A stretch of DNA of 64,000 nt from the human T2T-CHM13v2.0 reference genome, Homo sapiens: the NCBI RefSeq assembly GCF_009914755.1, contig NC_060925.1. One strand, given 5' to 3'. A program made the position numbers and the translations under genes. Below are positions 1 to 64,000 of the stretch, piece after piece. Every line of letters starts with the position of its first letter. Position 1 is the first letter of the stretch. Below the pieces are notes generated by a model. The model made no database searches. It was given only the letters and a program-made list of their open reading frames with translations, and was not told where the DNA came from.

Positions 1-9
1 GACAGACTA

Positions 10-1049
10 GAAACACTAGAACTTATTTCTTCTATCGAACTGTATGTTAGTTAGATATAAAACATTAGAACTTATTCTTCTATTTAACTGTATATTTGTA
101 CGTATTAACCAGCCTCTCTTTATACTCCCTCCCACGCACCCCTCTCCTTCCCAGACTCTAATATCTATCATTCCATTCTGTTTTCTTGAGATCATGGTTT
201 TTACCTTCCACATATGAGTGAGAACATGTAGTATTTGTCTTTCTGTGCCTGGCTTATTTCACTTTACAATAATGACCTCCAGTTCCATCCATATTGCTGC
301 AAACATGATTTTGTTATTTTTATGGCCAAATGGTATTCCATTGGGTATATATAACCCATTTTCTTTATCCACTCATCCATTGATGTACACTTATGTTGAT
401 TCCATGTCTTTGCTATTGTGAATAGTGTTGCAATAAACCTGCAAGTACAGGTGTCCCTTTGATATACTGATTTTACTGATTTCTTTCCCTTTTGATAAAT
501 ACCCGGTAGTGGGAATGCTGGATTGTATGGTAGTTATATATTTAGTTTTTTGAGAACCCTCCATACTGTTTTTCATAGCGGTCGTACTAATTTACATTCC
601 CACCAACAGGGTATATGAGCTTCCTTTTCTCTGCCTCCTTGCCAGCATCTGTTATTTATTTATCTATTTTTGTCATTTTAATAATTGCCAGGCTGGGCAG
701 GGTGGCTCACACCTGTAGTTGCAGCACTTCGGGAGGCCAAGGTGGGATGATTACTTGAGCCTAGGCGTTAGAGACCAGCCTGGGCAACATGGTGAGACCC
801 CAGCCAGGGCAACATGGTGAGACCCCATCTCTAAAAATAAAATAAAATTTAGAAAATAAAAAATAACAATAATAGCCATTCAACAGGGTAAAATGATATC
901 TCATTGTGGTTTTGATTTACATTTCCCTGATGGTTAGTGATGTTAACTGTTTTTTCACATACCTGTTGGCCATTTGTATATCTTTTGAGAAATATCTGTT
1001 CATGACCTTTGCCCACTTTTAAATGGGATTTTTTTTTAACTATTAAGTT
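10..1049 (-). mobile_element. Old L1 (L1MA/PB-like) 3' fragment
   Basis: Reverse-complement L1 3'UTR and ORF2 end; interrupted by an Alu monomer. Confidence 0.8.
690..868 (+). mobile_element. Alu left monomer (FLAM-like) with a 25-bp internal duplication
   Basis: TSD aataattgcca / aataatagcca. Confidence 0.85.
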
Positions 1050-2510
<1,461 letters not shown>

Positions 2511-2529
2511 GAATATATATATATAAATT

Positions 2530-4693
<2,164 letters not shown>

Positions 4694-6305
4694 CCAATTA
4701 TTTCTTTATTCTTGATTTTTGTTTTATTTCTAGCATTTCCATTTTGTTCCTTTTTTATCATTTCTATATCTTGGCTGAAATTCCTCATCTCTTCACTATG
4801 TTGCCCATCTTTTCCACTGAAACCTTCAGCATTTTTATTATAGTTATTTTCTCTTTAGACATTCTGGGCACCTTATCACTGACAACATTCCAGAGACCTC
4901 TTAGTACTTCACAGTGGTGCCACCAACCTTCGAAATCCTTGGGAGAGCTATCTCTGCTTTACAACTTAGCTTCCAGCTTTTTGGTCATTGGGTAATTAAC
5001 TTTACTTTCTCATCTGACTCTGAATTTTGGTGTATCTTCCTCTCTTCCTCCCCTTCTCCTCCTGCCCACTCTGCACTCCCCTCTCCTTCTCCTTCTCCTT
5101 CTCCCTCTCCTTCTGTCTCCTATTTCTCTGTCCCAATTCTGTCAGGGAAGCTGCTTTACACTCTGGGTAGAGGCCACACATGGCTCAAGGAGAGTTCCTC
5201 TCCACTCCCTTACCCCACTCCTAGTCACAGAGCTGAGAATCCAGAGTGTGGATGGGTTTCTCTCAACTTGTCCAGCTTGATGCCCCTTTCCTGCCTTCAA
5301 AGACTTACTACCTTACATTTTGAAGAGACCTTGAATGCTTCAAAAGGATCTCTCACCTCACCTGCACGATTATGCCGAAGCATTAAGTGGAGTTACGTGG
5401 GAAAGGGTTTGTGAGTGAGAGTGAAAACTCACTTCTTGGCTGGGAATCCTTGGAATTCTTATCTATCGTGTTTATGACGTGTTCCTCTTCCCATCTCTCT
5501 GACAAGAATGAGAATGGCTGTGGGTTTCTTCTATAGCTCACCATTTTGTTTCTAATCTATTTCTTCTTTAAGAATTGTTTCCAGCAACATAAGTTCTATA
5601 CTTTAACGTGAATCCACATTTAGCAAAATGACCTTTTATCCCAAATTGTGTCTTTCTTTGGTTACCAGTTTGATATCTGCCGACCTCCTGTTTCAGTATA
5701 CACTAAATATTTGTACATTAAGTAAAATGAGGACAACAAGATGTTTTCAAAAGATTCCTTTTGATTGTCATGTACATAGAAATTACATTTCAAGTAAAAA
5801 TCCCAAAAAATTAGAAACAGTGGGGAGAGGAGGCAGAGGAGAAGGGAGGCCTTGGACTCCTTGATGAAATTAGGCCCACCGAGTTTCAGGCACAGCAGTT
5901 TCTGAATACTAGCAGCCTATATCCATGAAAGGGTAGAATTCATTTGTCTAAGGCTTTAAGTTTCTCTTCTCTTTATCTGATAACCAAGGAATCTAGAATT
6001 CCAAAAATGAGTTAATATTTGAAGAGACTTTATATATTGACCTTAGTAAACATCAAGGTGAAAGGCACACTCCAGGCCAGAGTGATAAATACACAAAGAG
6101 AAGGCTGATGTGCTTAAAAGATTTAAAAGGAATTAAAATTTATTAGTCCTACCGATAGAAACAATTTATAAACAAATAATTGGGATAATTTATTTTTATG
6201 GTTATATGTAATATGACCAATTTCTATTTAATATATTTCTATGCCTGAAGTATTATTCAAAAATATATTGAAACAAATCAAACCTTAGTATTTACTACCT
6301 TTAAT

Positions 6306-6606
<301 letters not shown>

Positions 6607-6654
6607 CTCTGTATTTTAAATGTAGCAAATTAGAAGATGGAAGTTGTTAGACCT

Positions 6655-6920
6655 TGGTAGCTAAGGTATGAGGACACAAAGGCGTAAGAATGATACAATG
6701 GACTTTGGAGACTTGGGCGGGGGTGGGGGGGCAGGATGGGAGTGGGGTGAGGGATAAAAGACTATACATTGGGTACAGTGTACACTGCTCAGGTGATGGG
6801 TGCACCAGAATCTCAGAAACCACCACTGAAGAACTTATTCATATAACACCACCTGTTCCCCAAAAACCTATTGAAAGAAAATTTAAAAAAATAAAAAATA
6901 AAATTTAAATTTTAAAAAAG
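6655..6920 (+). mobile_element. 5'-truncated L1PB-like 3' end with A-tail
   Basis: gggtacagtgtacactgctcaggtgatgggtgcacc motif; gaaRttgttagRcc flanks. Confidence 0.8.
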
Positions 6921-6983
6921 AGAAATTGTTAGGCCCGTCTCTAAAATCGAAGATCTTTCTCATCATTTTTCATTTTGTCACAG

Positions 6984-7461
6984 GCTAAAGGAAGAAGAAG
7001 CACCTTTGCAGTCTGGACAGAAAATGAAATTTACCTCGGATCCATTCTTCTTAAGTTTGCCAGATTAGTAACTACCACAGAACTGAAAAACATCCTAAGT
7101 CTATCGGTGACTGCTACTCTGACCATAGACAGGGTTGAGTATACAGGACACCCTCTGGAGATTGCTGTGTTTTTAAATTATTGCACTGTATGTAACGTCA
7201 CCAAAAAGATTTTCTTAGTGATATATAATGAAGATACAAAACAGTGGGTTTCCCAAGACTTTACATTAGATGCCCCTATTGACAGTGTTACCATGCCACA
7301 TTTTACATTTTCAGCACTGCCAGGATTACTGCTATGGAACAAGCATAGTATCTACTATTGTTACCATAATTTCACCTTTACTGGGATTTTACAGACACCT
7401 GCAGGACATGGAAATCTATCAATGCTATCAAATGACAGCATTATTCATGAAGTTTTCATAG
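6984..7461 (+). CDS. CATSPERE: CatSper-epsilon coding exon (478 nt, phase 0 to 1; AKGRRSTFAVW...IIHEVFI)
   Basis: Acceptor ttttgtcacag/GCT, donor ATAG/gtaagg, open frame; peptide recognised as the CATSPERE/C1orf101 ectodomain. Confidence 0.95.
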
Positions 7462-8185
7462 GTAAGGCATTCTCAGTCCACTAACATTATTCTAGATTTC
7501 ACTATAGACATCTTCCTTATAATGATGTAACACTTTTTAATGTACCAATGTGTGGCGTTTTTGGCAGCCAAAGGTGCACTTCTTATCACCTACAAATGAA
7601 TTGACTTTAAATACAAGTAATGTTAACTATGATCTCACATAGCAAAAGGGCAAACTCAATTTCTTTTTGCCGGGGAGAGGGGAGTTTCATTTTGGTCAAT
7701 CAGTAGATTCTAACTAAGCAATTTATATATACATCGTAGGGTGTAGGAGGTGCTGTGGTATTGTGTTACGTTTCCTGGGGCTCCCGTAACAAAGTACCAC
7801 AAACTGGATGACTTAAAACAACATAAATGTATGACTTCACAGTTCTGGAGGCTAGAAGTGGAATATCAAGGTGTTGATAGGGCCGTGTTCCCTCTGAAAC
7901 CTGTAGAGGGAGGTTTTGTGTTATACAGCACATATGAAACAGGATCATATGTGTTTTTTAAACAACCATGAGCCACAGTGATAAGAAGACAAAGTTAGAA
8001 TCATACATTGGGGATAGATTTTAGAGGTCAGATACCCAGTTTGAATGTTGTACTGAAGGTCATTCAGAAACAATGAAATATAACACGCTCAAACAATTCA
8101 TAAGCGTATGAAGTATGAAGTTAAAGGCCTTCATCTCTCACCATTCTCATTTCCCAAATAACCAACTATTAAGAAACTCCTGTGA

Positions 8186-8489
8186 GGCCAGGCGTGGTGG
8201 CTCACGCTTCTAATGCCAGCACTTTGGAAGGCCAAGGTGGGAGGATCACTTGACTCCAGGAGTTCGAGTCCAGCCTGTGCAACATGGTGAGACCTCATCC
8301 CTACTAAAAACTTAAAAATTAGCTGGGCATGGTGGTACACGCCTGTGGTCCCAGCTACTCAGAAGACTGAGGCAGGAGGATCACTTGAGCCCGGGAGGTC
8401 AAGGCTGCAGTGAGCCATGTTCACCTCACTGAACTCCCCAGCCTGGACAACAGAGCGAGATCCTGTCTCAAAAAAAAAAAAAAAAAAAA
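8186..8489 (+). mobile_element. AluJ
   Basis: Dimeric Alu; TSD ..ctcctgtga. Confidence 0.95.
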
Positions 8490-9016
8490 GCTCCTGTGAG
8501 TTTGTCCAGACTTTCAAACAAGCAAATACTAAATATAATGGGCATGTTTTCAAAACAATACATATAATAGATATAAAACGAATGCCATTTTAACTGCTGT
8601 GTATTGTTCCACTGTCTATGCACACTACTGTCTAATTAATAGGGGTGTAGATAGATATTTAGATACATATTAGCCTTCAGTTCTTTTTCTGTTACAAATA
8701 ATGCTGCAGAAAATATGCATATGTACACACACTGATACAAGTGTTTCTGTAATATAAATTACTGGATATAGAATTCCTGAATCAGAGATTACGAATATTT
8801 AAAAAGTTGATAAATCCTTCTCACTTACCCACCAGCAAAGTTTGTCACAGTCTAAACTCCCCCAAAAGTATTGAAAATGTATCATTTTCATAGAATCTGT
8901 TTAACAGTTACTGGTTATATAGAAGAAAAATGTTATTTTATTGCACATATCTTTTATAATTAGATGTTTTATCTAGTTTCACAAATTTATTGGCCATATT
9001 CTTCTGTGAATTTCCT

Positions 9017-12000
9017 TTTTTTCTTGTCATTTCCTTATTTCTGTTTTATTTTTTATTTGTTTATTATACTTTAAGTTCTGGGATACATGTGCAGAATGTG
9101 CAGGTTTGTTACATAGGTATACACGTGCCATGGTGGTTGACTGCACCCAGCAACCTGTCATCTACATTAGGTATTTCTCCTAATGTTATCCCTCCCCTAC
9201 CCTCCCAACCCCTGACAGGCCTTGGTGTGTGATGTTCCCCTCCCTGTGTTGATGTGTTCTCATTGTTCAACTCCCACTTATGAGTGAGAACATACGGTAT
9301 TTGGTTTTCTGTTCCTGTGTTAGTTTGCTGAGAATGATGGTTTCCAGCTTTATCCATGTCCCTGCAAAGGACATGAATTCAGCCTTTTTCATGGCTGCAT
9401 AGTATTCCATGGTGTATATGTGCCACATTTTCTTTATCCAGTCTATCACTGATGGGCATTTGGGTTGGTATCCAGCCTATCATTAATGGGCATTTGGGTT
9501 CCAAGTATTTGCTATTGTGAACTGTGCTGCAATAAACATAGGTGTGCATATATCTTTATAGTAGAATAATTTATAATACTTTGGGTATACACCCAGTAAT
9601 GGGATTGCTCAGTCAAATGGTATTTCTAGTTCTAGATCCTTGAGCAGTTGCCACAGTGTCTTCCACAATGGATAGACTAATTTACACTGCTACCAACAGT
9701 GTAAAAGCATTCCTATTTCTCCACGTCCTCTCCAGCATCTGTTGTTTCCTGACTTTTTAAAGATCACCATTCTAACTGACGTGAGACGGTATGTCATTGT
9801 GGTTTTGATTTGCATTTCTCTAATGACCAGTGATGATGAGCTTTTTTCCATGTTTGTTGGCTGCATAAATGTCTTCTTTTGAGAAGTGTCTGTTCATATC
9901 CTTCACCCACTTTTTGATGGGGTTATTTTTTCTTGTAAATTTGTTCAGGTTTTTGTAGATTCTGGATATTAGCCCTTTGTCAGATGGATAGACTGCAAAA
10001 ATTTTCTCCCATTCTGTAGGTTGCCTTTTCACTCTGATGATAGTTTCTTTTGCTGTGCAGAAGCTCTTTAGTTTAATTAGATCCCATTTGTCGATTTTGG
10101 CTATTGTTGCCGTTGCTTTTGGTGTTTTAGTCATGAATCTTTGCCCATGCCTATGTCCTGAATGGTATTGCCTAGGTTTTCTTTTAGGGTTTTTGTGGTG
10201 TTAGGTCTTAAGTTTAAGTCTCTAATCCATCTTAATTTTTGTATAAGGTGTAAGGAAGGGATCCAGTTTCAGCTTTCTGCATATGGCTAGCCAGTTTTCC
10301 CAACACCATTTATTAAATAGGGAATCCTTTCCCCATTGCTTGTTTTTGTCAGGTTTGTCAAAGATCAGATTGTTGTAGATGTGTGGCATTATTTCTGAGG
10401 CCTCTGTTCTGTTCCATTGGTCTATATATCTGTTTTGGTACCAGTACCATGCTGTTTTGGTTACTGTAGCCTTGTAGTATAGTTTCAAGTCAGGTAGCGT
10501 GATACCTCTAGCTTTGTTCTTTTTGTTTAGGATTGTCTTGGCTATACAGGCTCTTTTTTGGTTCCATATGAAATTTAAAGTAGTTTTTTCTAATTCTGTG
10601 AAGAAAGTTAATGTAGTCTGATGGGGATAGCATTGAATCTATAAATTACTTTGGGCAGTATGGCCATTTTCACAATACTGATTCTTCCTATCCATGAGCC
10701 TGGAATGTTTTTCCTTTTGTTTGTGTCCTCTCTTATTTCCTTGAGCAGTGGTTTGTAGTTCTCCTTGAAGAGGTCCTTTACATCCCTTGTAAGTTGTATT
10801 CCTAGGTATTTTATGCTCTTTGTAGCAACTGTGAATGGCAGTTCACTCATGATTTGGCTCTCTGTCTGTTATTGGTCTATAGGAATGCTTGTGATTTTTG
10901 CACATTGATTTTGTATCTTGAGACGTTGCTGAAGTTGCTTACCAGCCTAAGGAGATTTTGGGTTCAGACAATGGGGTTTTCCAAATATACAATCATGTCA
11001 TCTCCAAACAGAGGCAATTTGACTTCCTCTCTTCCTATTTGAATACCCTTTATTTCTTTCTCTTGCCTGATTGCCCTAGCCAGAACTTCCAATACTATGT
11101 TGAATAGGAGTGGTGAGAGAAGGCATCCTTGTCTTGTGCCAGTTTTCAGAGGGAATGCTTCCAGCTTTTGCCTATTCAGTATGATATTGGCTGTGGGTTT
11201 GTCATAAATAGCTTTTATTATTTTGAGACACATTGCATCAATACCTAGTTTATTGAGAGTTTTTAGCATGAAGGGGTGTTGAATTTTATTGAAGGCCTTT
11301 TCTGCATCTATTGAGACAAACATGTGGTTTTTGTCATTGGTTCTGTTTATGAGATGGATTACATTTATTGATTTGCATATATTGAACCAGCCTTGCATCC
11401 CAGAGATGAAGCCGACTTGATCGTAGTGGATAAGTTTTTTAATGTGCTGCTGGATTTTGTTTGTCAGTATTTTACTGAGGATTTTTGCAACGATGTTCAT
11501 CAGGGATATTGGCCTGAAATTTTCTTTTTTTGTTGTGTCTCTGCCAGGTTTTGGTGTCAGAATGATGCTGGCCTCATAAAATGAATTAGTGAGGAGTCCC
11601 TCTTTTTCTGTTGTTTGGAATGGTTTCAGAAGGAATGGTACCAGCTCCTCTTTGTACCTCCGGTAGAATTTGGCTGTGAATCTGTCTGGTCCTTGGCTTT
11701 TTTTGGTTAGTAGGCTATTCATTACTGTCTCAGTTTCAGAACTTGTTATTGGTCTATTCAAGGATTTGACTTCTTCCTGGTTTCATTTTGGGAGGGTGTA
11801 TGTGTCCAGCAATTTATCCATTTCTTCTAGATTTTCTAGTTTGTTTGCATGGAGGTGTTTATTCTCTGATGGTAGTTTGTATTTCTGTGGGATCAGTGGT
11901 GATATCCCCTTTATCTTTTTTTATTGTGTCTATTTGGTTCTTCTCTCCTTTCTTCTTTATTAGGCTGACTAGTGGTCTATTTTGTTGATCTTTTCAAAAA

Positions 12001-12966
12001 ACCAGCTCCTGGTTTCATTGATTTTTTTCATAGATTCATAGATTTCATAGATTCATAGATTCATAGATTTCAAGATTCATAGATTCTTTTCAAAAAACCA
12101 GCTCCTGGATTCATTGATTTTTTGAAGGGTTTTTCGTGTCTCTATCTCCTTCACTTCTGCTCCAATCTTAGCTATTTCTTGTCTTCTGCTAGCTTTTGAA
12201 CTTGTTTGCTCTTGCTTCTCTAGTTCTTTTAATTGTGATGTTAGGGTGTCAATTTTAGACCTTTCCTGCTTTCTCCTGTGGGGATTTAGTGCTATAAACA
12301 CTGCTTTAGCTCTGTCCCAGAGATTCTGGTACGTTGTGTCTTTGTTCTCATTGGTTTCAAAGAACTTATTTATTTCTGCCTTAATTTATTTACCCAGTAG
12401 TCATTCAGGAGCAGGTTATTCAGATTCCATGTAGTTGTGTAGTTTTGAGTAAGTTTCTTAATCCTGAGTTCTAATTTGATTGCACTGTGGTCTGAGAGAC
12501 TGTTTGTTATGATTTCCATTCTTTTGCATTTGCTAAGGAGTGTTTTACTTCTAATTAATTATGTGGTCGATTTTAAAATAAGTTTGATGTGGTGCTGAGA
12601 AGAACGTATATTCTGTCAATTTGGGGTGGAGAGTTCTGTAGATGTCTATTAGGTCCGCTTGGTCCAGGGCTGAGTTCAAGTCCTGGATATCCTTGTTAAT
12701 TTTCTCTCTCGTCGATCTGTCTGGTATTGACAGTGGGGTGTTTAAGTCTCCCACTATTATTGTGTGGGAGTCTAAGTCTCTTTGTAGGTCTCTAAGAACT
12801 TGCTTTATGAATCTGGGTGCTCCTTTATTGGGTGCATGTATATTTAGGATAGTTAGCTCTTCTTGTTGCATTGATTCCTTTACCATTATGTAATGCCCTT
12901 CTTTGTCTTTTTTGATCTTTGCTGGTTTAAAGTCTGTTTTATCAGAGACTAGGATTGCAACCCCTG

Positions 12967-13007
<41 letters not shown>

Positions 13008-15717
13008 TTCCATTTGCTTGGTAAATATTCCTTCATCCCTTTGAGCCTATGTGTGTCTTTGCACGTGAAATGGGTGTCTTGCATACAGCACACCAATGGG
13101 TCTTGACTCTTGATCCAATTTGCCATTCTGTGTCTTTTAATTGGGGCATTTAGCCCATTTACATTTAAGGTTAATATGTTTTGTGTGAATTTGATCTTTT
13201 CATTATGATGCTAGCTGGTTATTTTGCTCGTTATTTGATGCAGTTGCTTCATAGTGTCGATGGCCTTTACAATTTGGCATGTTTTTGCAGTGGCTGGTAC
13301 TGGTTTTTCCTTTGCATATTTAGTGCTTCCTTCAGGAGCTCTTGTAAGGCAGGCCTGGTGGTGACAAAATCTCTCAGCATTTGCTTGTCTGTAAAGGATT
13401 TTATTTCTCCTTTGCTTATGAAGCTTAGTTTGGCTGAATATGAAATTCTATGTTGAAAATTCATTTCTTTAAGAATGTTGAATATTGTCCCCCACTCTCT
13501 TCTGGCTTGTAGGGTTTCTGCAGAGAGATCTGCTGTGAGTCTGATGGGCTTCTTTTTGTGGGTAACCCAACCTTTCTCTCTAGCTGCCCTTAACATTTTT
13601 TCCTTCATTTCAACCTTGGTGAATCTGATGATTGTTTGTCTTGTGGTTGCTCTTCGCGAGGAGTATCTTTTTGGTGTTCTCTGTATTTCCTGAATTTGAA
13701 TGTTGGCCTGTCTTGTTAGGTTGGGGAACTTCTCCTGGATAGTATCCTGAAGAGTGTTTTCCAACTTGGTTCCATTCTCCCCATCACTTTCAGGTACACC
13801 AATCAAATATAGGTTTGGTCTTTTCATATATTCCATATTTCTTGAAGGATTTGTTCATTCATTTTCATTCTTTTTTCTCTAATCTTTTCTTTATGCTTAT
13901 TTCATTAAGTTGATCTTTAATCTCTGATATCCTTTCTTCTGCTTGATCGATTTGGCTATTGATACTGGTGTATACTCCACAAAGTTCTCGTGCTGTGAAG
14001 CTCCATCAGGTTATTTATGTCCTTCTCTACATTGGTTATTCTAGTTAGCAATTCATCTAGCCTTTTTTCAAGGTTCTTAGTTTCCTTGCATTGGGTTAGA
14101 ACATGCTCCTTTAGCTCAGAGGAGTTTGTTATTACTCCCCTCTGAAGCCTACTTATGTCAGTTCATCAAACTCATTCTCTGTCCAGTTTTGTTCCCTTGC
14201 TCACGAGGAGTTGTGATCCTTTGGAGGGGAAGAGGCATTCTGGTTTTTGAAATTTCAGTCTTTTTGCATTGGTTTTTCTTCATCTTTGTGGATTTATCTA
14301 CCTTTGGTCTTTGATGTTGGTGACCTTTACATGGGGTTTTTGTGTGGATGTCCTTTTTGTTGATGTTGATGCTATTCCTTTCTGTTTGTTAGTTTTCCTT
14401 CTAACAGTCAGGCTCCTCTCCTGCAGGTCTGCTGGAGTTTGCTGGAGGTCCACTCCAGCCCCTGTTTGCCTGGGTATCACCAGCAGAGACTGCAGAACAG
14501 CAAAGATTGCTGCCTGTTCCTTCCTCTGGAAGCTTTGTCCCAGAGGGGCACCCGCCAGATGCCAGCCAGAGCTCTCCTGTATGAGGTGTCTGTCAACCCC
14601 TGCTAGGAGGTGTCTTCCAGTCAGGAGACACAGGGGTCAGGGACCCACTTGAGGAAGCCGTCTGTCCCTTAGCAGAGCTTGAGGGCTGTGCTCGGAGACC
14701 CACTGCTTCTTCAGAGCTGGCTCACAGGAACGTTTAAGTCTGCTGAAGCTGCGCCCAGGGCCACCCCTTTCCCCAGGTGCTCTGTCCCAGGGAGATGAGG
14801 GTTTTATCTATAAGCCCCTGAGTGGGGCTGCTGCCTTTCTTTCAGAGATGCGCTGCCCAGAGAGGAGGAATCTAGAGAGGCAGTCTGGCTATGGCAGCTG
14901 TGCCGAGCTGTGGTGGGCTCCGCCCAGTTAGAACTTCCTGGCAGCTTTATTTCCACTGTGAGGGGAAAACCGCCTACTCAAGCCTCAGTAATGGCAGACG
15001 CTCCTACCCCCACCAAGTTCGGGTGTCCCAGGTCACTTCAGACTGCTGTGCTGGCAGTGAGAATTTCAAGCCAGTGGATCTTAGCTTGCTGGACTCCATA
15101 GGGGTGGGATCCACTGAGCTAGACCACTTGGCTCCCTGGCTTCAGCCCCCTTTCCAGCGGAGTGAATCGTTCTCTCTCACTGGTGTTCCTGGCACCACTG
15201 GGGTATGAAAAAAAACAAAAACAAAAACAAAGACAAAAAACTCCTGCAGCTAGCCTGGTGTCTGCCCAAACGGCTGCCTAGTTTTGTGCTTGAAACCCAG
15301 CGCCCTGGTGGTGTAGTAACCTGAGGGAGTCTCCTGGTCTGTGGGTGGCAAAGACCGTGGGTTCCTCATGGAGGAACCAGACTGTTCCTCATGGCACAGT
15401 CCCTCATGGCTTCCCTTGGCTAGGGGAGGGATACCATGGGTTCCTTATGGAAGACCAGACTGTTCCTCATGGCACAGTCCCTCGTGGCTTCCCTTGGCTA
15501 GGGGAGGGAGTTCCCTGACCCCTTGCACTTCCCCAGTGAGACGACGCCCCACCCTGCTTCAGCTCGTCTTCCGTGGGCTGCACCCACTGTCTAACCAGTC
15601 CCAATGAGCTAAACCTCAGTTGGAAATGCAGAAATCACCCGCCTTCTGCGTTGATCTCGCTGGGAACTGCAGACTGGAGCTGTTCCTATTCTCCCATCTT
15701 GCCCACAACTCCCCCTT
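9017..15717 (-). mobile_element. Full-length LINE-1, L1PA6-8-like (probably L1PA7); ORF1 and ORF2 disrupted
   Basis: ORF track shows ORF1 (13267-13836), endonuclease (12551-13126), RT (10964-11761) and C-terminal fragments; 5'UTR and degenerate T-tail present; 15-bp TSD ttctgtgaatttcct (9002) / ttctgtgaattttct (15718). Confidence 0.95.
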
Positions 15718-17938
15718 TTCTGTGAATTTTCTATTCATACTGTTTGGACATTTTTGCATTGGGTTTATCTATACTGATATGTTCTTTATCTCATGTATTG
15801 CAAATATTTTCTCTAGTGTGTAACTTCCTGTAACTTTTTGGAGGGAGTTTGGTATTTAGAATTTGTATTTTTAAATGGTCAAATTTATTAATATTTTTAT
15901 TTGTAACTTCTGATATGCCATAATATGACAGGTCATTTCAATTATAAAGATATTATATATTTTCATTATTCTTATAATTCTGATTTTTATGTTTTGATAT
16001 TTAGCAAGAGTTAGGAATCTAATGGTATTTTTCCCATTGAAAGCTGATGTTGCCTTAAACCATTCTTCTATTAAGCAAACCTCTCCCACTGATCTGAAAT
16101 GCTACTTGTATTATGTATTCATTCCTCACATTAACCGGATTGTTTCTAGGCTATTCTGTTCCACTAATCTATTTGTCCTAGTGCTATACTTTTTTGATTA
16201 CTATATCCTTAATCACCTAACACACTAAATAATTTATTTTCATGTTTATTGGCAGTCTTCTCTGCTGGAATGTAAGCTACACAAGAGAAGGACTTTTCTG
16301 TTTTTTCATGAATATTTTCCTCCTAAGTACCTAGAACAGTATAGCCCCATAGTAAGCATTCAATACATTTGTTGAATAGATGTTTGCAATATTTATCTTC
16401 CCAACCAGGAATGTTGTATCTTTTCATTATTTTTATTTTCTCTAATTGATCTATTCTAATATTTTATCCCTTCTTGAGTCAATTTCAGAAGTTCTTGTCT
16501 TTCTAGGAAATAATTCATTTTATGTAGATTTTCTAATTTATTGGCAAAAGTAGGCTATTTTAACTTTTAAATTTCTTATGTACCTATAATTATCTTCCTC
16601 ATTTATAATATTGCTTGTGCCTAACCCCCTTGTTAGTTTGGCTTGCAAGAGATTGTGTTTTTTTAGGTTTTGTTTTCTTTTCCTTTTAAAAAGAATTCTT
16701 AATTTTATCTACTTTCTTTTTAATTTAATTTCTGCTTTTGTCATTATTGATTCTTTACTTCTGCTTTCTTTTTGTAACTTTAGTCATCTCTTGCCTGCTT
16801 ATTAAGTTAAATGGTTATTTCATTTATTTTTAGTCTTTCTTATTTTCTAAGCATTTAAAGCTACACACAAGCAAAAGGCTATGAATTTTTCTCTGTGTGG
16901 CTTTAGCCACATTATCTTTTAAATCATTCTTAATTCTCATTTTAACTTCATATTTAAAGCAAGGATGATTTATAAGGTTTGTAGTCAGCAGTGTGATCAG
17001 CAAAAGAGAAGGTGCTATGAAAGCAAATATTGGGAACATCAATCCAGATGTATGGGATCAGAAAACTAGGTGTGGAGGAAATGACTTCTAAACTGAAAAC
17101 TAGGGAGAGAGTATATATATTAGAAAATGATTTCACTGGTTAGGCTGGGGGATTGAGGTAGCATTCCAAGCTGAGAATACAGCATGTGCAAAGATGTGGA
17201 GGTAGGAAAGAACATGGCAAGTTTGGGGAACTGAAATTAGGTCAGTCTGACTAGATAACACAGTGTAAGGCAAAAAATGGCAAGAGACAAACCTGGCTAA
17301 AGAACAGACAGGCCATATCATGAAGCAACTTGGACATTATATATAATCCAAAAACAATGTATTGTTTTGTTTCCTGAAGTTTTAAATTTTATATATCATT
17401 ATACTGCATGCATCCTGCAATTACTTTTTTATTCAGCATGGAATTATATGTTATTATGTCATCCATTCACATTTCTCCCCTTCCACCTTGTGATCTACTG
17501 CATATATTTCTGATTAGATAAGTTTAAGTAGAATACAATTTATAGTAATTTGTAAAAATGTTACTGACTTATTCTGATTTCAAATGTAAGATGCATAAAC
17601 ACAACACAGCCTGAACCTCCCTGACTTGATGAATTCCCCTCTTCCTTCCAGCCAGTCCTCTCCAAGTGTTGTCTTTTGACAAAGTATATTCCTAGAGGCT
17701 GTACACAGAGAATGTCATATCTTGAAAGAAAACTATGAAATCATCTAGCCCAACTGTTCATTTTACAGACATAGCAACAGAACTAAAGAGGTTAAGATAG
17801 TTACCCACTATGACCCACTGTGACTTAGGCAGAATATTAAGTGGAGAAAGCTGATTATCTGCTATGAGTGAACCTGCAGAGGTAGGCTATGCTTTATACC
17901 ACTCTCACCCCCACTCACCTCCATGTCTTCATTCCAGC

Positions 17939-18328
17939 TATATTAGCCTGCTAGGGTTGCCATAACAAAATCCCACAGACTGGGCAGCTTAAACAACAGA
18001 AATTTAGATTTTCTCATATTTCTAGAGGCTAGAAGTCCAAGATCAAGGTACTGTCAGGATTAGTTTCTATGAGGCCTCAGTTCCTGGCTTGTAGACAGTC
18101 GCCGTCTTGCTGTGTCCTCATGTGGCCTTTCTTCTCTGTGTGTCCGGAGAGATCCCTGGTGTCTCTTCCTTTTCTTATAAGGGCGCCAGTTCTGTTGGAC
18201 TAGGACCCCCTGCTTCTTAGCCCATTTTACCTTAATTACCTCCTAAAGGCCCTGTCTCCAAATACAGTCTCATTGGACGTTAGGGCTTCAACACAAGAAT
18301 TTGGGGGGACACAATTCAATCCACAACA
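17939..18328 (-). mobile_element. MaLR LTR (MLT1-type)
   Basis: gctagggttgccataacaaaat...ttcaatccacaaca. Confidence 0.8.
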
Positions 18329-18646
18329 CAATGCAGAATTCCTAATAGCTCTATTCCTGCCATGCTCATCCTTGTTATTACTGAATACATGAATTCCAGC
18401 TTTTTATGTTAAATGATGTTATATAAGTGATATAGTATTCAAGAAGAAAACTAATACAATGAAGTGGCAGAGAAGTTCCCCAATATAGTGTAAAGTTATG
18501 GGTTCATATCTGCACATTCTAACTTTCTCAAAGTATGAAAATACTCGGTCATTATCAAAGAAATTATTTTCGTTAAAAGTACACTTAACTAAAACAGCAC
18601 GATTTATGGTTACTTAGACTAACACAAACTTTTCTCTTTTTTCCAG

Positions 18647-19089
18647 ATTATTATGGAGATATTTTGGTAAAAATGGAAAATAATGTAATATTTTATTCCA
18701 AGATTAATACTAGAGATGCAGTAAAGCTGCATTTATGGACAAATTACACAACAAGAGCATTCATTTTCTTAAGTACATCTGGTCAAACATATTTCCTGTA
18801 TGCTTTGGATGATGGCACAATACAAATACAGGACTATCCCTTACATCTGGAAGCACAAAGTATAGCTTTCACAACAAAAGACAAATGCCCATACATGGCA
18901 TTTCATAACAATGTTGCTCATGTTTTTTACTTTTTGGACAAGGGAGAGGCTCTGACAGTTTGGACTCAGATCGTCTATCCAGAAAACACTGGTCTGTATG
19001 TTATTGTGGAATCTTATGGCCCAAAAATATTACAAGAGAGTCATGAGATTTCCTTTGAAGCTGCCTTTGGATACTGCACCAAAACTCTG
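18647..19089 (+). CDS. CATSPERE: CatSper-epsilon coding exon (443 nt, phase 1 to 0; DYYGDILVKMENN...GYCTKTL)
   Basis: Acceptor ttttttccag/AT completes G+AT=Asp; donor CTG/gtaagc. Confidence 0.95.
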
Positions 19090-19382
19090 GTAAGCTAATA
19101 TTTTAAATTTCTTCATTTGATTTTAATAAGTATAAAAGTATAATATTAACATTTTTGTAAATGGATTTCCCTTCTAGGCTCAGCTGGGAAAATGTTGAGG
19201 AATGTCTGAGTTTTTAATAAATAAAAACACAATAAGCCATTCATTCCCAAGCCATTATTTTTGCTTTCCATATCCAAGCCCTCTTTGCCACCTAATAACA
19301 CATTCCTTCAAAACTCATTGTCAATTGTATTGTTCACTTCTTCTTCTTTTTTTTTTTAATGCATGGCTTTCCTGTAGACTCC

Positions 19383-20166
<784 letters not shown>

Positions 20167-20174
20167 ATAATAGG

Positions 20175-22924
20175 TGTTATAAGTAAAATGTTTACTTAGA
20201 AACAGAATGCTTGTTCTTTGGTACTACAAGAAAAAAACAGCATTTAGACAAAAAATTTTCTTAGCAAGGCAGTTTTAGTTTCTGCAGAAAGGGTGCTCCT
20301 CACAGATGGAACAATGGCAAGAGTGCACCTGAATAAAGGAGGGAAGCAATTTTTATCCTTTACAGGGCTTGTCCTTGCTACTGTGTCTTGTCTCCATTGA
20401 CTGAAGCTAGACCTCACAATCTAAGCTGAACCTGACGGGCTAATAATTTAAAACTTTCCTAAATAGGTAAAGGCAATAGGGAACAAAGGAAAAAAGGAGG
20501 TTGCTTACGAAAAGACTTAGAAAAATAATAACATTCCTAAATAATAAAGGGGCATAGACTGCGAACTGGAACATGCCTGTGAGCACGTCCAGCACAGATA
20601 TCTCGGTTAAAGTACAAGGACACAGGATGTACTACATGCCTGTGAGCATGTCTAACAGCTACATAGGATAGGGCTTAGCAAAGAGTTATTAGCACAAAGT
20701 AAGGAGGCTTGAAGGCTTGAAGGAAGTTAGTCTTTAAAAGAAACTATTATTTCTAACACTTATGATTTATTCTTTAACAAGAAGGGAAACTTTGAAGAGG
20801 AAACTTTTTATTTTTACAATTCCTTCCTCTTGATTTTATAGTTTTTTTCTCTTCAAACTTTTTTTAACATGTTTGGCTTAGCTGTTTTGCTTGAGTTTTT
20901 AAAAGAAAAAGTTTTTCTGGTTGATGAAATGCTAGAGTAAAATGGATAGCCAGTTGAACTAGAGCACAAATACTGCTCTAATTATTTGGCAGAGTGTTCA
21001 GTAAATGTCCTCTATAATACTATTATACATTTGCTTAGGGATGAATAAGGGCGGACTGATGGGTCAGCTCTTGGAAGTGTCTGACTTCACTGCATCCTGT
21101 TAAGTTTCTAAGAAACTTAACAAACTTTAATAGTTTTATATTCAGGAGGCCTAATTACTTTTAAATTATACAATATTTCTTGCATAAATTCCCTTTTATA
21201 ACTTTTTTTATGACTTTCACAGACAATCTTTGACATGCCTTAACTTTCTGACTTCTTTTTACACTTTTTCTTCCTAGTCTTACCTTCTGTGTCTTTCTCT
21301 GATCTCTGTCTCTTTCAGTCTCTCGCTCACTTATTCTCTCCCTCTATCTCTCTCTCTCATTTGCGCTGTCTCCCTCCTGAGTTCTCCCACTCTTGCAGCT
21401 GGCAGGGCCAGGCAATGGCATGGGCCCTGCCCCAGAGCATGTGCCGCCATCTGTCTCTCCTGTTTCTTTCTGATTTTCCTTTTTACTTTCTCCCTTCCTC
21501 TCTTACACTTAGTTTCTTGGGCTGGGTGGGATCCTTGTGGCCACAGCCCAGGCCCCGGGCTGTTGCTGGCCCAGAGGCTTGGCAGGTGCCTGCCGTAAGT
21601 TGTACGATCATGCTCTTTCACCTCCTCTGCTCTCCTCCTGGCACCAGTCCTTGACCTCTTCTTCCACGCAGAGCCAGGCTAGGGAGAGGGACCTACCTCT
21701 TGGCTGCCGGGCTGCGCGGCATGGTATCCTGGCCCCGGCACACTCACACTTTCCTGCTCAGCTCTAACTTGCAGGCGTCCATGGCCAGCTGTCCTCCGAG
21801 GGTGGCAGGACGTACCTGAGCAGCACAGAAGGCTTGGGGCTCGACAGCTGGTGGCCTGGATGGCTCTAGCTGCATGGCTGGGTGCGAGGAGAGCATCCTA
21901 GCCACTGCCACTCTTCCAGGTGCTAGTAATCTACAACAATGTGGAGCTGCGCTTGCTGCTGTTGCTCTCTTTCTCTCTAACTTCCTCTCCTAGTTTCTCT
22001 TTCCTCTCTGCTGGTCTTTCCCTTGCCTCTGCCAGCCGCCTACGCTGCTGTTCTCCCCTCTCCTTCCCTTTCCCCTAGGGAGCAGCTGGTGGGAGTGGAG
22101 CTTAGCCTCTTTCTTCCACCGAGAAGAGAGGAAAGGGAAGTTTTGAATATTTTTCCTATTGCTGGAGGATTGTGTGAGGTTCAGTCTCTCCCTAATGGGG
22201 ATTTTTCACCTCTTTTTAACCTCTAAGACACCCTAAGAAATACTTCACCGCCTCCCATGGCTTTTCTTTCCTTAGTCCTGACTAAGGAATGCTCTACTGC
22301 CTCTGCGGTGTCTGTTTCCTTGGTATATCCTGTCCAAGGAATGTTTTACCACCCTGCGGCTTTCTTTCCTTAGTCCTGACCACCAAGGAAATACTTTACC
22401 GGCTCCTCCAGTGTTTCCTTCCTTGGCTCGTGCACAAGGTTACCTGGTCCACGTGGTATGTGAGGATCCTTTACTCCAGGTTGCCAGCCAGTTTCTTTCC
22501 ATATTGCTGAGAGTCCAGATTTATTCATCATACTGAGTGGGTCTCAATTCCTTACCCCTGAGGCCACTGCAGTGAGGCAGTGGGGCACCTCCTCATTAGA
22601 GAGGACTAGAGACTGCCCCCAGAGGAAAGTGTATCCCTGTATGGGTCACCATTTTGTTGTAAGTAAAATGTTTATCCAGAAACAGAATGCTTGTTTCTCG
22701 GTACTGCAAGGAAAAATTAGCATTCAGATAAAAAGTTTTCTCAGCAAGGCAATTTTACTTTCTGCAGAAAGGGTGCTCTCGCCATTGCTCCATCTGCGAG
22801 GAGCATCCTTTCTGCAGAAAGTACAATTGCCTTGCTGAGAAAACTTTTTATCTGAATGCTAATTTTTCCTTGCAGTACTGAGAAATAAGCATTCTGTTTC
22901 TGAATAAACATTTTACTTATAACA
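20175..22924 (-). mobile_element. Internally deleted HERV-I (LTR10-type) provirus: 3' LTR 20175-20818, internal 20819-22654, rearranged 5' LTR 22655-22924
   Basis: TG...CA LTR ends; PPT aagaggaaggaat on minus strand next to 20818; PBS TGGTGACCCATACAGGGA (22651-22634) matches the tRNA-Ile 3' end at 15/18; ATAGG TSD. Confidence 0.85.
22655..22924. repeat. Long inverted repeat (~124-bp arms, ~22-bp spacer) made of LTR U5
   Basis: Arms differ at 6 positions; explains the mirrored ORFs 22572..22838(+) and 22741..22971(-). Confidence 0.95.
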
Positions 22925-23184
22925 ATAGGTATAAATATACTGTGTATATTATTTTGTATAGTGCATTTCAAATTAATATCATAATGTGAGCATTTTACAT
23001 GTTACTTCAATTTCTTCTTAAAAACTGTGTAACTCAAATGGCAGTTTCTGTTCCCCACCTTCCATTTCTAGGCTCAGCTTCCTTAAGCACATAGAATAGT
23101 GAGCCTGCTATCTGATACAATGGAATGGAAGTGGTCAGTTAATTCCAAAGTCAGTGAAAGCAGAGAATAATAAAAAGTGAAACC

Positions 23185-23248
23185 AATATATGTGAAACAT
23201 TTTACTTTAACTTAAATATATATGAAACATTTTACTTTAACTTAAATA
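23185..23248. repeat. 30-bp tandem duplication
   Basis: aatatatRtgaaacattttactttaactta x2. Confidence 0.9.
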
Positions 23249-23745
23249 AATGAACATACTTTTCATATAGGACCAAAGCCTTTTCTTTAAAATAGGTCCA
23301 TTTATTATAGTTCTTCATCTCCTTTCTTATGTAACCTTGCTCATAATGCATCATTTCTGAGTTCCTATTTCAGTTTCTTTAAGATAAAGAAAAAAAATAC
23401 TTGAAGGCACTGGAAAAGCAACTGAAACTCTAGAATTTTATAATTTTTTTCAGTTTTTTAGTATTACCTTGTTCATACCTACTAATTCAGCAATTTCTTC
23501 AGTGACTTGCTTTATCAAAATTTTCCAAAAAAGTCAACTTAGTTCTCAGGGAAACAGTAACTCTACTTTCATTTGATACTTATTTTATCAATCTATAATA
23601 TTATATATAATTACTTATTTTAAATAATCATATAATCTGGCATCAACAGATTTGGAAACAACATGGATTTAGATTTACATGCAGTCTCATGGATAGATCT
23701 TCAAACACAGAGTTGAATGAAAATTATAAGAAACTGTTTGAAATC

Positions 23746-24100
23746 TATCTTAGTCCATTTGGGCTACATAACAAAAATAACTCAAACCAGGTGGCTTATA
23801 ACAACAGAAATTTACTTTCTCATAGTTCTGGAGGCTGGGAAGCCCAAGATCAAGATGCCAGCAGACTTGGTCTCTGGTGAGGGACCGTTCCTCACAGACA
23901 GCGTCTTTTCACTGTGTCCTCACATGGCAGAAGGGGCAAGGCCACTCTCAGAGGCCTCTTTTATAAGAGCACTAATCCCATTCAGGAGGCTGTGCCCTCA
24001 TGACCTAATCACCTCCCAAAGGGCTCCACCTCCAATACTATCATGTTGGTGATCAGGTTTTAACACATAAGTTTTAGAGGAACACATTCAGACCATAGCA
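23746..24100 (-). mobile_element. MaLR LTR (MLT1A-like)
   Basis: tcttagtccattt...cattcagaccatagca. Confidence 0.85.
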
Positions 24101-24462
24101 CTATCAGTGTAATAACATTTATGAATATTACAAATACATACACATAAATAACAAACAAAAAGGCATTATACGTATTTCAAGGATACAAAGATACCAAAGG
24201 CATATTTTCAAGGATACAAACATAGTTGTTTGATATATGATCTATTGCTACCTACTATGGGGGAAGATGATACAGGGAAAAAATAAAGTATGATAAATAA
24301 AATAGGACTGGATTGATAATGTACCAAAATAAAAGGATATATTTAACTCTTGGTTTTCTTTCCAAGAATTTGATTATAGTATACAGTTGATTCTTGAACA
24401 ATGTGGGGATTGGGGCACCAACCCCTGCCCAGTTGAAAATCTGGTATAACTTTTACTGGTTT

Positions 24463-24767
24463 ATTTGTTGGTTTGTTGGTTTGTTTTGAGATGGAGTTTC
24501 ACTCTTGTTGCCCAGGCTGGAGTGCAGCGGTGTGATCTTGGCTCACCACAACCTCCACCTCCTGGTTCAATTGATCTTCCTGCTTCAGCCTCCCTAGTAG
24601 CTGAGACTATGGGTGTGCACCACCACGCCCAGCTAATTTTTGTATTTTCAGTAGAGACAGGGTTTCACGCTGTTGGCCAGGCTGGTCTCAAATTCCTGAC
24701 CTCGTGATTCACCTGCCTCGGCCTGCCAAAGTGCTGGGATTACAGGTGTGAGTCACCACACCCGGCC
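24463..24767 (-). mobile_element. AluS inside the Tigger2 element
   Basis: TSD tggtataactttt. Confidence 0.93.
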
Positions 24768-24967
24768 GTGGTATAACTTTTGACTCCCCAAAAGCTTAAC
24801 TACTAACAGCCTACTGTTGACTGGAAGCCTAACCTAAACAGCCTATTAACACATATTTTATATGTATTATATGCTGTATTCTTACAATAAAGTAAGCTAG
24901 AGAAAAGAAATGCAATTAAGAAAATCATAAGGAAGAGAAAACACATTTACTGTAGACCTCAGTCTAC

Positions 24968-25134
24968 AGCTATATATATATAGCTCTCTCTCTCTGTCTC
25001 TCTCTCTCTCTCCCTCTCTCTCTATATATACAGGTATATATATATACACACACATATATATATATACAGGCATATATATGGGTACATATCTATACAGGTA
25101 CATATATATGTATACAGGTTATATATATAGGTGC

Positions 25135-25181
<47 letters not shown>

Positions 25182-25190
25182 GGTACATAT
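24968..25190. repeat. Compound (TA)n/(TC)n/(CA)n microsatellite
   Basis: Read directly; lies inside the Tigger element. Confidence 0.9.
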
Positions 25191-26059
25191 CAATCATTTC
25201 AACATTTTTTTTCATTTCTCTTTTTTTGTTTTGTTCTGTTTTTCAATTTTCCCTCTCGTTCAACATTTTCTTGTGATGTCATGACTTTTCTTTGCTTGGG
25301 AGCACCTTCCACAGAATCACTAGTGGCACCCTCTATGGGCCCATGGTGTTATTCAAGGTTTACAGTATTGCACTAAACATGATAAAAAAAATATGCAAGA
25401 ACCACAAGAGATCAGTTTTTGCTGTGATATGCAATTTACTGGAAGGACGAACTGCCCACAGGATGACTAGTGTCACACAGCATTTTAAGCAGATACTCAC
25501 AACACTTGAGCTCACAGCAATAGCAATCGGAGGTGGCTGTGAAATGATCACATAGTACAGTGTGTACTGTAGTTAATTTCATGCAGTTATGGTTTATTAC
25601 TGCACCTTTACATTTGTTTATATTTCTCTCAACTGCAAATGGCGCCATGTGTGGTCTGTAAATGTTTGTGTAAGTTTTGATAAATTTTAACTTTACAGTA
25701 GATCTGTATATATTTTATGGTAGCAAATGATAAAATAGACTAGTATCCACATATATTTTATGTACTCGTGAAACACCTTTTTCTTAATTTTTTCAGTATT
25801 CTAGGCTACATGGTTCAACTGTGAGTTTTTTCAAATTGCCACAAATCTCCAAAAAACTTTCCAGTATACTAATTGAAAAAAAATCCCATATATAAGTGTA
25901 CTTGCATAGTTCAAACATGTGTTGTTCAAGGGTCTACTGTATATTTGTGTATTTGCAACTCAGACCTTCAAACTACTAGTTATTCATAAAAAATATACAA
26001 ATGACCAATGGCAATGAAACATTGCATTTTGCAAAAATACAAAATTTGCATTTCTAATT

Positions 26060-26625
<566 letters not shown>

Positions 26626-27044
26626 ATAGGGCACTTTTTTCTTAACATTTAACATCTCTGAAATCAGGATGAGTCTTACATCCTATAGGAATTGAGGCTC
26701 AATGAAGTACAATAGTATATTATGAAAGCACCTTGCTTATATAATGCAGGCTGGGTCACTGTAACTTCACGGACTAATTATTGGCTAGTATGATGCTAAG
26801 CATCATAGCTAATCATTTGTTTTTTAAAAATGAATATAACACCCACATAGAAAAGTAAATAAAACATTTATGCATAATTTAGCAAATTATTGTAAACCAA
26901 ACACCCACGTAATCACCATTCACGTCAAAAAAATATAACATCAGAAGTACCCAAAGCCCTCCTGTGTTTTCCCTGATCAGAATTGTCTCCTTTTCCAGGT
27001 TAAACATTAGTCTGACTTTTGTGGTAATAATTTCCTTACTTTTC

Positions 27045-27361
<317 letters not shown>

Positions 27362-28120
27362 CTTTTCTTAATAGTTTCACAACCTACATATGCATCACTA
27401 AGTAATATAGCTAAGCTTTGTCTATTTTTGAACTTCATATGAAGGGAATCATTGCATGTATATTATATACACACATCCATCCATAAACATCTACATATAT
27501 TGTATTTTTGTCTTGCTTTTGTCTTTGAATATGACGCTTATGAAAGTCCATGTTGTTTTCTGTAGCTGTCATTCATTCATACTCACTGATATATTGTGTC
27601 ACTCTGTATGAATGTACTACAAGATATCCTTAGGCATTTTACTGTTGATGAACATTGGTCTGTTTCTATTTGGAGGCTATTCTGAATAATGTTACAATGA
27701 ATATTTTAGTATATACCTCCTGAAAAGCACATATAAACATTTCTGTCAGGTAGAATTACTTTTATGTGAGATTCTTGGTGAGGCTATGAATTCAATTTAT
27801 ATTATAATTTTGCAACATTTTATTATGGAAAATGTCAAACATACAGAAAAGTTGAAAGAATTTTACATTTAACAGCTCTATATCTATACCCACTATGTAC
27901 ATTAATATTTTATTATATTTGCGTACTTGCTTTATTACGTATCTATGCACCTGTCTATCCACCAGTCAATCTTGTTGATTACTTACACGTGATGAACATC
28001 ATTACATACCCTAATGAAGGCATTTTACATGCCTAGATGTAGAAAGCCATATGCTACTAAAGTGGGATCACCACCCCCAATTTCCCTGCTTTACATAAAT
28101 TTTAAATTTTCTTTTTTCAG

Positions 28121-28179
28121 ACACTAACATTTTATCAGAATGTAGATTATGAGAGAATATCTGATTACTTTGAGACACA
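28121..28179 (+). CDS. CATSPERE: CatSper-epsilon coding exon (59 nt; TLTFYQNVDYERISDYFET)
   Basis: cttttttcag/ACA ... CA/gtaagt; phase 0 to 2 matches both neighbours. Confidence 0.92.
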
Positions 28180-28636
28180 GTAAGTATAACTTTTAAAAGA
28201 ACTTTCTCAGTATCAAATATGCTACTCAGGTTATTGATTTGTGGGTGTTCTTTTATTTAAATGGCCTCATATTCTTTTAAATATTCAAATTTCAGATTCC
28301 TTTCAATGTCTGGATAGATGTAAAATTAATATTTAGCTGTATAAAATGTAAAATACTCCTTGTAGTTGAATAAGAAACATGACCTATCTGAATTTCTCAT
28401 TCATCCAAATGAAGATGCAAAAAAAGGGCTGTTTCTTAGTTGAATAATTTTCAAGCACATTTTATCACTAGTTCCCATCTCAAAGTTTCTACATACCATC
28501 ACTAGCATAAATAAGAACTCTGATATCACAGAAACTCTTTATGCATAGAGCCAGATAAAATGCTGTCTTTGACTACTGCAGTAAGGTAGCAGCTAGGCTA
28601 CCTGGAGGAAGACAACCAACATGGAATTCTGTGTGA

Positions 28637-29055
<419 letters not shown>

Positions 29056-30137
29056 CTACTCCAAGTGAGTTTGACTACCTGCTCTATGCCAAGCACTTTC
29101 TAGGTATTTAAAATACAGGGTAAATGAGAAAGATGAAGTTCTAGTGTCATGGAACCCATTCTCCAGTGAGAAAACAGCCAATCATCAAATAAGTAATTTC
29201 AAATACTGGTAAGTGCTATGAAGAAAACAGAATTTGATATATATATATATAAATCAGTGACAGAGACTGATCAGGAAGAGTAGGGAGAAATGCTGCTTTC
29301 GACTCCATAGCCAGGAGAGGCTGAATTCCTTTCTTTCCCTTTCACCCACCAACTTATCTCTTTATGCTCCTAATGGTCTAGGTTCCTTTGGATATTTATG
29401 GTTTTGTGGATATTTACTAAGATTTACATTGCTATAGAATACACGTAAAATTGCCAAGGACACTTTTTATGTTTGTTTGTCCTCATTTTTTTTTGACAAA
29501 AAAAACCTTAGCAGGTGTAGGTATAAATCAAACTTTCACGTTTTCTTCTATTATTTTTTAGCCCTCACGTTTTGCCTGAACACAAAATGATTCTTGTGCA
29601 CTTCATAGTGGAGAAAGGCATTCTATCTGACCTAGCTTTCAATCCCAGTCAGATCATATTAGACCATTTAATGTGGCTCAGAAAACTAATTTTACAACTC
29701 ACTCTTTATTGTCCAAAGGTGCTATCAATACGAGGGGAAAACGGGTAGGAGCCAGAGGAGGAACCCACACAGTGGCTGCCACCTTCAGGTCGAGATGTCA
29801 GCAGCAGAGCCCCATTGCCCAGGGACTGTGTGAATGAAATAGGGTGGTTGAAATGCTGGTAGGATGCTCATTTCTGCTTCCCATCGCATTAACCCTATGG
29901 TGGCCAAAACATGGGATACGATGAGGTGGGAGCAACTTTACAATAGGACTAGCATGCAGAGCTGTCTTAGCAGAAGCAGAGAGCTGTTACCAGCAGCACC
30001 ATCCTCCAGGCCTCTAGAAATTGGCGTGGGAGGTCAATCACACCGTGCACATGGGACTTTGCACTTGCTCTACAGAAAGACAGTGTCATGCCTGTCTCTC
30101 ACATGATACAATAACCTGTACGAATTGTTTCTCCTAG

Positions 30138-30213
30138 AGACAAGCACACGGGTCTTGTGCTGGTTCAGTTTCGACCTAGTGAATATTCAAAAGCATGTCC
30201 AATAGCCCAAAAG
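30138..30213 (+). CDS. CATSPERE: CatSper-epsilon coding exon (76 nt; QDKHTGLVLVQFRPSEYSKACPIAQK)
   Basis: ttctcctag/A ... AAG/gtaagc; phase 2 to 0. Confidence 0.92.
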
Positions 30214-30281
30214 GTAAGCGACATGGGCTGAAGACCCAAATATTTCACTTCAAGAATGTATAGGCGGTCAACCAAATAATG

Positions 30282-30337
30282 CATACAATACCTCCGTACA
30301 ATACCTCCATGCAATACCTCCATACAATACCTCCATA
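30282..30337. repeat. 13-bp tandem repeat, ~4.3 copies (catacaatacctc)
   Basis: Read directly. Confidence 0.9.
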
Positions 30338-33300
30338 GAGTACCATCCTCCTATTACTTAGCAAGTTCCATATTTATTCTGCACTTATTTCTTCAAAACA
30401 ATCGTTTATTCATAATTTAATAAAAAAACAAAGAAAAAATCATTTATTCATTTAAAAAAGTTTATTGTATGCCTACTCTGTTTCTGTGTGTCAGTCTGTG
30501 TGCTCGGTAATGGGAGTTGCAAAAATAAAAAGACAGGGTACCTTCCCTAGAGGTAAACGTAAACTAGCTTAATTTTGCAACATTTTATTATGGAAAATGG
30601 TATACACAGTTCTCAAACAGCCCAGAGGAAAGTAAACTAAGGAAGTTTACTGAGACTGGGAGGGGAAAGGTGAAAAGAAAGGGATACACAAAACGACCAG
30701 TGATGAATAGGTAGAAGTTCAGCAGGCAGGTGCAAAAACATTCCAGGAAAAGGCATGGAGGGATGAAATAGTATCAGGGTGTTCAGGTAACTGAACAGTA
30801 TTATTACTATATTATATATTATATTATAGTATTGTGAAATTCAACATAAATTCTTAACCCCGCCTCCTTTGAGTCTATATTTCACACGTCTCCTCTCTCT
30901 ATTACTTCTCAGCCTAACATTCAGTAAACATATATGGAGCACCTACTATATACCAGGCATTGTGTTATATATGGGGAATACAAAGCGAAATAGGACCTGG
31001 CCCCTCCCATTCAGAACCCAAGCATGAGGAACCTGCGTTCCTACCAGGGCAAGGTTCCATACATTTAGAGGGAGCCTTGAACTGAGGCAGACGTGATCCA
31101 TCCTTGAGCACTGCAGACACACGCTGCTTCCCCAGGAAATCGCCTGCAGGTGCACACCAACAACTCCCCTGTCTGCCTACCACATGCCAGCTTAATCCAC
31201 GTAGGAAATAAGAAACCACAACCTAGGAAGGTCCTGGCCTAGCCTAGGTCTGCAGTTTCTGTCTTTAACTGCTTTTACCCTCTTCCTTTATGGATGCCTT
31301 CCCGAAGCACCGTGGTTTCCTCCAGCCCTCTCTAATCTATAGAATTTTTTAGGGATCCCTATTCATTCTATCCTGCCCAGCCAAGGCATTACAAAATCAG
31401 GTTCATCTAACCTGAGTTCAGATCCACATTCTACCATCCACTGGCTTGGGTAGGCTACTTACTCTGAGCCTCAGCTGCCTCATTTGTAAAAGGGAAAATG
31501 TACCATCTATCTTATGGGGTTGTTGAGAGTATTAAATGAGATTATTCATGTAAAGTACCCAAAGCAATGCCTATTACATAGTAATTATCTAATATACTGG
31601 TTTCTTCCTTCTGTTTCCTCTTTGGTACCCTGCAGACAAGGACAGGACAAATCTAGCCATCCTCTGTGCCCACTGCAGGTAGTTTGTCCTGACCTACCCA
31701 CTGAAATAGAATGAGGAAAGATGCGGTAGCCCTTTCAGGCAACAGGAAATGTGGCCGTGTAGAGGCAGGTCCTCTACTCAGCCAAGGAAATCAAAACATG
31801 CACACAACTGTGAAGTATGCCTTCAACCACAAGGTTCCTTCCTTGTGCTCCCACACTCATGGCTTAGCAAGCCATCAGCCTCCCAGATAAATATTGTAGA
31901 GACATAGGACCCAGCTCTGTGTAGACACAGAACCATGGCCTACAGACTGACCCACTGGGTGAAGTTAGGCCCTTGCTAAACCTGCTGGACCGAAGGGACA
32001 TGGACTGCACTATTTGAATAGGAGCCTGTTGTCTTTATCTTTTAGTGTTCAGAGCCTGCAGCAGAGCAGCAAATAGAACTGGCAGCTCCAACAAGGCTGC
32101 ATCTCACTTTTTAACCATGCACCAAGAACTGGAAATGCAGAAATGTAGGCCAGCCCCCAGAGGGCCTTAGTAAATCCTTCCGAGATGAACTTTCCCTGGG
32201 AGGGGTGACTACAGCTTTGTGCAGTGCATTATCTAACAGCATTTGTGTTGAGGGCCTTTAGAATCCCTGTCTCAGGTCAGTTAATCTGTCTGGTTAGAAG
32301 AAATACGCTGTGTCCAACTCTTGGTTAAGGCAGGAGCTGTCCGGCTCCGTCTCTGCACTAAGGAGAAGTGTTGTCATTTAGGCCATATGTCAGAATCTCT
32401 CTAATTAGGTGTCCAGTTCTGGGAATATGTGTCAGCCCTGCAGCAGTGGGTACTCTAGGAAACAGGATTATTTGTGCTCCCCACACTATACCTGCAACTC
32501 CTTTTCAATATCCACCTACAGGTTAACTCATATTTTTAATCCTAGCCATGGTGCTTGATCCTGAGGCTTGGGGTGATTTTTTTCAACTAGGACAAGGAAG
32601 AGAAGAAACATTGCAAATGAGATCATCAAGTGATGGTGGGTCCTGACTATGATAGATTTGAGAACCTTTGTCAACCCTTATATAGATAATTTAGTAAAGA
32701 TAAAGGGCAGGCCAATGATTCTGATCAGGAAAGCAAAGATTTAATGATGGTGGCTGGTGAGGACTGTGGGTAGTGTGGTTGGGAGAACAAATCAGGCCCT
32801 GTGCTTGAAGTCAAGTGGTCCAGGAAATAAAATATGCACTCCCACTGTGAAGCATGCCTTTGAAATGAAGACCAAAAGGTCTTGGTTTAGCAGCGTCAAC
32901 TCTTTAAGGCCACCAAACTTGGCTGGACATCGTCCTATCCCCACCCTCCTGACCCCTAAGTCCTTCTTATACGGTAGGGAGTATTAGAGTTTTTCCAGAT
33001 TTGCTTTGTGGAAATGTGCAACATCCAACAACATGCATAAGGCAGAACGCAAGTGTGTAGACCCTGTTGAGACAGCCTGCTGGAAGGTCAGGGGTCCTGG
33101 AGCCAGGTGGAAATGGAAGTAGGTATCCCAGCAGAGGGAGAACCAGGACCCTGGTTACAAGCAGCCATGACTCTCTGCCTGGAAAACTGACAGTTCTTAT
33201 AGATAAAGCTAAAGCATTCATCCACTTTATTTTTAACTTTCACTATCTCTGTAAGCCTTCCTTTAATATCTGTATAGTAATTAATTGTATTTTAGTTCCA

Positions 33301-34119
33301 TGGAACCTGTATATTATTTTTAAGCAACATGTATCTAAGCATTACAAGCAGGGTAAGATATTTTGCAACAGTTCGTTTTCCTAATAACTGAGATTTAATG
33401 AAGCTAATAGTCTCATCTTTAGATATAATGCATTCCAGCTACCAGATATAACCTATCTTCTTAGCAAAGTTCCATGAAATTCTATTTTAATTTTTGTGTG
33501 TAATATTCATTCTACCCTGTTCTTACTGCAAAAGTATTGAATCTGTTAAAAAGAGAAGGTAAAAATTGCTACTAACGGTAGAGGTACATTTGGGGATAGA
33601 TGCAATATACTTATTGCATCAGATTCTAATGGGATTTTATTTGGTTGAGAGTTAGCCTTTTCCATATCAAATGCCCTTCTTGGGCATTTCCAGCCCATGA
33701 AACAAGGCATCATGGAACAGCCTGGCTATATGATGCCATTGTTTGATTTTACATTTGCCTTTCTCCCCTGTATCCCAAAGTTGACCTACAGAGAAGCGTG
33801 GGCTGTGTTAACAAAGCTATAGGATCCACAGGTCATTTGTTTTCAAACAAAGCACGTATGTGCATTTCTTTAAAAAAGCAATTATGAGTAATGTTTAGAA
33901 TAAATATCCATAAAATGAGGACAGTGGTTTAATAGTTAATAATTAGCCTGTGACCAGTGCTCCTTTGAATAGAGTATTGCTGCTTAAAGGAGGAATAACA
34001 GTAGTAAGATGCTATTTCACGTGATGCTCAGTACCCTGAGAAATTACTGGTCTACAAAAGTGAAAACAGCAAGTCAGATTAGTAGCTGGACAGATTATAG
34101 AAACCTGCCAGCTGAGTCA

Positions 34120-34647
<528 letters not shown>

Positions 34648-34754
34648 TTACAAGTTATTATTTTAAATCTAAAATGCAATTGGTTTTAGCTGTAATATTT
34701 TAGATCATATGAATCAGAACTGCTGAACTCACTACCTAAGTTACTTCATTTTAG

Positions 34755-34807
34755 GTGTTCCAAATAGCTGTTGGCTGTGATGATAAAAAATTCATTGCAA
34801 TTAAAGG
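34755..34807 (+). CDS. CATSPERE: CatSper-epsilon coding exon (53 nt; VFQIAVGCDDKKFIAIKG)
   Basis: cattttag/GTG ... GG/gtaagt; phase 0 to 2. Confidence 0.92.
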
Positions 34808-36689
34808 GTAAGTATATTTCCATTTGACCTGTGTTACTCTTTAAGTTTTAAAACAAATGGTAAACTAAGTGATAACTGCTAGTGATAATAGCCTAATGAC
34901 TGACACATCCACAATGAAATCCAAAACTGAATTGACGTTCATGCCTAGATTCAATTGGTTTAAACTTTTGCCAAGTTAAATACTACATTTGAATCATACT
35001 AAAAATAAAAAGAATTAGCCTCTTTCTCTATTACTAGCATTTTTTCTCTACCTTCCCTTTTAATAAGCCAGTTTCTGTCCTTCACAGTTGCCTCTCTCAA
35101 CTCTTCAGTCTACGGCTCATTCCCAGAAAAATAGGAGGGAGAAACACTTACCAGTTTTCCATCCTTCTCAAACCAGTTATAATTTCATTTCCATCAGAGA
35201 ACTGCTTACACCCATATCAGAGAAGCCTCAGTTTTCTGCACCATTTTCTATGGGAAATTTCTTAGAACAAGCCTAGCAGAACCACAGTGATTGCCCTAGA
35301 GAATCCCAACGTGTGAATTTTGTCGGTTCTACTATGGTTCATGATGAAGCACGTTGGACTCTGTGTCTTCCATTCACCATACCTCTCTTTCTTCTACATG
35401 GGAGAAAATCAAAGGCAGCATACACAAATCTGTTTAGCTGAGGCTAAATGTATAACAGAGACAGAAATTTATTGTGATTCCTTTCCTTCAGTTAGGAGTG
35501 GGAGTGAGAGTCGGGGAACATTGACTCTTATCTGAGTATTTATGAAATTACTTGCTGACATCCAAAACAAATATCTACTCCTCTGTCATTCTAATAATCT
35601 TTTAATTATTACTGAGTTGTAATAATCAGTTGCTGGATTGATAATTAAGTATTTGCATCTCATTCAGCATTTCCTAAATTTGCATTTCCTAACATCTTTG
35701 CACCCGTAATTCCTTTCCCAGAAAATGCAAAAAGGCTAGTTGATTTATATAGCCGGTATCATCCTATTTCAGGGATGATTTACATCTTTGCTCCTTAGAG
35801 TATGGCCTATGGACCAACACTGGCATCACCTGAGAACTTGTTAGAAATGTAGATTCTCAGGCCTCATCCCACACCTGCTGAATCAAAATCTGCATTTTAA
35901 CAAAATTTCCAGGAGATTACAAGGAGCACTAACATTTGAGAATAACTGGTGCAAACGTTACCAAAATCAGTTCCCAGTACCGCTGCATGCAGAATGCCTT
36001 CTCAGGCCCGATTTCCTTCTAAAGTGAGATGGAAAGCAGCTTGAAGCAGTCTGTTTCTAGAAGGGTCCGAATAATAACTATCAAGCTCAGTTACTCATCA
36101 GAATCACTTGGAGAACATGTTTTGAAAACATGGATTTTAGGACCTTACTCTGGGCCTCTTAGTCAATGACCCACTTCCCTGGAACCCTAAAAACTCTAAT
36201 ATCTTGGGCTCAAGTTACAGTGGGCCTATGGATTTTACAGTCACCAGGGGAGACCTGGAATAGCATGGGGTCCAAGTTACTTTTGGAGAGCCAGGGACTT
36301 GTCAATGAAGGAGAGTTGTCAACTCTTGGGGTCCAATTTGTGTTCAGGGTGAGGGATGGTCTAGACTTCCAATATCTATCTAAAAATGGTGGTGACAAGG
36401 GTTCTTTCTAAGTTCCACTGGAAGCAGCCAGCTAAAATGGTCAGATGAATAATTTACCTAACTAAAAACTCCTATAATTACAACGATCATTATAGCCTTC
36501 TGTCTTATGAACCCTAACTAGAAATTATGTTAATCCTTAAAATAACTCCTTACCTGCACAATAGTAGCAACTAGAAATCTTGCATTTAAAAGAAGTTTAC
36601 ATCTAATAAAACAGTCCAAAGAAATTTGTTTTCATTTTGATAGATTTTCTATGAGTTTTTTTGTGTGTGCATGTGTGTTTTACCATGGC

Positions 36690-37690
36690 AGCTTTTTAAA
36701 AAGTGTGATGAAATTCACATAATATAAATTTACCATTCTAAAGTATAGAATTCAATGGAATTAAGTACCTTCACGATGTTGTACAGCTAGCACCACTATC
36801 TAGTTCCACAATATTTTTGTCACCCCAAAAGGAAACTCTTTACCCAGTTAGCAGTCATTTCCCATTCTCCCTTTCCCCCAGCCCCTGGCAACCATAATCT
36901 GCTGTCTCAAAACCATAATCTCTATGGATTTGCCTGCTCTGAATATTTCACATAAATGGAATCCTACAACATATGACCTTTTGTGTCCAGCTGCATTCAC
37001 CTAAGTCTGCTTTTGAGGTTCAACAGGCATGTATTAGTCCTTCCTTCCCTTTTACGGCTGAGTAATATTCCATTGAATGGATGTACCACATTTTGTTTAT
37101 CCATCCAGCAGTTCATGGATATTTGGGATGTTTCTACCTTCTGGCTTTTGTGAATAGTGCAGCTATGAATATTTGTGTACAGGTGTTTGTTTGAACACCT
37201 GTTTTGAATTATTGTGGGTATCTACCTAGGAGTGGAATTGCTAGGTTGTATGGTAATCCTATGTTTAACTTGTTAAGGAACCTCCGAGCTGTTTTCCATA
37301 GCAGCTGCACTGTTTTACATTATCACCAGCAATATATATGGGTCCCAATTTCTCTGCTTCCTTGCCAACTCTTGTTTCTTTCTGTGTTGGGGAGTTTTTG
37401 GTTTTTGTTCTGATTTGACAGATAAAATTGTATGTATTTAGTGTGTACCACATGATGTTTTAAAATACATTGTGGACTGACTGAATCTAGCTAGTTAACA
37501 TATGTCTTACCTCACATAGTTATCATTTTGGTGGTAAGAAAACACTTCACATCTACTCTCTTTGCGTTTTTCAAGAATACAATATATCATGAACTAAAGT
37601 CACCATGTTGTACAATAGACCTCTGGAACTTACTCCTCCTATCTAATTGAAATTGTCTATCTTTTGAGCAACCTCTCCCCAAGCCCTGCA
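36690..37690 (-). mobile_element. Two adjacent or nested old L1M 3' fragments
   Basis: Reverse-complement L1MA/MB 3' end motifs. Confidence 0.7.
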
Positions 37691-37953
37691 TCTGCTATAA
37701 TTTTTAATAAGCATGTATCAAATATAAGAGATAAATCAGTAGATTTCAAATTCTGGTATCTCCTGAAACATTTATGAAACTGATGTTTTAAAAACAGAAA
37801 TGCTAAGGCTACACACTAACCAGAGATTCTAATTCAGTAAATGATGATTCTCTGACACTCTCCTGTTTGAGAATCACTGAGTTAAATGATTAAATGTTTT
37901 TGCAAATATTTAAGAAATGATATTTCAACTTCATTATGTTTTGTCTTTTGTAG

Positions 37954-38004
37954 ATTTAGTAAAAAAGGATGTCATCACCATGATTTTTCATACGTGATTG
38001 AAAA
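37954..38004 (+). CDS. CATSPERE: CatSper-epsilon coding exon (51 nt; FSKKGCHHHDFSYVIEK)
   Basis: cttttgtag/A ... AA/gtaaga; phase 2 to 2. Confidence 0.92.
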
Positions 38005-38322
38005 GTAAGAAATTTTTTAACATAAGCACTGAGTTTTATATTAACGTAGTACCAATACTTTACAATCAGTACTTATTCAGTGGATTATTATTAGCATCCA
38101 TGTGTTCGGCTTGACACTGTGCAGTCAGTTTTAGCATTAAGCAAAATGTGTAGATGGTATAATTAACTTTCCTGAAACATACAAGAGTCAGTCTTCCCCC
38201 TTCAATTTAATTGGATAAGCAAAGCAAGCCTCATTTACATATATGTAGTCTCAAATCTCATATTGCTCCCTGTAATTTAAGGAAGACATACAAGAATTTT
38301 TTTCCTTACATAATTTTTCTCA

Positions 38323-38490
<168 letters not shown>

Positions 38491-39664
38491 TTAAATTCTA
38501 CAAGACTGTAGTTCAGCTAGTTAGAAGTAATATATTTACCCGGAAAGTCCTGACATCAAATATTCTACTAACTGAATTTTTTCTAGATTTTATATTTAAT
38601 TGTATGCATATTTATTTTTAATAATGTGATGTATTAAAGATATAACTAAATAAAATTTGACTTTTACCTTTGTAAGATAAAGATCTTCATTTTTAAATGT
38701 TAAATATTTGTTAGACTGTCAAAATATAGAAGTCCACAGCCTCTGAAATATTTACAAGCATCTTTGAAAAGCTATGAAATTTTCTAATTCTAATTAGAAA
38801 TTATTATTTAAAATAATAAGTAGTCTAATTTATTAATTAAAATAAATGAAAGAATGTTTAACCAGTAGGCATATTCTTTAAGTGATTTCATTAATTAAGG
38901 CAGGGTGGAGAGTGGCCCAGCCTAGATGCTCCAGGTTGCAATGCTTAGTGAAAGCCATTGGTGAAATACAAGGATGAGAAGAAAATGTTTAATAGTTGAT
39001 GAGGACACCACCTTTTAGTGTCTAGCTGGCAGCTGCACCTGAAAGGCAAGAATATGAAATAGACTCTGTCACTGTGATGGGGGTTTCCTGAGTCTGTCCC
39101 CTGCAACGTGGTAACATACATGGAACATATGGCTGGAAACAGTGATTCAAGTGTGAGGACTGAGAAGACAGGGAATGTGGGGGAGGTGATTTTGAAGGAA
39201 TAAGTCCTTGAGTTCATGAACGTGAAGCATTCCACTCTCGTGAGAAATCTAAATTAGGAAACATCAAGTTTTAAAATACACATCTATTGTTACTGATTCT
39301 GATGTATCTTATTCTTTCATCTGTTAATATTCTGGGAAGAACTGTACTGGAATAGCACAACGAACATGGGCTTTATTGTCACACATCCTGCTCAGTAGTA
39401 AAGCAAGGTCTGCAGCCTTGAACGAGTTTCACACAGTTTCTGAGAATAGTACCAGATCTACAAAGAGAGGACAGTAATTCACGCCTTAGTGGTTGTAAGA
39501 ACGTGTTAATATGTGTGGATATACATGTAGAAAGTGCCTCAGTATTTCATAATTATATTTATCTGTTTGACCTTTGTGATACCTCCTTACCTAAACAAAG
39601 TCATGGGTTTAGTTTTAAGTTTGAAAAGAGGAAAGAGAAATAATGAGGAATGTCTTTTTCACAG

Positions 39665-39698
39665 GTCATATCTGAGGCATCAGCCATCGAAAAACTTG
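39665..39698 (+). CDS. CATSPERE: CatSper-epsilon coding exon (34 nt; SYLRHQPSKNL)
   Basis: tttttcacag/G ... TTG/gtaaga; phase 2 to 0. Confidence 0.9.
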
Positions 39699-39768
39699 GT
39701 AAGAAAATGATAAAATTCTGTCAATGGACCAAATATATAAAATCACTAAAGTAGTTTTCCTTTTCTAG

Positions 39769-39848
39769 AGAGTAAGGTATATTTGGGGAGAATATGGCTG
39801 CCCTCTGAGGCTTGACTTCACAGAAAAGTTTCAACCTGTGGTTCAACT
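39769..39848 (+). CDS. CATSPERE: CatSper-epsilon coding exon (80 nt; RVRYIWGEYGCPLRLDFTEKFQPVVQL)
   Basis: ccttttctag/AGA ... CT/gtaagt; phase 0 to 2. Confidence 0.92.
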
Positions 39849-40308
39849 GTAAGTATATTCTCATCAACATTTTAACTTATATTGAAAGTTTCAAACTCAA
39901 AGCACGAAAACAAGACTAATTGATCATGCATCTAACAACACGTATTTTAGACTCTACTCAATATATGCGAGACTTGGTTTTCAGTACTAGTTATACAAAG
40001 CTGGGCCGTGATGGTCCCTGCATGTTGAGGGACATCACTATTTGGCAGCCGAAATTTCAATGGGTAAGAGAGCTGAGAGCCTGCCTGTCAGGGAAGCCCT
40101 TGCTTTATCCCCTCTGAATCTCTCCCCAGGCTCCTACCAGCACCCCTGCCTATTTGGTAGGAACTACCTTCCCCAGGTGATATAACTTCTCTTTCCACAA
40201 GCCAATAATAAATGAAAGCTTATAAGGAAAGAAACTAGATTGCCGACAAGTACATTGAGGGCATTTCAAAAATATTATCCCTAAATCAATTCTTATAGAC
40301 AATATTTC

Positions 40309-40612
<304 letters not shown>

Positions 40613-41919
40613 TCATAATAAAAATATGAATGAAATGCTATTAGGAAGACTTTTCCAAGTGATTTTGTATTTGTTTGCTTTCGTCTCTGACTTTATTCTT
40701 TTATTCTTGGCTTATTATTATAAAAGTTATACAGCTTGTTACAAAATTTAAAATATAGAAAAAATACGAGGTAAACGACTCACATTTCTAAATTTTTTGC
40801 TATTGTAAATAAATAATAGTGAATATCCATTCATGTACATGTTTGGTCACGAGTCCAGGTATGCTGTTAGGGTAGACTGCTGGAAGTAAAATTCCTATGT
40901 CTAAAACATCAACAAAATGTTCTTAGTCAAGGCTTTCAGCTTTTGGGGACCTCCTAGGCTGCAGACAGCTTCTGAGATCTCTCAGGGTGGGTAGGTATAG
41001 AAGTAATGAATCAGACGCTCCAGTTTAGTTTTGCTACCAGAACTTTTCCCACTGGGATCCTGCAGGCCTCTGCCAGCATGGTCTGGCCCCTAACCCTCGC
41101 CCATGGCACTTCTAAGACTCTACCATGTGCCCTTTCCATCTTAAATCATACTCCAGCAGTCCGTCTCTCAGAGCTCTCCATGCTATCCAGCTAATCTGCT
41201 TGCTTTCTTAGTTTTGATCTTCTTCTAGACACCCAATCATGTCACTGCTTTTCCTGGGCACCTGAAGCACTGCTTTCCCTACCAGAGGCCTAGTGTGTTT
41301 GTGTTTTCGTGTTTGTTTATGTAATGCTTAACCTGCCAAGTTTAAAAAATCTTAATCTTCTTTCTCAGAGAAGTGCACTCTTCAGTTCATCATTGCTAAA
41401 CACCTACTTTACACCAAGAACGGTGCTAGGCCCTGGAAATGGAAAGATAAGTGACAGGATTTCTACCCTCAGAAGCAGAAGAGTCTGATAGAGCAGATAA
41501 ACATATGCGCAGATATGCTGAGTGTAATGACAGAATGGAGCAGTGTGGGTGGATAGTATTGAAACTCAAAAGATTCCAACCCAGCTATAAAGAGAGCGAG
41601 GCTCTGGGAAATGCTCCAGAAGACTTGCATTTGAGCTAAGTCACTGAGTCTTATGGATAATGAGTATTTTGCTAGAGGCAGAGGAGGGAAGGAGAGAAGT
41701 GGGGAGAGTAATGTTGAATTCTGCTGGGTAAGTCTTTCAAGTAAAACAGACAGTTGGAGGAAGAAAATTTATAGTTCAAACGGTGTGATATTGTTGAGGC
41801 AAAAATTAGTCATGAAGTCTCAGGAGAAGAGGCCAGGAAGCTAGCTAGGTGGATTCCACACCACGGAAGGCCTTCTATCAAGTCTTACGGTGGAGTGGCA
41901 TGATCAAATATTTGCTTTA

Positions 41920-42279
<360 letters not shown>

Positions 42280-42322
42280 CTAAGTAGGGAGACCAGCTAG
42301 TCAACTGTATTGGTAGTCCTGG

Positions 42323-42781
42323 TGAGGTAGGAGATCAGCAGGACTTGTTTTCACAACCCTGTCGATCAAAACAGGATGTAGCCAAGAAACTGGCCAAAAC
42401 CAGCTAGCACTTGGAATTATAATACATTTGCATAAGACATTCCCACCGGCACCATGACAGTACAAATGCCATGGCAATAACTCAGAAGTTTTCTTATATG
42501 GTTCCAGAAAGTCCCTTCCCCCCTTCTAGAAAATTCTTGAATAGCCCTCCCCTTATTTAGCATATATTTATGAGTAGGTATAAATATAGCTAGCCAGCAA
42601 TCCATGAGTGCTACTCTGCCTATGCGATAGCCCTGCTCCGTCTACAGAGCAGCCATTCTGCTGTACGCTTCACTCTAATAAACTTGCTTTCTTTCACTGT
42701 CAGCTCAATCTTGAATTCTTTCCTGAGTGAAGCCAAAAAACCTCCCAAGCTGAGCCCCAAGTGTGGGGTTCACCTGCATCA
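42323..42781 (+). mobile_element. ERV1 solo LTR (MER66/MER41-like)
   Basis: TGAGG...ATCA ends, TATAAATA 42579, AATAAA ~42677, flanks ctgg/ctag. Confidence 0.8.
42523..42586 (+). promoter_or_regulatory. Four-pentamer heat-shock element plus TATA box within the LTR
   Basis: cTTCt aGAAa aTTCt tGAAt (42523-42542), TATAAATA 36 bp downstream; motif only. Confidence 0.45.
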
Positions 42782-42860
42782 CTAGGAAGAGAAAAACAGA
42801 TGACTGAAATAGCAACAAGGACAAAGAAAAAGAATCCTGTATAAGAAAATTAGTGATTAT

Positions 42861-43062
42861 ACACACCGGGGCCTGTCTGGGGTGGGGGGCAAGGGGAGGG
42901 AGAGGATTAGGACAAATACCTCACGCATGCGGGGCTTAAAACCTAGATGATGGCTTGATAGGCGCAGCAAACCACCATGGCACATGTATACCTATGTAAC
43001 AAACCTGCACGTTCAGTACATGTATCCCAGAACCTAAAGTAAATTTTAAAAAAAAAAAAAAA
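42861..43062 (+). mobile_element. 5'-truncated L1PA 3' end
   Basis: L1PA 3'UTR and poly(A); TSD aagaaaattagtgatt / aagaaaatgagtgatt. Confidence 0.9.
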
Positions 43063-43159
43063 GAAAATGAGTGATTGTAATAGGCAGGGCTTGATAATTG
43101 ATAGATGTGAGTGGTAAGGGTAAGAGAATGAGGAACATGAATGACTCCAAGGTGACATT

Positions 43160-46030
43160 AGTTAGAAGGGATCCTCCACAAACTTCCACCACCATACCTG
43201 TCCATCCTCAAGCAACTGTACCAGGAACTCTGTCTGCCTTCCTGTCACTATAGATGAACTGTCTGTGTATCTGTCTAAGGCCTGTCCCTCCATTTGTAAG
43301 CTAGATCCCCACCGGTTTTCCTAATCAAGAACATTGCTCCTGAAACTGTCCTCCTCTTTCTCCTGTATCATCAACTTTTCCCTCTCTACTGACTCATCCT
43401 ACAAATATACAGGTCTTTCTCCCACCAAAAACCAAAGCAAAACAAAATTAACAAACACAATCACAGAAAAACCCTCTCTTGACCCTACTAGCCCTTCAGC
43501 TTCTGTGGTCACTCTCATCAACTCTTCTCCCATTCTCTCCCAAATCGCCCTCAGCCTGGTTTTTGTGCTCACCACTCTATTGGCACTGGCAGCCAACATG
43601 ATCAGTGACCTCCATTCAGCTAAACCGATGGTCAATGCTCAGGTCCCACCTTCCTTGATCTCATTAACAAGAATTGACACGGTTAATCATTTACCCCTAC
43701 TTGAAATATTTTCTTCATCTGGCTTCCAGAATAGCTCATTCTCCTATTCTTTCTGTTTCCTTGCTGGTAGCACCCCCTTAATTACTTAGTTCCTCCCTGA
43801 TTTCTTTTTTTTTTTTTTTTTTCATGATCTGGGATTTTGTTTTTAATTTTCTTAAGTCTTACGATCACCTATAATTTATAATTTCGTATATAGCTCCTCT
43901 ACTTTAATCCTTTTAACAAGTTGGCAAAGCACCATTGCCAATCACACACACACAGTAATTCTACAGTTCTGTGTTTTTGAATAGCGGTTTAATGACAATC
44001 GTAAGTTAATACTTAGTCCAACTTAGTCAAGAGTCTGAAAGTAAAGTTTAACTTGCTACTATTTCTTGTCACACTGATTTTAAAAGGTGACAAGTGTCAT
44101 CTATAAGTGTGAGAAGTGTTTTCATTTGATACGACACATAAACCATTAAAATGCCCTTCAATAAGTAAAAGGCAGCATTTTAGATACAGGGAATTCTAAT
44201 TAGCTGGGCAGAGTTAAGACCAAAAACATAAACATTGCGTTCTTACCTTCAGCCCTTACCTTTCACAGGCAAATGAACACAAATTTAAAGAACATGTGAG
44301 TCTTGCTTGGTTCTGAGACAGTGCAAGAATTTTTCCAGTATTAAAATATATTCATATAACTAGTTACACACATCTAAATTAAAAACCAGTCTCCAGTAGG
44401 TTTGGGGATGGCATTCTCGTCTTTGTGAAAAGTTGGACGTTTCTCATCAAGCTCAATCATATCTGTAGAAGGGGAAACAGGGATAGCATTTACTGAGTCC
44501 GAATTGCTGTCAAAATTCAAAAAAACTGATCATATTCATTTAACCAGAAGCCAGTCTTACTTATCAGGGCTGCCCAACAAAAATATTCTGCCAGTCATAC
44601 ATGACCTGAACCCTGGTATATTAGATCAATGACACTACAATACACGTAAAATCATGAGACAATTCTGGTTTCTAAGTAAATAAGGCAGTGACCAATTCTT
44701 TCTGCCTTCCTTTTAACACCAGTGGAGATCATTTTTGTTCCAGGGATGTACTACTTGGGATTCTCCAATTGCTCCTTCCGTAGATGATGCATTTGTTCTT
44801 CTTGGTGTCTGTGTACAAGAATCCAGCCACCTCACCTGTCTTGCACCCACAGAGACCATGGAGATTGGGCCCAGTCTTATGCTTGCCTCCCTTTTCCACG
44901 GTGTGGCACTGGACACACTTCTAAACAAAAACACTTTTGCTTTTTTCAACATCACCCATATTTAATTCTCTCTTTTGTTGCTCGCACTACAAAGGTTCCC
45001 GCTCAGAAGCTTGACATCTGGCTCTCTGAGATCTCCCTGACCTCTTAGTGTTGGAATGCCCGGAGGCCCAGGGATTTCTTTTCTTTTCCCCATCTCAACT
45101 TTCTCTTTGAATGTCATCATCCAGTCACATGGGCCAGGATGTCTCAATATATTGATATATCCCAACACTGCATCTACAGCCTGACCGTCTCCCCTTGTAT
45201 CTGTCAAGTATGCTTAGGCTATGCTGCAGTAATAAATAAACCCTAAAATCCCAGTGCCTAACTCTCCATGTCATAGTCTGATATATAGAACTACATCGTC
45301 CGGACATGGTCTCTCCTGGTTTGCCGCCGTGTCTGGGAAAAAGACTGGAGGATTGTATGGGATGTTTTAAAGGCTTAGAACTAGAGGTGGTTTCGACCCA
45401 CATCCCATTATCCAGAACCTATTGCCATGGCTCAAATCTAACTGCAAGGTGGTGTATAAAATGTAATCAGATACAGTTCCTGAACCCCAGACTGACACCT
45501 CCACTGAGATGCTAAATACATATATCACTTTTGCACTTAGATGTCAATAGATATATCAAACGTAACCTGTCCAAAACTGAACTCCTGATCTTCCCCTCAA
45601 AACCTGCTCCACCAGTAGCCTTCCCCATTTTAAGTGGTAGCAACTCCATCCTTGCTCATCTGGCCAAAACTTTGGAATCTCCCTGACTCCTCTCTCTCTC
45701 ATACACCCTACATCAAATCCATTAACAAAGCCTATTGGGTCTATCTATTTGTCAATGCCTGCTATTACAGACCCAAGTCATCACCACTGACCCGGATTAT
45801 TACAACAGGCTTTTTGTTGCTCTCTCTGCTTCCACTCTTGCCTCCATATAGCAGCAAGGGTAAAACCTTGAAAACAAAGTCAAAGCACATTGCTCCAAAG
45901 CTCGAAATCCTTATCATGGAGTAAAAGCCAAGACCTTACAATGACTTTCAAGGTTCTATTTGATTTTCTGCCTCTGTTACCTTTCTCCCATTAAACTTCA
46001 CCGCACTCACTCAGATGCAGCGAGTGGCTT
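43160..46030. mobile_element. L2 remnant split by the CYCS pseudogene and a MaLR fragment
   Basis: L2-like phrases (ccaaaactgaactcctgatcttcc) resume on both sides of the insertion. Confidence 0.6.
43801..45032 (-). pseudogene. CYCSP5: Somatic cytochrome c (CYCS) processed pseudogene with 5'UTR, disrupted CDS (~44698-44959), long 3'UTR and poly(A)
   Basis: Minus strand from ATG at 44959 gives, across frameshifts, [42 protein letters not shown]. It is intronless, has ATTAAA then poly(A) (T-run 43801-43822) and a ctccctga direct repeat on both sides. The locus number (P5) is from memory. Confidence 0.9.
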
Positions 46031-46289
46031 CCTTACCGTTCCTCAAGTAAGAGTAGTTTCTACACAATGGTGAGAAGAGAAGCCAGACTGCAGGGGGTTT
46101 GCAAAATCAATGAGAAGTTTACAAGTAGAGGCAAAATATAGTCTACAGTTTTTCAGCTTTGGGCTGGAAAATAGAAGAAAGAGACAGGAATTTACCTATA
46201 GAGAAAAACACAAAATATGACCTGGATTTTTTTAAAGAGGAAGATAGATGAGTATGTTTACAGTTTGAGGATAAAGAAAGGAAGGTTAG

Positions 46290-48322
<2,033 letters not shown>

Positions 48323-49013
48323 TCAAGGGGCAGATGAGAGGACAAGTGGGGGATGGGAGAGGGTGAGGTGGGAGAGTAGTCTACTGGAACAGCACTATTT
48401 GGGATTTTTGTGGCAGCACTTGTTTCTAGAAATAACTTATTTGTCTGCTACTAGGAATCACTTGATAAAACCTTTTACTTCCAATTATCCTAAGATAATG
48501 AACTGAATACTAGAGGTCAACGACAGAGGGACAAATGGGTAAGGTCCATTGTCCAGTTCCACTGAATTATAGTATACATAGTTGAAAACCAGGTATCCGA
48601 TCAGGTATTCATCAGAGGTGAATTTAGCTGCTCACTCTGAGACTCTGGCAGACTTGAATCAATCAAGCTTTGAGAATCAGCGGCAGGGGTGGCCACCGGG
48701 AAATTAGCCCATAGTCTAGGTCTCTGGATTACAATAAATGCCTTAACGTTATAGGGAATGGCTCAGGTACAAGGCTCGGCAGAGTTTTACCGATAAAAGG
48801 ACAATAGACTGACTGTCCAACACTCATAAGAAGGAAGCCAGCCCTGGGAGTGTGATCTAGCTGGGAACCCAAGTCATCACAGCTGGATTCAGAGTCCCAG
48901 GGCTTGCCCCACACTTACTAGCATTTGATGATGAGTCTATCACGCTCCAATCCCAAACTAGAATTCAGTGCCACAGAAGCAGCCCTAGAGGAAACAGTGG
49001 GGCAGGATTTCTT

Positions 49014-49566
49014 TGTTACCCTGCAGGGAGTTCAGGAACAGATATTCTGGGTGTTTTAAGGGTCCTGAGGATTCGCTTTAGTCAGGTACGGTAAGATATA
49101 CAGACGCGGAAATGGCCATCAGGAAGGAAGTGCATTATACATACAGATCCCTAGAAACTGGGGGCAAGGCATGCTCCATGGGGCCACACATGGAAACATC
49201 AGGGTCAGTCAGGAGGCAGAGGGAGTGAGGGGGAAATGTGGGCAGAGCCTTATTGCAGTTTCTGTGGGAAGGAATAGGAGAGGCAGGGTAAGCATGTTTG
49301 AAATTGGCTACTTTGAATAATTTCAATGGGGCTCTGGGGACTAGGGACTCTCCCTGGTTGTAGTGTGTCTGCCTCTGGGGTGATGAGGGTAGGAGGATAG
49401 TAGCCCAGGGCTACTAATAAAGAACCCCCTTTCATAGGCAGGGGCTCCTGGAAGAGTTGGTTACTATCTCTAGGAATTGGCTAACCTTCCGCAGACCCCC
49501 TAGAGTCAGCAAGGCCCCAGAAGTTATGGCATCAGAATACAGAAAATTAAAGTCGTGGTTAATACA
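49014..49566 (-). mobile_element. ERVL solo LTR (MER74-like)
   Basis: Minus strand begins TGTATTAACCA..., contains ggggccttgctgac and gccaattcctagagatag, ends ...AACA. Confidence 0.65.
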
Positions 49567-49872
49567 ATGGGATAGCCACAAGGATTTGTCTAATAGGTTT
49601 GCAGGTGCACAGAGAGGTCTCTTTCCCAATTCCCAAAATGGAACTACCACTGTGGGGAGGTTACAAATTGCAAGGAAGAGCTGCCAACTAGTAACATTTC
49701 TGCATTTCTTAGGCTTAATTAGTATTATACCCTACATTAAAGAACATTCATGAAAATAAGCCATGCTTATATAGACAAGTATTTTTTCAAATATATTCAA
49801 TGATATAAATTAAACATCATTGTAAAAGATCTTTACAAACCCAGAAATTATGGGTCATGTAATTTACACTTA

Positions 49873-49891
49873 TTGCCACTAGATGGCACTG
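49873..49891 (+). promoter_or_regulatory. Candidate CTCF site
   Basis: ttgCCACTAGATGGCACtg is a close match to the CTCF core motif. Confidence 0.55.
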
Positions 49892-49998
49892 TAGCATATT
49901 GCTCTTGCAAAAGATGCCAGCTCAGTTCAATTAAGATTTTTTTTTTTTTTTTAATAAAACATATGGCTTGCAACTAGTTCTTAATAATGTAAGAATCT

Positions 49999-50272
49999 GG
50001 CCAGGCATGGTGGCTCACACCTGTAATCCCAGTGCTTTGGGAATCAGAGGCAGGAGGGTGGTTTGAGGCCAGGTGTTCAAGATGAGGCTGGACAACATAG
50101 TGAGACTCCCCATCTCTACAAAAGATTTTAAAATTTACTGGGTGTGGTGGCACATACCTGTAGTCCTAAAGTTAGGAGGATCCCTTGAGCCCAAGAATTA
50201 GGGGTTATAGTGAGCTATGATTGTGCCACTGCACTCCAGCCTCTGCAACAGAGCAAGACCCCATCTCTAAAA
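49999..50272 (+). mobile_element. AluJ
   Basis: Diverged Alu with a small deletion. Confidence 0.9.
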
Positions 50273-51969
50273 TACCAATAAATGGTAATAATTCAATACT
50301 CTGATGACTTTTGGAAGATGCAAACATTCTGTTCTTTCCAAAGCTCCTAGAATTAGAGCTTTGCTAAAGCCTGACCCAAATCTCTGAAACTATACAAAAA
50401 TACATGTATGCCTGCACATGTGTGCATTTGTCTGTTGCGAAAGGGTCCCAGAGCTCTCAGTAGAGTTTTTGAATACTCTGTGGCCTTCCTCCCCATCAGA
50501 AAAGAAGCCAAACACCAATCCTCCAATCCCTAGCTAGTCATGCCTGTTTGAGAACTAACCTTCTGAGTTCATCTCTTCATGACGTCTCAAAACTAAATAG
50601 GATGGAAAGAAAATAACTTCTCAGGTACCACTTTTTGACATTTAAAATTTTTGTCCCCAGTTTGTGAGAATGGGACAATAAATGCTTTTAATAACAAGGG
50701 TTGGGTGTTAGCAAGCTGTAGCAGACCTAGAAGGCCAGATACAAATGTGAGGTGAAGCAGAGATGGGGCAGTGAGTCAGGAGACACTGTCAAGGACCTGT
50801 TATTTTGTCTGATAGACACAGAGCAGTGAGTGCAGCAAGAAGCTCTACCAGAAGGAGAAGGTGGGGCGACAGTCCCAGAGCCAGCAGCCTCGAAGCAAGT
50901 GCCTGACACTAAGGTCCTAAGTGAAATTCTACCCAACAGGCATGGGGGACAATTTCATTCAGAAATATGGGAGTAACTGACGGAGAAGGAAAACATGTAA
51001 CCATTCTTACGGTCACAAGTTCTGGTGTGCAAAGGCACGACTTTATCAAGAATTGAACTTTTAGCTCTGATTTCAAGCCTCTATGTTCACATGGTAGCAG
51101 GGAGAAAAATATTAATATGAAGCACTACAGCTCTTTTGAACACTTACTGAGTTTGCGGTAAATAAGCCCAATGGGACCTGTGTCTCCAGCTGTAGCATCA
51201 AGGCAGGGGTAGCCGGTCCATCTTGCACTCCCCTTGCTGGTGTCTGCTGTTGGTAGAAGTCGTCTTGCATTCTCTGAGCATGGGCTAGGTGTGACTATAG
51301 ATCCAGGGAGCGTACAGGCTACGTCTGCTTCTCAGCCTCACCTCGACTTACTGACACCACTGATCCTTCCAGACTCAGCCACACCTTCCAGCTGGTTCCT
51401 CCTAGGGGGATCTGCAGCATCTCCGTTCTCATCATAGTAATTCTGTGGTTTCATTCTCTAGTACATCTAGTACATAATAGGCAGCAAATGAATATATGAG
51501 CTAAAAGACAACAGGGCATCCTGCTGTGCCCTTGCTCTGCCCTTTCTCCATCCATCACATCCTTCCGTCTTTCTCCCTGCTAACACCCATGACAGCAGTA
51601 CCTAAGCTACCCTCACCTGATCAACAGATGGACCCTGTCCAGTGAAGAGAACTTAGAGTTCCAAATGGTCAAAAAGTAAAACATTTCTCCTTCATTACTA
51701 TCAGGTTTTATTTTGAGAGCTGAATGAAAGAACATCTGTTTATTTCATCCAGCTGTCAAAAGACACCTAAACAATAGGTACTGTTATTATTTTACAGAAA
51801 AAAAAATCAAGGCTTCAAGAGTTTAAGTAACTCCCCCAGAGTTACTTTATCACTTTATGAAGTGATAAAGACAGGATTTAAACCTAAGCACTTCTGACTC
51901 AGAAGCTGGAACTCTTAACCCCTCTATTTTATATTAAACTAGTATCTTTCTGTTTGTTGTTTCTTTCAG

Positions 51970-52069
51970 ATTTGATGATAATGGCTATGTTAAAGACGTT
52001 GAAGCAAATTTCATAGTGTGGGAAATACACGGCAGGGATGACTATAGCTTTAATAATACTATGGCACAG
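51970..52069 (+). CDS. CATSPERE: CatSper-epsilon coding exon (100 nt; FDDNGYVKDVEANFIVWEIHGRDDYSFNNTMAQ)
   Basis: ttctttcag/A ... CAG/gtatgg; phase 2 to 0. Confidence 0.93.
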
Positions 52070-52764
52070 GTATGGCATCTTTGGATTTAACCAGAATTTA
52101 GCATGCAACTAGACAATGTCTTCCTGTTTTAAATTTATAAATAAGCGATCTAAGGAAAATAGAATAAGGCAGCAGTGGGTAGGAAAAAAATCACCTCTAG
52201 ATTAAATTATATGGCTACTAAAATTCATTTATGAAAAATAGAAGTTGTCACATAAGACAGACATAAAGGGGTCAGAAAAAAAATAACATTTATAGTAGGA
52301 TGATGCAACTCTATGAGTCTTCTTTTCTCTCCAAACTGTATTCAGTGTTTGATTATTTATGGGTCTGCCTTTGGCTTTAGGACATTTATCACTTGTGCAC
52401 TAAGTCAAACGGACACTCTGGGCTTCGTCTCACTTGACTTCCCTGCATCATTTGACCCTGCTGACTTTGGCTTCAGTGTCCCTACACTCTCCCGGCTTCC
52501 TTCCACCCGCCAGGACTGGTTGCTCTTGGCCTCCTTGGTGAATCTCCCTTATTCTATCCTTTCACTTTGTAGGCCGCAGCAGAGTGGTCTTACCACTCCC
52601 AATCAACACATTTCCCCTCCCTGTGTGGGCCTTCCTGCCCTGAGGGCCTCCTGTCATGATGGAGCCTCTCTAGAAGTTACCAGCACTGATTTCTAATATT
52701 CCCCACAGATTTCACTCGCAAAAAAAAAAAACACAAAAAACAGGGATGGCTCTTTCCGAAGTAA

Positions 52765-53176
<412 letters not shown>

Positions 53177-53524
53177 AATTGTCTTTCAGTTATGTAACCA
53201 AATACATCCGTCCCACCACACATTCCACCTATGCTTGTTCAGCACCTAATATGTAAGTTCTCCTGGTCTGCTTCCTCTGCACAGTCTCATCCCTATACTA
53301 TTGTATCCATCTTCTCCCTTGGTCCAGACTCCCATCACTCTCTTCCTTCTCAAACCTTTCCATTATGCCTCAAGGTTAAACGCTCTAGATCCTTCTTCAA
53401 TAAAAGTTCCTCAGAGGACAACCCTTTCCCTACAGTTCTATCGAACCAAGAGTACTCTTTCTCTCACCCCATATACTTAAGGGTGAGATTTGGGGTTGAT
53501 GTTCTCCCTCATCCATAGTATCAT

Positions 53525-53562
53525 TGCTGCACTTGGTCTTAGCCAAAAGGCCACTAAGAGAT
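53525..53562 (-). pseudogene. U2 snRNA 5' fragment (nt ~1-38), tailless retropseudogene
   Basis: Reverse complement matches the U2 5' end ATCGCTTCTCGGCCTTTTGGCTAAGATCAAGTGTAGTA at 31/38; flanked by atagtatcatt / acagtatcatt. Confidence 0.85.
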
Positions 53563-53689
53563 ACAGTATCATTTCCAGGTCATTCTCTCTTCACTCTAAG
53601 TAAAACTCCATTTGTTTGAGGCTCCTGCCATTCAGTTGACATCTATGCCATCCCTACTTACTGGTACCGTATACTCAGAACTGGATCAC

Positions 53690-54828
<1,139 letters not shown>

Positions 54829-55213
54829 TTGCATTTCAGTTCAAACAGTTTACCCTCTGACCTCAACCCCCAATCCTTTAGCTATCTCATTGTTATTCAC
54901 ACTACTCCAGTCTCCTACTTTGTCTCACACAACCTGGCCATCTGCTGTACTGAACCCTCTGCTTTCTCCTTCTCCCTCTCTCTCACGTTTCCTCCCTTCC
55001 CTTCCTATGCAGCGTGAGCTCCATAGTTCAATTCTCTAGCACCATCTTGCCAATATCGATTTCTCTGTATCTCTATCTGTATCTCATTTTTCCCAGTATT
55101 ATTTCTGCTTGCTGTTAGGGCAACTTTAAACACTCATCTTTCTGCTTTATCCATGCCTGTGTCTGAGTTGCTCAATTCCTATCTTGGAGCTGATCACTTT
55201 CAGAAAAAAATTA

Positions 55214-55486
<273 letters not shown>

Positions 55487-55597
55487 CTTAGAAAATTATG
55501 AATAGATAGAAACATCCTTCACCTAATGAAATGTAGATACAAAACATTATGGCAAACATTATATTTAATGGTAAAAATTTGAAAACTTTCACTTTGA

Positions 55598-55894
<297 letters not shown>

Positions 55895-56042
55895 TGAAGA
55901 TCTTTGTAATAAGAAAAAAATAATAAAAACAAATAAAAGGTATAAGGATGGGAAAGAAAAACATAAAACTGTCATATTCGCAGATGACACACCTGTTCAT
56001 GTGAAACAATTAGAATTAATAAGTGAGTTTAGAAATTCTCTC

Positions 56043-56328
56043 GGCCAAGCACATGCCTGTAATCCCAACACTTTGGGAGGCTGAGGCAGGAAGATGGCTT
56101 GAGGCCAAGAGTTCGAGGCCAGCCTTGGCAACATAGCGAGGCTCCATCTCTACAAAAATTAAAAAACTAAAAGTTAGCCAGGCATGCTGGCACACACCTG
56201 TAGTCCTAGGTACTTGAGAGGCTGAGGCAGGAGGATCACTTGAGCCCAGGAGCTCGAGGCTGCAGTGAGCTATGATCTTCCCTGCACTGCAGCCTGGGCA
56301 ACAGAGTGAGACTCTGTCTCAAAAAAAA
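56043..56328 (+). mobile_element. AluJ
   Basis: TSD aaattctctc. Confidence 0.92.
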
Positions 56329-56515
56329 ATTCTCTCAACACAAGATCAATATACAAAAATCAATTGTCAATTATTCCTCTGTATACCAGCCAACATTTAA
56401 ATAATGTAAGTTTTAAAAATACAAAATTTTCAATAGCAACAAAACATTAAATACTTAGGAATAAGTTGATATGAAAACTTCTACCTACCCACATACATGT
56501 GCCATCTTTTGACAG

Positions 56516-56602
56516 AGTGGTTGTTTACATGAAGCACAGACATGGAAGTCAATGATTGAACTTAACAAGCACCTCCCACTAGAAGAAGTCTGGGGACCTG
56601 AG
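56516..56602 (+). CDS. CATSPERE: CatSper-epsilon coding exon (87 nt; SGCLHEAQTWKSMIELNKHLPLEEVWGPE)
   Basis: cttttgacag/AGT ... GAG/gtaaga; phase 0 to 0. Confidence 0.93.
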
Positions 56603-57029
56603 GTAAGAGAAACATTACCTTCCAGATTGTTTATTTGGAATAACTAATCTGGCATTTTGCTATTAACAAAAACTTGATGGAAACATTTTGGATTTAAATT
56701 TGCTTTGGTAAATCAAATCCTATTTTTATATTAAATTGTATCATGGTATTTTTAAAACGCTTCATCTTAATTTCTGCGTGATCTTTTGTTGGTTCTGTGT
56801 TACTATTTTAATTTTCACTGCTGTAAATATGTGTTCGCAGATTATTAAATATGTGTTAAACATGTGAAAGCATCAAGAGTGAGTCTTTGTAAAGACTACC
56901 TAGCTCCCTTACATTAACCTCAGGTCTTTACTGAAAAATCAAGTTGTCAATGAGGACTTCCCTGGCCACCATATGGAAAAACTTAACCATCACTTTCATG
57001 AAAGCGCATATTTCTCCCTATTTTCTTTC

Positions 57030-57335
57030 CTTTTTTTTTTTTTTTTGAGACAGAGTCTCTCTCTGTTGCCTAGGCTGCTAAGCTGGAGGGCAGTGGCACA
57101 ATCTCTGCTCACTGCAACTTCCACCTCCCAGGTTCAAGTGATTCTCCTGCCTCAGCCTCCTGAGTAGCTGGGACTACAGGCATGTGCCACCACGCCTGGC
57201 TAATTTTTGTGTTTTTAGTAGAGACGGCATTTCACCATGTTGGCCAGGCTGGTTTTGACTCCTGACCTCAAGTGATCCACCTGCCTCAGCCTCCCAAAGT
57301 GCTGGGATTACAGGCGTGAGCCACCGCACCCAGCC
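57030..57335 (-). mobile_element. AluS
   Basis: Antisense dimeric Alu; TSD ctccctatttt-like. Confidence 0.93.
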
Positions 57336-57583
57336 TCCCTCCCCTATTTTATTTAATATCATTAGCGTTTATAACTATGACACATTACATAGCCTACTTT
57401 CAAAATCTTATTTATTTTCTAGCTCCCTTACTAGAATGTAAGCTCCATGAGGGAAATTTTGTTTTGTTCACTGCATCTAATGCATTATAGGTGCTCATTA
57501 AATATTTGTGGACCAAATTAATTAATTATAGATCATATACCTATTATAAAGAGTACTTTTCTACTGTTTAAAAATCATAAGGG

Positions 57584-57905
57584 GGCCAGGCATGGTGGCT
57601 CACACCTGTAATCCTAACACTTTCTGAGGCCGAGGCGTGTGGATCACTTGAGCCCAGGAGTTCAAGACCAGCCTGGGCAACATGGTAAGACCCCATCTTT
57701 ACAAAAATTAAAAAAAAAAAATTAGCTGGGCCTGGTGGTGCATGCCTGTAGTCCCAGCTACTCAGGAAGCTGAGGTGGGAGGATCACTTGAGCCCCGACA
57801 GCTGAGGTTGCAGTGAGCCATGATCATGCCTCTGCATTCCAGCCAGGGTGACACAGTGAGACCTTGTCTCAAAAAAGAAAAAAAAATCAAATTAAAAAAT
57901 AAAAA
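57584..57905 (+). mobile_element. AluJ
   Basis: TSD aaaaatcataagg. Confidence 0.92.
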
Positions 57906-58155
57906 TCATAAGGAATTAAACTGGTAATTAAATCAGTTAAAACGAAACTTACCCTCCTGATTTTTCATTGAAGGACATCCAAGGGTCTGGAGTTAGGGAC
58001 AGGGATAAATGATAGGTGAGGATGATATCCCCAAATCTTACAAAAGGCACCTAAATATTCTAAGATTCTGCCGAAATAACATACTCCAAAGAAGCAGTGA
58101 GCTCACTGGGTAATTAACAATCATGAAGCTTGCCTCAATTGGTATGATATGGTAC

Positions 58156-58325
58156 AATGGTTCTCAAACTTTAGCATACATCAGAATCTCCAAAAGACCT
58201 TGTTGAAATAGATGGCTGGGTCCCACTCCCAGAGTTTCTAATTCAGCAGGTCTTGGTTGGGGCCCAAAAATTTGCACCTCAATGATACTGATATGCTGAT
58301 CTGGGGACTGCGTTTCAGAGCAATT
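58156..58325. mobile_element. MER5A-like hAT element
   Basis: caatggttctcaaacttt...catcagaatc motif; related remnants at ~35790-35950 and ~36080-36190. Confidence 0.7.
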
Positions 58326-58936
58326 GAAATAGTAGCGTACAGTCTAGAAAGACTCTGGAGTGCCCACGCCAGGCCCTGCGTGTTCCATTCTACTACATGA
58401 GAAGCTTAAAGCTTACCACTGAAAGGGTGAATTCAGTCTGAAGTCTGAATATAATAGAAAGCAGGTACCTGCAAAGACTAGTTATGTCCTCGTGAGTAAG
58501 TCTACTCTTACTGAAGGGTGTCATTATTACGTTGTATCTTAACTCAACAGGGCAATCAGGGCTGCTTTCTTCCTGAAACATATACCTGAAATGAAATAGA
58601 AAGCCTTCCAGTTCTTGGAGCTACACTAATTGCTACCTAGTCCTTCTGATTCTAGAAGGATGAACGACACCTACATTTTAAAAAAATCAGGGAAGAAGCT
58701 CTGGGGACTGTAAATTCTTAGGGAAAACACTGAAGGACTCATAAGCAAGCGTGGCATTTTCACAGGTTCTCCTGGTAAGGTTGGAGGTTGAGAAGGAAAG
58801 GGAGAATATGGGTGCTGAGTGCTTGTCTACATCCACACGATACAGAATCCGATTTGAGTTTCTTGATGTGGCTGAAAATACTAGACTGGGAAGTCCTGGG
58901 CTAAAAATTGAGTATAATGCATGAGGCTAGGGGAGA

Positions 58937-59133
<197 letters not shown>

Positions 59134-60032
59134 TGATCAAGTGGGCTTTCGCATGAAAAAAGATGGGAGAAGAAACAATAATGGCGGGAGAGGGGGAAGT
59201 TTTAATAATATAACAGGGAATATCAGGCAGTGATATCTTTCTGGCAGTGACACAGAAAAAGGAGCAAGAGTCAGCAGGTATCATCATTCACATTAGGAAA
59301 TAAGGAAATAGGAAACAATATAAATATTCCTGCATGTCTATATACAAAAATACATAATGATACAAGGCTATTAGGTCTTTACTAGCAATGCTTTGTTGTA
59401 TGATATATGCACAGCTTCCAAACATACTTAGAATATACCACATACTTTTCCAATTAAGTTCATGGACCCATGTATTAAGTAACTTGGTAGGACAAGTTTC
59501 ACAGTTTATTTTTGACCTGGAAGAACCCTTCACCAAAAAATATATTTTGTATTTTCAAGTGGGGATACATCAAAAAAACAAGTCTTTTACTTATTTTTCA
59601 TTAATCCAACATATTGTTTTATAAAAGTGCTACAGACCACAATGGCAAAAAGGTAGACAACGGCAAGAAATGCTAGAAGAAACAGATTTTTTGAAAAACA
59701 ACGTCAGAGTTTATCGAGACATATAGTAATATTTTTAAATTAAATATAATCAAGAGTTTTAGGGATGCCACTTATGATTAAAATGTAATTATAGGATAAT
59801 TCACCTACATAAAATAAAATGACCTGCTAAGAAGGGAAATAGAGGAATTTTCAGTGAGAAGGCAATATTCAACCTTTATCCCTCCCCTTACAATAACTAG
59901 TCCTGATCTGTGTCCATTGAGGCTTCTGTTCCTCAGTTCCTACTCCTGAACCTGGCCTTTTATCAAACTAAGGATGCAGTGGCCTGTATACAAGAATCCT
60001 TCAAAAATCCTTCCCTGGATGATTAGTCAGTT

Positions 60033-60468
60033 CTGGTAGTATGTTTTGAATTTTTGTCCCTTCCAAAACTCATGTTAAAATTCCAACTCCAGTACAGCAG
60101 CATTGAGAGGGGGAGCCTTTAAGAGGTGATTGGATCATGAAGGCAGAGCCCCCATACGTGGATTAATCCATTCATAGATTAGTGGATTAATGGGATAATG
60201 GATTTGTGGGTTTCATGGGAGTGGGACCGGCAGTTTTATCACAATAGGAAGAGAGACCTGAGCTATCGTGCTCTGCCCCCTTGCCATGTGATGTCCTGTG
60301 ACACTTTGGGACCCTGCAGAGTCCCCACCAGGAAGATGGCCCTCACCAGATGCAACCCTTCGACCTTGGACTTCTCAGCCTCCTTGGAAAGGAATGAATT
60401 CCTTTTCCTTATAAATTACTCCATTTCAGGTGTTCTGTTAAAAGCAACAGAAAACAAACTAACACACA
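60033..60468 (+). mobile_element. MaLR LTR (MST-type)
   Basis: ccaaaactcatgtt...agcaacagaaaacaaactaacaca. Confidence 0.8.
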
Positions 60469-61658
60469 GTGAAAGCCTCCGCAACTCAGCACAGGTCGCT
60501 CAAGCTGTGTTCCTAGAGCTTCTGCAGCTGGCACCACCCTGCACGTGAGTCAAGCTGTTGAGTCTCTCCCCTCCTTCCTTGGAGTTTCCTTTCCGGAAAG
60601 ACTGCCACAGACAGGGCAGGTATAGCAACATGAGCACACAACACACTTAGATTCTTTACAGTGACTCTAACTGAAGCCAAAGAATCTATGACGAGCCTGT
60701 TTTCTCTGAAAGTTCCTTGACAGTACAGGTCCATACAACTCTACGCACAACAAAACTCTGTCCACCTTGTGATCTCCTCCTTTGCTTTTTATACAAACAT
60801 CTTCCAGACTTTTCCCAGAGGTCTGTCCGAGTCGAGCGGGAACACATGTGTTCTCTGTCCCTGGTTACTGTTTACTTCCTCTGCTGTTTCATATCACAGT
60901 ATCATTAACACGAGGAGGGAACCCACAGCCAAGGCAACCAGCCAGGGGTGTACACACAGCTCAGTATCAAGTGGGCCTTCTGCTCCATTTAGTCAGACTG
61001 GGTTTTTGGCTCCAATCACACTTGTGGTTACCAGAATATAAAGGGTAAGCAACCTTCTCCTCCTCATCTTTTTTCTTATTTTTAAAATTAATTTTTTTAT
61101 TTTCATTTTTACCATGTAATATATGCATGTAAAACTCCTCCTCATCTTGATGGCCTACACATATTACTCTGAATTCAGTTACGTAACATGTTACATTTTT
61201 ATCTGGAATGCATTTTAACCTAAAATTTTATTACTCCAAACAATTGTCCTTCAACCTGGCTGGGGCACTGGCACTCTGATGAACGACCTCTAAACATTCC
61301 TCTCATTGTTGCAGCCCTCATTGTTAATTCATATTCCTGGGAGATTGGTAGAGCTGCCCCACCACCACCCCAGCTATGTCCTGGGGTTGGGAACAAAAGA
61401 ATCTGTGCCTGTCAGCTTCTGGAATGAAAGGTGGGGACTTGGAATTACCCTCACTCTGATGATATCCAAAAGGAATCAGCATTCTATTAAAAATGACAAT
61501 GGACTTTGGGCAGACCAAAAAAAAAAAAAAAAAAGACAAATATCCACAAACATTGCTCTCAGGAACAGGTGCTACTGGAATTCTTTAATTAAAGTTATAC
61601 TGTTAAATTAGCTGCAGACCTTGATGACTATTTCATCTCCTAGAATAAATGAAGAATA

Positions 61659-61971
61659 CAGTCATACATCACTTAACAATGGGAATATGTTCTGAGAAAT
61701 GCTTTGTTAGGCAATTTTGTCATTATGCAAACATCACAGAGAGCACTTACACAAACGTAGGCGGTGTAGCCTACTAGATAACTAGGCGATATGATAGAGC
61801 CTATTGCTCCCAGGCCACAAACACGCACAGCATGTTACTATAGTGAATAACGTAAGGAAATGGTAAGTATTTGTGCAATAGGAATTTTTCAGCTCCACTG
61901 TAATCTTACGGGACCACTATTGTATATGTGTTCTGTCAGTGACCAAAACATTGCTATGCAGTACATGACTG
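61659..61971 (+). mobile_element. Tigger3a-like DNA transposon (313 bp)
   Basis: TA-cagtcat...catgactg-TA ends and typical internal sequence. Confidence 0.8.
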
Positions 61972-62108
61972 TAATTGATTATTGGAATGGAAGTAATAGT
62001 ATGTAGGATATGTCTGTATCCTCACATTTCATGATATCCAGGTAAGTAACGGCAGGCATAATCAGAACTGTACCTCGCATCTGAATAAAACAATTTTCAA
62101 AAATTTCA

Positions 62109-62433
<325 letters not shown>

Positions 62434-62679
62434 TTAATTCAACAAATGTATCTTGACTACTGTGTGCCAGACTGAGGATACAGCAGTAAGCAATAAGCTT
62501 CCCTCTAGAGCTTATCGTTATTGCCATCTAATCATGATAACATTTTTGTCCATAGAGTTGCCATGAGGAAGTCTCTTTGAGACTGTGCAAGAGCTGATTG
62601 ATTGCAAAGCTCTATTGACTGGGAAGTTGTTCATGAAGGAGGAATATTTCAAAATACGTAGAAAAAAGAAAATACCATT

Positions 62680-63067
62680 TTCTGAGTACATTTTGTGCTG
62701 CTATAACAGAATGCCAGAGGCTGGGTAATCTATAATAAACAGAAATTTATTGGTTCATGATTCTGGAGGGTGGGAAGTCCAAGATCAAGGAGCTGGCATC
62801 TGGCAAGGGCCTTCCTGCTGCATCATCAGATGGCAGAAGGCAAAAGGAGAGAGAGGGTGAGGGCGAGTGAGAGGGCAGGCGAGGGAGGCTGAACTCATCC
62901 TTTTATAAGGAACCCACTCCGTGACAACGGCATTATCTCATTGATGAAGGTAGTGCCCCTGTGATCCAAACTCCTGGTGGGACCAATTAGACCTCACTTT
63001 CCATCTCAACTTTTGGGATCAAGTTTCCAACACATGAACTTTGAGGGATGCATTCAAACCATAGTAA
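62680..63067 (-). mobile_element. MaLR LTR (MST/MLT1A-type)
   Basis: gtgctgctataacagaat...cattcaaaccatagta. Confidence 0.8.
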
Positions 63068-63806
63068 CCTTGAAGGATGTTGATAGACAAAAGCTCAGAC
63101 ACATCCAAAGTAATTGCCTTACAAGGCTTCCTGTTTCCTTCAAATGAGAAGCTTTCAGAGAGCAAGAATGGTAGAAGAAGAGTCCTTTAAGTAGGGTGTG
63201 AAAACATACAGGATCTAAGAGGACCCAGAACCAGTGCCATGTAATAGTAGGATCAGGTATCTGCCAGTTTTAATAATCATTTTCTTTCATTGTATTTGTT
63301 TTAACAGAGTAACTTTTAAAAATACAGGCTTGTTTCATCTGTGTTTTTAAAAAGGCAGGCAGGAGATAGTTTGTATCTTGAGACCCACAGAAAGACATGG
63401 TAATGGTAATGGGGCTAAATGAAGATCCTAGGGCAAGATAAAAACCCAAGGATGTACCATCTTGACTGTTGTGTCTGTACCTTATGATCAAAACTGTTTC
63501 TGTCCCCAATTAAGCATCTTTGGAACATTTTGTATTTTGTTGATTTAGGAAAATAATATGCTTACATATTCTCAACACTCTAATGTAATTGTTTGTAAAT
63601 ACAACATTTGCTTTCACTAAGCTTCACTTTTTATCAAAGTTTAACCCAGTATCGCTCTTAAAGTGCTATAAAGAGCACTGCAGGGGTAAAATAGAAGGGA
63701 ATAGCCATTACATCTCTAAATAATTTTCCAAGATAAATGAGACTATAATTTTGCGTATCAAAGTCATAAAATGACCTTAAAATTTTTGTCTTTGTTTCTT
63801 GTTCAG

Positions 63807-63964
63807 AACTATAAACACTGTTTTTCTTATGCTATTGGAAAACCAGGAGACTTAAATCAACCATACGAGATTATCAACAGTTCTAATGGTAACCATATAT
63901 TTTGGCCCATGGGCCATTCTGGAATGTATGTATTTCGTGTGAAGATCCTGGATCCAAACTATAG
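63807..63964 (+). CDS. CATSPERE: CatSper-epsilon coding exon (158 nt; NYKHCFSYAIGKPGD...VKILDPNY)
   Basis: cttgttcag/AAC ... AG/gtgaat; phase 0 to 2; overlaps ORF 63771..63968. Confidence 0.93.
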
Positions 63965-64000
63965 GTGAATATATGTGTTACTGTAATAGTGTTAGCATTA

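What the first reader, a model, noticed from the sequence alone, without database searches (positions are those of the whole stretch)
20170..22929. Provirus with U5 at both ends: HERV-I/LTR10 element whose 5' LTR is an inverted U5 hairpin, still bounded by a TSD
Seen: on the minus (proviral) strand the order is TSD, inverted U5(+R) of ~146 bp, U5 of ~124 bp, tRNA-Ile PBS, a 1.8-kb deleted internal region, PPT, a complete 644-bp LTR, TSD. The promoter-side U3 is missing. The inverted copy ends exactly at the U5 att end (...TTATAACA, 22924). ATAGG lies directly outside both termini (20170-20174 and 22925-22929). The spacer (tcgccattgctccatctgcgag) is the reverse complement of the LTR sequence that normally follows the junction, and the switch falls at a short gtgctc / gag..cac inverted microhomology in the LTR. 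Known: integrase needs att ends and creates the TSD, and normal proviruses have one U3 end and one U5 end. Inference: after second-strand transfer, RT switched from plus strong-stop DNA to the displaced 5' end of the minus strand, ran off at U5, and integrase inserted a U5/U5 cDNA. This would be a germline fossil of symmetric-end integration that looks like a TIR transposon.
Basis: partly seen in the sequence, partly recalled or inferred. Interest (0 to 1): 0.85.

Follow-up and report, generated by a model that had tools for sequence, protein, structure and literature searches.

The report
Endogenous retrovirus with fold-back 5' end
An ancient retrovirus copy in a human intron has its left control region replaced by a back-folded copy of its own right end, and five similar copies elsewhere in the genome show that this was a repeated copying accident which the viral integrase still inserted.

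Summary
On the minus strand, window 20170-22929 reads: 5-bp repeat, inverted R-U5, 22-nt loop, direct R-U5, primer binding site, about 1.8 kb of internal sequence, polypurine tract, 644-bp LTR, and the same 5-bp repeat. It is not a one-off. The same genome holds five more loci with the same fold-back junction. Two of them have perfect 5-bp flanking repeats, and two are "solo hairpins". Normal solo LTRs of this family also carry 5-bp repeats, so integrase inserted DNA with a U5 end on both sides, repeatedly. The junction lies in a 6-nt inverted repeat (GTGCTC/GAGCAC) about 30 nt downstream of a TATA-like box, which is the predicted RNA start. Minus-sense DNA ending there is predicted to fold with its 3' end paired. 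My preferred reading is self-primed minus-strand strong-stop DNA that served in place of plus strong-stop DNA; this reaction is known in vitro for HIV-1. Post-integration rearrangement is very unlikely. The name LTR10/HERV-I could not be verified. Ten literature searches found no description. I rate it a new variant of a known kind, of moderately high interest.

The parts
20170..20174 (.). Target-site duplication, right side of the provirus (ATAGG on the plus strand, CCTAT on the proviral strand)
   Evidence: It is identical to 22925-22929. Five bp is the family norm.
20175..20818 (-). Complete 3' LTR, 644 bp, TGT...ACA
   Evidence: it aligns end to end with other LTR copies at 81-87.5% identity.
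20349..20357 (-). TATA-like box GATAAAAAT in the 3' LTR
   Evidence: It is conserved in normal copies. Its T lies 29 nt upstream of the G of GTGCTC. That this motif is the promoter box is an inference.
20321..20328 (-). 5' half of the R-start stem (GTGCACTC here, GTGTGCTC in most copies); predicted transcription start
   Evidence: The fold-back junction of the hairpin corresponds to this position of the LTR.
20820..20831 (-). Polypurine tract AAGAGGAAGGAA
   Evidence: It lies one base upstream of the LTR start.
20832..22633 (-). Internal region, about 1.8 kb, non-coding remnant with an internal deletion
   Evidence: it is collinear with the 5' and 3' internal parts of normal proviruses (L027, L019, L008); no long open frame.
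22634..22651 (-). Primer binding site TGGTGACCCATACAGGGA, preceded by AAA at 22652-22654
   Evidence: the same U5-PBS junction occurs in 4 normal proviruses and in the chr16 hairpin element. The tRNA-Ile assignment is recalled, not tested.
22655..22778 (-). Direct R-U5 arm (124 nt), starting at GAGCAC and ending at the U5 end
   Evidence: 86.3% identical to the 3' LTR and 95.2% to the other arm.
22779..22800 (-). 22-nt loop, which is the first part of R in antisense on the proviral strand
   Evidence: The loop is antisense in 3 of 3 elements whose orientation is known.
22801..22924 (+). Inverted R-U5 arm (LTR sense on the plus strand), ending exactly at the U5 attachment end
   Evidence: 84.7% identical to the 3' LTR. 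With the loop it makes a full 146-nt R-U5.
22925..22929 (.). Target-site duplication, left side of the provirus

Best explanation
This is an endogenous retrovirus insertion whose 5' LTR was never made.

During reverse transcription, a minus-strand strong-stop DNA (tRNA-primed, a copy of R-U5) reached the 5' end of the RNA. Its last six bases (GAGCAC-3') folded back onto GTGCTC 22 nt upstream, in the complement of a stem-loop at the very start of R. Reverse transcriptase then extended this 3' end, copying R-U5 back and then the tRNA primer. The result is one strand reading U5'-R'-loop-R-U5-PBS.

That strand acted in place of plus-strand strong-stop DNA. Its PBS tail annealed to a full minus strand made from the second tRNA-primed strong-stop DNA of the particle. 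Both strands were then completed. The product is a linear duplex with a U5 attachment end on each side. Integrase inserted it and made the family's usual 5-bp duplication.

The accident recurred: at least six loci of this genome carry the same junction. Later recombination between the direct R-U5 arm and the 3' LTR gave 'solo hairpins'.

Shown: the anatomy, the recurrence, the duplications, and the predicted fold. Inferred: that the junction is the RNA 5' end, that two strong-stop DNAs were used, and that the second jump was between molecules.
For: 1. Anatomy and duplication in the window.

2. Recurrence.
- chr16:38405095-38413477 has hairpin, PBS, internal region and LTR, with CTAAT on both sides.
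- chr4:172449992-172450768 has hairpin plus LTR, with GTGAC on both sides.
- chrX:69760532-69760801 is a solo hairpin flanked by TTCT.
- chr1:67840839-67841071 is a solo hairpin of a diverged subfamily, flanked by ATTTT/ATTTG.
- chr4:67.76 Mb is a truncated copy.
- The junction pattern gave 6 hits and 0 control hits; 5 hits are hairpins and 1 is a normal LTR.
- The palindrome-centre pattern hit 4 loci and 0 controls.

3. Five bp is the family norm. Of 7 normal LTRs with host flanks on both sides, 5 have a perfect 5-bp repeat, 1 has 4 of 5, and 1 is perfect only after a one-base shift.

4. The events look independent.
- The chr4:172.45 hairpin arm is 93.7% (119 of 127) identical to its own 3' LTR and shares two variants seen in no other of the 33 aligned copies.
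- The nearest neighbours of hairpin arms, apart from their own partner, are normal LTRs at least as often as other hairpins.

5. Junction position. Normal LTRs read GATAAAAATTGC...CAGGTGTGCTCTCGCC. The 6-nt microhomology starts 29 nt after the T of the TATA-like box.

6. Predicted fold. For 60-nt minus-sense DNA ending in GAGCAC-3' from 5 normal copies, the minimum-energy fold pairs the 3' terminus in 4 of 5 (10-bp stem, -10 to -11 kcal/mol, z -2.1 to -3.6). The 140-nt version folds the same way.

7. The loop is antisense on the proviral strand in 3 of 3 oriented elements. This is expected if the strong-stop DNA itself forms the 5' end of the plus strand.

8. The two ends are alike: the U3 end TGTAGAAAGTAAAA and the inverted U5 end TGTTATAAGTAAAA match at 11 of 14 positions.

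9. Literature.
- Self-priming of minus strong-stop DNA at TAR is a described side reaction in vitro (passages).
- Co-packaging of different RNAs is proposed for related HERV groups (passage in PMC4724089).
Against: - There are no transcription-start data. The R start is inferred only from the spacing to a TATA-like motif.
- Any fold-back would use this inverted repeat, so the junction position does not by itself prove a strong-stop 3' end.
- Self-priming is documented in the passages I read only in vitro and only for HIV-1.
- In the window the two arms are 95.2% alike, but only 84.7% and 86.3% like the 3' LTR. Equal branch lengths are rejected (p = 0.0009). This needs either two different templates or later arm-to-arm conversion, and I cannot tell which. 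At chr16 the three copies fit equal ages (p = 0.28).
- Both arms of the window element and both arms of the chr16 element share a rare A at alignment column 109, seen in no other of the 33 sequences.
- The two hairpins of the diverged subfamily share loop variants. These are weak hints of common descent of hairpins.
- No orthologous or empty site could be examined.
- Only some normal copies were sampled: 40 of 790 and 40 of 476 candidates were scored.
Confidence: 0.55

Rival explanations
1. After the second strand transfer, the growing minus strand left the plus strong-stop template at the GTGCTC/GAGCAC microhomology. It copied the displaced 5' end of the same minus strand and ran off at U5. 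Integrase then inserted the product.
For: It gives exactly the observed sequence, including the antisense loop, if the switch happens after the first copy of the microhomology (derivation). It explains the exact U5 end and the duplication as well as the preferred model does. At chr4:172.45 the hairpin and its own LTR share private variants, as one template predicts.
Against: One tRNA-primed strand would have to form both the right LTR and the partner strand of the new left end. A duplex with two U5 ends has two 5' ends at the tRNA junction (inference from polarity). The plus strand would still start with U3 and would have no complement at the left end. Nothing makes reverse transcriptase stop at this point of a continuous template, whereas strong-stop DNA must stop there. 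In the window the arms differ from the 3' LTR three times more than from each other, although all three copies should then come from one strand.
Confidence: 0.2
2. A heritable hairpin lineage. One founding hairpin element was copied again and again, with the hairpin passed on. The six loci are then descendants rather than repeated accidents.
For: Both arms in the window and both arms at chr16 share a rare A at column 109 that is absent from their 3' LTRs and from 29 other sequences. The two hairpins of the diverged subfamily share the loop variants ATT and GAT. All copies have the same junction.
Against: The element has no U3 promoter at its 5' end. Reverse transcription of a read-through RNA should rebuild a normal LTR by a jump within R (inference). 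The chr4:172.45 hairpin shares private variants with its own LTR. Hairpin arms are no closer to other hairpins than to normal LTRs. The window and chr16 elements are no closer to each other in the internal region (81.7%) than the window element is to a normal provirus (83.1%). Hairpins occur in two LTR subfamilies that each have many normal copies.
Confidence: 0.08
3. Post-integration rearrangement. A normal provirus lost U3 and gained an inverted R-U5 by fold-back repair or replication template switching in the host genome.
For: The window arms are 95.2% alike against about 85% to the 3' LTR, as if the duplication were younger than the insertion. Short inverted repeats promote such rearrangements.
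Against: The inverted copy ends exactly at the U5 attachment end and abuts the duplication at three loci with perfect 5-bp repeats (chance about 1e-9), and nearly so at two more. The same junction occurs at 5 loci. The arms at chr16 (83.1%) and chrX (88.7%) are as diverged as LTR pairs of related groups, for which 10-19% is quoted.
Confidence: 0.04
4. Assembly artefact: a chimeric or fold-back read was built into the assembly.
For: Palindromes are a known artefact of some long-read library preparations (recalled).
Against: The arms are imperfect (6 differences in 124 nt). Six loci show the same structure with different flanks and different degrees of decay.
Confidence: 0.01

Closest known systems
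TAR-dependent self-priming of HIV-1 minus-strand strong-stop DNA (Guo et al. 1997; I saw only its title in reference lists, and passages about it in PMC4668388 and PMC1919501)
   Same: A stem-loop at the very start of R lets the 3' end of strong-stop DNA fold back and be extended on itself. This gives an R-U5 fold-back.
   Different: It is described there as an in vitro side reaction that competes with strand transfer and is suppressed by nucleocapsid protein. Here the product appears as part of integrated, germline-fixed proviruses of another retrovirus.
Solo LTRs formed by recombination between the two LTRs of a provirus
   Same: The solo hairpins at chrX and chr1:67.84 Mb are what recombination between the direct R-U5 arm and the 3' LTR would leave, with the flanking repeat kept.
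   Different: The product is a palindrome of about 230-270 bp without U3, not an LTR.
Concerted integration of donors with the same viral end on both sides, as used in integrase assays (recalled, not checked here)
   Same: Integrase joins two U5 ends and makes a duplication of normal length.
   Different: That is an in vitro design. These loci would be natural products in a germ line.
5' inversions of LINE-1 by twin priming (recalled)
   Same: An inverted 5' segment is made during reverse transcription, is flanked by a normal duplication, and recurs at many loci.
   Different: The enzyme and the primers differ. L1 inversions are not palindromes of the element's end and have no fixed junction.
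Terminal-inverted-repeat DNA transposons and foldback elements
   Same: There are inverted ends of about 125-150 bp and a short duplication. The solo hairpins look like foldback elements.
   Different: There is no transposase. The ends are retroviral U5. The full copies carry a PBS, a polypurine tract and an LTR, and the junction lies at the predicted RNA start.

Membership tests
Retroviral provirus (ERV insertion) | LTR bounded by TG...CA with short inverted ends | tested here: met
   TGTAAAAAT...TTATAACA. Normal copies read TGTAGAAAG...TTATAACA.
Retroviral provirus (ERV insertion) | PBS next to U5 and a polypurine tract next to the 3' LTR | tested here: met
   TGGTGACCCATACAGGGA lies 3 nt after U5, and AAGAGGAAGGAA lies 1 nt before the LTR. 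The same U5-PBS junction occurs in 4 normal proviruses.
Retroviral provirus (ERV insertion) | Target-site duplication of the family's length | tested here: met
   The window has 5 of 5 matching bases. Normal LTRs: 5 of 7 have a perfect 5-bp repeat.
Retroviral provirus (ERV insertion) | Two complete LTRs (U3-R-U5) in direct orientation | tested here: not met
   The 5' side has no U3. It consists of inverted R-U5, a loop and direct R-U5.
LTR10 / HERV-I or HERVIP10 (Repbase and Dfam names) | Similarity to the library consensus of LTR10 and its internal part | not testable with these tools
No Dfam or Repbase library is on hand.
LTR10 / HERV-I or HERVIP10 (Repbase and Dfam names) | PBS complementary to tRNA-Ile | not tested
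   The best-preserved copies read TGGTGGCCCGTA. That this matches tRNA-Ile is recalled. No tRNA gene was fetched.
LTR10 / HERV-I or HERVIP10 (Repbase and Dfam names) | LTR length, duplication length and PBS type as listed in print | tested here: inconclusive
   A chimpanzee survey table lists HERVI with a Lys PBS, a 4-bp repeat and LTRs of about 500 bp, and HERVIP10F with Ala, 4 bp and about 495 bp (PMC1779541, passages). Here the LTR is 644 bp and the repeat 5 bp. p53-type decamers in U3 fit what is said of LTR10 and MER61 (PMC3308033, whole text).
Product of self-primed minus-strand strong-stop DNA | The fold-back junction lies at the 3' end of strong-stop DNA, which is the RNA 5' end | tested here: inconclusive
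   The junction microhomology starts 29 nt after the T of a conserved TATA-like box. There are no start-site data.
Product of self-primed minus-strand strong-stop DNA | The 3' end of the minus-sense strand is base-paired in its predicted fold | tested here: met
   This holds for 4 of 5 normal copies as 60-mers, and for the single 140-mer tested.
Product of self-primed minus-strand strong-stop DNA | The outer end of the inverted arm is the tRNA-primer junction (the U5 end) | tested here: met
   The inverted arm ends at ...TTATAACA next to the duplication in the window, at chr16 and at chr4:172.45.
Product of self-primed minus-strand strong-stop DNA | The full R, including the loop, is in minus sense on the strand that continues into R-U5-PBS | tested here: met
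This holds in 3 of 3 oriented elements.
TIR DNA transposon or foldback element | Inverted ends plus a duplication, with a transposase or copies bounded only by the inverted repeats and no retroviral parts | tested here: not met
   The ends are retroviral U5. Full copies carry a PBS, a polypurine tract and an LTR. There are no open frames.

The most novel reading that the evidence does not exclude
Self-primed strong-stop DNA is not always a dead end. It can stand in for plus strong-stop DNA and yield integration-competent 'U5/U5 hairpin proviruses'. On this reading, such proviruses and their solo-hairpin remnants are a general, so far unannotated class of retroviral insertion. They would be found in other ERV families and among defective proviruses of present-day retroviruses. 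They would also be direct evidence that both tRNA-primed strong-stop DNAs of one particle can end up in one provirus.
Probability: 0.35. Interest if true: 0.8.

Novelty: new variant of a known kind. Interest (0 to 1): 0.68.

Why it matters
These loci would be natural, germline-fixed records of two things known mainly from test tubes: self-priming of strong-stop DNA, and integration through two identical viral ends. They show that such products can be completed and inserted.

They define a recognisable signature: inverted R-U5, a loop equal to the start of R, direct R-U5, and a normal duplication. With that signature, other ERV families and proviral long-read data could be screened.

They also explain a small class of palindromic repeats of about 230-270 bp that repeat annotation would split into two opposed LTR fragments.

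In this family, 2 of the 6 U5-PBS junctions found by pattern are of hairpin type. A likely reason is that hairpin proviruses have only 124 nt of direct repeat and so rarely collapse to solo forms.

Tried and rejected
- **Exact pattern.** TTCTGCAGAA...TTCTGCAGAA found only the window and unrelated tandem repeats, so I replaced it with degenerate junction patterns.
- **Candidate loci that are normal LTRs.** L069, L070 and C4:58827040 looked like partial junction matches but are normal LTRs.
- **Loop orientation.** I first took it as a test between the two reverse-transcription routes.
- **APOBEC-type editing of the 3' LTR.** Five of its 11 private changes are G to A at GA or GG, but the arms have G-to-A changes too. 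The numbers are too small, and I draw no conclusion.
- **Coding evidence for the family.** There are no long frames in the window element and no credible Pfam hit in 6 frames from related proviruses. The single hit, TetR_C_32, scores 18 bits against a cut-off of 27.
- **Literature.** None returned a paper that describes ERVs or proviruses with an inverted U5 in place of the 5' LTR.
- **Papers not obtained.** A 1985 paper on defective avian retrovirus DNA, which I recall as possibly relevant, could not be found or read. Guo et al. 1997 could not be read either.
- **The tRNA match of the PBS** was not tested.
Full report
**1. What is in the window**

Read on the minus strand, window 22929 down to 20170 contains the following, in order:
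- CCTAT
- an inverted R-U5 that starts TGTTATAAG at 22924
- a 22-nt loop (22800-22779)
- a direct R-U5 (22778-22655) ending CTTACAACA
- AAA
- TGGTGACCCATACAGGGA (22651-22634)
- about 1.8 kb of internal sequence
- AAGAGGAAGGAA (20831-20820)
- a 644-bp LTR (20818-20175) ending CTTATAACA
- CCTAT again

The repeat finder gives the hairpin arms as 125 nt, 95% complementary and 22 nt apart. It gives the inverted arm against the 3' LTR as 149 nt at 85%. The three-way alignment shows that the loop is the antisense of the LTR sequence just upstream of GAGCAC.

**2. It is not unique**

A search of the window's own genome with the hairpin (40 of 790 candidates scored) and with the loop region (40 of 476 scored) found other places that match both arms. 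After fetching and reading them, the list is:

| Locus | Structure | Flanks |
|---|---|---|
| chr16:38405095-38413477 | hairpin, AAA, PBS, internal region, and an LTR split by a foreign insertion of about 6.4 kb | CTAAT on both sides |
| chr4:172449992-172450768 | inverted R-U5, loop, 13 nt of the direct arm, about 25 nt, then a full LTR | GTGAC on both sides |
| chrX:69760532-69760801 | hairpin only | TTCT on both sides; an 8-nt patch next to the loop differs |
| chr1:67840839-67841071 | hairpin only, from an LTR subfamily about 76% identical; arms 90.6% alike | ATTTT / ATTTG |
| chr4:67.76 Mb (L055) | 13 nt of one arm, loop and R-U5 of that same subfamily | not assessed with confidence |

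A degenerate 29-nt junction pattern with up to 3 mismatches hit 6 places and no reversed-pattern control. Five of the hits are these junctions. The sixth is a normal LTR with point changes. An exact pattern for the palindrome centre hit 4 loci and no control.

**3. Integrase inserted these molecules**

Normal LTRs of the family show 5-bp repeats. Of the 7 LTRs with host DNA on both sides, 5 have a perfect repeat at the fixed register, 1 has 4 of 5, and 1 (L043) is perfect only after shifting the boundary by one base.

Three hairpin elements have perfect 5-bp repeats directly outside an inverted U5 end and a normal U5 end. The chance is about 1e-9. The U3 and U5 tips of the LTR are alike at 11 of 14 positions, so a U5 end in place of a U3 end is a small change for integrase.

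A rearrangement after insertion cannot explain an inverted copy that stops exactly at the attachment end at several loci.

**4. Repeated accident or inherited structure?**

The chr4:172.45 hairpin arm is 93.7% identical to its own 3' LTR. It shares two variants with that LTR that no other of the 33 aligned copies has. The two LTRs of a normal provirus on chr15 behave the same way.

Apart from their own partner, the hairpin arms have normal LTRs among their nearest neighbours at least as often as other hairpins. In the internal region the window element is 81.7% identical to the chr16 element and 83.1% to a normal provirus. Hairpins occur in two LTR subfamilies, each with many normal copies. 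All this favours independent events.

Against this, the arms of the window and chr16 elements share a rare A at one column, and the two hairpins of the diverged subfamily share two loop variants. I treat these as weak evidence, because only a small sample of normal copies was available.

**5. Where the fold-back lies**

Normal copies read GATAAAAATTGCTTCCCTCCTTTGTTCAGGTGTGCTCTCGCCATTG...GCGAGGAGCACCC. Hairpins read ...AAAGGGTGCTC-loop-GAGCACCC. The join therefore falls inside GTGCTC, which is the reverse complement of GAGCAC 22 nt downstream.

The G of GTGCTC lies 29 nt after the T of the TATA-like box. This is the usual spacing of a start site (textbook knowledge; the identification of the motif is my inference). 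The inverted repeat would thus be a stem-loop at the very 5' end of R, as TAR is in HIV-1.

Minus-sense DNA ending in GAGCAC-3', taken from five normal copies, folds with its 3' end paired in 4 of 5 cases. The stem is 6+4 bp with a 13-nt loop, at -10 to -11 kcal/mol and z -2.1 to -3.6. A 140-nt version folds the same way. Extending that 3' end gives exactly the observed junction.

**6. Mechanism**

Self-priming of minus strong-stop DNA at TAR is described as a side reaction that competes with strand transfer and is held down by nucleocapsid protein (passages in PMC4668388 and PMC1919501).

If the self-primed strand goes on through U5 and the tRNA, it ends in a plus-sense PBS, just as plus strong-stop DNA does. 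It can then make the second jump onto a minus strand begun by the particle's other tRNA primer. That the second jump can be intermolecular is argued for HIV-1 (abstract of PMC5651808).

A linear duplex with U5 at both ends has two 5' ends at the tRNA junction, and each 5' end must come from its own priming event.

The antisense loop in 3 of 3 oriented elements fits the preferred model.

**7. An unexplained detail**

In the window, the arms differ from each other at 6 of 124 sites but from the 3' LTR at 17 and 19 sites. Equal branches are rejected (p = 0.0009). At chr16 the three copies fit equal ages (21, 26 and 29 differences; p = 0.28), and the chrX arms are 88.7% alike.

A survey quotes LTR divergence of 10-19% for the HERVIP group (passage in PMC4724089). 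So the window's arm-to-LTR value is ordinary and its arm-to-arm value is low. Two explanations remain: the arms were homogenised later, or the hairpin and the 3' LTR came from two different co-packaged RNAs. I cannot separate them here.

**8. Name and novelty**

I could not verify 'HERV-I/LTR10'. No repeat library is on hand. The tRNA-Ile match is recalled only. A chimpanzee ERV table lists 4-bp repeats and LTRs of about 500 bp for HERVI and HERVIP10F (PMC1779541), against 5 bp and 644 bp here. p53-type decamers in U3 fit LTR10 or MER61 (PMC3308033).

Ten full-text searches found no paper that describes such proviruses. Subscription journals and old scans are largely outside that library. One possibly relevant 1985 paper could not be retrieved.

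**9. Verdict**

This is a real feature and it recurs. It is best read as a fossil of self-primed strong-stop DNA carried into an integrated provirus through two U5 ends. I rate it a new variant of a known kind, with interest 0.68.

Noticed in passing
window 20571-20594 and 20634-20657 (U3 of the 3' LTR): A 24-nt unit is repeated 63 nt apart (family D7). On the proviral strand the units contain p53-type half sites, for example GGACGTGCTC-AC-AGGCATGTTC. This fits what is written about LTR10 and MER61 carrying p53 sites (PMC3308033).
   Followed up: partly
window 22654-22925, inside the CATSPERE intron between exons 18647-19089 and 28121-28179: Whichever strand is transcribed, the hairpin would form a stem of about 125 bp at 95% complementarity in the pre-mRNA of the host gene. 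This is a possible double-stranded RNA or editing substrate, like inverted Alu pairs.
   Followed up: no
L072 1984-8362 (chr16:38406583-38412961): The 3' LTR of the chr16 hairpin element is split by about 6.4 kb of foreign DNA. This DNA ends in a long AT-rich tandem array (TATATA/AAGTAT units).
   Followed up: no
L030 5143-5160 (chrX solo hairpin): Next to the loop, 8 nt (TAAAATTT) replace the expected GGTGCTCT with no change in length. The new bases are what follows the CTGCAG palindrome on the other arm, so this looks like a short conversion or template-switch patch.
   Followed up: partly
genome-wide: Only 6 U5-PBS junctions of this LTR type were found by pattern (0 control hits), and 2 of them belong to hairpin elements. 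Hairpin proviruses may survive as full elements because they have only 124 nt of direct repeat available for solo formation.
   Followed up: partly
window 20175-20323 (R-U5 of the 3' LTR): Of 11 changes private to the 3' LTR, 5 are G to A at GA or GG dinucleotides. This may be an APOBEC-type footprint that is absent from the hairpin arms. The numbers are too small to judge.
   Followed up: partly
L055 about 1470-1640 (chr4:67.76 Mb): The truncated hairpin lies in a CAAA-rich stretch. CAAAC occurs both just left of a possible remnant of the inverted tip and directly right of the U5 end. This may be a duplication, but the sequence is low-complexity.
   Followed up: no
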